Positions 1 through 64,000 are shown, counted from the first letter of the stretch. The stretch is 64,000 bases of DNA from Octopus bimaculoides (GCF_001194135.2 NC_069000.1:44963818-45027817); one strand, 5' to 3'. The notes: a model not told the origin generated them from the letters alone. A program made the numbers and translations.

Positions 1-1580
1 ATATATATATATATATATATATACTACCTAGAATTTAGACAGTAAAGTATATACACCATGACAAATGTATTATACTACAAAGAGGGTATAATATATCAAA
101 TGAGAGCCAAGGAAATGTTTAGGGACATGACATACATACACACATGTAGGCCACTACACACATACACTACATAGTAACATCACATACACATCTATACGCA
201 TGCACACAGATTATACATGGTGACATTACACACGCACACACACACATATCTCTCTCACTCACACACACACATACATACATACATACACAAATAATGAAAC
301 AATATTGATTTTTTTCCAAATGGTATTTCGTACAAAATCTACATGTAGAATGGTTTTACTAACATAGACACATGAACTGAGCCATGGAGACAGAGGAAGA
401 CAGAGAGACAAAGCAAAACATATGAGAACATGGAAGTAGAGGAAGATGTAATTAACACTGAATCATGGAGACACAGGCATCAGAAGTACCCTAAGGCACA
501 AACAGACATTATGCAATGTAAATTAATACACACATACAGAGGACATTTGATAGAAGCAGGCACACACACACACACACATATTGTAGAAAATAGTGGGTTA
601 GAATGAGCCAGAAGAGACATCTAAGAAGAGACAAAAATGTTGAGACTGGAAGAAGCTTTGTGAAAGAAATGGGAGAAGAAAGGATATTTATACAAAACAA
701 CAACAGCAAAAATAGAAAATAAAATCTATTGAAATCAATACGGAAGGTGGCAAGCAGTCACCTGGAATGCAATGATATTACACAAAGGCTAATTGCAATT
801 GGTAGGAAGGTGTTAGTTTAGGGGTTTCATACTGAAATCATTGCATAAGAAATCAGTTTTAAAAACACAAACAAGAAAAAAAAAAAAAAAAAGATACCAA
901 ACATACATGAACCAGTAAAATCAACTTCGCTTTAACCCTTTAGCATTAAAATGGCCAGATCTGGTCCAGGTATTCTACCTGTTTTATGTTCAAGCTGACC
1001 AGATCTAGCCTCTCACACTTACCCTACAATGTCATTGTAAAAATGAACAATCACATCATCAAACTCTCAGAGTTATGAGATAATCCGGAATTAATTCAAA
1101 ACAGATTAAGGGTTACATTTGACAGGATAATCTGAATGCTAAAGGGTTAATCTTCAAATAATAATGATTTGCAATCAAAGGTGAAAAAGGGATGTGAGTA
1201 GGGAAACACACAAAGTTCCAATTCGGTTACCGAACAGGGAACGGCAATTGGGATTATCTAAAGAAATCTTAAACTACAAACACTACGGTAACAACAACTA
1301 CAATTGCTCTTGCTACCACTATTACTAATTAAATCAGTAACAGCATAAACAACAACATCAATTGCAACACCAAAATAACAGAAACAAAATAAACTAGCAA
1401 ATTTTGTTTAGTAGTCATTAATTAATGTAACGTTCGTTAATATTTCAGTCTTGTAACCATGCCTCAAACCTTTAACATTGGATTAATAAAATAAATTATT
1501 TTTTAATAAAAGATTTTTTAACTGAATAAGATTTTAGCGTCAGTACAACCACTTCTTGTTATCATTGTTGTTGTTCTTGA

Positions 1581-1800
1581 AGGCAGTGAGCTGGCAGAAT
1601 CGATAGCACGTTGGGCGAAATGCTTAGCGGTATTTCATCTGCTGCTACGTTCTGAGTTCAAATTCTGCCGAGGTCAACTTTGCCTTTCATCCTTTCTGGG
1701 TCGATAAATTAAGTACCAGTCGAGTACTGGGGTCTATGTAATTGACTATCCCCTTCCCCCACATTTCAGGCTTTGTGCCTGTAGTAGAAAGGATTATTGT
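1581..1800 (+). mobile_element. SINE family A (tRNA-like head, Deu/Nin-like core GCCTTTCATCCTT...GATAAATTAAGTACCAG, (ATT)n tail)
   Basis: Same sequence recurs at 44481-44705, 48660-48874(-), 50328-50932 and 56610-56785(-), with partial copies near 3990, 14900, 18810(-) and 63650(-). Confidence 0.85.
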
Positions 1801-1917
1801 TGTTCTTGTCATCACCATTGTTGTCATGATCAAGGTTCCATTACATTTCTAGATATCGTTGTAGTTGTACCAAAGATTGCACCATTGTAGAGATGTTATG
1901 TACAACAGCCGTACAGG

Positions 1918-1953
<36 letters not shown>

Positions 1954-2289
1954 TCATGTGCCCTAGTGGTTAAGCTGTCGCACTCATTATTGCAAGGTCA
2001 TAGTTTCAATTCCCAGGCAAGGCAATGCATTGCATTCTTGAACAAAACCATTTCCAGTTGCTCCGTTATCACTTGCACATCTGACATTGCAGTACACCGA
2101 GCACCTGTACAGGTAACATCAGTTTAACAGATGGAGTTATGTAATACACAGCACGAACTCCTCATCACTAGAAACAAACTATCTGTGCAGGTTGTTCAAC
2201 AAGAAGTTGTGGAACGCTCATCTGTTGTCTACAAGAGGTGACTCCACTATATATATATCTCACAGTATTGGCCAGACTGTCAGACACTG

Positions 2290-2650
2290 TTACACACCAC
2301 TGGTCCCAAAGCACTTTCAATTCTGTCTCGATTGTGCCATTCTTTTCCATTATGACCCAAATTGCTTGACCACCTTCTAGGTGGCCTTTTCCAATCTTTT
2401 GGACACCACTTGGCAAATGCATGGGTTCACCTGTTGTCTGTGAGTGAACCTTGTGACATGTCTGACCTTGTACTTTTGGCACTCTGTGATCATATCATTC
2501 ACTCCACTCCATTCTTGTAGCAGCCCAGGTCTCACTTGTGTCTAAGGGTGCAGGTAGGACGAGGCTATTGAAGAGTCTGGCATGTATGGCATTGTCTAAC
2601 GCCTGCCATGCTGCCCTTATTGTCTTTGAGATTTCAGCACATATTCATAT
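2290..2650 (-). mobile_element. Degenerate RTE-clade LINE 3' fragment
   Basis: Minus-strand remnants resemble I.AAW..., ARLFNSLVLPA...SETWA and downstream RTE C-terminal sequence; frameshifted. Confidence 0.55.
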
Positions 2651-4779
2651 ATGGCTGACTATAAGACATAGTAAATGAGAATATACCACAATTGGTCATA
2701 ATAGAACATGGAAGGTCATAGCAGGATATAACTGATCTCAGGACACAGATCATAGTAAATTATAGTTGAACGAAGACAGTCAAAGCAGGAGATGGCTGAT
2801 CATAGGACATAGATCACAGTAAACTATAGTTGGTAATAATAGGACATGGATGGTTATAGCAAGATATAACTGATCTCAAGACACAGATTATAGTAAATTT
2901 TAGGTCATAGGAGAACACGGGTGGCCATAGTCAAGAAAGAAAGATTAAAGCTAGGGTTCATCAAAGGCTGAGTTATTTCACTGGACTGGAAGGGACAAAG
3001 GTTGTTTCAACAAAAACCAAGAAGTAGTCATAGTTAAGGTCATCATCATCGTTACCATCATTATTAATGATCAATTATCCCGTCATTCAACAATCCCTTT
3101 CCATTGTTAATACCATCACCACCACCACCAATGTCTCCACCCACCTCTCCTTCCTCAATAATCCCTTTCACCACTTATTTCCCCTAATCCCCAGTCACCC
3201 ACATCACCCATCACTGTCATAAATATTCTTTTCTATTCTAGGAACAAGGCCCAAAATTTTGGGGGAGGAGGCCAGTCGATTAGATTGCAGTACACCGAGC
3301 ACCTGTACAGGTAACATCAGTTTAACAGATGGAGTGATATAATACACAGCACAAACTCCTCATCACTAGAAACGAACCATCTGTGCAGGTTATTCAACAA
3401 GAAGTTGTGGAACTTTCATCTGTTGTCTACAAGAGGTGACTCCACTAGGCCAGCTTGCAAGATTCTGGACCTGAAGAGAGGCAGCTTTAGGTTGGAAGCT
3501 GAAGGGTTAAAGAATGAGAAGGGCCAGAGCAGAACAGATTCCTTACTCTCAAAGCCGAATGCTATAACAGAAGACAACATTTGTGCGCGGTGCCATGCAG
3601 TAGGACTGAACCAGAATCCGTGTGACTGCAGAGCTAACTTCTACACCACACAACCACACCTGTAAACAAATACAATATGCTTTTCCAATAAATCCTTACT
3701 AGCAAAGGATTTAGAGAGGTAAATGTTACAAGATTAATAGAGAATAAATGAGGATGGGATTAATGCATAAAAGTGCAGGATTAACATTGACCCAAACACT
3801 TGTTAGTCAGGTCACGTTGGAGTGTGTTAATTAAAAATACCTCCAGCCCAACCAAATACCTTTAGCCTTCTCATGACCATATTTCTAAAGCAATACATAG
3901 TTTTAGGTTTCAGCTGATCATGAAAATGATAAAGAATTTGGAGGAACTTTGTACAATAACTAATTCTTTAATTCGCTACCATATTGTTTTTCAACCTTTT
4001 GGGGTCAATGAAATAAGTATCAGTTAAGCACTGGGGTTGATATAATCAACTAGTCCCCTCCCCTCAAATTTCAGGCCTTGTGCCTATAAGAGAAAGGATT
4101 ATTATTATTATTATTATTGAAATTCTTGCAGGTAAGTATAATAATTATGCAACAATGGAAAGGGTTATGACTAAGTTTTTCAAAAGTATATTTCATACAA
4201 TAAAAGGCAAAATAACAGAGATAAATATGGAACATAATAAAACAACTTCACAGACAACATGCTGTGTGCAAACAGGGAGTCGACATGTAGGGTGTGTGCA
4301 CGAGTGTGTGAATGTGTGAGTGCATGTGTGTGTGTGTGTGTGCCTAAACAAGGGGGGGGGGGAAACGACGATGGATGAGGCGGGCATGATTAGTAATCAC
4401 TGGCAGAGTTGTTAAAAGAAAGTTAAAAACTTACCGATGGGGGGAAAAGTCCATGAAAGTGGATAGCATGAGGAGTTGAGGATGACAAAAGAGAGAGAGA
4501 AATAGCAGAGTATGTTCATAATGTGAGGAACAGAGGACTCAAACGCTTAGCAAATTACAGTATGGCGGCAGTAGTAGTAGTAGACATAGAAATGAATTGA
4601 TACTTCAGACTGATTGAGGTTTCTCGGAGTAATTCTTGAAGCAGGAGTTTCGAAAATCTTCACACTAAACATTTGATACTTCCACTGAGGAACAGTGACA
4701 TTGTGTTGTTCTAGAACTTTTAAGTGAGACTTCTAGAGACACTCCAACTGGATAGTCAACATTAGTTTCATTACAGAAT

Positions 4780-5830
4780 AGAATTGTAGATCATAGTAAG
4801 GCTTTGTAGGTCATGGTACATCAGTCGGATAAAGTGGAGCATAGTTAATCATAATAGGACACAGTCGATCATATATTATAGGACGTAGTTTATGATAGTA
4901 GGAAGAGATAATTTATCATAGTAGATCATAGCTGAACACAGTAGGAGAATATTGTTTATCATAGGATATGATTAATCATATTAAAACATAATAACTTATA
5001 ATAGAATGAGGTTGATAATAGCAAGTCATAGTGATCAAAATAGGTCATAGTAGGATGTAGTTGATCATAGTTGTAAGATATAGTTTGATCATAATATTAA
5101 TCTTAATTGGTCATAACAGGACAGTTGTTCATAATATTAAGACATTGATCATTAAGGCAGGACAGATATTGTAGTAGGACACAGTGATCATTGTAGAACA
5201 TAGGTGATTATAGCAGTCCTATTATAGGACATAGCTGGTCATAGTAAGATATAATAGATCACAGCACATAGTTGGTCATAGTTGATCTCAGTAGTTAAAG
5301 TTGATTATAGTTGAACATCAGACCTAGCCAATCATAGTGATAGCACATAATTGATCATAGTAGGATATAGTTAATCATAGCAGTAGAACGTAGTTGACCA
5401 TAATAGGACATGATTGAACATTAACTTTGGACATAATCACAGTATGATATAGGTGGTCATTAAAAGATAGTTGATCACAATATGACATAACTAGCTGGTC
5501 ATAGTAAGGCATAATTGACCATAGTAGGTCATAGCTGATCACAATTGATCATTGGAAATCACAGTTGATCATCGAAGGTCATAGTTGATCACAGTTGATC
5601 ATCGAAGGTCACAGCTGATCACAGTTGATCATTGCAGGTCATAGTTGATCACAGTCGATCATCAAAGGTCACAGCTGATCACAGTTGATCATCGGAGGTC
5701 ATATTTGATTACTATTGATCACACAGTATATTACAACTGATTACAGGAGGACATATTTGGCCATAGTTGGTCAGAGGACCTAACTGATCACCAATTGATC
5801 AAAGCACACAGTTGATTGTAGTACAGCAAT
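4780..5830. repeat. Degenerate 10-bp-period minisatellite (acagttgatc-like) with 30/60-bp higher order
   Basis: 5521-5720 reads as near-regular decamers (atagttgatc acagttgatc atcgaaggtc ...); a related decayed tract lies at about 2650-2930. Confidence 0.8.
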
Positions 5831-6030
5831 CGATTATAATAGGACACAGACAATCAATATTTCCTGTTTAAAATACATTCAAACAACATAACTTATTCTA
5901 CAAAAGATTGATTACACAATGGTGATACACATGTAATGCCTTACTTTTGTAACATTGCATGAAAGCTCAATGAGAAACGATGACAAAGAAGGTTACATTA
6001 GAGAACACAAAATGATGACGTTATACTTAC

Positions 6031-6076
6031 ATCTACTTTTTTACAGTCAGGGTCCCAGCCTAAGTGTTTAATATGT
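6031..6076 (-). CDS. WASP: WASP exon 7 (second half of CRIB)
   Basis: Acceptor cttcttgtcag|, donor GAT|GTAAGT; 46 nt, phase 2 to 0; HIKHLGWDPDCKKVD completes CRIB IGQPTNFRHIKHLGWDP. Confidence 0.95.
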
Positions 6077-6384
6077 CTGACAAGAAGAGAAAGAGAAGAA
6101 AATTACATGTGGAAGCCATAAAAGATACAAACCAGGACAGCATCCAATAGACACCCATCCTCCTCCTCCTCCTCTTCCAATTCTGTCACAAAATTATAAA
6201 GTAATCAATCCAATATTAAACAAAAGTCAACAGGAAAAAAAAACTCAAAAAACAACAACAAAAAAACTAATTAAAATGAAATATTTCCCACTTTGCAACT
6301 GTGTAGTTTTGGGTTCAGTCCCTTGAACAAGGTGATTGGCTTGCAAAAACAAAAACAAGAAAAAGAAATAATGCAAAACCTTAC

Positions 6385-6484
6385 CGGAAGTTGGTAGGTT
6401 GCCCAATGTCTTGTTTTGTTAGGCGGGACTTTTTCTTCTCTTTCTTTAATGTTGACTTCTTCAGTGTACCATGTTGCGTAGAGC
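6385..6484 (-). CDS. WASP: WASP exon 6 (basic region and first half of CRIB)
   Basis: Acceptor atctttcag|, donor CCG|GTAAGG; 100 nt, phase 1 to 2; (G)STQHGTLKKSTLKKEKKKSRLTKQDIGQPTNF(R). Confidence 0.95.
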
Positions 6485-6504
6485 CTGAAAGATAATAAAC
6501 AGAC

Positions 6505-6890
6505 TATGTATGTGGGGTTAAGAATCTTGCTTTGCGACTGTGGTTCCTGGTTCAGTTCCACCAGGTGGCACTTTGAGCAAGTGTCTTTTACTATTGCATC
6601 TTTTACTATTGACCAATGCTTTGTAAGTAAATATGATAAACAGAAACTGTGTAGAAGCCCATCATGTGTGTTCACACACACAACTGTGTGTTTGTCACCC
6701 CACCACCACTGCTTGAGAACCAGTGTTGGTTTATTTATGTCCCTGTAACATAGCAGTTTGGCAAAAGAGACTGACAGAATAAGTACCAATTAAAAAAACA
6801 ACAACAAAAACATAAGTACTTGGGGTAATTTGTTTGACCAAAACCCTTCGAGGCAATGCCCCAGTATGGGCACAGCCCAATATCTGAAAC
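6505..6890 (+). mobile_element. SINE family B (gtggctgtgtggttaagaag...ggcaccttgggcaag...gactgaaac)
   Basis: Recurs at 10848-11215, 24075-24290, 25168-25500, 26745-26915(-), 37730-37870, 39830-40145 (fragments), 40676-40845(-), 52610-52800 and 56420-56580(-). Confidence 0.8.
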
Positions 6891-8100
6891 AAGATTTATA
6901 TATATAGAGGGTGGGGCAGAGAGGACAGATGCTTTAAAAATGGCTATTACTAGCCCCAGCATTTCCACCCATACTAATTGGTCATTGGGCAACAGTTGAA
7001 ACAATGGCACTATGAACAGCGGCTTAACTTTGTATGTTTTAGATCTTAATTATAAAAATATGAAACCATTATTCTATGTTAATTTAGTTAATTTAGATTT
7101 AATTTAGTTAATTTAGATCTAAGCATCATGTAAAATAGGTAATAAGTATATGCCAATCGGTATTGTTAATTATGTAAGGTATTAAATGTACTGATATTTA
7201 ATATCATAAGCTATATTCGATTTTGTTTAATCATATGTAAAAGCACAAGAGGAGAGAGAAATATGTAAGTGGGAAATAGTTTTGAAGTGTAGAGAAGATA
7301 CGTAAATAAATGGGCACATTTCAGTTATATACATACATATATACACATATATTAATAATTATCAAACAAATGTATGTATGTTTAAAGGGTATTAAATTGT
7401 TACTAAAGATATGTAAAAGTAAGTTATTAAAGTGAGGGTTGTACTCATTCCAATGTGTTTCAAAGATACATAAATAAATGAACACATATTTCATATTTCA
7501 TATATATATATTATACACACACACATTAGTGCTGTTGACACCGCCAGATTGAATGGTACTGCAAAGGTGTTGAAACCATAATGATATCCGTATGGCAGCT
7601 GATGATGGAGGTATGTTGTATTGTTGGTATGACTGTGTAATAGTATTATAACACATCCTTTTGATATATACATACATACACACACACACTTATATATGTA
7701 TATATGGAGGTCTATATATTTGTGTGTGTGTGTGTGTGTATGTACACATATGCACATATATATACATGTAAATAATCTAATATGTATATCTGTTTATGCA
7801 CATAGAGGATGTGAGGAGTTTTTGTGAAGATGACTCAGATTAACAGGTATGTGTCCCAAGTGCTCAAATAGGTGTGCCACCAAAATTCCAGTTTGAACAG
7901 TGGCAGGAGTTGTGGTTGTGCAATTGTCTTGTTCAAAAAACAGCTAGTGGTGGTTTCCCTTTTAGTTGGAAGATATAAGTTAAAGTAACGAAGAAAGGAG
8001 GTAAAAAAATTGAGTCAAGCCAGAACAAGGATGTTTGATTTCATTCGATTCAATCTAAAAAATCTTGCTACATAACGAATGGTAAATATGTGTTTATATT

Positions 8101-8140
<40 letters not shown>

Positions 8141-8277
8141 TATATATAAATAATGTAATATATATGACAGGAGCAGATGAGCCAGAAGGCTCTTCCGAGT
8201 TGTATCTCTGTGAGAGAAAGAATGTATATATGATGAGCCTAGATAACAAAAATATCTTGCTAAAAAAAGGCCCTTAC

Positions 8278-8382
8278 CTCCAGTATCCGGGGTTTTCTGT
8301 AAAGGTGCCTTATTCAAGGTGATGTTATTCTGGGTCGTGTTGCTTTGCTGGTTCCGTTGCACATTCTGCTGGTTCCTCCGTT
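8278..8382 (-). CDS. WASP: WASP exon 5 (Q/N-rich linker)
   Basis: Acceptor atcgcacag|, donor GAG|GTAAGG; 105 nt, phase 1 to 1; (E)RRNQQNVQRNQQSNTTQNNITLNKAPLQKTPDTG; phases fit both neighbouring exons. Confidence 0.85.
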
Positions 8383-8648
8383 CTGTGCGATAAGTAATAC
8401 AAGACAACAACTTCAATAATGAACGTTTGTAAGACATATCTATATATTTCACTCACCAGTGGCTATTGCTAATGCTTATGTTACACAACCACAGGTCAAT
8501 TTTTAACGTCCTTCTTCCATGCTGGCATTGACTGGTCAGTTTGACAAGATCCAGTTGGCTGGAAAATGGTGTCATGCTTCAATGCCTGCATTATATTTAT
8601 CATCATCATCATCATACATATGTAACATGTGCTTTCCTTATGCTTATT

Positions 8649-9127
8649 CACCTTCTCCTCGACTTACAACCAAGTTCCGTTCTGACTGACTAGTTGTAAG
8701 TCGGTCTGGTTGTATGTCGGATTTATATTTTTCAAACCGTTTTCATTCAAATGGGTTGTAAAAATATAAAACTCAAAAATCTAATCCATAATTTTTGTAC
8801 CTAATGTGAAAAATACATAAGTATTTTATTGTACTGTAAACAAAGATACAATCTAAAATGAATGAAAAAATTAATACAAACGAAATTCCGCATATACACA
8901 AAAAAAAAAAAAAATTGTTCCTGTGCAAAAAGTGGAATTGAAAATAAATCTTTAATCTTCAGTCATGTTCTTGGATTGAGGTAGACGGATTTTCGAGAAA
9001 TATTGTGAACGATAAGAACGCACAGCATCTTGAATGATACGTTCAGACTTTGCAATGCGTTTAACTTTTTGTGGTCGCAAATGCAGAGGGCCATAAAGTT
9101 GCATAGGTTGTAAGTCGAGAGAAGGTG
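8649..9127 (-). mobile_element. Tigger/pogo-like non-autonomous DNA transposon
   Basis: About 24-bp TIRs (caccttctcctcgacttacaacc / ggttgtaagtcgagagaaggtg), TA on the right; internal RIAKSERIIQDAVRSYRSQYFSK resembles a Tigger transposase C-terminus. Confidence 0.7.
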
Positions 9128-9482
9128 TATACAAATGCTTTCCTTATGCCTATATAGTTGTTTGCACATCTTGACATCTTGTATATACACATGTGAGTGC
9201 GTATATATATATACAAGTACTGTTCCATTCAATAGTTCACCAGCATTAGCAACGGCTTAGAAAGGTGCTTAAAATTGGGAAATGGATTTCACTGAATTTA
9301 ACGTGAAACATCCGTTCAAAACTAGTCACCAAGTACCTTTGCAAGACAACGCCCCGCCTCACTCAACTGAGATGGGGGAGTAGTATGGAGGGGGCGTGGT
9401 TTTCTGCCAGTTGAGAGATTTAAAAAAACAGAGAAGTTAGAGTGCCTTTCTGAGATCTTCTTTGAACGATCTCCTCACTTAC

Positions 9483-9582
9483 CTTCTTTCTTCTTCTGCC
9501 TCTCCAGGATTTTACTACGGACGACCTGTACAAACTTGGCTGCTTCATCTTCATTTGCAAAGTTGATACCAGCCTGATAAAA
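9483..9582 (-). CDS. WASP: WASP exon 4 (end of WH1)
   Basis: Acceptor tctttgcag|, donor AAG|GTAAGT; 100 nt; FYQAGINFANEDEAAKFVQVVRSKILERQKKKE (QAGLNFA.E.EA..F motif); ends in phase 1. Confidence 0.97.
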
Positions 9583-10205
9583 CTGCAAAGACATAAAAGA
9601 CAAGAGACAACGTCAAGTTTTTCCTACGGTTTTCTGTCTGTACGTCCCTATTTCCCTCACTCCATGTCTCTACAGACAATACAAAACAGAATATACAAAC
9701 AGTAAAAAAAAAAAAAAGACTAAAAGAGCAGACATGATTATGTGGTTAAGAAGCTCATTGTGCAACCATATGGTCTCAGGTTCAGTCCTACTGCATGGTA
9801 CCTTGCACAAGTGTCTTCTGACTGGGGATTGACTTATATCCAGCCCTTAATCATAAAAAGGCAGAGCCCCTCAGTTTCATATATGGAGGGAAGATTCTGG
9901 AAGGTTTATCAACCCCACAAGAATTAACCCATTGATATTCAGATTATTTCTCTGTCAAATGTAATACTCATTAATTCACATTGATTTAAATTAATCATGT
10001 ATTATCTCATAGCCTTGAGCTTTCAATAACGCGATTGTTTAATTTTAGAATGACATTGTAGGGTAGGCGTGAGAAGCTGGATGTGGCCGGTTCAAACATA
10101 AAACAAGTAACATTTTGGTCAGATATGGTCAGTTTAAATGCTAAAGGGTTACACTGGACCTTGTCCAGGCTTCAGATTGAAACCCCATCTCACAGTCAAG
10201 CTTAC

Positions 10206-10292
10206 CTCAGCTTCAAATGTGTGGAAGAACGAACGAGGGCTCTTGTATTTCAGTTGGTTGTACATCTCTTGTTCCCATAGCAACTGCTGCCG
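10206..10292 (-). CDS. WASP: WASP exon 3 (WH1 domain)
   Basis: Acceptor ctttcttcag|, donor GAG|GTAAGC; 87 nt; RQQLLWEQEMYNQLKYKSPRSFFHTFEAE (LLWEQE.Y and P..FFHTF hallmarks). Confidence 0.97.
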
Positions 10293-10847
10293 CTGAAGAA
10301 AGAAAGACAAAGGATTCAATGAGGGTGGGTGGAAAGAAATATTAAAAAAAAACAACATTTAATTAAAAAGATATTTTAAATCCTATTTAAAAAAAAATAA
10401 ATGCTGGCAGCACATAAAAAGCAATGTTTGAGCATTGGGCCTGATGGAGGCAGGGGTAGGTTACTGACACTTCTGGTGATATACCATGATGTGTAGACCT
10501 GTCAAGCCAAGTGAGACTGTAGTCATGGCTGATATCAGTGTCAGGTCAATGGCACGTAAAAAAACTCCAACTACACTCTTGGAGTGGTTGGTGTTAGGAA
10601 GGGCATCCAGCTGTAGAAACCTTGCCAAATCAGATCGGAACCTGGAGCAGCTCTCCGGCTTAACCAGTTTTCAGTCAAACCGTCCAACCCATGCCAGCAT
10701 GTATGATGATGATGTAATAAAAACTGAAGGAGAATCAAGGATTTTGAGAATCAAGTGGTAATCATGGGAGACACTCCAGCTGAAGAATTAGCTATCAAGT
10801 GACACAGAAATTAAATTACAATTTAATTGAAAATCTAGGTGTGGCTG

Positions 10848-11215
10848 TGTGGAAAGAAGTTTACTTCCCAACCACATCGTTCTGGGTTCAGCCCACTGTG
10901 TGGAACCTTTGATATGTTCTACTATGGCCCTGGGCCAACCAGGACCTTGTGAATAGGTTTAGTAGATGACAGAAACTGAAAGAAGCTCATCATGTACACT
11001 CTTATCCTTTTACTCGTTTCAGCTATTTGACTATGGCCATGCTGGGGCACCACCTTGAAGAGTTTTAGTTGAACAAATTGACTCCAGGATCTATTTTCAA
11101 GCCTTATACTTATTCTATCAGTCTCTTGTTTACAAATCCATAACCTAGCAGTTCAGCCAAAAGACACTGACAGAATAAGTACCTGGCTTAAAAAATAAGT
11201 ACAAACATTAATCTG
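10848..11215 (+). mobile_element. SINE family B copies (two pieces, opposite orientation)
   Basis: Head and body on +, then a reverse-oriented 3' part. Confidence 0.65.
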
Positions 11216-12308
11216 CTTTTACTCTCCAAATCTTTTCAGGAGAGACAAGAAATTCTAAAGACACATTTCCAACAGATCTAATTCTATGGAATCCATATCA
11301 ACATTCAGGAGGGAAAGAGGGAGCTGGTGGAGGAGGAGATTTAGGATTACTTTTATCCCCTTCCAAATGTTGGGAATGAAAGCAACAAGTGAGTCAGGAG
11401 TTGGCTGGATTATACAGATGAGGCCATGTTGCTTGTACTAGGAAGTGATTAGATGCTATTATAAGTGCTGTTATTCCTGGTTAAAAGATGTACTCTCTTT
11501 TTTTTGGGGGGTTTTTCCCGAAATTTTGTTTGTATCTTTTTATGAAGTTATCTCAATGTTAAGTGTAATGGCATTGACTTTTTTTACAGAATATATTAAA
11601 TGTAATGTGAGTTAGGTGGCATGTGAAAAACAAGTCAGAAAAAAGCCCCAGAAAAGATAGTCTTTCACACACACACACACACACATTCTGATACTAACCA
11701 CGTGTGTGCATGTACATATGCACATGTATCCATATGCATATATGCATGTATATATATATACACACACATCCATATGTACACATATACATACATGCATACA
11801 CATGTACATATATATGCATTTATATATGTGTGTATATACACACACACATTTGAAAGAATATCAGTAACAATATGAACAATATTTCAAAACATTCATTCCT
11901 ACAGCTGTTTCAATAACTCATTACATTTTAAAGATAATCTTACTTATATAATTCTAGCACACAAGAATCACATTTTCGGGGGGGGGGGGGATCACAGATG
12001 AATTATAGATTTCAAATCAACTCTTATGTAGGTTGAAAATTCAAGGAGAAAAAAAAATGAATAAAAAAAAAGAGGAAATAAAACAGGAATATTGAGATGA
12101 AAAATAGGAAGAAAGCCTGAAGGTGGAAGAAGATGGCAGAAGACAGATGGAAAATGGCTCAACATGGAAGAAGATACAAGAAAACATGATGGTGAGGTAT
12201 AAAGGACAGTGAGAACATATTGAAAAAAAAAAACAACAAAAAAACAGACAATAAAGTACGATGTTGGTGAGTGTAATTAATAGAAGCATTCCTTCTTCCC
12301 CCTCTTAC

Positions 12309-13610
12309 CTCATCCATGGCATAAACCTGTGCAAGGGACTTTAAATAATCAATCAGAATGGGATCAAACTCATATGATTGATGCTCTTCATTCTCCATAC
12401 TGGAATCATCTGTTCCATAATAATTACCATTGTCCAAAGAGCTGTTGTAATTACGGTAATTATTATTCTCCTCCTCAAAAGTTTCCATAGAGTCTGGGTT
12501 TGTTTGATAGGATTCGTAGCTGAGGGGGGCCGAGCTGTGGTGGTGGCCACCAGTGGTGTTAGAACCAAACCCTTCATACTGACCATACCCATGAGATTTC
12601 TCATGAAACGCATCTGTTTTGCTGGATTCCTGATAAGTACCAGTCATTTTATACGGGTCATATTTGTTATGGGAAGGGCTTGCTAGGTAGATAGCCTTGC
12701 TCCACATTTCACGAGGATTAAAATTCCTATCGGGTATTTTTGTAGTTGAAGCTGTTTGGTGGTGATGGTCATGGTGATGAGGATGTTGGGGGTCATCATG
12801 GTGATGGTCGTGGTGGCTTGGCTGATAAACAGAATTGGTTGAGTCATAAGAATTATGGACATTGTACAATGCAATATTTCTATAATAACTACGAGCATGC
12901 TCAAGGGCCTTTGACCACCGGTCTTGAGGTTTTGCCATGTCATATTGGACCAACTGTGGCATGTGATTGTATTCATTATTATGATACACCGTACCATTGT
13001 GGTAAGAATGGGTAGATTCCAAATGGTACTGAGAATTTTCATATTCTGAAGAAATATGGTTAGAATGGTTAGTTAGATTACTGGAATCCGCTTTTTGGTA
13101 ACCGTTAGATATTTTGTCTTGATAAAAATGGTCATTCTGTGAATGTTTAGCTCTGTATGTCTGGGAATGAGAGTCATATGGTACTTGGACGTCTCCAGAT
13201 GTTTGTCTGTAAACAGTCTGGTCAAAAGATTGCTGGCTATTAAACTTCTTTGAACTGGACAACTGACTGTGTGTGTACTGAGTGGAAGTGTGGTAGGGCT
13301 GTTGGTCAGAAGTCTGTTGGAAGTCAACTTGGTCAAGGGAATTATCTTGACCGTAAGAATACACAGATTCAGCATGTTTGTAAGTGTGATGTTGTGTGCT
13401 ATAGTCGGATTGAGAACTGGAATGGTGTCCATTGTATTGATAATCTTGGATAGAAGACGGAGTCTGGTTTTCGTGTGCTTGTGACGTCCATTGGGTACCA
13501 TAGTCTAAGTATTCTTCCGATGGATCTTTCTCACACAAACCGTACGGATCATACTTCCTGTTTCCATTGAACAGTCTGTATGAGTAACGGTACGGTTTCG
13601 TCGCAGCCAT
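12309..13610 (-). CDS. 434-codon His/Tyr/Ser/Gln/Asn-rich exon in WASP intron 2; putative alternative first coding exon (or nested gene)
   Basis: Uninterrupted non-microsatellite ORF with ATG directly after an in-frame TAA. It ends ...LKSLAQVYAMDE at the donor GAG|GTAAGA (intron starts 12308), phase 0, which matches WASP exon 3. The ORF-track extension past 12309 is intron-like T-rich sequence. Confidence 0.75.
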
Positions 13611-16600
13611 TTAGCCGAAGAAATTGGTGCGGAAGGAAGAGTTATTGGGAAATGTTAGAATACAGCAGTTTTTTTTGTTCTTGATTTTTACTAATAGACA
13701 ATCCATCTATTGTAACTATAAACTTGATATTGAGACAGCTACAGTAATTTGTGTGGATTAACAGCATATAATGAAGGGGGGGGATATGGTTCACAGGATG
13801 ATGGTGGTGGTGGGAGAAGAGAATGCTGTTGCAATACAGATTAGGATTACCAATAGATAATCATTAAAAAGGATTACTGCATCAAGGCATGTTCATTCTT
13901 CACCGAGTGGAACCCCTCCCCAACCTCTAGTGGATTAATGGAATCTAGAAAGACTGCTGTCTAGTTGTGGCTCTGTGCTTTATTACTGAGGACATGGAGT
14001 CACGTGTTGGTCATATCTTTTGCTGAATCACATTGTCTCAGGTTAATATGCAGCCATGCAAGGGATTCTGGGAAATAAGTATGACAACAACAGGATGACC
14101 AAAGAGAGACGCAGTGGGACTGAACCCAGAACCATGTGGTTGGGAAGCTAGTCTCTTATCACACAGCCATGCTTTTCCTTGTCATCACACATAACTAAGA
14201 CCTCACACAGACTGTCATCACTTGCAGGCGTTAACACCAATATATAATAAAGCCAGAGTCAATTTTACCGAATTTCTCAAGAAGACTTGGTTGCATTGAA
14301 AAATTAATTGAAGAACATAGGCAGCCTAGTTGCAAGAAATATATAATTACGAAAGTTCATTAACAAAGGTGGAGTGTGCCGTTTAATTAATCAAACACGC
14401 AGTAAACATTACATACTACTATATTCGAGGGTAGGTGGTAAAGAGAAGGGGAAATCAGTTCGTTATCTCTCAGAATGAGTAGCTAATTAATATTTCCAGT
14501 AAGTAGTAGTACACAAATGCAACAGGGGGATTAGCAATGAAAAATAGCCTGGTGATGGTGGCGGCAGTAGAGATGGAGGTTGTATTGGCGATAGAGCTGA
14601 TATTAAAAAAAAAAAAAAAAAAAATGACTGCTTGAAAAACAGAACAAAAACACAAAAGAATGGAAAAAAACTATGTGAGTTACAAAAAAAAATTTTGAAA
14701 AAAAATATCTTGAATTTTTTTTCTGTAATTCAGTCTGAAGTGGGTGGGAAGAATTTGGTTTAGAGGTAAAGACAGATTTTCCCAAACTTAGAGCCTTAAC
14801 ATTTCAGGTTCAAATCCTCCTTTGGCCATATTTCTTAGCAAAATGCAGGGCCTGTGTATTTTAATTAATTTTGTAAACAATCAAGAACGAATGTCTGGTA
14901 GAATCGGTTGAGCATCAAAACAAAATGCCGGCATGTATTTAGTCACATGTAACAACGCCTAACATTATATTGTATGTTGGAAATCAGCCAAGGTCAACCT
15001 TGTTGTTTATCCTCTTGAGGTCGATAAAAAAAAAAAAGAGTAGCAGAGAAGTATTGCAGATGATGAAATATTCCCATAATGCACCTGAGACATGAATGGG
15101 AATATCAAATGATTAAGACTAAGGCTTAAAGGATGGGTAACGGCTTACTGAAAGAACTCTGACATTATCAATCTGGTGTTTGGAACAGGAGTAGAATATG
15201 AAGTACAAAGTTTATCAATGATATTCGTAGCTATTATTCTAGTCATCATTTAACACCCATCTTCCATGCTGTTTTTATATGGACAGTTTAACAGGATCTG
15301 ACAAAACAGAGGGCAGTGTTGAGGTCTAATGTCTGCTTTGGTACAGTTTCTACTGCAGGATGACCATCCAAATGCCAGCCATTCTATACAATGTACTAGG
15401 TGTTTTGTTTTTTTTGTGACACCAACAAGAGTGAGGTCACCAAATAACTTACAAGACCTCTTGACTTGAGTGTGGGCATGGTATTGAGAGAAGGGATTTT
15501 GTACCAGGTATTGAGAGGCGAAAGTATGATAGAGAGACAAGAACAGGTGTTTTGATGTAAAGGAGACATATGGCTACCTTAGCTGGAAAAAGGGAAATGG
15601 TAGAGACAAGGTGTTAGGGCAAAACCCGCAAGGTACAAGAAAGTATATAAAGACAGAAAATGGACAGAGAATCAAGGATGTCTGGATGGTACAACAAGCA
15701 GATGTGCTTGTAGAGCATGCTGTGTACTGTCCTACAATTGCTCAAGCTCAACACACACATAACCATTTTAATGTACACTTTTCCATGCCTGCATGAGTCA
15801 GATGATAACCCTATTGAATCAGATTTTTGTACAACCAGATGCTTTTCCTGTTGGCAACTCTTACTCGTTTTCAAACAATGCAATATTTCCCCTGGCCCAT
15901 CAAGCAACAAACGGCCCCGATGTGCTTTCACAGAGGCTTGAAAACAAACAATATTATCTGTATAAACAGTGACTACTAAAGGCTGCTGGAAGCCTGGGCA
16001 GATATACAACCAGGGGGAGTACAGGACTGGTGCGAACCTGGATAGTTATAGGACTAACTGAAGTTGAAGCTAGTAGGAATCTGGGTAGATGTAAAATAAA
16101 CTGGGGTACAGGTAGGAATGAGCCAGCCTGGGTGGGTGGGTGGATATATAAGTAGCTGGGTTAGAGATTGGTATGAGATTAGGTGGAGTGAGCCTGGGTA
16201 GATGTTCATATAGAGACTGGAGTAGAGACAGTTGCAGAAGCAAGCATTGAGGGAGAGAGAGAGAGAGAGAGAGAGGGGAAATGGTATTGTTTCTGAGTCA
16301 GTGATTGCAGCGTGGTGATGGATGTGAGTGAATGTCTGCTACCAGACAATCAAACAGAACAACCAGGAGGCTTGGATGGAAAAAACCCCTGCAAAACTAA
16401 GCAGTTTATCGTACAATATTGCAGTTGGTCAGCCAATTTCCATCCGGGTGGTGTTGGGTTGGTGAGCAGGTAAATGTTTATGCCAACACAAACCAACTCT
16501 TCACAAAATAACAAGGTTAATAAAATAATGAAGCTGTGTTTAATTAACACTAAGCTTTTTTTTATGGAGTGTAATGGTGGTGGTGGTTGTGAAGGTAGTG

Positions 16601-18562
16601 GTGAGGGTAGTGATGGTGATAGTGAGGGGCAATGGTGGTGGTGGTGGAGAGAAACTGAGAAACATTAACATGTTGGCTGCAAATGGAAACTGATTAGACA
16701 AAAGGTTGTTAAACAGCCAAGAAAAAAAAAAAACATTTTATATAAATAACATATTAGACGCCTATATGTTGCAACGTTTGAGTGGAATTAGCTGAAGATC
16801 AATCTAATAAATAAGACAGATGTTATGCTAATGAACAGACCTAACACCAAAAACACACATAGGCCGCATGGAGATATATGTGTGTGTGTGTGTGTGTATA
16901 TGTATATATACACACATACGTCTTGTATACATATACACACACACATATGCACTCATGAACTTAATAGCTTCATTATAATGGCTTCGAGGAATTTAGTAAT
17001 TTATAAATAAAGTCAAGGCAATATATAATTTAAGTACAAGCTACATATGAGGTGGGGGTGGGGGTCTAGATGCTAAGTTGATTGAATCAATGGACTCCCT
17101 ACACACCCCCATCGCCCTCCCCCAGTTATTGATCAGTGATGTATTTTATTATCCCAGCAATGATGACCTTGATGGGATCTTGACTGATAGGTCTGCTGGG
17201 TCAGGGTTAACCTGGGGTTAAAGAGCAACATCTAGATGTATCCTATAATGTATGTATGTGTGTGTGTGTGTGTGCGTATGTGTATTATACATACACACTA
17301 TCATCGTTATCATCACCAACGTTTAACATCCATAAACCTTGTGAGTCACTTCTGTAGACAGGAAGTGAAAACAAACCCTGTGTGTGTGTCCTCATTTCTC
17401 TATCAAGCACTAATCGTAATTAATTATAAGTGCTACAATAAATTTTGTATGGCCCATGCAAGAAAAAGGAAACTAAACATTAAAGCCATGATGAGGATAA
17501 TGCTGATGACGATGACGATGATGGTGTGTGTGAGCGTTAAGGAGTTTTCTTTCTGACAGTGTGCCATGCGGTGGATCTGAAGTTCCACTGCATGACACTT
17601 TAGACAAGTGTCTTCCACTTCTGCTATAGCCTTGGGCTGAACAACACCCTGAGAGAGTTTGGTTGATGGAAACTATGTTGAAGCCATTTCAGTTATTCAC
17701 TTATTCAATACTAGAATATGTTGGCTGGAACTTATCCGAAGCAAGAATTTATATTGGGATGCTCTTGCTACTGCCAACCCTTAGCTATTTTTCAAGTGAG
17801 GTGTGTGTGTGTGTGTACATTCACATTTATATATGTTTATATGTGCATATGTTAGTACATGTCTGTTTCTATGTTTGTCTAATAAAAAAAAAAACATCAG
17901 TGACTGAAATGCATGTCCCTGGAACTTAGTACTGCAATAAATATAAATTGGTAAACGTAGACAACAGGCTGACAAAATACTGGGTTTGATAGGATTAAAA
18001 AAGGAAAGAAAGAAAACCTGTCTATGGTGTTCTAGCATGGACTAAAGACAAATGATTGAAACAAAAGCAAAATTGTAATCCTATTCAATAGCTTACAGTT
18101 GTTTCTGCTGTAAGCAGCATTGCACTCAAACCATCATCACCATCATTTAACATCTGTTTTCCCTGCTAGCATGGGTCGAACGGTTTGACAGGAGCTGGCC
18201 AGGTTCCAATGGTCAGTGTTGGCATGGTTTCTACAGCTGGATACCATTCCTAATGCCAACCACTTTACAGAGTGCACTGGGTGCTGTTTACATGGCACCA
18301 GCACAGGTGATTTTTATGAGGTGCTGGCAGAAAGCATTTAAATCTATGGAGTTGATTACATACAGAACCATGTATTAAATCTGATACAGTCTGAGGTGAA
18401 AAAAACCTCCACATTAATTGATAATAAATTCTAACATCACCTGATGCTTTAAAGCAGAACTATACTAAGTTCTAACTACTGGTCAATAGTATGGGTATAC
18501 CTAGGAGGGATCATAATGTATGTACACACGTGATATGAAAATTAAATGCCGGTGAAACAAAC

Positions 18563-18703
18563 CTGCACATCGTATATCCGAAAGTAGTAAGAACGTCTGC
18601 TGTTGTCTTTGACAAAGCAGACAGCTCCAGAATGTTTCTTGTTCCATTGCTGTATGTTGGGTCGTTCTGCAAGAAACAGCTGGCAAAGGGCTGATGCTAA
18701 AGT
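18563..18703 (-). CDS. WASP: WASP exon 2 (WH1 domain)
   Basis: Acceptor ttttgcag|, donor CAG|GTTTGT; 141 nt; TLASALCQLFLAERPNIQQWNKKHSGAVCFVKDNSRRSYYFRIYDVQ contains the WH1 W..HxGxVCFVKDN.xRSY motif. Confidence 0.96.
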
Positions 18704-19099
18704 CTGCAAAAGAGTAAATTAATAATAATAATAATAATCCAGCATTAGAAGCTGTGCAAAGACAATATAATAATAACTATAATAATAATAATGATGATGA
18801 TGATGATTTCAAATTTTTGCCACAAGGGCAGCTTGTTGGGAGGGGATTAAGTAGATTACATTGACCCCAGCGTTTCACTGGTAGTTAATTTATTGACCTC
18901 AAAAGAATGAAAGGCAAAATCGACCTCGGTGGAATTTGAAGGATGAGGGGGGCAATACAAAGACACACATAAANNNNNNNNNNTTTACATGTAATGAAAA
19001 AAAAAGAAAAAAGTATACATTAAAAGAAGGGAAGTATACATAGAATGTGGCACTAGCCATCAGACACCCTGTTCATCACCTCTTCCCAATTCTTATCCA

Positions 19100-20170
19100 C
19101 CCGAAGGTCGGGACTAAACCAGACCTTGAGCAGTTTAACTGGTCCGTCAGTCTAACGTCTAGTAGAGGTGGAGGTTGTCATGGATGGAACTGCTCGGGAT
19201 AGCAGCACGTTTCTGCCTCCCCGACCAGACTCCCAGCAACAAGCGCAAACTTTTGTGCTAACACCTTGGCCAGAATTGTAAACTGTATTTAGCAGAGTTA
19301 TGGGCCAAAAATTCCCTAGCATGTCCCCATTGCTGGCATCCTTTCTCAGCAGTGTTACACACCCTGGCTAACAGCACTAGGAACTCTCCCATTCTGCTGC
19401 CAGTTATTGTAGACATCTGCCAAGAAGCTACCAAACAAATCTGGCATGAACAAACTGGGTAATTTGCAACTTGTGCAATTGCTCATTGCCTTCTGTATTT
19501 CAGTGGCTGTAATCAGCCTGATGCAGAACCTTGCGTCCATTACTAAGAGCCATGGTAGGTCGTCCAGATATGAAGTAAACTCTGCTACTGTTGCCAACCC
19601 ATCACCCTCCCTAAAAATCCCAGCAAAGTGCTGCTGAAAAGCCACGCATATCTGCTCCGAACCAAGTAGTACGTGCCTGTCCTGATCCATTAAATCTTCA
19701 TGTTTTTGTTTTCATGTTTTGTCACTACCATTCAGGCCCATTGGATGGCTTCAGATCTTTCGCGTTTTAGTGCACAGGCCTGAGCTCTGACAACGCACCC
19801 TTCATGTTTCACCTTAAAGAAATGGTCAAGGGCCATTCTCACTGCTAACACATCGGTTGCCATTCCTTTACTAACAACCTCTTCCAGTTTGCTAACAAGT
19901 TCTCCTTCTAATCTATTTCTTTCTATTGCTAAATCTTTGCTAAACACTATTGATTCTACTCTAATTGCTCTCTTCACCAGTTGTTGATGATTGCCCCTGT
20001 CAACTACCACTTAACTACTTCACTAATCCAGTCGCTGTAGTCTTTGTGAGCCGGTAAGGACGCATTCAACTTCCAGTAACTGGGTCTCTGTCTACGGGTC
20101 CTATGTAAATCAACTGTGCCTATCACAAATTTGTGATCTGAGTAGCTGACCAATTTAAATTGTGAATAAC
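19100..20170 (-). mobile_element. L1/Tx1-like LINE ORF2 fragment (end of endonuclease, linker, start of RT)
   Basis: Minus strand gives YSDHKFV (SDH), SYWKLNASL, linker ORFs 19732-20010 and 19355-19690, then NFWPITLLNT...ILAKVLA; disrupted. Confidence 0.8.
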
Positions 20171-21310
20171 CTATGCTATCCCTATCCTCTGACCTAACAA
20201 ATAGTCTACCTTAATATGATCTGGATGACCCATTACCGTTGCTCCTTGTCCACATCGGGACATCAGGGAAATCCAGTCGGTACCTGACAGAAAGCTGGAA
20301 AGTCCAAAGGAGCCTGGGATCTAGGTTAGAAACCGGTTCTTTCTTTATTGGCAAGAAATCTTGAAAAACTGAATAATGACAGACATACATACATACAAAT
20401 AGTGAAGCTTCATGTAGCAAACATGTGCAGCAGAATAGGGTGTAGCAAACGTGTGTAGTGGTGCTTAATGTAGTGACCATGGGCAAGGGAGCTGAATGTG
20501 GTAAACATATGCATTTGAGCTGGGTGTAGTGAAAATGTGCATTTGAGCTTGATTCTGTGAACATGGGTAGCATAGCTGAATGTAATGACTATATGTCAAT
20601 GCAGATAACTTCCTGATGTTATTTAACAATTAGTTGTAGGAGGAGGAGGAGGAGGAGATGATGACTAACAACAACAGACTGGATAAGCATTTTGCAACAC
20701 AAATCATTTCATCCAAGTGTCATCTCCGGTTTAAGTGACAATCTTTTTTGTCCTACTTAGAACCACTGCGACATGTTCAGAAAGACACACACAAGCTCAC
20801 CTACACAATCCCCTTCTTGCAACCAAAATATAGATTACATATCTCCTGGTCGTTCTCCCATTTGTTTCATATCACGATTTTCAGTATCTAAAGCTCAGCA
20901 TTAGGATTAACACTAGGAACCTTTTACACAATCTCGTTGTTCTCAATTTAAAGAACACTTAGACCACTATGAAGTACTCTAAAGTACACATATCCAAACA
21001 CAATCCTATTTAAGGTACATTTAAATCATCATATAACACCCTACTTAAAAGTGAATACTTATAGATACATGTGTCCCCCCAACTGTGCTCAATTAATGAA
21101 TATCCATTCCACTCCCCTGTTTCTTATTTAAATTCTATTTACATCACATCATGTCTTTCCTTCCATTATCTCCAACTGAAATCATAATTTATACCATCCC
21201 TGTTTCCAATTTGAAGCAAACACATAACAGCATTCTTCTGTTTCCAATTCAAAGCATACTCTTACCGCTTCCTCTATTCCCAGTTAAAAATAGGTTTGTG
21301 TGTACATGCA

Positions 21311-22556
21311 ATTATCTCATTCCAGGGTGAAAAACTAGAGGTAGTCGATAGCTTCCGCTATCTGGGTGACCAAGTTAGTAGTGGGGGTGGGTGCGCTGAA
21401 AGTGTAGCTGCTAGAATAAGAATAGCCTGGCCAAAGTTTAGAGAGCTCTTACCCCTGCTGGCGACAAAGGGACTCTCACTCAGAGTAAAAGGCAGACTGT
21501 ATGACGCATGCGTACGAACAACCATGCTACATGGCAGTGAAACATGGGCTGTAACTGCTGAGGACATACGTAAGCTCGCAAGGAATGAAGCCAGTATGCT
21601 CCGTTGGATGTGTAATGTCAATGTGAATACCCGTCAGAGTGTAAGTATCTTGAGAGAAAAGCTGAACATTAGAAGCATNNNNNNNNNNNNNNNNNNNNNN
21701 NNNNNNNNNNNNNNNNNNNNNNNNNNNNNNNNNNNNNNNNNNNNNNNNNNNNNNNNNNNNNNNNNNNNNNNNNNNNNNNNNNNNNNNNNNNNNNNNNNNN
21801 NNNNNNNNNNNNNNNNNNNNNNNNNNNNNNNNNNNNNNNNNNNNNNNNNNNNNNNNNNNNNNNNNNNNNNNNNNNNNNNNNNNNNNNNNNNNNNNNNNNN
21901 NNNNNNNNNNNNNNNNNNNNNNNNNNNNNNNNNNNNNNNNNNNNNNNNNNNNNNNNNNNNNNNNNNNNNNNNNNNNNNNNNNNNNNNNNNNNNNNNNNNN
22001 NNNNNNNNNNNNNNNNNNNNNNNNNNNNNNNNNNNNNNNNNNNNNNNNNNNNNNNNNNNNNNNNNNNNNNNNNNNNNNNNNNNNNNNNNNNNNNNNNNNN
22101 NNNNNNNNNNNNNNNNNNNNNNNNNNNNNNNNNNNNNNNNNNNNNNNNNNNNNNNNNNNNNNNNNNNNNNNNNNNNNNNNNNNNNNNNNNNNNNNNNNNN
22201 NNNNNNNNNNNNNNNNNNNNNNNNNNNNNNNNNNNNNNNNNNNNNNNNNNNNNNNNNNNNNNNNNNNNNNNNNNNNNNNNNNNNNNNNNNNNNNNNNNNN
22301 NNNNNNNNNNNNNNNNNNNNNNNNNNNNNNNNNNNNNNNNNNNNNNNNNNNNNNNNNNNNNNNNNNNNNNNNNNNNNNNNNNNNNNNNNNNNNNNNNNNN
22401 NNNNNNNNNNNNNNNNNNNNNNNNGAAACTCTGCCAAATCAGACTGGAGCCTGGTGTTGCCATCCGGTTTCACCAGTCCTCAGTCAAATCGTCCAACCCA
22501 TGCTAGCATGGAAAGCGGACGTTAAACGATGATGATGATGATGATGATGATGATGA
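21311..22556 (+). mobile_element. 5'-truncated RTE-clade LINE spanning an assembly gap
   Basis: LEVVDSFRYLGDQVSSGGG...RIRIAW.KFREL...LHGSETWAV...LRWMC; N gap 21679-22424; 3' tail ...ccaacccatgctagcatggaaagcggacgttaaac(gat)n. Confidence 0.9.
21679..22424. other. Assembly gap (N run); other gaps at about 18974-18983, 30017-30051, 31555-31564, 36805-36814, 48354-48381, 52001-52270
   Basis: N characters. Confidence 1.
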
Positions 22557-22588
22557 TATATATATATATATATATACATACACACATA

Positions 22589-22862
22589 CGAGGGGAAGTC
22601 AAAAAGTAAATTACCAACACAGGAACATGTATCATACATCAAAATGAAGCTGGTCCTCTGTGGATCACATCCCTACTTCTCAACATTGTCACCGTTTCTC
22701 TCAATAGCAATGTTCCACCTTCGAATCAGAGCATGTATCCCTGCCCCATAAAATTCTGTTGACTGTTCTTTGAGCCACTTCTTCACTACAATTTTCACTT
22801 CCTCGTCACTGGAATAATGTTTGCCTCTCAAACCCTCTTTCATGAGGCCGAAGAGATGATAG
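22589..22862 (-). mobile_element. Mariner transposase 3' fragment with one TIR
   Basis: TA|CGAGGGGAAGTCAAAAAG TIR; YHLFGLMKEGLRGKHYSSDEEVKIVVKKWLKEQSTEFYGAGIHALIRRWNIAIERNGDNVEK* is a typical mariner C-terminus. Confidence 0.85.
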
Positions 22863-24625
22863 TCCAGTGACGAGGAAGTGAAAACTGTAGTGAAGTAATT
22901 TGGTAGATTTTAATTCAAAACTTATGAAAACAAAACATTTGTACTCAGAGCCGGTTTCAGCCAGGCTGGTAATGAAAGGGTTAAATATCTATCTGTGTGT
23001 GAGTGTATGTGTATGTACACACATACATACATACATATTTGTATGAAACAGTAATATAGATGTACGGCTGCCACCGATATGTTTAGAGCTCTTTGTAGAT
23101 TACAATCAAATAGTCTGCTTCCTGTATAAGTTATTACATAACTTCTATACTGAGTAATGTCACTACATATAAACTACAATGCAAATGTAGGAAAAATAAG
23201 GATAGTCACAAGTTTATCTTAATCTTGTGTTCAATCCTTATTTCTAATGTATTAAACACACACACACCCAAACAAACATATATGAAGCTTCTTTCAATTT
23301 CTGTTTACCAAACCCACTCACAAAGCTTCAGTCAGCCTGGAGTTATAGTAGAAGACATTTGCCAAAGTTGCCATACTCAATACCTACAAGATTATAATTC
23401 ACACTATTAATAATCTCCAAATTCTACGAGGGGAGTTGTTTTCAGTTATTTCTCTATGAAATTAACACGAAACCTCCAAGACATTTGAGCAGGATTGAGG
23501 GGTTGAGGAAACAAGCTGTCATACCGTTCTCAAAGACATTAGAAATGTAAAAGGAATAATAAACATTAGAAGTTACGAGAGTATTGTAGTTTGTTTGAAG
23601 CATTGTGTATTGCTTGTAAAGAATAAAATATTTTGAATGGTACAACAATGCACTATATTACAAACAATGGGCTATATACCTGTTGTAATTTAGCCATCCA
23701 TAGTCTGATGGTATTTTGGAATAAGATTCCTTCTTCAGACATCCCTAGGAATTGATGGAGTCGCTCCATCAATTAGTGCATTGTTGTATCATTCAAAACA
23801 TTTTATTCTTTATTAGAAGTTAAACTAGGATAGAAGAACAAATTCTTAGAAGTCTTACTTTCTTACAGTGCAATGGTCACCGTCAAGGGGTCTGTCACTA
23901 TCCTGGAAGGCCCACATCTTCAATGTAACCCAAACCATATTGATGCTACTGGATTTTGTTTCCAGAGTTTTTGTGCACTTCCAAATATGGTATGCAGGTA
24001 ATGCTACAACTGATTGCAATGGTGTGTTTCTTACAACCAATAAGAGACGATAATATACAGACACAGGCATCGCTGTGTGGCAAGGAATTTCGGGTTCAGT
24101 CCCATTGCATGGCACCTTGAGTAAGTGTCTTCTATTATAGCCATAGGCTGATCAAAGTTTTGTCAGTGAATTTGGTAAATGGAAACTGAAAGAAGCCCAT
24201 TGTGTGTGCGTATGTGTACTTGTGTGTTACTGTCTCTTTGCCTTGATTCTGCATGACAGTCGTAAATGAGGGTCACCATCATACAATGCCTGAAAACAAC
24301 AACAAACTAGATGGTCACATCTGGAACACCTTTGGTCATAAATCTGCCAGACATGACAACAATCTTTGTACTGAGAATGTCTTTTATAATAAAAGAAAGA
24401 TGTTCTCTGCCGTAATGTTTTAGTAAATGGCAGAGAGCCAAAGTCTGAAAAAGTGTACTAAATACTAATTACTGCAATGAGACTTAATTAATTATACTAA
24501 TTTGCAGTTTGGCCGTTTCTGACAAAGAATCTCTATTTAATAATAGTCAATATAAATGTTGGCTGGTTGATTCTCCAGTCATGCTTGTTGAGAGAGAAAG
24601 GGAGAGAGAGAGAGAGAGAGAGAGA

Positions 24626-24660
<35 letters not shown>

Positions 24661-25167
24661 AATAAAGGTTAATAAACTAATTCATATGTGTAACACAGAT
24701 AAATCTACAGTTATTTAGTTGAAAACCCTTAAACCCATGATGATTGCAGAAGATCTGAAGACATCCTATTGTTCTCTTAAATAAATAGAAAAAAAATAAC
24801 TGGGAATCCTTTTACAGACCTGATAAGGGATGATTGATCCCTCCTCTGACAAGATGAACTTCAGAAATTGAAAAAGTCAGACATACCTGTATCACTGTGA
24901 TTTCAAACTCTTAGGATGGTATTTTGTGAAAGTTTGAAATCACAGTGATACAGGTATGTCTGACTTTTTCAATCATTTTTATCATTGGTTCGGAGTCTTA
25001 AGGATTTGGTTCATCTGTCCACCTTCACCTTTATGCTTAAGTGAAAACTTGTGGTCATTTTGACTGTTATTTTAGCAATTAAGGGTACTGCCTGTAGTAC
25101 CCTTAATTATTAATTGATAATTTTACCTTTATGGTTTTTTACATATGCTAAGCCACTGATATTATTA

Positions 25168-25500
25168 GGTGCAAGAGTGGCTGAGTGGTAAGAAGCTTGC
25201 TTCCCAACCACATGGTTCCAGATTCAGTCTCACTGCGTGGCACCTTGAGCAAGTGACTTCTACTATAGGCTCAGGCCTTGTGAGTGGATTTGGTAGACAG
25301 AAACTGAAAGAAGCCTGTTGTATATATGTATGTGCGTGTGTGTTTGTCCCCCCAACATCGCTTGACAACCGATGCTGGTGTGTTCACGTCCCTGTAACTT
25401 AGTAGCTTGGCAAAAAAAACCGATAGAATAAGTACTAGGGTCGATTTGCTTGACTAAAGGTGGTGCTCCAGCATGGCCACAGTCAAAAATGACTGAAACA
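25168..25500 (+). mobile_element. SINE family B, near full-length copy
   Basis: tRNA-like head, internal (TG)n, 3' end ggtgctccagcatggccacagtcaaaatgactgaaac. Confidence 0.85.
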
Positions 25501-28500
25501 ATATATATATATATATCACTCACACATAGACACATACATGCAGTCAATAAAATACATATTTTTAAAGACACAAACACATGTATAAACACACAGAGAAGTT
25601 GGTGTTTAGTTTGTTTACACTATTTACAATGTAAACAGATTCCAGAGTAATGTTTATCTAATGAGGTGTAGAGGGTGAATGATGAACAACAAAAGACAAC
25701 CCTTCAGGGGCACCACCACTGCCTAAATCCTTCCCTAATAAACCAGATTCAATTACTTGCTGAAACCAGTTCACTTCACACCACAGATCTTAATACTATT
25801 ATGGAACGGCATGAATGTCATACATTCTTATTACTGTAGTCCTGTATTAGTTTGTGACCTCAAAGCTAATTAAGAATATATTTTATTTTTACCTTTTAGA
25901 GGTCAAAGGTCAGAGTGTACGACCCATTTTCAAGATCTTCTGACAAAGGCAGGAGCAAAGGAGTAAGATAGCTTCTAATTAGAGATCTGGCTTGTAGGTT
26001 TGCCATGGAATGAACTCTGCCAAAGTCATTGAAGAATTCAAGAATCAGTGGTGGTGGTGGTGTATTGGATTTAGTTTCTCACCAAAGAACTGGGGACAGA
26101 TTCTAAGACAGGCTTCCACAGTTTCTGTGTGCCATCTCTTTTTGTTTTTCACTTGTAGTTGCCATCTACCAAATCAACTTACGAACCTTTGGTTGGCTCC
26201 AAGGCAATAGTCACACAGTGGGACTGAACCTGGAACCATGTGGTTGCAAAATAAAGCTACTTACCACACAGCCATGCCTGCACCTTGCTCTAAGATACAT
26301 ACAAACATTAAAATTATTAAAAAATTCGTCTACAAAGCTCATATTATCTAGTTGGTACAAGGATCGTACACAGCTTTTGAAGCAATTGACTGAAGGGGTG
26401 GGGGTGGGGTTGGAGGTCTGCATCAGTTTACTTGAGTACCTGCAGGTGCTGTAAATGGTATGGCCATGTTTTAGCTAGTCACCATCGTAGTTTTAACATC
26501 TACTTCTCTACATTTGCATGGCTCAGAAGGAGTTCATTGGGTCAGATTTTCTACAGCTATAATGTTTTTCCTGTTGCCAACTTTTACCTATTTCCAAGTA
26601 AAAATATTTCCCAGTGGCCAGACATGTTTTCGTGGAAGACTGAAAACAAAGATCATTGCCTGGATGATGGTGACGCTCGTTTACAACTATCACATGATGT
26701 CAAAATCAGGAGACACTGACATCCACCCACCACACACATTCTTTTACTTGTTTCAGTCATTTTACTGTGGTCATGCTGGAGCACCACCTTAAAGGGTTTT
26801 AGTCAAAGAAATCAACCCTGGGACTTATTCTTTGTAAACCTAGTACATATTCTATCAGTCTCTCTCGCCAAACCGCTACGTTACAGGGACGTAAACACAC
26901 CAACATAGGTTGTCAAGGCAGCTCCATTTAATTGAACAATGCAATCATTACATCAATTTATTGGAAGAAAATACTGGTTACAAAGTGTCGCATAGTGGGA
27001 CTGAACCCTAATCCACAAGCAATATTCTTACCCCCCCCCCACACACACACCTGCACATATACCTTCTTGCACAATGTCGCAAAAGGAGCTCTGAGAAAAT
27101 GAGAACAATTTCTGTCGAAGCATTTATTTATTTATTTAAGATGACAGATCAAAATCTGTTTCATTTAATGATAAAAAGGGAATTATAAAAATAAAAAAAA
27201 ATTATTAAATCCTACACTGGAGGACAACACTCCTTCCACCACTCTTTCTCATATTATATAAACATGGCTCGGAGAAGCTTTCAGCTTTCTGTCACGAATT
27301 TGTTACTACTACTACTACCGCTTCAACAGCTATAAATTTAGAATTACAAACAGCATCCCTTAGTTCACACTAGTATAAAGAAGAGTTCTTCGTAGACTAT
27401 CAGCACCAATTACCATATCTGTAAATAACATTAAACCATACTATCATCGCCCGAAACCTATTTCTATGCTAAAAAGACGACCACTCGTCGATTTGAACAC
27501 TCGTCAACAGGCTTGAAAGTACTTCCTGCTCCTCGTTCCAATATATAAACCAACCGACTTAACCTGACCAATTTTCTCGTGACACTACGACTCCTGCTAC
27601 AAACTGCCTCATTCATTTCTTCTCTCTCTTTTCTGAATGCCAGTTGTTTATTCATTCAGACAGGAGGAAGGAGGCTCCTTCGTTTCTACTGAAGATGAAA
27701 AAATTCTCAAGCAGGCTATGAGATTTCTACAAGCCGTAAGATTCCATATAATCCTTTAAGGGGAGCTGCGGTGTGTAAGTTACAGCAGGATTATCTGGAA
27801 GCAATTACAGTAAAGAAATCATTTCGTAATAGATCAGGTTACTGAATACTTGAACATGCACATAATGTGTGTGAGCTCCAGGAAAGGCTCTTCTCATTTC
27901 ACAGAAGAAAGCTCCGACCAGATCAACACTCCCTTTGGCGTATCTGTGTCATCATATACGTAAATGGAATCGTTAATGGAACATGCAAAACTTCTAGAGA
28001 ATGATTTAAATTACGTTCACGCCAGGCAAGGAAGAGACCGAGCCCCTTGCGGACGCGACAGACGTCAAAGTATGTCTATCATTGACGACTTTTAGACAAT
28101 CCAAAAGGAAGCAATAAATTACATCAGCTGTCGACCAGAGTAAAGAACGTCAGAGATAGAAACGATAGGATTTCCGTTGATATTTCTACCCCTTCATCCG
28201 GCAACCTTAACTGTACCGTAGAAACTCTCCAATGCCCGACACTTTCTTAATCAACAAGCACTTGTTAAACTATCGTGTTTAAATTTGTAAATTCTATTTC
28301 TATTAAATTATAATCAACCTCCCAGTTAAGCCGTGCGCTTATGTGAGCGCATGTTTTACAACTCATACACAAATGGGAGAAAATTAAATGTACGCACACG
28401 AAGTTTTCAACATGAAATCGAATATTTTTTTTTTAATTAAGGATGGCTAATAACATCCATGCAAAGACAAAATTTACATTGATTAGCTGAAAAACCCCCC

Positions 28501-28969
28501 CCTCATTTATAATTAACCGAAGTGAAGTTGGCTAATTTTGTAATTGTTTAGCATCAAAATAAACGAATTATGCTTAATGTGTAAATATTAATAATGATAA
28601 AGTTGTGATAGGATGCATGTATCAAACCTATACGGGTCACACCAATTACAGTAGAAATATAGACGTAATTAGGGTTAATTAATTAACTGGACGGGTACGT
28701 GTTAGTTGAAGAGTGGCATTATCAGTTACGTCCCTTACATCGACTTCCGGTACCACCCTAACTACGGCTCGTGACGATGTATTTCTCACTATGAAATTGA
28801 TTAAAACCATTAATAAAGGCATCTTAACCACAACACGCACTATATATATATGTGTATGTGTGTGTGTAGTTGTTTAGTGTTAACTGTCGAAAAAAAACAC
28901 ATACCATGCTAGATCCTGTGCACAAACAGGCGAAACTCAGAGTAGCAAGAGACTGACTCAACTAAAATT

Positions 28970-29024
<55 letters not shown>

Positions 29025-31149
29025 CGAAGGTAAAGAATACGCACACCCGTTTTTAGCGTTTAGGGTTAAGGTTATGCCGAAAACGGGTGGTGTGTGTATT
29101 CTGTATCCTCCGCCAATATATATAAAATGTGTGTATGAATAGTTGATGTCATAAGAATAAATACGTTTTCGAGAGAATGTGAAATGACTTCTAACCCAAT
29201 ATTTGTGTGCTTCGAGATCCAGTTACAAAGGAAAAAGGACACACAAGTATGCGCGCTTGTATATACTGTTTCATCTCAGTTCAAACTTGACCGAACACAC
29301 CATGAACTAAGGAAGGCATATTACAGATACGATCATCCAGTCTCTAGTGATACGAAGGACTACATTACCTGATATGCCTTAATCTCATTTTTTAAAGGTA
29401 GCACAGGGTGGACTGAGGGAGGTTTAAGAGCTATTTTAAACAGGTCGAGCAACAACGTAGAGGCTTTCTCATTGTCTTCATCGGGAATCTGTTTGTATTT
29501 CAAGTATTATAATGTTTGAAAACATGGGAAGTAAATAATGTTATTCTTGTAGCCATTTACAATTAATTATACAGGGAAGAATTAGAAAGCCAAGTGTCAC
29601 TTCACAGCTGATAGAGAATAGAATAAGATGCTGAATATAGAGGGAAGAATTAGAAAGGGTTCGCCCGCAACGTAAAGGAGTAGAATCAGCTGTAAATTTG
29701 CAGCTTATATGGTACAATTTGGAAAGCATCATAGAATTCTAAATCGGCATTTTCCGGACGATTGAAGTCCCTCTTAGTGTAAGACAGGAACTTTAATCGT
29801 CCGAAAAGGCCGATCGAGAATGGGATCTGACGATACGCCATAAAGCTAAACCTTTTATGGACGGGAAACCTAAGGTAATCTCATAAACCGGCCTTCCCCA
29901 TTTTTAAGATATAATATATATGTGTGTGTGTGTAAATGAGTGTCACTGTCATACATGCAATGTCGTTCATTTCTTATCCTGAGAGAACATATATCAGGCT
30001 ATGGGGGGGGGGGGGGNNNNNNNNNNNNNNNNNNNNNNNNNNNNNNNNNNNGGGGGGGGGGTGAAATACTACTTTGGAAACAGGTGAGGGTTGGTAACAG
30101 GAAAGATATCCAACCGTAGATACCAAGACAGTCTACACAGCGAGACACGGTCTATGGTAATAGAACTAAAGGAAAGTAAGAACTTAAAACAAACAACGCG
30201 TTGATTCTACACAAATACATAGGCATGTGTGTATATCGTGTATGTATGAAAATTCACACACACACATAGGTGTCTAATATGTAATATTTACATACACACA
30301 TGCACGACTATATACATATATGTATATAACAGCCGTGCATGTGAATATATATATCCCAATTGTGGCGGCTACTAAAACGGAAAAGTTTGTTGTTTATGGT
30401 TAAATTCCACGCCTGTTAACTTCGTCACGCTCAACATGTCCCAGAATGGATAACTCGGCCAAAATACTCACGTGACGAGGTGTATGGGGCTGAAAAACCC
30501 TCGAATAAAAAGACAGGATGGTCGCAAATGGAATCCCTTCGATCATAAGTTGACTCGATAACCAGTTGAACTGGATCTGAACAACATGTTGGTTTAGTTC
30601 TTATTCATTTATTTGTCTTTTTTTGTTTTGCTAATATATCAAATTTCTGTCTGTAGTAGTTCGGCAGAGGAAACGAACGTCAATCGGAATAGACGGGACT
30701 AAGATTATTGAGGAGGAAAGCAAAATGATGGTTTGTCTTGTGATGTTGTTTATAATGAAGATGACAATCGGTGGGAGGGGGGAAATAATTGACAAGCAGA
30801 TACACAGACGATGGTTACAGACTAATAGGAATGACTATACATACACAAACATATATAAATACAAAATACACACACATATATATATATATACATACATTTA
30901 TGTGTGTACTATATAAATATAAATCTTTATTTGTGTATTAAAGTCACCATTGGTTTCATGTAGAGATAAATATCTCAATTTTTCAAACCGATCACATGGA
31001 GGAATGGTGTTCGTTTCCATTTCGTGAACTGTTAAGATATTAAGATATTTATCTTAACATGAAACCAATGGTAGCCTTGATACACAAATAAAAAATTTTT
31101 ACCCATCAATGCGGTGTTGAGCACTCATTCTCGTTGTTCGACATTTACG

Positions 31150-31191
<42 letters not shown>

Positions 31192-31199
31192 TACTTTGT

Positions 31200-31346
31200 T
31201 AAAAAGCAGCAAAAATATCACAAAAATCTATTACTCAGAGTTTCCCGTTTCTGTTCGTCGAACAGTTTTTCTAAACAAAACTGTCCGACGAACGGGAACG
31301 TGAAACTCTGAGTAACAGTTTTTGTAACATTTTTGCTGCTTTTTAA
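31200..31346. repeat. Imperfect palindrome (about 70-bp arms)
   Basis: aaaaagcagcaaaaat...ttactcagagtttc...ttcgtcg.acagtttt / aaaactgt.cgacgaa...gaaactctgagtaa...atttttgctgcttttt. Confidence 0.8.
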
Positions 31347-31428
31347 ATAAAGCATATTACTCTACCTCTGGTATTCGAGTACTATTTTTTCCACCTTATT
31401 TTGGATTTACGTGCTTACTCCGATATAC

Positions 31429-31479
<51 letters not shown>

Positions 31480-31936
31480 TACTTTGTTAAAAAGCAGCAA
31501 AAATATCACAAAAATCTATTACTCAGAGTTTCCCGTTTCTGTTCGTCGAACAGTNNNNNNNNNNATATGTATGTACGTATATATTCACATATATACACAC
31601 ATATAGACAAGCATATAAAATACTTATACACATATGCCCAATTGAACATACATAAGCACACATACATATACACACGTATGTAAGTACGTATGGTTCTTTG
31701 GGATTTCAGTTTTTTTTTTTTTGTATGTATGACTATAATAGTGGAAAACCTTCAAATTAATTAGAGCACCTGTCGTGGTGTGACAGGCTTTGAATTAAAA
31801 ACTATAAAGATGTTATAAGAATGAAAATGCCAATAGAAGAGACGATAATGTCCCAGCGACTAAGGCTGTTGTACGAACGGTGAACAGATTACGAAAAAAA
31901 GGTGTTGCTTCGGAATGGTAATTATTTCTTACTTAC

Positions 31937-32044
31937 CACACATCCTTTGCCAAGACAACTGAACAGCATGTCATTTTCCTGCGAACTTAATAACAAACAG
32001 CCGACGTTTGTCGCCTTTTTCGACACATTATTGTTTTGACTCAT
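31937..32044 (-). CDS. WASP: WASP/N-WASP homolog, coding exon 1 (start of WH1)
   Basis: ATG at 32044; translates MSQNNNVSKKATNVGCLLLSSQENDMLFSCLGKGCV, resembling N-WASP NVGSLLLTPQENESLFTFLGKKCV; 108 nt, donor GTG|GTAAGT, phase 0. Confidence 0.93.
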
Positions 32045-32330
32045 GTTAAAGCCGATCAATTTTGCTGTCAACACTTTACGTCATCATTTTTCTCAAGGAA
32101 ATATCTCCCCGGAGAAAATTTTTCATTTAACTAAAAGCAAATTAAAGGAACTCCACCATCGACGTGCCACTACAACGACGACTACTACACGACTTCCGGC
32201 TAATCACTAAACATCAATCAACGAGTGAAATGAACAAATATAAACCGAATCACCGCAACTGACAGATATTAATCCGCACGAGCAGTTGATATAAAATAAA
32301 AAGAACACACACACACACACTTGCAAATTA
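32045..32330 (-). promoter_or_regulatory. Putative WASP 5'UTR/promoter region
   Basis: CpG-rich unique sequence immediately 5' of the WASP ATG; ETS-like CCGGAAGT near 32192-32199 and CRE-like TGACGTAA at 32076-32083 on the minus strand. TSS not determinable. Confidence 0.45.
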
Positions 32331-32932
32331 GAGAAAAATAATCCATGGAAATTTTCCAATTTACGACTTATAATAAATATTATTTTATCATATAATAAAT
32401 TCTGTTAATTCCTAACATTTCTTAAAGGCAACTGAAAGAAAAATATTTCGATTTAACTTTTTACTTAATGTTTGCAATGTGGATTTCTATCTATACTTAA
32501 GTGTTGGCATTTGGTTTAAGTTCATGGACGTGGGCAATCCCGAATTAATTTAGTGTCTCTTGTTTTTAAAGATATTGCAATTTCTTAACAATGTGGTGAC
32601 TGTTTATTGAGTTTATCGATTATAATATTATATTTTAGCTGCGTAAAATCTTCAGTGTCATCTTTCATGCTTTAGTTTGTTGTTCCTAAGTCAAAGGGGC
32701 GTATTAAAAGAGAAAGAGAGAGAGTATGAAAACACTGGTGACAAGAAAGACGGACAGAAAGAAATGTCTGAATGGAGATGGTGCTATACCAATCGGTTCC
32801 AAGGAGTAGAGGCAACGGAGGTTGCAATAGGAAAGGGCAGAAAAGGAGACTACACCAGTAGGGGCCACGAAAGTTACAATAAAAACGGACAGGAAAGGAG
32901 ACTGCACCTGTATGGGATAAAGGGGTCGGAGT

Positions 32933-33092
32933 GCACAGTTATGCTCAGTCGGTAGAGCATGAAACTTTTAAGAGTTAACCCCTCAAAGATGATGTAAGGG
33001 TCACGGGTTCATGTTCCTCTGCGGGCGCATCTTTCGTTTGTTGTAGTGTACCTGAGCACTATACACAATAATTTCATTATTATTATTATTAG
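32933..33092 (+). pseudogene. tRNA-Lys(UUU)-derived pseudogene or SINE with an insertion 3' of the anticodon
   Basis: GCTCAGTCGGTAGAGCAT..ACTTTTAA [about 20 nt] ...GGGTC.CGGGTTCATGT...CGGGCG matches tRNA-Lys(UUU); acceptor and T stems mispaired; followed by a short tail and (ATT)n. Confidence 0.65.
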
Positions 33093-33344
33093 TCTGTCGG
33101 TGTAGGATATCTGAGGGAGTTTCTCTCCAGTGTGGGTGTCAGTTAATGGAGCTGTTCTTTTTCTTGTTTCATTCATGGGCTGCGGCCATGATGGAGCACT
33201 GCCGTGAAGGGTTAAGTCAGGAAAAAAAGTCTGCCCCAGGTCTAATGATTAAGTCTGATACTTATTTCTTATTTATTTTCTTCTTATGTAGAAGAACTGC
33301 CAGGGACTTAAACCCTCGCCAGTTTCTAAGCGAGAGGAACGAAC

Positions 33345-33403
<59 letters not shown>

Positions 33404-33546
33404 CAAAAGTATAAAAAGGCAATTGGTGCAACAGCTGAAGCCACTAGATTGCAATTTGGAGTCAGACTTTGAGACTTGACCCACCATATGTATGTGCATG
33501 TGCAAATAAATATATACACACATAAGTATTTATATATAAATAAATG

Positions 33547-33580
<34 letters not shown>

Positions 33581-33659
33581 GTGCACATAAATACATTAGA
33601 CACACACGCACATAACTATGTTATGTATGTATATAATGACCTCTGTAATTACCTCTGGG

Positions 33660-33900
33660 AGATGACTGCTCTCTGTTCAGGGTATGTAGTGTAAATGGGG
33701 GATGACAGCTACATAAGCAAATGCCAAGAGTTCAAAATGAATGGTACCTGTAGGAGAGGGAGGCCAGGAAGACTTGGGATGAGGTGGTGAAAAATGATCT
33801 CAAGATGTAACGGCTGACAATGTAGATGATTAAAGATTGTGTTGACTAATGATACATGGTGTTACACAAGATCTGACCTTCATTAGCTTAGCACATCCAC
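33660..33900 (+). mobile_element. Degenerate RTE LINE 3' ORF end
   Basis: Remnant KCQEFKMNGTCRRGRPG..WDEVVKNDL. Confidence 0.55.
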
Positions 33901-33996
33901 CCAGGTACACATCCTTATGCATCTCCACTCACCTGTTGTCGGTCTTGTACTCTTTCATTCCATGACCATCTATTCTAACCCCTGTGCCCTGTCATC

Positions 33997-34400
33997 CAGG
34001 GCCAGATTAAGACCCAGAGAGGCCCTAAGCACTTAAAAGATCTCAATGCTCCCGTATATATATATATAATTCAAAATATAAACAATAATGAACCATAAAA
34101 TAAATTTTATTTTTCAAAATGAAACAAAACAGAAAAATGGAAAATATTGTTTATTTTTGTATACTTCCATTTTATTTATATTTGAAAAGGTTTCTCCTAT
34201 TTTTTTTTCTAATTGCAATGTCTTCAATTAGATTCCCACTATGACACCACAAACACTTTGAAATTATATTTCCAATTATATAAAGCACATTCAATATTAT
34301 TTTAGCAAGTGTAAAGAGATTTCTTTTGTGCTGTAAACCATTTACCATTTCTGTGGTGCCTCTCTTCTCTTGACACCCTTTATAATGTAGTTTCTGCATA
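33997..34400 (-). mobile_element. Probable hAT transposon end
   Basis: Terminus CAGGGCCAGATTAAG...GGCCCTAAGC; adjacent minus ORF ends NLIEDIAIRKKNRRNLFKYK*, like hAT transposase C-termini. Confidence 0.4.
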
Positions 34401-36159
34401 TGTCACGTCAGTGTTGTGCACTTATAACAGTGTGATATACATTACCACAGAAGAGGGTAAAGTACCAACTGCCTCCACTTTATGTGTTCCAAAATACTCT
34501 GCCAACGACTGTAACCAATCATCTCTTACTCTCAGTCAAATACGCTGCTGCTATTTATGCAAGCTCAGTGAGTCCATTCTCACCAGCTTTATCTATCTCT
34601 TGTACTTGACACAATACCCAACCCCTGTGCCTATTCTGTAGCCTTTGGGTACACGTCCCCGCATATTCCCATCTACTTGTTATCCATTCCATACTCTGTC
34701 ATTCGACGATCATCTTTCCTGACCTCTGTTCCCATTCTATCCCCTCTTATATTCTCTGATCCCTATTACTGATTGGAAGGAAGGAAGGATTGGTTGCAGG
34801 ATATAGGCAGAGGTGTAGCTAGGTTCTAAAGTCAGGGGGAGCGAGCTCATTAAAAAAAAAAAAAGGCACTGGACACATACCGAACAGTTTCTGTCAAATA
34901 TTTTATTAATTACAATATACTTAATTGTATTCTGCATTCATTAATTCCATGTTTCAGCAACAATGTTATTATGTATGAAACTTGTAATTACTGATAGAGG
35001 TGTAATGTGGAAAAGATGAAACTCCAAAGGATTGTCCAGTGTCAAGAGGTCAAGTACCGGGCTTAAAAAAAAAAAGCCCTGGGTTGAGTCTTACAACTAA
35101 AATCCTTCAATGCAGTGCTCCAGCATGGCCACGGTTTAATGACTGAAACAAGTAAAAGATAAAAGATACACACACACATATATATATAGTATTACACACA
35201 TGCACTCATATATATTGTATTATACCTATATATAAGTATACATGTGTGCGTAGACATTGACATTATTTGTATGAATACATATATATATTTTAAATGAAAT
35301 AAATATACAAATGTATGTGTGTGTGTACATTCTTCTTCTCCAGATACATTCATGAATTCAACAAGCTGACACAATGTCCTTTTGAGTGGATGCAGTCGTG
35401 ATAACAGAGGAAGAACGAAAGCTTCACCTACTTCAAACAACTAGAATCATCCACGCACACACACACACACACATACAAAGAGAGAGAGAGAGAAGAGTGA
35501 GTGGGGAGTGTTGTCTTGTGGTTAAGAACTGTGGTCTGCCTCTTTTCCTCCCACCGCCACTTCGCCTCTGTTTTCAACTTGAACATGTTCCACTAACAGC
35601 TGCTAGCTATTGTCTGTCGTCTCCCTTTCAAATTGTTGCTATTTTCAAATGACGCCAAATTTGTGCCAAAAAATACGAAGACAAATAAGTAGATAAATGA
35701 ATAAATAAATAGTAATAATAATAATAATCTAGTCTAAACTAGAACGATTGTCTTGGATAAATAACAAAACAACATGCCATCTACCACATGTTGGTTTTGG
35801 TGGACGTGGACGAATGTAAGCTGAAAAAGTGGGTCTGGCTGTTTGATGTTTTAAACTACTTCAAGAAACATTTGATAATAAAGTTATAGTGGTTGTTGTT
35901 GTTAATCTGTTTCATTATTGTTCTGAGCGTTCTCTCTGGTTGGAATGGTAGGCGGGGCAATGGTGGTTAGGGTTAGGGTTATGGCGACAGAGGTGGACGG
36001 TGTTTCGGTGGATATGAATGAATTTATTCCAGGGCAAACGGTTTTCTTTTTCCGTCCAAGTGCTCAGTGTTGAGTGCTCCCTCATTTATTTATTCCTCAG
36101 TACCAGAGGGGAAAGGCAGCAGAACGAGGTGGTGAGAGAGTAAAGGGAGAGAGAGAGGG

Positions 36160-36256
36160 ATAGATAGAGAGATAAATAGACAGACAGACAGACAGATATA
36201 TATAGAGAGAGATAGATAGATAGATGGATAGATAGGTAAATAGATTGGATAATTGA

Positions 36257-36333
<77 letters not shown>

Positions 36334-36520
36334 GTCTATCTCTCTCTATATACATCTGTCTGTCTGTCTATTTATCTCTCAATCTACCTATCTATCTGTC
36401 TGTCTGTCTATTTGTCTCTCAATCTACCTATCTATCTGTCTGTCTGTCTGTCTATTTATCTCTCAATCTACCTATCTATCTGTCTGTCTGTCTGTCCGTC
36501 CATCTGTCTATCTATATATG
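36160..36520. repeat. Compound tetranucleotide microsatellite (GATA/CTAT/CTGT)
   Basis: Direct inspection. Confidence 0.95.
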
Positions 36521-36608
36521 GGAGAATTTACGAAAAAAACAACAGACGAAGACAGGTGGTGTAAACGACAAATGGATGTATTAGTTTAACGCTCGGGAAT
36601 AGAGAAAG

Positions 36609-36645
36609 TCTTTGACGTTTCGAGCTACGCTCTTCAACAGAAAGA
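36609..36645 (-). ncRNA. Minimal hammerhead-like motif with core variant (Penelope-like remnant); duplicate at 36853-36889
   Basis: TCTTT CTGTTGA A GAGC gta GCTC GAAA C GTC AAAGA: stem I 5 bp, stem II 4 bp, GUC site; A6 replaced by U. Confidence 0.5.
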
Positions 36646-36717
36646 AACAAGGAGAGAAACAAGGAGAAAAAAAATACAAATGTAGTGGTCAGCGATCTAT
36701 CATTATATATCTGTCTG

Positions 36718-36757
<40 letters not shown>

Positions 36758-36961
36758 CATTTTATCTAGTTTCAGCTCATGAGCTGTGGCCATGCTAGGG
36801 CACCNNNNNNNNNNAATGGATGTATTAGTTTAACGCTCGGGAATAGAGAAAGTCTTTGACGTTTCGAGCTACGCTCTTCAACAGAAAGAAACAAGGAGAG
36901 AAACAAGGAGAAAAAAAATACAAATGTAGTGGTCAGCGATCTATCATTATATATCTGTCTG

Positions 36962-37003
<42 letters not shown>

Positions 37004-38517
37004 CATTTTATCTAGTTTCAGCTCATGAGCTGTGGCCATGCTAGGGCACCACCATTTGGTGTTGCTACATAATTTTACTTCATGAATTTTACTTCAGGAA
37101 TTGACATTTGGTGTATATATATTTATATTTATATTTGGTGCAAGAAAAAAAAACGAACAAAAAACAAAACATATAAACAACAATAAAAGAGCTCTGATTT
37201 ATTAGAATATCAAGCATGATGAAAAATATTTAACACCTTGTATGCATACATACAGGTTGCAACGAGAAAGAAAAGACGTCCTGCATTTTACACATTTACA
37301 AATGTTTCAGTAGAATACACGCAATATGCATTAATTCAAATCAAGATGGCAAATGAAAAAGAATAGTAAGACATCAGCTCCCTAAGGATACCATTATCAT
37401 CAACGGAACTTCACTAGTGTCAAACCAATGCCCATCTAAAATGCAGGAGGTTTTTCTGCTGCACCCAGTATATCCCATTTCATGACTAGAATTCTTAATA
37501 AAATATGCACAATGTTTCAATTTTGAAAATAATTACAAATTTAGAGAGATTTCTTAAAATAACAAACTTTATCAATTATAAGTTTGGTGCTTGGAACATA
37601 TCGAAAGTTTCCTATTTTTGAAATTAAATGTAAATGATTTATAATTGGATGTTTTGTGATGTGGAATTAGAGATAGTTCTCAGGTGAATTGGTATCAAAA
37701 AGAAATACAAACATACATGTAGGCACAAGTGTGGCTGTGTGGTTAAGAAGTTTGCTTTGTAACCACAAGGTTTCAAGATCAATCTTACTGTGCGGCACCT
37801 TGGGAAAGTGTTTTCTACTTATAACCTTAGGCTGATCAATGTGCCTTGTGAGTGAATTTAATAGACAAAAACATATATATTTGTATCTTTCTATCTATCT
37901 ATCTATTTATGTGACCATCTATCTGACTCTCTCTCTATCTCTCTATCTACACACACACACACACGTATTCAGACACACATATATTCAGACACACATATAT
38001 ACTATTCAGTCATTGGTCAGTGCTCCAACATGGGCACCATATTGAAAAGTTTAATTAAATGAATTGACCCCCAGCATTTATTATTTTTTTAATGGTTAGC
38101 AGCAGGAAAGGCATTGGCAGCTTTTTGCCATTACTTTTGTTTTTATTCAGCCTGATGAATATGCTTGAAGGAAACAGAGCTTGTTTATTTCAAACACTAG
38201 AAGTTTTTGTACAAACATGAAACTTGAGTTGCTGCAAAAATGTCATTAACATACTATATAAGGATTTAACTAAACTCTCACGTGATCTGAGTGCTCTCCC
38301 TTGTTGAAAGTTATTCAACAATAACAACATACATAATACATACATACACACGCATACACATACACACATACATACATACAAATACGTGTACATGCATTCT
38401 ATTCAAACTGCTTCAGTCTATCTACTGCTGATATATACATACATAGACATAGATGCACACACACACACACACACATATACATATACACATTCACAGATAT
38501 ACAAATATACACATACA

Positions 38518-38577
<60 letters not shown>

Positions 38578-38898
38578 AATATGCATATTTATGTATATAT
38601 GTGATTATTTATGCATGTGTGTGTGTGTGTAGACACGCCTGTACTCTAAAATAGTGGTCTACTCAATATGCAAACCAAATATTGATGTGAAAGAAATAAA
38701 GTGTTTTGATTATAGATGTTTTTGCATAATGATACACCATGTGTAACTTGAAAATATATATTCTGGGAGAACACTACATTAAAATCTCTAACGAGAAAAC
38801 CAAATTTGTCAAATGTGAATCAGAGTCAGGGCTTATGACTAACATTCCCTGTGTGATCAATTAGTCTTTATACATTTTCAGTCATTCATATTAATCAT

Positions 38899-39701
38899 TT
38901 AACTATGGTGTGAATTCCATGACTGTATGTCACTATTCAAATCGACAATTTCCCTGCTTTTAGGATTCTCTTCCTCACTATTTTCAGAACTGTCTTTCAC
39001 ACTATTTTCAGAGCTGTCTTCCAGGAGTCTTTCAGAATTGTCCTCCTCACTTATATCAGAACTGTCCTCAACTTTAATATCAGAACTGTCAACAAGTTTG
39101 TTCTCAAGAATGTTCTCCAAACTATCTTCCAGTCTACTTTCAAAAGTGTCATCTGATTTTCTCTCAGAACTGTCTTCCAATTTGCTTTCAGAGCTATCCT
39201 CCAATATGCTCTCAAAATTGTCCTTCAGTTGACTCTCAAAACTGTCCTCTAACCTGTTCTCAAAACTGTCCTTCAGGTGACTCTCAAAACTGTCCTCTAT
39301 TTGACTCTCAGAACTTTCTTCAAATATTCTTTCAAAACTGTCCTCCATTTGACTCTCAAAACTGTCCTCCATTTGACTCTCAGAACTATCTTCCATTTGA
39401 CTCTCAGAACTATTTTCCATTTGACTCTCAGAACTGTCATCCAATCTGTTCTCAGAACTATCCTCCAGTTGGATATCATTGCTGTTCTCCATTCCAATAT
39501 CAAAACTGTTCATTTTGTCTTCTGTCTGTCTGGAATCCAAAGCATTTCCAATTTTCAAAGACCCATTTTCGTCTTGTTTTGGATCTTCCTCCAAAATTTC
39601 AGTAAGGTTAATGTTTGATATATTGGCGTTTACCAATATTTCAGAAACATTCAAGGTCCAAGGTGCTCCTTGGAATTCTTCAGGACTTATTTTTCCATCT
39701 C
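38899..39701 (-). CDS. EF-hand/acidic-repeat protein, last exon (end of EF-hand 2 and Asp/Glu/Ser-rich 8-aa repeat tail)
   Basis: Acceptor after a pyrimidine tract (catacctag|), phase 1; (G)DGKISPEEFQGAPWTLNVSE... then about 20 x (L/M)EDS(S/F)ESQ-like units (24-bp DNA repeat) to TAA at 38899. Confidence 0.85.
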
Positions 39702-40052
39702 CTAGGTATGACAAAAAAAAAGAAAAGAGAAAAAAATTAATTTTGTTACAATCAAGGGTCACAGCAACATGTAATGTTTTAGTTAAGGGTCACAACAACA
39801 GGATTTTCAATGAATTGATATGTGTGGTTGTGTGATTGAGAAGCTGGCTTCCCAACCATATGGTACCTGGTTCAGTCTCACTACATGGCACCTTGGGCAA
39901 GTGTGTTCTATAGGTGCAGGAGTGGCTGTGTGGTTGAGAAACTTGCTTCTCAGGTTCAATCCCACAGTCCAGCATCTCAGGTGAATATTCTCTACTATAA
40001 CCCCAGGCCAACCAAATCCTGTGAGTGGATTTGATAGGTGGAAAAAGAAGCC

Positions 40053-40099
<47 letters not shown>

Positions 40100-40264
40100 T
40101 GCGGGAGTGGCTGTAAAGTAAAAAGTTTGCTTCCCAACCACATGGTTCCTAGATTTCAGGGGTCAGCCCGCAGAACCTGCAACAAATAGAAGCCCTACTT
40201 TTAGGGTCCACATGGTCACAAATTAAGGTCCACTTGTTTGGGAAAATACCTGACAAGAACTTAC

Positions 40265-40475
40265 CATTTTTATCTGCATCTTTAAAAGCTTCCTTAGCGT
40301 TCCGTCTTGCACCAGTTGTTTTGATTAATTCCTGCAGACTGATGAAGTTATCGTTAATATTGTTGTCATAGCGTGAGAAGTTCTTTGGAAGAGGCACCGG
40401 TCTAAATTCTTCACTGTCCTTTTTGGGGTTGACCAGGAACTGTTCTACAGCTTTGGGGTCCTTTATTGTTTCAAT
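40265..40475 (-). CDS. EF-hand/acidic-repeat protein, penultimate exon (EF-hand 1 and start of EF-hand 2)
   Basis: Acceptor tttcttacag|, donor ATG|GTAAGT; 211 nt; IETIKDPKAVEQFLVNPKKDSEEFRPVPLPKNFSRYDNNINDNFISLQELIKTTGARRNAKEAFKDADKN. Splicing rebuilds the canonical loop DKNGDGKISPEE. Confidence 0.9.
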
Positions 40476-40617
40476 CTGTAAGAAACCAAAACAAGAAATA
40501 AGTACTTTTTTTCTATTTTAATATAAAATCAGAGAGGAGGGGAGGGTGGGGCAATGCTATTAATCTTTGAAGATGTTAAATGATTAACATGACTGATGAT
40601 TGATGTTAATACTAATG

Positions 40618-40673
<56 letters not shown>

Positions 40674-40675
40674 TC

Positions 40676-40845
40676 TTTTACTTGTTTCAGTCATTTGACT
40701 GCGGCCATGCTGGAGCACCGCCTTTAGTCAAGCAAATCGAGCCCAGGACTTATTCTTTGTAAGCCTAGTACTTATTCTATTGGTCTCTTTTGCTGAAACG
40801 CTAAGTTACAGGGATGTAAACACAGCAACATTGGTTGTCAAGCGA
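40676..40845 (-). mobile_element. SINE family B 3' half
   Basis: Reverse complement of the 25350-25500 segment. Confidence 0.8.
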
Positions 40846-40902
40846 TGTATTAATATTTATACAACAGTAGGAACTACTACTACTGCTGCTGCTGCTGCTT
40901 CA

Positions 40903-40959
<57 letters not shown>

Positions 40960-41074
40960 TCTTCTTCTTCTTCTTCTTCTTCAATGGTAGCACAACCTCC
41001 CCCATCCCCAGTCTTCCCAAGAGAGTCTCCAGTTAAAGGAAAACAGAATCCATTCTTGAAAACTCATTACCGAC

Positions 41075-41128
41075 CTTTACAGATTCAGCTTTGTGATCTC
41101 TCTTGAAACGTGGAACTTTGACGGGTTG
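41075..41128 (-). CDS. EF-hand protein, upstream exon with RFKR dibasic site
   Basis: Acceptor atcatggcag|, donor AAG|GTCGGT; 54 nt, phase 0 to 0; QPVKVPRFKRDHKAESVK; joins in frame to the 40475 exon. Confidence 0.6.
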
Positions 41129-41857
41129 CTGCCATGATAGACATATCCATATTAGACAAAAGAAGCACACCAGGCCTGAGTGATGTTTTACCATTTTTTA
41201 CTGAAATGAACAGAACATTCAAGAGAACATAAGTGGATTTCTTGTGGGAACTGTGGGGTGTGTGTGCGCGTTGTGTATGTGTGTGTGTGTTTGTTGTGAG
41301 TTTTGTGTATGTGTGTTTGTTTCAGTGAGTGTGTTTGTGAATGTGTGAGCATGTGCATGTGTGAGTATTTATGTGTATGTGAATGTGTGTGTGTATGTGT
41401 ATGTGTTTGTGCATGAGTGTGTGTTTGTGTGTTTCTGTGTGTGCTTGTGTGTGTTTGTGTGTGCATGCGTATGTGTGTGTTCCTAATATATAAAAAAAAG
41501 TGGGATATTCATGGTGTGAGATATCTTTCATTATAACACAGGTCTGCTTGATTGAGATGAGACTAAAGAGCTACAGCAGCAGCAGCAGCAGCAGCAGGTG
41601 CAGCAACAACATCAGCAGGTGCAGCAAGAGAAGGCTGCAACAGTAATAACAACATAAACAACAACATCACCATCAACAGCAAGCACAGTAACAACAACAA
41701 GATGCCAACACCGATTCCATGATTCCATCAGACACGACAAGATGTCAAACAGCCAGAATTTCTTTATTCCATGAGGGAAAAAAATCCCCAAAACATGGCA
41801 GATCTCCAAGCGTTCCTTCAAATTTTTAATGAAAATATTAAAAAGAATGTTACGTAT

Positions 41858-41925
<68 letters not shown>

Positions 41926-42128
41926 CACACATACATAATACATATATATATGCATGTATATATGTATGTATGTATAAATCTATATATATGCACATATTTT
42001 GTCTTGATTCAAAGCACATAATGTATGTGTGTATATGTATAAATATATATATACATATATATATGCACACACACACATAAATGTATGTATATATGCATAT
42101 ATATATGTGTATATATATATATACGTAC

Positions 42129-42192
42129 ATATTTCCTCATGACACAAGACATACATATGCACACAATAGCTACAACATCAGTACATGTGAAC
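42129..42192 (-). CDS. Candidate further upstream exon of the EF-hand gene (Cys/hydrophobic)
   Basis: ggccag|G TTC ... TAT|GTACGT; the only open frame is FTCTDVVAIVCICMSCVMRKY, ending in phase 0. The pyrimidine tract is weak. Confidence 0.3.
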
Positions 42193-42529
42193 CTGGCCAC
42201 ATTATGATAATTGTTGGCATGTATTTACTGTTTTCTTAGATAATAAATTAACCTAGAGCAACAAACTGTTGTCTAGGCCAGCAGTTCCCAGACTTATTTT
42301 GGCACAGGAACCATTATATGGTTTTCCAAAAATCACAGACCCCATATCTGTACTGGGCGTAGTTATTTTTCATGGTATCTGTACTGTACCTTCAAATCTT
42401 TGTACAGGAACTGACAGTGCTGTGTGTAGACAAGCAGTGGAATCACTGACATGTTTGGAAATTGGTAGCATAGTGAGACAGATAGAGATATGGTCCAGGC
42501 CATGACAGGTAGCCTATTCAGTTAGGATG

Positions 42530-42878
42530 TGAAAGTAAAGGTAAAGATCTCCCTTTGGTCATGAATGATCATGGAACTGCACCTAGAAAGTTCCCCTAAG
42601 TCCAGGCAAGATTGTTTATGGAAGACCAGCAGTTGCCCATGCACGCCACCCGCAGTTGCCCTGTCCATGCCACCAGTGCTATCCAAGGGAAAGGCAAAGG
42701 GGCCGATACAGCTTGGCACCTGTGACATCGCAACTCATTTCTACAGCTGAGTGGATTGGAGCAATGTGAAATAAAGTGTCTTGCTCAAGAACACAACATG
42801 CAGCTTGGTCTCAGAATCAAACGAACTCATTACCACAAGATTGTGAGTCGGCGGCTCTAACCACTGAGCTATGTGCCT
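42530..42878 (-). mobile_element. SINE family D
   Basis: Shares ccctttggtcatga...gcaactcatttctacagctgag...gtgtcttgctcaagaa with 45420-45750; tRNA-like head at the right end. Confidence 0.75.
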
Positions 42879-43004
42879 TGGCAAAAACTTAACAGAAGAA
42901 ATGACAGATGGTTATGTGCAGACCCTTCTGAAGTTCCAAGTGTTATGCATAAAAAATTTCCTGCAACTGTCATGGTTTTAGGAGTTGTTAGCAATAGAAA
43001 TGGT

Positions 43005-43560
43005 CTCCAAGAATGACAAAACAATCATACTGTGTGTTATATACTAATGCACACAGGCAGGAAAAATAAGACTAACAAACCAGATATTGTTGTCAGAGAC
43101 TGTCAGAAAAGGGAAAAACCTCCTAATTGACATTGCAGTCCCACCAGATAATAATTGAGGAATTATCTAAATATAAAGATCTGAAAATAGAGATAAATGA
43201 AATGTGGGGCCTGAAAAGAGAAACAATCTCTATAATAATTAGGGCTTTGGGAATGATAAAATTAAAAGCACACAGATAAATACATAAACCAAACAAACCC
43301 CTGGGCTTACAAATATGTATATATATGTATATATAAAACACTGAAACTAGCATTACTAGATGCTTGCAAATGTATTAATGTAGGGTACTTTTAATTCAGT
43401 AGGAAAAAAAAAAAAATAACAAAGACCAAAACAAAACATTGCACATACCCAGGGTGAACAAAACTGGGCTTGGTATTGCAGCGAAAGCATGAAGTGTAAA
43501 TAAGATAAGTGAATAATGATGATAATAATAATAATAATAATCATAATAATAATAATAATA
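43005..43560 (+). mobile_element. R4/Dong-like non-LTR retrotransposon 3' fragment (restriction-like endonuclease)
   Basis: NKPDIVV...LLIDIAVPPDNN..EELSKYKDLKIEINEMW..K..TISIIIRALG (frameshifted PD-(D/E)xK RLE), ending at an (AAT)n tract. Confidence 0.75.
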
Positions 43561-43745
43561 ATAATGATGGTGATGGTGGTGATGATGATGATGGTGATGA
43601 TGACGACGATGATGATGATGGGTTCTAATCTATGCACAAGGACATTACTACCATCACACCACCACCACCACCACCACCACCACCACCACCACTGCCGCCG
43701 CCATTATCATATCATCAGCATCATTTCAACATGTCATGCCATCAT

Positions 43746-43782
<37 letters not shown>

Positions 43783-43978
43783 GCTATTACTACTACTACT
43801 ACTAGCCTCACCTCCCTATCATTCCCACATGCCTTCAACTACCAACATTGCCAATCCACTTCTCCCGTCAATCATCATATTGCTACTGCTGTGTAACTAG
43901 TACCACCACCACCACCACCGCCACCACAACAACAACAACAACAACAACAGCAACAGCAGCAGCAGCAGCAGCGACGAG

Positions 43979-44056
<78 letters not shown>

Positions 44057-44075
44057 AACAACAACAACAACACTA
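43500..44075. repeat. Compound trinucleotide microsatellite cluster (AAT, ATG, ACC, ACT, AAC, AGC, ACG)
   Basis: Direct inspection. Confidence 0.95.
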
Positions 44076-44386
44076 TACAAGGAAGCAGAATGTAGAACAA
44101 ACTCAAATGTTTGTTTATCAGAATAAAATTTCTTAAAGTTTTGGAAAGAGAAAAATTCCCCACCTCCCCACCTCCTCTCTTTCACCATAACTATGTCTGT
44201 CTGTCTGTCTGTCTGTCTGCATTTATGTGTCATTCTCTCTGTTTGTCTGTTTTTCTCTTTTGTGCATGGCCCCTATGCATAACACTCCCCACTAACACCT
44301 GTTGGAAACTCTAAAAATGGATTTAATTGATTTTCACCATCCTTTTTTGATTGTGTGTGTGTGTGTGTGTGCATGTATGTATGAGT

Positions 44387-44419
<33 letters not shown>

Positions 44420-44480
44420 TATCTATTTGTCTATGTATCTGTCTTATTATTATTATTATTATTATTATTATCATTATTAA

Positions 44481-44705
44481 GGTGGCGTGTTGGCAGAATC
44501 GTTAGCACTCTGGATGAAAAGCTTAGCAGTTTTTCGTCTGTCTTTATGTTCTGAGTTCAAATTCCACTGAGGTAGACTTTGCCTTTCATCCTTTCAGGGT
44601 CAACAAATTAAGTACCAAATCAAGTACCAGGGGTCGATGTAATCGACTATCCTCCTCCCCCAAATTTCAGGCCTTGTGCCTATAATAGAAAGGATTATTA
44701 TTATC
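44481..44705 (+). mobile_element. SINE family A copy
   Basis: Full-length match to 1581-1800. Confidence 0.85.
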
Positions 44706-45419
44706 ATTAATCTAAACCACACAAAAAGCCTAGTGAAATTCAATTACCCAAGGTTTCCTGGCTGGATTATTAAATTTATTCTGCTATACCTCAAGCTGGT
44801 AATGTCAACACGGTGGTGCTGCGTTAGCAGCACCGTATGAGTCAAACATCTCTTAACTACCACAGGAAACCCCGGGGAGCTGAATTCCTCAGGGTTTTTG
44901 TCTGGCTTTTATTAATAACATCTTTACTCTCTCAACTGACTGACCGAGTGCCCTACTTGAACTTCACACCACAGGAGGAGAAATTGTGAGTACAAAAGTA
45001 GATGTGTGACTGCTACAGCTATGTGTAGAGCTCTACATAGATTATCATAATCCAGTCTGCTTTCTGCATTGTTGTTATTTAGTTTTGATACAGATTAGCA
45101 CAAGAGAGAGAATGTATGAGAAATAAGGATAAACACTGGTTTATGTAATTACAACAGAAGACTTGTGTTTATCCTTATTTCTCATATATATATATATATA
45201 TCATCATCATCATCATCATCATCATCGTCGTTTAACATCCGCTTTCCATGCTAGCATGGGTTGGACGATTTGACTGAGGACTGGTGGACCAGGAGGTGAC
45301 ACCAGGCTCCAATCTGATTTGGCAGAGTTTCTACAGCTGGATGCCCTTCCTAATGTCAACCACTCCGAGAGTGTAGTGGGTGCTTATATATATATATATA
45401 TAATTCCTCATCTCTTAAA

Positions 45420-45750
45420 TATAGAACTGAATGACTCCCTTTGGTCATGACTGACCCTGGGATTGCACCTAGGCACAAGTCTGGGCAAGGTTGTCTATGG
45501 AAGACCAGCAGTCGCCCATGCATACCAGCCTCCGCTCTCCACGCCACCGATGTTATCCAAAGGAAAGGCAAAGGCCGATACAGCTTGGCACCAGTGATGT
45601 CGCAACTCATTTCTACAGCTGAGTTAACTAGAATAACGTGAAATAAAGTGTCTTGCTCAAGAATACAACACACAGCCCAGTCAATAAATTGAACTCACTG
45701 CTTTAGGAATGTGAGTTCAACACCCTAACCATTGAGCCACGAGCCTTCAC
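45420..45750 (-). mobile_element. SINE family D copy
   Basis: Homologous to 42530-42878. Confidence 0.75.
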
Positions 45751-46320
45751 TATCAAAAAATATACACCAGAGAAATGTTATAGTATAAAATCAGCTGAGG
45801 AATTTTTATAGATTTTAGAAGAAAATTGGTACAATAGGTACCAATTCCACATTAGATGTAGGAGGTTTGTTCTAAAAATGGCACAATCTATCAGCAACCT
45901 TTTTTTAATTGTCTGGCCACGCCTGGATAAGAAGTTTGGAATGGTCCACAACTGCTGTCAGAATGACCAGCAGTAGAACAGGTTAGATATCACTGTATCC
46001 CTTGTCTGTGGAAGTGAACAGAATATCTGAGGGTGGGGAAGGGGGTTAACGAATGCAGTGGGGGAGGTGGGTGAAGTGTATGACGAGTGGGGGGAGGTGG
46101 GAAGTCTTAGATGAGAGAGAGAGAGAGAGAGAAGGACAGGAATAAGATGAGTCAGAAAAGATTAACTGATGTTGGTTAACTGGTTTATAATTTTAAAGGG
46201 GCTACTGAAAAATTGTGTGCATATATATATATATGTATGTATATAAACACACATACACATAGATATACATATACACGCATCCACATGTAGATGTGTGTGT
46301 GTGTGGGTGTATGTATATAT

Positions 46321-46610
46321 ATATGCATATATGGGTACAGGACATCACTAACAGTAAACAACATGAAATACGAAAACAAATAAGTTAAATATGCAAATAA
46401 CGAGAAGGAAAAAAAGGACAAGGAATACAAAGAATGACCCCTCATCAGTTGTTGACTGTCTATCTACTCCCCAGCTGACAACGGACGAAGGGTCATTCCT
46501 TGTATTCCTTGTCTTTTTTTTCTCTCTTGTTATTTGCGTATATAACTCATTTGTTTTCGTATTTCATGTTATTTACTGTTGGTGATGTCCTCTACCCATA
46601 TATGCATATA
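46321..46610. repeat. Foldback element (about 125-bp imperfect inverted arms)
   Basis: ggacatcactaacagtaaacaacatgaaatacgaaaacaaa... versus ...tttgttttcgtatttcatgttatttactgttggtgatgtcc. Confidence 0.85.
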
Positions 46611-46671
46611 TATATATATATATTTATTATTTATATTATTATTTAATTGAATGCTACACATCTATTTCCAA

Positions 46672-46710
<39 letters not shown>

Positions 46711-47229
46711 TACATACATATATGCATACTTATGTGTATATATATACACATTATACACAGACACACACACACTCATACACACATATATTTACCCACACAC
46801 ACATATATACATTCATACAAACAAACATACACACAGACACATGTACATATACACATATACAACAGCATATCTAAAGTCTTTATCAGTTTTGATGGACAAC
46901 ATTGAGAAAAAACAAGACAAAACACCAGTGACATGGAATGACCATTATAATAGATCTCACATCTGGTAGCATCATTGAATATTCACAAAACTTCCATGAC
47001 AAATTCTTCGTGTGGCATACCATTAACTTTCTGCGTTGATAAATTTTGCCCAAAAGCGTTAATTAAATTTATTTATCTGACTGGCTTCCACAGATTTTCC
47101 CTATCAAATTCTGCTCCTAAGGCATTGGTCCAGGTGCTGTGCAGTGAGATTGAACCTAGAACCATGTGGAGTGTGAAATGATCATCTTTACTGCATGATC
47201 ATGTTTGTGCTTCATGTGAAGCATCTACA

Positions 47230-48441
<1,212 letters not shown>

Positions 48442-48617
48442 TCATACATAAAGACATACAGATGTTAGATCAGTATTTCCACTGATGCAATTGTTGTAGT
48501 TGTTGTTGTTACTCATACTGTTATGTTACTATTGTTGTTGTTGTTATTATTATTGTTGCTACTGTGAAGCTACTGCTGCTGTAATTGTTGTTGCTTTCAA
48601 GCCGCTGCTGTTTTTGT

Positions 48618-48650
<33 letters not shown>

Positions 48651-48659
48651 TTAATAATG

Positions 48660-48874
48660 GTTTCAGATTTTGGCACAAGGCCAGTAATTTCGGGGAGGAA
48701 GGTAAGTCAATTGCATCGACCCCCATTACTCAGCTGGTATTTATTTTATCGACCCCCTGAAAAGGATGAAAGGCAGAGACGACTTTGGCAGAATTTGAAC
48801 TCAAAATGTGAAGACAGATGAAATACTGCAAAGCATTTCATCCAGCGTACTAATGATTCTGCTTGTTCACCACC
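48660..48874 (-). mobile_element. SINE family A copy
   Basis: Reverse-complement match to 1581-1800, flanked by (AAT)n. Confidence 0.8.
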
Positions 48875-48913
48875 TTTTATAACATAATAATAATAATAAT
48901 AATATTAAATAGC

Positions 48914-48953
<40 letters not shown>

Positions 48954-49000
48954 TTAAATAGCAATAATAGCAATAATAATAATAATAATAATAATAATAA

Positions 49001-49212
49001 GCCGTTGCCAGTACTGCCTGAGTGGCCTTCGTGCTGGTGGCACGTAAAAAACGCCAGCTACACTCTTGGAGTGGTTGGCGTTAGGAAGCGCATCCAGCTG
49101 TAGAAACTCTGCCAAATCAGATTGGAGCCTGGTGTAGCCATCTGGTTCACCAGTCCTCAGTCAAATCGTCCAACCCATGCTAGCGTGGAAAGCGGACGTT
49201 AAACGATGATCA
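49001..49212 (+). mobile_element. Repeat family C (RTE 3'-tail sequence ending in (GAT)n)
   Basis: Matches the RTE tail at 22425-22556; other copies at 10440-10715, 18130-18330(-), 45205-45385(-), 58185-58365, 58690-59043 and 63780-63910. Confidence 0.85.
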
Positions 49213-50327
49213 TGAATGATTAAGATGAAGAAGAAGAAGGCAGCTAGCTGGCAGAGACGTTAGCACACTGGGTGAAATTCTTAGCGTTATTTCGTCTATC
49301 TTTACGTTCTGAGTTCAAATTCTGCCAAGGTCGACTTTGCCTTGTATTTTTTCCCCACACAGCTTCACTACATGTATTGGTCAGTGGTGTGGCAAACATC
49401 TCCAGCAGAATAAATACCAGATTCAAAAAAAAAATAGTAATAAGAGAAAAAGTACTGAGGTTGATTTGTTCATCTAAATTCTTCAAAGCAGTACTCCAGC
49501 ATGGCCACAGTCAATTGACTGAAACAAGTAAAAGACTAACAGACCAAACAAATAAGTATTTGAAGATCAGTTAATGTGTAACTACCAAGAGCACATGTGA
49601 CACTTCTTGCCCAGTATGTGCCTCTGACATGATTATGAGACTCCCTCCTGTGCGTATTATTTCCCAGGGATGGCATATAGCCAGTGTTGTGAGGTACCCG
49701 GGTGCAATCTCACTGGAGAGTTTTCACCTCTGTATGGGTATCTGACCCAAATTTCTGCTCCAAGTTGTTTTTATATCTTGCTTTAATTAATGTGTGTCCT
49801 TACACTATCATGTATTTATGGTCCCTTTTAATAAAGTACCACCAGAACACTGGCACTGAAGGTACTGCCTTAACCCTTTTGTTACTGGTATTTATTTTGA
49901 GATGCTCTGTGCTTCTTTCAATTAATTTTAAATATAACAAAGAATTTAGTAAAATAACTTCGTTATCATTCAGCAAACTTTAGGAACATAAATTGTGACT
50001 AAGGTTTGGTGGAAGATTTTAATTCAAAACTTATGAAAACAAGACATTTGTACTAGAGCCAGAGGTGGTTTCAGCCAGGTTGGTAACGAAAGGGTTAATC
50101 TCTTCTCCACAAAATTGCTAACCTTGTGTAGTGGCATTTGTTCCAACTCTTTACATTGTGAGTTCAAATCATGCCACGGACAGCTTTCATTTTGTCCCTC
50201 TGGAGTCAACAGAAATATGGTACAGGCTGAGGACTGGGGTCAAGTATTATCTACTATGTTCCTTTCTCTCAAAATTGCAGGCCTTGTGCCTAAATCCAGA
50301 AACCATTGCCATCATTATTATTATTAA

Positions 50328-50932
50328 GGTGGTGAGATGGCAGAGTCGTTAGTGAGTTGGACAAATTAACAGGATTTCTCTCAGTTCTTTATGTGCTGAG
50401 TTCAAATACCACCACAGTTGACTTTGCCTTTCATCCTTTCAGGGTCATTGACATAAGTACCAGTTGCATACTAGGGTTGACTGACTGAATCGTTAGCACA
50501 CTGGATGAAATGCTTCGAGGTATTTCACTTGCCGCAATGTTCTGAGTTCAAATTCTGCCGAAGTTGACTTCGCTTTTCATCCTTTTGGACTCGATAAATT
50601 AAGTACCAGTTGCATACTGGGGGTCGATCTGACTGCCCGCCCCCAAATTTCGGGCCTTGTGCCTAGAGTAGAAAAGATTATTATTATTATTATTAAAGTG
50701 GTGAGTTGGCAGAATCGTTAGCACATTGGGCAAAATGCATAGCAGCATTTTGCTGTCTTTATGTTCTGAGTTCAAATTCCACCAAGGTCAACTTTGCCTT
50801 TCATCCTTTTAGTGGTCAATGAAATAAGTATCAGTTGAACACTGGGGGTCGATGTAATCGCCTTATCCCCTCCCCACCACCCCAAATTTCAGGTCTTGTG
50901 CCAAAATTTGAAATCATCATTATTATTATTAT
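50328..50932 (+). mobile_element. Three tandem SINE family A copies
   Basis: Head, core and (ATT)n tail repeated three times head-to-tail (first copy 3'-truncated). Confidence 0.8.
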
Positions 50933-51438
50933 TATGTAAGAAATCAACATGTTGATGGTGAGTCTCAGGACTTATCGTGATTGTGACCACCAATACAACC
51001 ATGACCACCACCACCATCATCATTGTTATTACTGCTTTTACTATAAGCTACAAACGTCTGTAGTATTAAATACTTTCTAAGTTATGCCAGATCAGAATCC
51101 ACAAAGAGTTTACTAGCAGCAGCAGCAGCAGTAGCAGCAGTGTTCCAGTTAGAATGATACTTCATTAGACAGGTTGGGGAAGAGGAGTGATGGTGGTGGT
51201 GGTGGGGGGAGGAGAAAATAATGAAGCAGAATGTATTTGTGGATGGGTTTGTGTGTGTGGTTCCATAAGCAGATGTGTATGTGCACGTGTGTGAGTGTAT
51301 GTAACTTTATGTGTATGTGTGTCTGTGCATAGTATGTATATTTCTGTATGTATGTATATATATATACACACACACACACAATATTATATAGTGTCAAATC
51401 AAAAGAATGGAAGTAATTTTAGTTAGTCTGTGAAAGCA

Positions 51439-51439
<1 letters not shown>

Positions 51440-51477
<38 letters not shown>

Positions 51478-51543
51478 GTGTGTCTATATGTCTATATATA
51501 TATATATATGTGTCTATATATATATATATGTATATATATGTAT

Positions 51544-51575
<32 letters not shown>

Positions 51576-51612
51576 GTATGCATGTATATATGTATATATA
51601 TCTATATGTATG

Positions 51613-51646
<34 letters not shown>

Positions 51647-51721
51647 CACACACACATGCATACATAGACATAAACATGTTTATAAATACATATATGTTTA
51701 CATGCAGAGAGATACATGTGT

Positions 51722-51760
<39 letters not shown>

Positions 51761-51784
51761 CACAGTATACACACACATATACAA

Positions 51785-51828
<44 letters not shown>

Positions 51829-51830
51829 AT
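51440..51830. repeat. (AT)n/(AC)n microsatellite block
   Basis: Direct inspection. Confidence 0.95.
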
Positions 51831-54800
51831 ACAGTAAAACTGAAAAGAATGGAAGCAATTTCGGTCGGTCTGCTGCGAAAGTAGGAACCGAATATGACTC
51901 ACAGAAAGAAGAAAGAAGGAGGAGGAGGAGGAAAAGAAGAGAGAAGAAAATAAGAAAAAAAAGAAAAAGAGACGTGGATGGGGGGAAGAAGGGGAGGGGG
52001 NNNNNNNNNNNNNNNNNNNNNNNNNNNNNNNNNNNNNNNNNNNNNNNNNNNNNNNNNNNNNNNNNNNNNNNNNNNNNNNNNNNNNNNNNNNNNNNNNNNN
52101 NNNNNNNNNNNNNNNNNNNNNNNNNNNNNNNNNNNNNNNNNNNNNNNNNNNNNNNNNNNNNNNNNNNNNNNNNNNNNNNNNNNNNNNNNNNNNNNNNNNN
52201 NNNNNNNNNNNNNNNNNNNNNNNNNNNNNNNNNNNNNNNNNNNNNNNNNNNNNNNNNNNNNNNNNNNNNNNATCATCATCATCATCATCATTATTATTAT
52301 TATTATTTACTTTTTTCCGTATGGTTTGGGCATGGGTATGTGGGATATTTGCGGGTGGGGGGGGGGATATATGGTGTGTGTGCTGTTGGTCTAAGTTCAG
52401 CCCAATATTTTTAATTGTAGTGGTGGTGGTCACAGTGATGGTGTTGGTAGTAGTATTAGTAATGGTAGTTGTGGTGGTGGTAGTGTGATAGTAGTAGTAG
52501 TAGTAGTAAAGGGGATGGTTGTGGTAGTTGTGATTGTAGTAGTAGTAGTAATAGCAACAGTTGCAGTGAGTGATGGTAGTAGTAGTAGTGGTGGTAGTAA
52601 TACACACAAGACTTGTGTGTCTGTGTTCGTCCCTCCACCATCACTTGACAACCGATGTTGGTGTGTTTACGTCCCCGAAACTTAGCGCTTTGGCAAAAAG
52701 AGACCTAAGTCTACAAAGAATAAGTCTTGGTGTCAATTTGTTCAACTAAAAGTGGTGCTCCAGCATGGCTGCAATCAAAATGCCTGAAACAAATAAAAGA
52801 ACATAATATAGCAAATGACAGCTCCTCAAGGTGCCATACAGTGGGACTGAACCTGAAACCATATGGCTGCAAATTGAGTTTCTTAAGTACAAACCCATGC
52901 CTTCGAATATTTACAAAAAATAACACCCCTATCAAAAAAAACAAAAAACAAAAAAAAACAACAACAGAGAACAAAGCGTGAAATGTTTCTTTAATAATTT
53001 ATTATCATTTAAATAAAAAAAAAGAAAGAAACACAACAAAACATCCACAGGTAGTTAGTGTCAATAACAACAACAACATGAATGTTCCTAACAAAAGTGT
53101 GAGATAGGTCGTCATCCAAATATTCTATGTTGAAGTGCTGATATTGCACTCAAGCGGCATCGAATAAAGACCCTCTCTTCTGCATGAAGGGTCATTATGA
53201 TGTCTTGTGTATAAGTTTAGAATCTAGATATGGTGGGAATGGTGAGAGAGAAGAGGTTATTAGATAGGTGTATAGCTATTTGCATACATACACACATATA
53301 TAAATATACATATGTATAGGTATATACACATGTATGTTTATGTGTGTGTGTGTGTGTGAGTATATCAAAGTAGCACAATTTTCATGAAACACTACCTGGT
53401 ATATATGTTTTAAATATTTTTTCAATAATGTTTTTGGTTTAAAAAAAATATTAAACCATTTATATATGAATATATATATATATATATATATACACACAGA
53501 TATATGCACACACATATATATATATATGTATGTGTGTGTGTATATATATACACACACACATACACACATTTCACTCTGGGTAAGATTTGAAAGCACAGCA
53601 CAACCAAATTTTTCAGCAATATGAGAGTATTAAGGATGACTTCTAAGACAGACTCAGAGATTAGAAATCTGGAGGTGGGTGGAGAAACAGCAGACTACAT
53701 CGACCCCCCCACCCCTGTACTTAACAACAAGTATCATATCCCCCCCCCCGGCTGGACAAAACGAGATGTAAACTAAAACAACAAAAAGGAAAAGTTTCAT
53801 TAAAAACAGCAAAATATTGGTTCTGGAAGTGGGTAGGAGGTAGTCAGACGAGTAACCCAACCTCCTCGTTATCAGCTAAGAAACGAAACCTTTCCACCAT
53901 AGAGAGGATTTCACTAACAACATACCTCTGGTGAAATCATTATCATTTTAATATCCCCCTTTCCATGCTTGCTTGGGTCAGGTGGAATCTGTTGAGGCAG
54001 ATTTTCCATGGCTGGATGTCTTTCCTGTCACCAACCCTCACCTGTTTCCTCAGCAAGGTGATATCTCCCCCCCCCCACCTAGGCCTAATGTGTTTTTTGT
54101 GGAAGATTTGAAATGAACAGCATTGCTTTTATGATGATGATGATGATGGTGCTTAATTACAAACATCATCTAATGTCAAGACATGGGTACACATACACAT
54201 GATGGGCTTCTTTCAGTTTCCATTCACAAGGCTCTGGTTGGTCTGGGGCGCATAGTGGGACTGAACCTGTAGCCACATGGCTGGAAAGCAAGCTGCCTAA
54301 ACCACTCAGCCGCGTTTACACTTTCAAGCAATAACTATTTACTAACAAACCTTACAGGATATCTTTACTACAGGGATTAAGGAAATAATACTTGTTCTGT
54401 GACGTGGTTTTCATAGAGATTAAAGATTAAGGATTATTTATGATACGTCATCTCCATCAGTTAATTAACTAACTTGAGTTGAGATTCAAAGTAACAGCAA
54501 CAGTAAATATCTTGGACAACTGTGATAAATAATGGTTTTGGAGGTTTCTCCTGGTTTTGCTGGTTCTGGAAAAAAGACAAAACAAAACAAAACAGATAAA
54601 CATAAATATAAACATTTCATTGCAATAATGATGATGACGATAATGATAATAATAATAATAATAATAATAATGACGATGACGATGATGATGATAATTTCAA
54701 TAGTAAAACTAATTGATGTTGTATATTTTCTGTATAAAATCTCACCCAACACGTGTTTTGCGCAATCACCACACATACAACATATACCTGACGCCAGTCC

Positions 54801-55234
54801 TAAGCAAACTGTGGCCAGTGGGAGCTTCTGAATGGCATGCCTAAAGAAAAAATTACCATCACTTTTATTTTTAGTAGCGTGGCTTGTCTGATGATGAGCC
54901 ATGTCTCAGGTGCACGCAGCCACTTTGTAAAGGCATTGCCCGCACACCCACGTGTCCTTGCACCCTACCCAGTCACCACACTGACAATAAGGTGCCATTT
55001 GTAATTAACAGCTGATTGGTTAGAGCCATAATTAGGTCAATAGGATCGTCGGAAGCTGTGGAATTAATTGATTTAAAAGATTAAAGCAGGCATCTACAAC
55101 AACATCAACGACAATGACAACAACAACAATGCCCTCTTATCTTCGGCAACAGGCAAGTATGCATGCAGTAACAACGCAAATTACATACACAGGCAATTAT
55201 ACAACGCAGATGTATTTATGCGCACAAACTAATA

Positions 55235-56134
55235 TATGAAGGGGTACCCTAAAGTAATGGGAAAAGTTTTCTGTGGGACAAGCCCATTGTAGTTCAGGCT
55301 TCTGTTGCTAGAAACCACTTGATGCAAACCTCAGGCATCAGTCTGCAGACCAGCATTGTCAAGTGCTGTTGTATTGGCACATGGTGCGTATTTGTTTTGT
55401 GTGGCTTCTTCTCCGTTTGTTGAGTTTTGTGACGACTGAAATGAAGACACAGTGTGCTTCTGTGAAATTCTGTTTTCTACTGGGCAAAATAGCAGCTGAA
55501 ACAGTTGTCATGCTTCTAACAAGGATGATGCCATGATCAAAACATAAGTTTATGAGTGGCTTCCATGCTTTAGGAATGGTCACTTGTCGCTTGAAGATCA
55601 ACCTCATTCAGGGTGACCATCAGTCTCCCTAAAGGAATGAAAACAGGAAAATTCATGAAGTGATCTTGGAGGACCATCACCGAATTGACAAACTTGTTGA
55701 TATGACTGGTGTGTCCTGGTGCTCCTGCCAACGAATTTTGAGTGAGGAATTAGGAATGGAAACAGTTGCAGTAAAATTTGTGCCTCGCTTGGTCATGGAA
55801 TATCAAAAGCAGTCAGGACTGAATGTGTGTTGTGGACTGAAAGAACAGTTGGAAGATGATCCAGACTCTTATTTCGAAGGTCATCACTGGTGATGAAGGC
55901 TGTGTGCTATGGAATTTGCAGGTGTGAAAGAGGTGAAGGAAAAAACGATGGAGGTGTTAAAAGGCATCACATTGCAAGAGTTCCTGCACTGCTTCAAACA
56001 GTGGAGAACGCGTCTGGACCAATGCATTGCTTCAAATGGAGAATAGTTTGAAAGTAATAAAAGTGTAAACATGTAAAACTAAGGGAATAAAATAATATTG
56101 CAAAATTCCAGTTTCTTTCGGGTACCCCCTCGTA
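55235..56134 (+). mobile_element. Internally deleted mariner element with both TIRs
   Basis: TIRs tatgaaggggtaccctaaag / ctttcgggtaccccctcgta with TA ends; remnants QCASVKFCFLLGKIAAETVVML, RILSEELGM..VAVKFVPRL and a C-terminal fragment; catalytic core missing. Confidence 0.88.
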
Positions 56135-56609
56135 TACATACATACATACACACACACACAGACATTTATTCACTTACATACATATATACATGCTTTGTAA
56201 ATTCTCACTATCTATCTATCTATCTATCTATATATATATATATATATATACACGAACAGACAACACAGAAATCAAATATAAAGGCATTGAGAAATATCTT
56301 TTATCTTTTCTTTGCTGCAGTCATGAGACTGCGACCATACTGGGGCATGCCCTGAGGAACTTTAACTGAATGCATTGATCTCAGTATTTATATTGAAGTG
56401 TTTGACAAAACACTTACTCAAACACACACACAGTTTCAGCCTACCAAATCCACTCACAAGGCTTTGGTCAGCCCAAAGCTACAGAAGAAGACACTTGCCC
56501 AAGGTACCATGCAGTGGGATTGAACCTGGAACCAAGTGGTCAGGAAGCAAACTTCTAACCACACAGCCTTGTCTGTGCCTATATATATATATATATATAT
56601 ATAAGTAGT

Positions 56610-56785
56610 AATAACATTCTTTTCTACTCTAGGCACAAGGCCCGAATTAGATCGACCCCAGTATGCAACTGGTACTTAATTTATTGACTCCGAAAGGATG
56701 AAAGGCAAAGTTGACCTCGGTGGAATTTGAACTCACCACTAAGCATTTCGCCTGGCGTGCTAACAATTCTGCCAGCTCCACTGCC
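56610..56785 (-). mobile_element. SINE family A copy
   Basis: Reverse-complement match with an internal deletion. Confidence 0.75.
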
Positions 56786-58689
56786 TTTATAAGTAGTAAT
56801 AATAGAAAAAAAAAACAGTGTGCCTTCTCTGTCCTGGGCTCTGGCAACCCCATTACACTGTAGAATTTGGATACACCACTTAACTTTCAGGTAAACTTCA
56901 GTGTTAATTATAGCTGATGATGTGTCTGCAGAGATCAATAGTTCTCACCCAATTTGACTTATTGCAAATCAAACTAAAAAATTATTGGTGCATTTTGCAT
57001 GGACAGATAAAAAAAAAAATCCTTTTAAAAATTAAAAACTAAAAAAAATACCAAAAATCTATTGCTTACCTTGTTTAATTAGTAACACCTGTATATAATA
57101 AAATTATGGTAACGGTTTTTTTTAATAAAAGCTCAACCCTTTAGCATTCAGATTATTCTGTCAAATGTAATGCTTATTTATCCATTCTGTTTGAATTAAT
57201 CATGGATCATCTTGGTAGCTTCCAGATTTTGATGGAGTGATTTTTTTACTTTTTAGAATGACATTGTAGGGTAGATGTGAGAGGCATGATCTGGTCAGTT
57301 TCGATGTAAAAGCAGGTAGAATATTCGAGTCGGTTATTGCTGGTTTAAATGCTAAAGGGTTCAGCATTAAATAAGGGGGGTTTTGATGCTTTAGAGGCCT
57401 TAAATATAAAATACTGAAAATGGAAAGCCTCATACAATGTGAAAGGAAAAAAATTTAATAACCTTTATATTTCAAGCACAACAGCCCATCATCAGGAACA
57501 AATGAATTAAAGAAATGTGAGTCTACATAGTAAATTAGCGATGTTTGGTCAGTACTCTATAGACTTAGTACTTCTGATGACAGGCCTTTGTGCCTGAAAT
57601 ATATAAAGGATATTAAACTTGTATTGTAAGATGCTCTCCATCTTCCTTATTTTGCTATTTTACTTCCGTATCACAATGGTTCAAGCAAGCTGCAATTCTC
57701 TTTTTAAAAGTGCATGGTGCACCACAGCACTCTGGTGTACATGTGTGAGAGTCACTGGCAACAAGATACATACCCTGTATGATATCCTAGTCATACCCTC
57801 CTATCATTTCTCAGACACAGTCGTCTAATTACTCCAAGTTGGCATCAACAAAGAGACCATCTAGCAACCTGATAATTCTAGGCAAACAGACTTAAAGTGG
57901 CACCTACCAAAACCCACTGTGCCCCTTCTTACCAGTGCTAACAGAGAACATCAAAGACAACTGATTCTCACATTAAACAACATGGAACATAAACACAAAA
58001 TAATAAAGTATTAGGAATTAGATGCAACATTTTTACATTAACAGAACATGTGGTAAGGAAAGTAAAACAACACATAAACATACTTTGAACACTTGCAGGA
58101 ACCATATTTGGTCAAATTCAAAGAATCAACAACAATGTTATACAAACAAACATATTAAATCCATTATAAAAAGCACCTGTGCTGGTTCCACATAAAAAGC
58201 ACCCTGTACACTCTGTAAAGTGGTTGGTATTAGGAAGGGCATCCAGCTGTAGAAACCATGCCAAAACAGACAACTGGAGCCGGGTACACCTCTCTGGCTT
58301 GTTAGCTCTTCTGTCAAACCGTCCAACCCATGCCAGCATGGTAAACAGACATTAAATGATGATGATGATTATGCTGGTCCTGCTTGGGTTGTTTTGCGAG
58401 GGTCACAGTTTGATGCCACAGCAAGCTCCAAGCTTCCCAATCTCAGTCACAGCATGTACACTGACCACCACACCACACCACACACATCTGCAACATCCCA
58501 AGACTCTTCCAAAATGCCTTCCTCAGACCATTCTCCTCTCCTATCAGATCTTACCCACACTTAAACAGCTGCAGTAACATCAATAACTGTCACAACTGCG
58601 ACATGCACAATCACTGCCAAACGCATCTGTAACATTTCCTGTAACATCAAATATCAAGTCACAATCAAATGGAATTTGTAGTTGTGGCC

Positions 58690-59043
58690 ATGCCAGTGCT
58701 GCCTGACTGGCTCCTGTGATGGTGGCACACAATAAGCACCATTCATGCATGATTCGTTACCAGTACCGCTAGACTGGCTCCCTGTGCCAGAGGCATGTAA
58801 AAAGCACCATCCGAATGTGGTTGATGCCAGGGCCACCTGACTGGTTCCCGTGCCAGTGGCACGTAAAAAGCACCCCCTACACTCTTGGAGTGGTTGGCAT
58901 TAGGAAGGGCATCCAGATATAGAAACCTTACCAGATCAGATTGGAGCCTGGTGCGGCCTCCTGGCTTGCCAATCCCCAGTCAAACTGTTCAACCCATGCC
59001 AGCATGGGAAACGGACGTTAAACGATGATGATGATGATGATGA
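58690..59043 (+). mobile_element. Repeat family C copy with internally tandem-repeated 5' unit
   Basis: gactggctcc..gtgcc.gtggcacgtaaaaagcacc unit repeated about three times before the shared tail. Confidence 0.75.
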
Positions 59044-60716
59044 TCCCAGGAAATTCCTGCAACATCTTTCTCAGATCACCCTGTCTCTCCAACCAGATCC
59101 TAATCACACATAAATAACTGCAGTAACATTGGTAACCTTCCCAACTACCAATGATAAGTGGAAACGTACAGTAATGGCTGGCAGCAAACAAGTGGCAGAA
59201 GCATTAGAGTGCTGGTTAGAATGGCTTGCAGTAGTTGTTCCAACTGTCCGCATGTGAGTTCAAATCCTGGCAAGGTTGTTTTCTGCCTTTTATCTTCTCT
59301 GGGTCAAAAAAAAAATGTTATGTCAGAATGTGTAGCATGGTCAGCAAATGGGAGCTGACAGGATGTAACTGGGAAGAGGGACTTAGGGGTCTGTCATAAG
59401 ATTTAGGACTTTTCAATTAGGGGCCGATGTGGGGTTTATGACAACCACTACCAACACATACTACGACTGTTTACTATACTGTGGCATTAACATACTATAT
59501 ATATATAACTGTTATCCATCACAACACTACTACAACCACATATACCACCACAGTACTATGTCACAAACACATGGCACTAGCATTCATGACCACCTCAACA
59601 CTACAACACCAACACATACTACTCACCGTTGGACATAAATTAACTCAAGACTCAATTTTGGAAACATGCAGTTAATGATAATTAATGATAAAATATGATA
59701 ATTAAGGGTTGTATATTTGACGAAAGGAGGGAGGGGATGAGGTAGATGTAATAATGAGAGGGGGAGTGAGACGGGAGGGCGAAGGGTACATGAAAAGCTG
59801 TTGGGGCTGGATTGTAAGCTGGGAAAAAAAACTGGAAAAGAGCGTGGAGAATAGCAAATGTTTATTAATTATTATGAGGTTAACGAGGGAGTAACTGCAA
59901 TGAAAATACATTTAAAATGGACATGAGCAAGTGAGGATGAAGAGGAGGAGTCATGCTGCAGAGATATACGAGAAAAAGAATATTAAAGGACCATGGATAA
60001 TATTTCAAAGAAAAAAGTGAAAAAAAGTAAAGAAAAATTTTTAAAAAATAAATAAAAACAAAAAAAAAGGAGCTTGTTTCGTTCTCAAAGCCATTTCACT
60101 CACCAATCAGGATTAGAATAACCTGCAGAAAGAGAAGTTTGTGGGGTGTGAGCTAGCATAGAGTGAAACAAAGTGAACAGGTAGATGAAAGATAGAAACC
60201 TCCACAGGTGGCAAGACAGGGTTTGGTATCTGTCCCCTCGCTGAGGTGTTAGGTCCTTTTCCTTTCATTGTAATATAAACACATAAAAGAAGTTTGTTTG
60301 GTAAACTTAGCTGGAAAAAAAAAAACACACATAAAAGATGTTCTTGTGCAGTGAGAGAGAGAGAGAGAGAGAGATGTGTTATGTAAATGTTGTTGATGTT
60401 ACTGTTGTTTAGACCAGTCCCACAGCTGTGAGGGCAGCCCTCATCCAACAGGCTTCTGTAGAAGTCATTGCTGTTGTTTAAGGACCCACCACATCTGTGA
60501 GGGCAGCCCACATCCAGCTGATTTGAACTCAGAGTACCACAGACAACCAGGAGGAATACTATGAACTATTCTATCAGACACTTTACAATAATTTCACCAA
60601 TTTGTGCCACCATTAATTAATTCAGTTGGTTAACATATTCAATGTAGGAAAAACATGCTTGGTAGTATGTCAGATAACACATATTGCTCATTGTTTCCTA
60701 AACTTTTTGCCCAAAA

Positions 60717-60929
60717 CATAATTTACATTTGATGGATATTTGTCCTCATCTTGTTTATTGTTAACACAACGTTTCGGCTGGTATACCCTCCAGCCTTCAT
60801 CAGGTGTCTTGGGGAAATTTCGAACCTGGGTTCTCATTCCTAAGGTATTTTTTGATGTTTACTGCCTGGAATCGAACTCAGAATCTTGGGGTTAGTAGCC
60901 CGTGCTCTTAACTACTATGCCATATGCCC
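60717..60929 (-). mobile_element. tRNA-headed SINE-like element with a Penelope-type hammerhead motif in its 3' part
   Basis: Head gggcatatggcatagtagttaagagc...gagttcgattcc (A/B boxes) at 60861-60929; hammerhead core at 60763-60808. Confidence 0.65.
60763..60808 (-). ncRNA. Minimal type I hammerhead ribozyme motif
   Basis: GACAC CTGATGA A GGCTGG agggtata CCAGCC GAAA CG TT GTGTT: core CUGAUGA/GAAA, 6-bp stem II, palindromic AACGTT stem III, GUU site, stem I GACAC/GTGTT. Confidence 0.7.
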
Positions 60930-61362
60930 TAAAATGGGAGAAGCCATGTAACCCCTTCACAAAAAAAAATTAAAAAAACCTGTTCTGCACTGGTCCCTTT
61001 TTTCATAGTTTAGCTCCCTGATCTCCGAGCATAAATCTACCCTTCTCAGGGTCTGTAGTCTTGCAAGGGGCACGGGGAGCCCACATGGATTGATGAAACT
61101 GTAAGTGTATCTGTAAGATGCTTTGAAGTGTGAGTTATGACATTGTATTCCAAGTTCAAATCCTACCATGGCCTACATGGGAGACAGACTTAATCCATCA
61201 TCAGGTTTAACACAATCACCTGATCACTTTGTGGGTATTAATAGACTTCAAACTATTCCAAGCATTTGGGTTCAGCTCCCTCGTTTGAGGTTATCTTATT
61301 CCCTCCCTCCCACTAACCTTGCAGGTGCTATAGAGGTTCCACATCACTGCCTGTCTATAGTA

Positions 61363-61622
61363 CAGGGTGTTCAAAAAGTCTCTCCGCAGTAAGTATTTTA
61401 TTATACAATAAATATTTTATAAGATGGTATAAGACTACAGAAGAATATATTAGACTTTACAAGACTTTAAAAAACTTTAAGAGGTGTTGAAAATGTCATC
61501 CTTCATTTTCAATACACAAGTTGACTCTTCTACACATGTTTTGAAATATATCTTGGAGAGTCTGACTCTTGGAGAGTCAGGATGAAAAAAATTCACTGCG
61601 GAGAGACTTTTTGAATACCCTA
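61363..61622. mobile_element. Tc1/mariner-type MITE (260 bp)
   Basis: 28-bp TIRs cagggtgttcaaaaagtctctccgcagt / actgcggagagactttttgaatacccta (2 mismatches), TA on both sides. Confidence 0.85.
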
Positions 61623-63935
61623 TATAAAAAAAAAGGGAAAATAAAAATCCCATTAAGTCTGTGGTGAAGATTACCCCACTAAACAGGGTTTTGTTGTACC
61701 AAGATGTAATGTACAGTTGTGGCTGTCATCACAGTACCATGCTGTGGACAGTGAAGTGGTTTGAAACGGTTAGTTCCGCAATGAAAAGCAGCGTGAAGAA
61801 GAAGAACCAAAAGACTTGCAATGGTTTATGTGCAACAGCAGCAGATGTAGAATGCATTATGCAGTGAAACCAGCCTCTGTAGACTTGCAAATGCTTGTTA
61901 TTAATGAAAGAATGATGTGGAAGAATTCAGCAACACCATGCCATGAATGAATTTAGTGAGGTTTTTTAATCAGTGAAAGCTGCTCAATGTGGCTAAAACA
62001 AGCACAACATGAACATGGTAGCTGCAAGAAAGAAATGAAGTCACACAAAAATGGTGTTAAGGAGGAGGGATTAGGACATAGGCAACTATAGAATGCTCAT
62101 GGAAACATTACTGAAGATGTTGATCTAAGCGGGCGAAAAACAAACAGCAAAAAAAAAAAAACCACACACATACACAAAAAAAAGAATGTCTTTGAGGAAG
62201 GAGTAAATATTTGGGTTTAGTTGTCTTTCAGCTTCTGGTTCTGATTGAAGATGACATAGGCTGAGACTCAGCTTAGGGATTGAACTTGCAGATTTATGGT
62301 CAAAGGTGTTTCTGTAGTGACTGTATTGGGTGGTAGATAGAAATGGATTGCAATGAAGGGCCTTCTTTTTAAGACATTCACAGTGTAATTTGAGGGAGAT
62401 TTGGCTGCTATATTATTTACTGTCATGATGGATGATCACATAGAAATGCCTTCTTTGCTTTGTATATCCAGTATATATATATATATATATATATAGAAAA
62501 TAGTAACTCAAGCATTCACTGATGTTGCAAATAACCACTTGGCTGAATAAAAATTCACTATTTGCAACACCGGTGAATGCTTTACTGACTGTTTCCTCTA
62601 TCAGAGTCAATGAATTCTCATCTAAGCATGTGATTGCTTGCGAACACACAGCATTGAAGAGGCCCAAACAAGATGAAATGCATCTGGTGGTCTTGCTGGC
62701 TGCTGCTGCTAGGATGATCTTTGTCTCCTTCTTGCATTTGCTATGTTCTAATGCAGCACATTTATAAGACATGTTATCTCAGCACAAATACCACAGTAAC
62801 TGGACTATCAATGGTACACACACACATTTTGTCTGTGTTTGTGTGTGTGTGTAGATGTTTGACCAAATGGTTAGGCAACTGGGATCTTGATCATAAGAGT
62901 GTATATTCAAATCCTGGTGCAGGAAGTGTGTTGTGTTCTTAGACAAGACACTTCACTTCATATTTTGGTCCAAAACTACATCCTCAACAACTCTCACTCC
63001 TCTTACAAGATGGAAAGTTCTGATTTGAGGGAGATTTGACTGCTATTTTTAGGAGACTGTGTGACTGCATAGAGGCTCCCTTGTCAGGTTGGTTAGGTAA
63101 CTTCATATACTTACCAACTGCTGGCTTTTGGTCGGAGATCGTCAAGGATGGCCTCAATCACATCAGTGGTGGTGGAGGTTCCGCCAACATCTGGTGTGTG
63201 GATCTGAAATCAAGGAGACAGCGATATTGGTAAGGGAATGAAGGTTCTTAATTCCCATCTACAGGTGGACAAACTGCAGCTGGGTGGTGGTAGGAATCAT
63301 AATATGTATTGATAAGAGAATGAAGGCCTTTAACTCACATCTACAGGTAGATAGAAAATAACTGAGCATGTGGAAATCACAATACATAGTGGCGAAGGAA
63401 TGAAGGCCCTTAATTCCCATCTACAAGTGGACAGACTGTAGCAGTGTGTGGAACAAATACTAACCCACATCACATTTAATACGATGCTCTTGTCACTTGT
63501 TAACCTTTAACAGTGGGAAACAGTTTATTATACATCAGTCCATCTTTTGTTGAGAAATGTCATGTTTGAAACTATTTTCTGTTGAGATATACTAATCTTA
63601 TTCAAATCAACATAACTTGCAGAAAACAAGTTTATTTTTTGGTAGCTCTTTCGGAACTGATAAAACAAATACCGGTTGGGCGCTGGAGTTGATGTAATCA
63701 GCTTACCTGCTCCCCGCAAAATGCAGGCCTTGTGCCAAAATTTGAAACCAATATTCTACAAACACATGTCTAGTCATGGAAACTGTTATCTTGCTTGGAA
63801 ACAGGTGAGGGTTGGTGACAGGGAGGGCATCTAGCCATAGAAAAAAATTTGCCTCCATAAACACCATCCGACCCATGCAGGCATGGAAATGTGGATGTTA
63901 AAACAACAACAAAGTTTCAAAGAACCAGTTCTTAC

Positions 63936-64000
63936 CTTCTTAGTAATCAACACATTCATGACTGACTCTCGAATCATCGTGGCGTATCTGTAGCAGCTGG
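63936..64000 (-). CDS. Candidate exon of another gene at the window edge
   Basis: Donor AAG|GTAAGA at 63935; open frame SCYRYATMIRESVMNVLITKK; product not recognised. Confidence 0.35.

What the first reader, a model, noticed from the sequence alone, without database searches (positions are those of the whole stretch)
12309..13610. Candidate alternative first exon that would swap half of the WASP WH1 domain for a 434-aa His/Tyr-rich low-complexity domain
Seen in sequence: an intact 1302-nt ORF on the WASP strand lies between WASP exons 2 and 3, among otherwise decayed repeats. It has its own ATG directly after an in-frame TAA, so it cannot be included whole as an internal cassette. It ends at a consensus donor GAG|GTAAGA in phase 0, the phase of exon 3. 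I found no other coding exon between 12308 and 10293. Splicing would give ...LAQVYAMDE|RQQLLWEQEMY..., with the rest of WASP downstream. Established: WH1/EVH1 binds WIP-family proteins, which stabilise and localise WASP, and exons 1-2 carry the N-terminal WH1 strands including the conserved Trp of QQWNKKH. Inference: this isoform would lose WIP binding and gain a large S/Y/H/Q/N-rich disordered region of prion-like composition. That would make it a WIP-independent, possibly condensate-forming or metal/pH-sensitive Arp2/3 activator. I do not recognise such an isoform from known WASPs.
Basis: partly seen in the sequence, partly recalled or inferred. Interest (0 to 1): 0.88.

Follow-up and report, generated by a model that had tools for sequence, protein, structure and literature searches.

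The report
Octopus WASP alternative first exon isoform
The octopus WASP gene (an activator of actin branching) has a second, internal start inside intron 2 that is switched on only in some samples. It makes a conserved isoform in which the first half of the WIP-binding WH1 domain is replaced by a 434-residue, octopus-only, mostly disordered Ser/Tyr/His-rich region.

Summary
The 1302-nt ORF (13610..12309, minus strand) is intact, with TAA directly before its ATG and a GAG|GTAAGA donor. RNA assemblies of three O. bimaculoides runs join base 12309 to the first base of WASP exon 3 (10292). In those runs the exon is about as abundant as canonical exon 2. Five other RNA runs (four assemblies and one raw-read run) express canonical WASP and show little or none of this exon.

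Exons 1 and 2 are not joined to it, so it has its own 5' end (about 13715-13762, with some transcripts reaching at least 14138). A strongly conserved block lies just upstream. The same junction is seen in two other Octopus species.

Against a more distant octopod, dN/dS is 0.31, and all 10 indels are multiples of three. Pfam shows the isoform keeps only WH1 profile positions 54-110 of 111, plus the CRIB. The ORF has no homologue outside octopods and no domain or TE match.

RefSeq already holds this exact model (XP_014771603.1) under an uninformative name; I found no paper on it. Loss of WIP binding is a strong inference. Condensate formation and pH or metal sensing are untested.

The parts
13720..14015 (-). 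Conserved upstream block, a candidate promoter or enhancer of the alternative exon. It holds four TAATCC (5' ends at 13937, 13876, 13849, 13760), one TAATGATTA (13866) and one CACGTG (14006).
   Evidence: It is 84-96% identical to the second octopod (L001) in 50-column windows, against 44-66% immediately downstream in the 5'UTR and 74% in the intron. All six motifs are conserved. TAATCC is not enriched window-wide (38 found, 36.6 expected), so four copies in 183 bp form a local cluster. A promoter role is inferred, not shown.
13611..13762 (-). 5'UTR of the alternative first exon, starting from the proximal start cluster (about 13715-13762). Some transcripts in X1 and X2 extend to at least 14126-14138.
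   Evidence: The 5' ends of the RNA contigs are: X3 at 13715 (running into Illumina adapter), X9 at 13743, X4 at 13750, X14 at 13762, X2 at 14126 and X1 at 14138. Depth is zero at 14160-14400 in X1 and X2.
12309..13610 (-). Coding part of the alternative first exon: 434 codons, from ATG to the last codon GAG.
   Evidence: ORF. RNA contigs at word depth 300/140/174. Identical to residues 1-434 of XP_014771603.1. dN/dS 0.31 and indels only in threes.
12303..12308 (-). Splice donor GTAAGA
   Evidence: Sequence. RNA contigs leave the genome exactly at 12309. The donor is conserved as GTAAGC in L001.
10206..10292 (-). WASP exon 3 (RQQLLWEQEMYNQLKYKSPRSFFHTFEAE), shared by both isoforms. It is the acceptor for both exon 2 and the alternative exon.
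   Evidence: Sequence. The 28-nt overhang of the alternative-exon contigs and of the exon-2 contigs is the reverse complement of 10292-10265. Joints 9582->10206 and 8382->9483.
9483..9582 (-). WASP exon 4 (end of WH1: FYQAGINFANEDEAAKFVQVVRSKILERQKKKE)
   Evidence: Joints in X1-X3 contigs and in 44-78 raw reads of X24; translation.
8277..8382 (-). WASP exon 5
6384..6485 (-). WASP exon with the basic region and the start of the CRIB (…KKKSRLTKQDIGQPTNFR). Its borders are approximate.
   Evidence: tblastn of P0001 residues 532-565, 100% identity.
6025..6081 (-). WASP CRIB exon (RHIKHLGWDPDCKKVD). Its borders are approximate. The rest of the gene lies beyond base 1 of the window.
   Evidence: tblastn. 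Downstream exons are found only in L004.
18563..18703 (-). Canonical WASP exon 2 (TLASALCQLFLAERPNIQQWNKKHSGAVCFVKDNSRRSYYFRIYDVQ). The alternative isoform skips it.
31937..32044 (-). Coding part of canonical WASP exon 1 (MSQNNNVSKKATNVGCLLLSSQENDMLFSCLGKGCV). The alternative isoform skips it.
   Evidence: tblastn and sequence. The exon-2 contigs continue 96-255 nt into it.
14109..14148 (-). tRNA-SINE-like repeat core. It breaks the assemblies at the distal end of the long 5'UTR form, and homology with the second octopod stops here.
   Evidence: Word depth is up to 43,000 with many divergent continuations. The L001 alignment ends at 14109.

Best explanation
This is a genuine alternative first exon of the Octopus bimaculoides WASP/N-WASP-type gene. 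It is driven by its own promoter inside intron 2.

Shown:
- Transcripts start at about 13715-13762, and some further upstream, to at least 14138.
- They contain a 434-codon ORF with its own ATG.
- They are spliced from 12309 to exon 3 at 10292, in frame.
- They are not joined to exons 1 or 2.
- Use is sample-specific and close to on/off. The exon is about half of WASP transcripts in three runs, and little or none of it is seen in five runs (one of them raw reads) that express canonical WASP.
- The exon, its donor and the junction are conserved in other octopus species. The coding sequence is under purifying selection.

Follows from the domain map:
- The protein lacks WH1 profile positions 1-53, the N-terminal strands encoded by exons 1-2.
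- It keeps positions 54-110, the basic region, the CRIB/GBD and the proline-rich region. An acidic Trp-containing C-terminal exon (the 'A' of the VCA) lies downstream, just outside the window.

Inferred mechanism:
- Half a WH1 domain cannot fold into the WIP-binding module. The isoform is therefore a WIP-independent WASP that can still be autoinhibited and released through its CRIB.
- Its localisation, partners or self-association would be set by the new N-terminus.
- That N-terminus is a long, acidic, His/Tyr/Ser/Gln/Asn-rich region with conserved blocks: MAATKPYRYSYR.FNGNRKYDPYGLCEKDPSEEYL, KPQDRWSKALE.ARSYYR, NFNPREMWSKAIYLASPSH.KYDPYK and YEFDPILIDYLKSLAQVYAMDE.
- I think the conserved blocks are docking or oligomerisation motifs. 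The Tyr/His-rich spacer may add multivalent, possibly pH- or metal-tunable self-association, which would raise Arp2/3 activation. This last step is speculation.
For: Junction. Contigs of X1, X2 and X3 cover 12309 to 14138, 14126 and 13715 at word depth 300, 140 and 174. Each carries a 28-nt overhang TCTCTTGTTCCCATAGCAACTGCTGCCG, the reverse complement of exon 3 bases 10292-10265.

Independent start.
- In X1-X3 the exon-2 contig (depth 339/174/170) runs 28 nt into exon 3 and 96-245 nt into exon 1. It breaks only at the exon 3 branch point.
- In X21, X22, X23 and X5 the same contig (depth 442/173/193/28) runs at least 255 nt on through exon 3 with no break.
- X21-X23 hold 0.00 of the ORF's words and X5 holds 0.30.
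- Raw reads of X24 give depth about 42 on exon 2 and 0 on 13500-14071.

Other species. RNA contigs of organisms C and D, about 94% identical, show the same overhang at 12309, and their indels within the ORF add up to multiples of 3.

Coding.
- Against L001, dN/dS is 0.31 with dS 0.31.
- All 10 ORF indels are multiples of 3, while the flanks have indels of 1, 2, 11 and 23.
- Differences by codon position are 42/34/76, and Fisher p is 3.8e-10.

Domains. Canonical WH1 matches profile positions 1-110 (E 2e-33). The alternative isoform matches 54-110 only (E 4e-14). PBD is present in both.

RefSeq model XP_014771603.1 has the same junction.

Downstream. X2 and X3 have unbranched 2399-nt contigs from exon 3 onward, at a depth at least equal to the sum of both first-exon forms. 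The acidic ...DDDWDD* end is in L004.
Against: - No protein-level evidence exists.
- Short-read assemblies cannot phase the alternative exon with the far 3' end.
- The exact TSS is not mapped. The distal end of the long form is hidden by a SINE-like repeat.
- The long 5'UTR form carries many upstream ATGs. Even the short form has a uATG at 13706.
- Tissue identity of the expressing runs is unknown because the run ids are coded.
- Loss of WIP binding rests on general knowledge of the WH1 fold, not on a test.
- The AlphaFold model was uninformative.
- WH2 and C motifs of the gene were not seen because of assembly gaps.
Confidence: 0.85

Rival explanations
1. The transcript is a by-product. An intronic (for example TE-derived) promoter fires in some samples, and the RNA happens to use the next WASP acceptor. 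The ORF would be untranslated or without function.
For: The distal end of the long 5'UTR form abuts a SINE-like repeat. There are upstream ATGs in the 5'UTR. The ORF is lineage-restricted with no homologues elsewhere.
Against: - A 434-codon frame is kept open in at least four octopus species, with only in-frame indels, dN/dS 0.31 and excess third-position change.
- The donor and junction are conserved.
- The block upstream of the proximal starts is more conserved than the ORF itself.
- Abundance equals that of the canonical form where it is on.
Confidence: 0.04
2. It is a nested, independent gene. The ORF exon would make its own product (for example the 483-aa read-through protein ending at 12159) and be polyadenylated in the intron. 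WASP splicing would be a minor side product.
For: The frame stays open 49 codons past the donor. DNA-derived contigs of the second species were called as a 546-aa read-through protein.
Against: - All RNA contigs in six runs leave the genome exactly at 12309, and five of them show the exon 3 overhang.
- No RNA contig continues into 12308 and below at comparable depth.
- Protein similarity between species stops at the donor (…YAMDE, then unrelated sequence).
- Nucleotide identity drops from 88% in the ORF to 74% after it.
Confidence: 0.02
3. The isoform is real and translated, but the product is mainly regulatory or unstable. In this reading the half WH1 is unfolded, the protein is short-lived or acts as a decoy for Cdc42/SH3 partners, and promoter choice tunes down canonical WASP. 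It would not create a new kind of Arp2/3 activator.
For: The WH1 remnant covers only profile positions 54-110. From established knowledge, mammalian WASP without WIP is degraded. Kollmar et al. 2012 (PMC3298513) argue that a WH1 lacking its N-terminal strands cannot fold.
Against: Purifying selection acts along the whole 434-residue region, with several near-invariant blocks. That is more than a mere 'off' form would need. The CRIB, the proline-rich region and the acidic tail are retained downstream.
Confidence: 0.09

Closest known systems
RefSeq model XP_014771603.1, 'putative uncharacterized protein DDB_G0282499, partial' [Octopus bimaculoides]
   Same: Identical over all 434 ORF residues and has the same junction ...YAMDE|RQQLLWEQ.... 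It carries the Pfam WH1 (partial) and PBD domains.
   Different: It is an automatic prediction. It is named after a Dictyostelium low-complexity protein, is not labelled as WASP, and is cut at an assembly gap in the proline-rich exon. I found no paper that mentions it.
[quoted passage not shown]
   Same: One WASP locus with two promoters giving proteins with different N-termini and different expression (bioRxiv 10.1101/2024.09.23.614059; 10.1101/2025.10.27.684948).
   Different: I could not check here whether WSP-1B lacks part of WH1 or carries a long disordered region. No sequence relationship to the octopus exon was found.
WAWH proteins (WASP without WH1; amoebae, Apusozoa, anole) and the reported exon-2-less neural WASP splice form (Kollmar et al. 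2012, PMC3298513)
   Same: These are WASP-type activators that lack a functional WH1. The exon-2-less form would likewise remove the N-terminal WH1 strands.
   Different: WAWH proteins are separate genes with no WH1 at all. Kollmar et al. judged the exon-2-less form a probable artefact. Here the missing half is replaced by a conserved 434-residue region from a dedicated promoter, with RNA support in several runs and species. The same paper found no alternative splice forms in the WASP family apart from one mutually exclusive exon pair in Aplysia.
Tyr-rich low-complexity / prion-like domains (FUS type) and cephalopod His/Tyr-rich proteins (reflectins, beak and sucker proteins)
   Same: High Tyr (10.6%), Ser, Gln/Asn and His content. 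There is a His cluster, HHDHHHDDPQHPHHHDHHH. Most of the region is predicted without regular structure.
   Different: - No sequence similarity to any of them.
- Gly is only 3.9%, with just 4 [GS]Y[GSQ] motifs.
- Met is 1.8% and Arg 2.5%, and there is no reflectin-type [MF]D-x5-MD motif.
- The region is net acidic and carries conserved non-repetitive blocks.

Membership tests
WASP/N-WASP family (the host gene) | N-terminal WH1/EVH1 domain | tested here: met
   The canonical exon 1-5 product matches Pfam WH1 at E 2.1e-33, profile positions 1-110 of 111.
WASP/N-WASP family (the host gene) | CRIB/GBD (P21-Rho-binding domain) after a basic stretch | tested here: met
   PF00786 at E 1e-8 in both isoforms. 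The basic stretch KKSTLKKEKKKSR lies upstream of it.
WASP/N-WASP family (the host gene) | Proline-rich region and C-terminal VCA (WH2, central, acidic with Trp) | tested here: inconclusive
   The proline-rich tail is present in P0001. An acidic end ADGESDEEDSDDDENLDDDWDD* lies in L004, outside the window. WH2 and C motifs were not seen, because assembly gaps lie in between.
WASP isoform with intact WH1 (WIP-binding competent) | Complete WH1 fold, including the N-terminal strands | tested here: not met
   The alternative isoform matches WH1 profile positions 54-110 only. The ORF has no similarity above chance to the missing half: local alignment scores of 28 and 26 against shuffle means of 28.7 and 26.8.
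Alternative first exon / alternative promoter isoform | Own 5' end, not joined to upstream exons of the gene | tested here: met
   The exon-1/2 contigs join only exon 3. The alternative-exon contigs end at 13715-14138 with no upstream joint. The exact TSS is not mapped.
Alternative first exon / alternative promoter isoform | Spliced in frame to a shared downstream exon | tested here: met
   A 28-nt exon 3 overhang at 12309 in X1, X2, X3, X9 and X14, in phase 0.
Alternative first exon / alternative promoter isoform | Differential use between samples | tested here: met
   About 45-51% of exon-2-plus-alternative depth in X1-X3. X21-X23 hold none of its words, X24 has zero reads on the part laid (13500-14071), and X5 holds 0.30 of the words without an assembled junction. 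All of these runs have canonical WASP. The tissues are unknown.
Protein-coding exon under selection | Frame conserved across species, dN/dS < 1 | tested here: met
   dN/dS 0.31; 10 of 10 indels in threes; codon-position bias 42/34/76.
Transposable-element or viral protein | Similarity to TE/viral domains, or many copies | tested here: not met
   No Pfam family below E 0.07. There are only two proteins in 1.84 billion representatives, both orthologues. No significant PDB match, best E 0.037.
Prion-like / phase-separating low-complexity domain | Biased polar/aromatic composition with predicted disorder | tested here: inconclusive
   The composition fits in part. The AlphaFold model is unstructured except for three helices, but it has low confidence, and the control on a complete WH1 also failed. 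No dedicated PLD or disorder predictor was available.
Prion-like / phase-separating low-complexity domain | Self-association or condensation shown | not testable with these tools
   This needs recombinant protein.

The most novel reading that the evidence does not exclude
Octopods evolved, within an intron of WASP, a lineage-specific coding exon with its own promoter. That promoter may be homeodomain-controlled, given the conserved TAATCC cluster. In particular tissues the exon converts WASP into a WIP-independent Arp2/3 activator. The new His/Tyr-rich N-terminus would drive self-association or condensation that responds to pH or metal ions. This would be a way of wiring actin nucleation to a physicochemical signal not described for any WASP.
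Probability: 0.15. Interest if true: 0.75.

Novelty: new variant of a known kind. Interest (0 to 1): 0.55.

Why it matters
A systematic survey reported WASP-family proteins to be almost devoid of alternative isoforms. It also found that no WH1-domain protein has an isoform with only part of the domain (Kollmar et al. 2012).

Here there is a well-expressed, conserved, sample-specific isoform that does exactly that. It adds a large region with no relatives outside octopods.

The locus is a natural experiment on what the WH1-WIP module is needed for, and on how a new coding exon and promoter arise inside an intron of an essential cytoskeletal gene. It is also a candidate for a tissue-specific mode of actin regulation in cephalopods.

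On the practical side, the RefSeq entry is misnamed and should be linked to the WASP locus.

Tried and rejected
1. By eye, parts of the ORF (RWSKALEHARSYYRNIALYNV, MWSKAIYLAS, LAQVYAMDE) looked like degenerate copies of the missing WH1 strands. Smith-Waterman against the octopus exon 1-2 peptide and a human N-WASP probe (written from memory) scored no better than shuffles. I rejected this idea.

2. AlphaFold2 of XP_014771603.1 with a 3-row alignment gave mean pLDDT 40. A control on a complete insect WH1 (P0003) with a 2-row alignment was equally unfolded. The models therefore say nothing about whether the remnant can fold or be complemented.

3. A homologue search with the shared WASP part returned only one Manduca protein. 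It was of no use for finding other molluscan isoforms.

4. Pfam, PDB and the 1.84-billion-protein phmmer search gave no family for the ORF.

5. Three read-laying runs were lost to filters or spent on a run that does not express the exon. As a result I have no base-level read profile of the 5' end.

Splicing in that more distant species is therefore untested.

7. Literature searches for the RefSeq name and accession found nothing.

Full report
**What is in the sequence.** On the minus strand an ATG at 13610 follows an in-frame TAA (13613-13611). It opens 434 sense codons that end at GAG|GTAAGA, with the last exon base at 12309. Unspliced, the frame would continue to a stop at 12159. An open frame of this length is expected about 5e-8 times in a window of this base composition. 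The product is rich in S, Y, H, Q, N and D. It is net acidic (56 D+E against 29 K+R, and 39 His) and contains a His cluster, HHDHHHDDPQHPHHHDHHH.

**The host gene.** The canonical WASP exons on the same strand are as follows.
- Exon 1 CDS: 32044-31937
- Exon 2: 18703-18563
- Exon 3: 10292-10206
- Exon 4: 9582-9483
- Exon 5: 8382-8277
- Two CRIB-region exons near 6485-6384 and 6081-6025

The rest of the gene lies beyond base 1 of the window. In the public chromosome record (GCA_001194135.2, CM046620.1, locus L004) the proline-rich exon runs into an assembly gap. A final exon encodes ADGESDEEDSDDDENLDDDWDD*, the acidic, Trp-containing end typical of a VCA. The window is therefore Octopus bimaculoides, and the ORF sits in the 8.3-kb intron 2 of its WASP/N-WASP-type gene.

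**Is it spliced to WASP?** Yes. Logan RNA assemblies of three O. bimaculoides runs (X1, X2, X3) each contain one contig covering 12309 up to 14138, 14126 and 13715. Their word depths are 300, 140 and 174. Each continues beyond 12309 with TCTCTTGTTCCCATAGCAACTGCTGCCG. This is the reverse complement of CGGCAGCAGTTGCTATGGGAACAAGAGA, the first 28 bases of exon 3. The contigs stop there because exon 3 has two predecessors in these samples. The exon-2 contig of the same runs (depth 339, 174, 170) carries the same 28-base overhang and also stops.

The control is clean. In X21, X22, X23 and X5 the exon-2 contig (depth 442, 173, 193, 28) runs on for at least 255 bases through exon 3 without a break. 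X21-X23 hold none of the ORF's 31-mers and X5 holds 0.30 of them. In X24 (raw reads) exon 2 has depth about 42, and the alternative exon, checked over 13500-14071, has none. Where the alternative form is on, it makes up about 45-51% of exon-2-plus-alternative depth. Elsewhere it is weak or absent. I could not learn which tissues these are, because the run ids are coded.

**Is it a first exon?** The exon-2 contigs run into exon 1 for 96-255 bases with no branch, and they join only exon 3 downstream. Exons 1 and 2 therefore do not feed the alternative exon. The 5' ends of the alternative-exon contigs are:
- 13715 in X3, running into Illumina adapter, which indicates a shared fragment end
- 13743 in X9
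- 13750 in X4
- 13762 in X14
- 14126 in X2 and 14138 in X1

The X1 and X2 contigs break in a tRNA-SINE-like 40-mer (14109-14148), and there is no depth at 14160-14400. I conclude there is a proximal start cluster near 13715-13762 and a weaker or sample-specific distal start near 14140.

Directly upstream of the proximal cluster, 13720-14015 is 84-96% identical to a more distant octopod. By comparison, the 5'UTR is 44-66% identical and the intron after the donor 74%. This block holds four TAATCC, a TAATGATTA and a CACGTG, all conserved. TAATCC is at chance level in the window as a whole. I read the block as the promoter. That reading is inference, and so is any link to K50-homeodomain factors.

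**Is it coding?** Contigs of a second octopod (L001-L003, protein P0002) carry the orthologous ORF with the same TAA-ATG start and a GTAAGC donor. Protein similarity ends exactly at ...YAMDE. Over 418 aligned codons dN is 0.096 and dS is 0.308, so dN/dS is 0.31. All ten indels in the ORF are multiples of three, whereas the flanks have indels of 1, 2, 11, 15 and 23. Differences by codon position are 42, 34 and 76, and synonymous sites change more often than non-synonymous ones (Fisher p 3.8e-10).

Two closer species (organisms C and D, about 94% identical) have RNA contigs over the ORF. Their indels within the ORF add up to multiples of three, and they show the same exon 3 overhang at 12309. 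The exon is therefore a conserved protein-coding exon.

Conservation is uneven. It is near-invariant at the N-terminus (MAATKPYRYSYR.FNGNRKYDPYGLCEKDPSEEYL), at AKPQDRWSKALE.ARSYYR, at IPDRNFNPREMWSKAIYLASPSH.KYDPYK and at YEFDPILIDYLKSLAQVYAMDE. It is looser in the Tyr/His/Ser-rich spacers. WSKA and KYDPY each occur twice.

**What the protein is.** Pfam places the canonical N-terminus on WH1 profile positions 1-110 of 111 (E 2e-33). The alternative isoform covers positions 54-110 only (E 4e-14). Both have the P21-Rho-binding domain. The exon swap thus replaces 83 residues, the N-terminal half of WH1, with 434 new ones.

The new region has no Pfam family (best E 0.075), no significant PDB relative (best E 0.037) and no homologue among 1.84 billion representative proteins other than its own orthologue. 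It is not a transposon or viral protein, and it appears restricted to octopods. It shows no detectable similarity to the WH1 half it replaces.

AlphaFold2 with the three available sequences gave a low-confidence model, unstructured apart from helices at 228-252, 299-310 and 417-450. A control on a complete WH1 with an equally thin alignment also failed to fold. I therefore draw nothing from these models.

**How it most likely works.** Established knowledge is that WH1 of WASP/N-WASP binds WIP-family proteins through a surface built by the whole beta-sandwich. Kollmar et al. (PMC3298513) argue that a WH1 without its N-terminal strands cannot fold. The isoform should therefore not bind WIP.

It keeps the basic region, the CRIB/GBD and the proline-rich region. 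The unbranched 2.4-kb downstream contigs have a depth at least equal to the sum of both 5' forms, so it probably keeps the rest of the protein as well. It should thus remain a Cdc42/PIP2/SH3-responsive Arp2/3 activator.

The new N-terminus would supply targeting or oligomerisation. I favour the conserved blocks as docking or self-association motifs, with the Tyr/His-rich spacers adding multivalency. Oligomerised VCA is a much stronger Arp2/3 activator (established for WASP-family proteins), so even weak self-association would matter. pH or metal sensitivity through the 39 histidines is possible but untested.

**Rivals.** I considered three: a functionless chimeric transcript, a nested independent gene, and an unstable or decoy isoform. 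The first two are contradicted by the conservation and splicing data. The third cannot be excluded without protein work.

**Comparison with what is known.** RefSeq XP_014771603.1 is this isoform. It is named 'putative uncharacterized protein DDB_G0282499, partial', and it is partial because of the assembly gap. I found no paper on it.

C. elegans wsp-1 also uses two start sites for two isoforms. I could not verify what its second N-terminus looks like.

Kollmar et al. found no alternative forms in the WASP family except one Aplysia exon pair. They described WH1-less WAWH genes in a few lineages and regarded a reported exon-2-less WASP as a likely artefact. The octopus case is a new variant of alternative-promoter isoform: a half-domain swap for a lineage-specific, selected, mostly disordered region.

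**Verdict.** The transcript-level interpretation is confirmed. The functional interpretation is plausible but untested. This is of moderate interest, rather than high, because the gene model already exists in RefSeq and alternative first exons are common. It still matters because of what is swapped, how strongly it is expressed and conserved, and how unusual it is for this family.

Noticed in passing
window 13614-13706 (-): There is an upstream ORF on the alternative transcript. A uATG at 13706, in a good context (A at -3, G at +4), opens 31 codons in the main frame. It ends at the TAA that directly abuts the main ATG. The uATG is conserved in the second octopod, but a 23-nt deletion there gives a shorter uORF. 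With a start at 13715 the uATG would be only 9 nt from the cap.
   Followed up: partly
window 13720-14015 (-): This is a cluster of four TAATCC, one TAATGATTA and one CACGTG. All are conserved in a block that is more conserved (84-96%) than the coding exon itself (88%). It looks like a homeodomain/bHLH-controlled promoter, but no factor or tissue can be assigned here.
   Followed up: partly
window 14109-14148: This is a tRNA-SINE-like 40-mer (…GGTTCTGGGTTCAGTCCCACTGCG on the minus strand). It has very high word depth in RNA assemblies (up to about 43,000) and many divergent continuations. Homology with the second octopod stops at this point.
   Followed up: partly
window 8000-8250, 10520-10770 and 11654-11770: These intronic repeats have extremely high depth in RNA assemblies (up to about 237,000). 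They produce many spurious 'joints' in the read tables. They appear to be abundant transcribed repeat families or simple repeats.
   Followed up: no
window 38899-39762 (-): A 287-aa ORF is made largely of about 13 tandem 24-nt units encoding EDSSESQ[M/L]-type acidic repeats. It has no Pfam match. It lies about 7 kb beyond (5' of) WASP exon 1 on the same strand, so it may be an exon of a neighbouring gene.
   Followed up: partly
window about 21680-22460 and about 51990-52290; L004 about 26905-27400 and about 28270-28980: These are assembly gaps (runs of N). The two in L004 interrupt the proline-rich and VCA-coding part of WASP. This explains why the RefSeq protein is 'partial' and why WH2/C motifs could not be found.
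   Followed up: partly
L004 35355-36904 (outside the window, beyond WASP's 3' end): The next gene beyond WASP's 3' end, on the opposite strand, is an IMP dehydrogenase (Pfam IMPDH/CBS).
   Followed up: no
window 12309-13610 (-), frame +1: The +1 frame of the ORF has only 6 stops in both species, while the +2 frame has about 50. This is probably a by-product of the codon and amino-acid bias. I did not examine it further.
   Followed up: no
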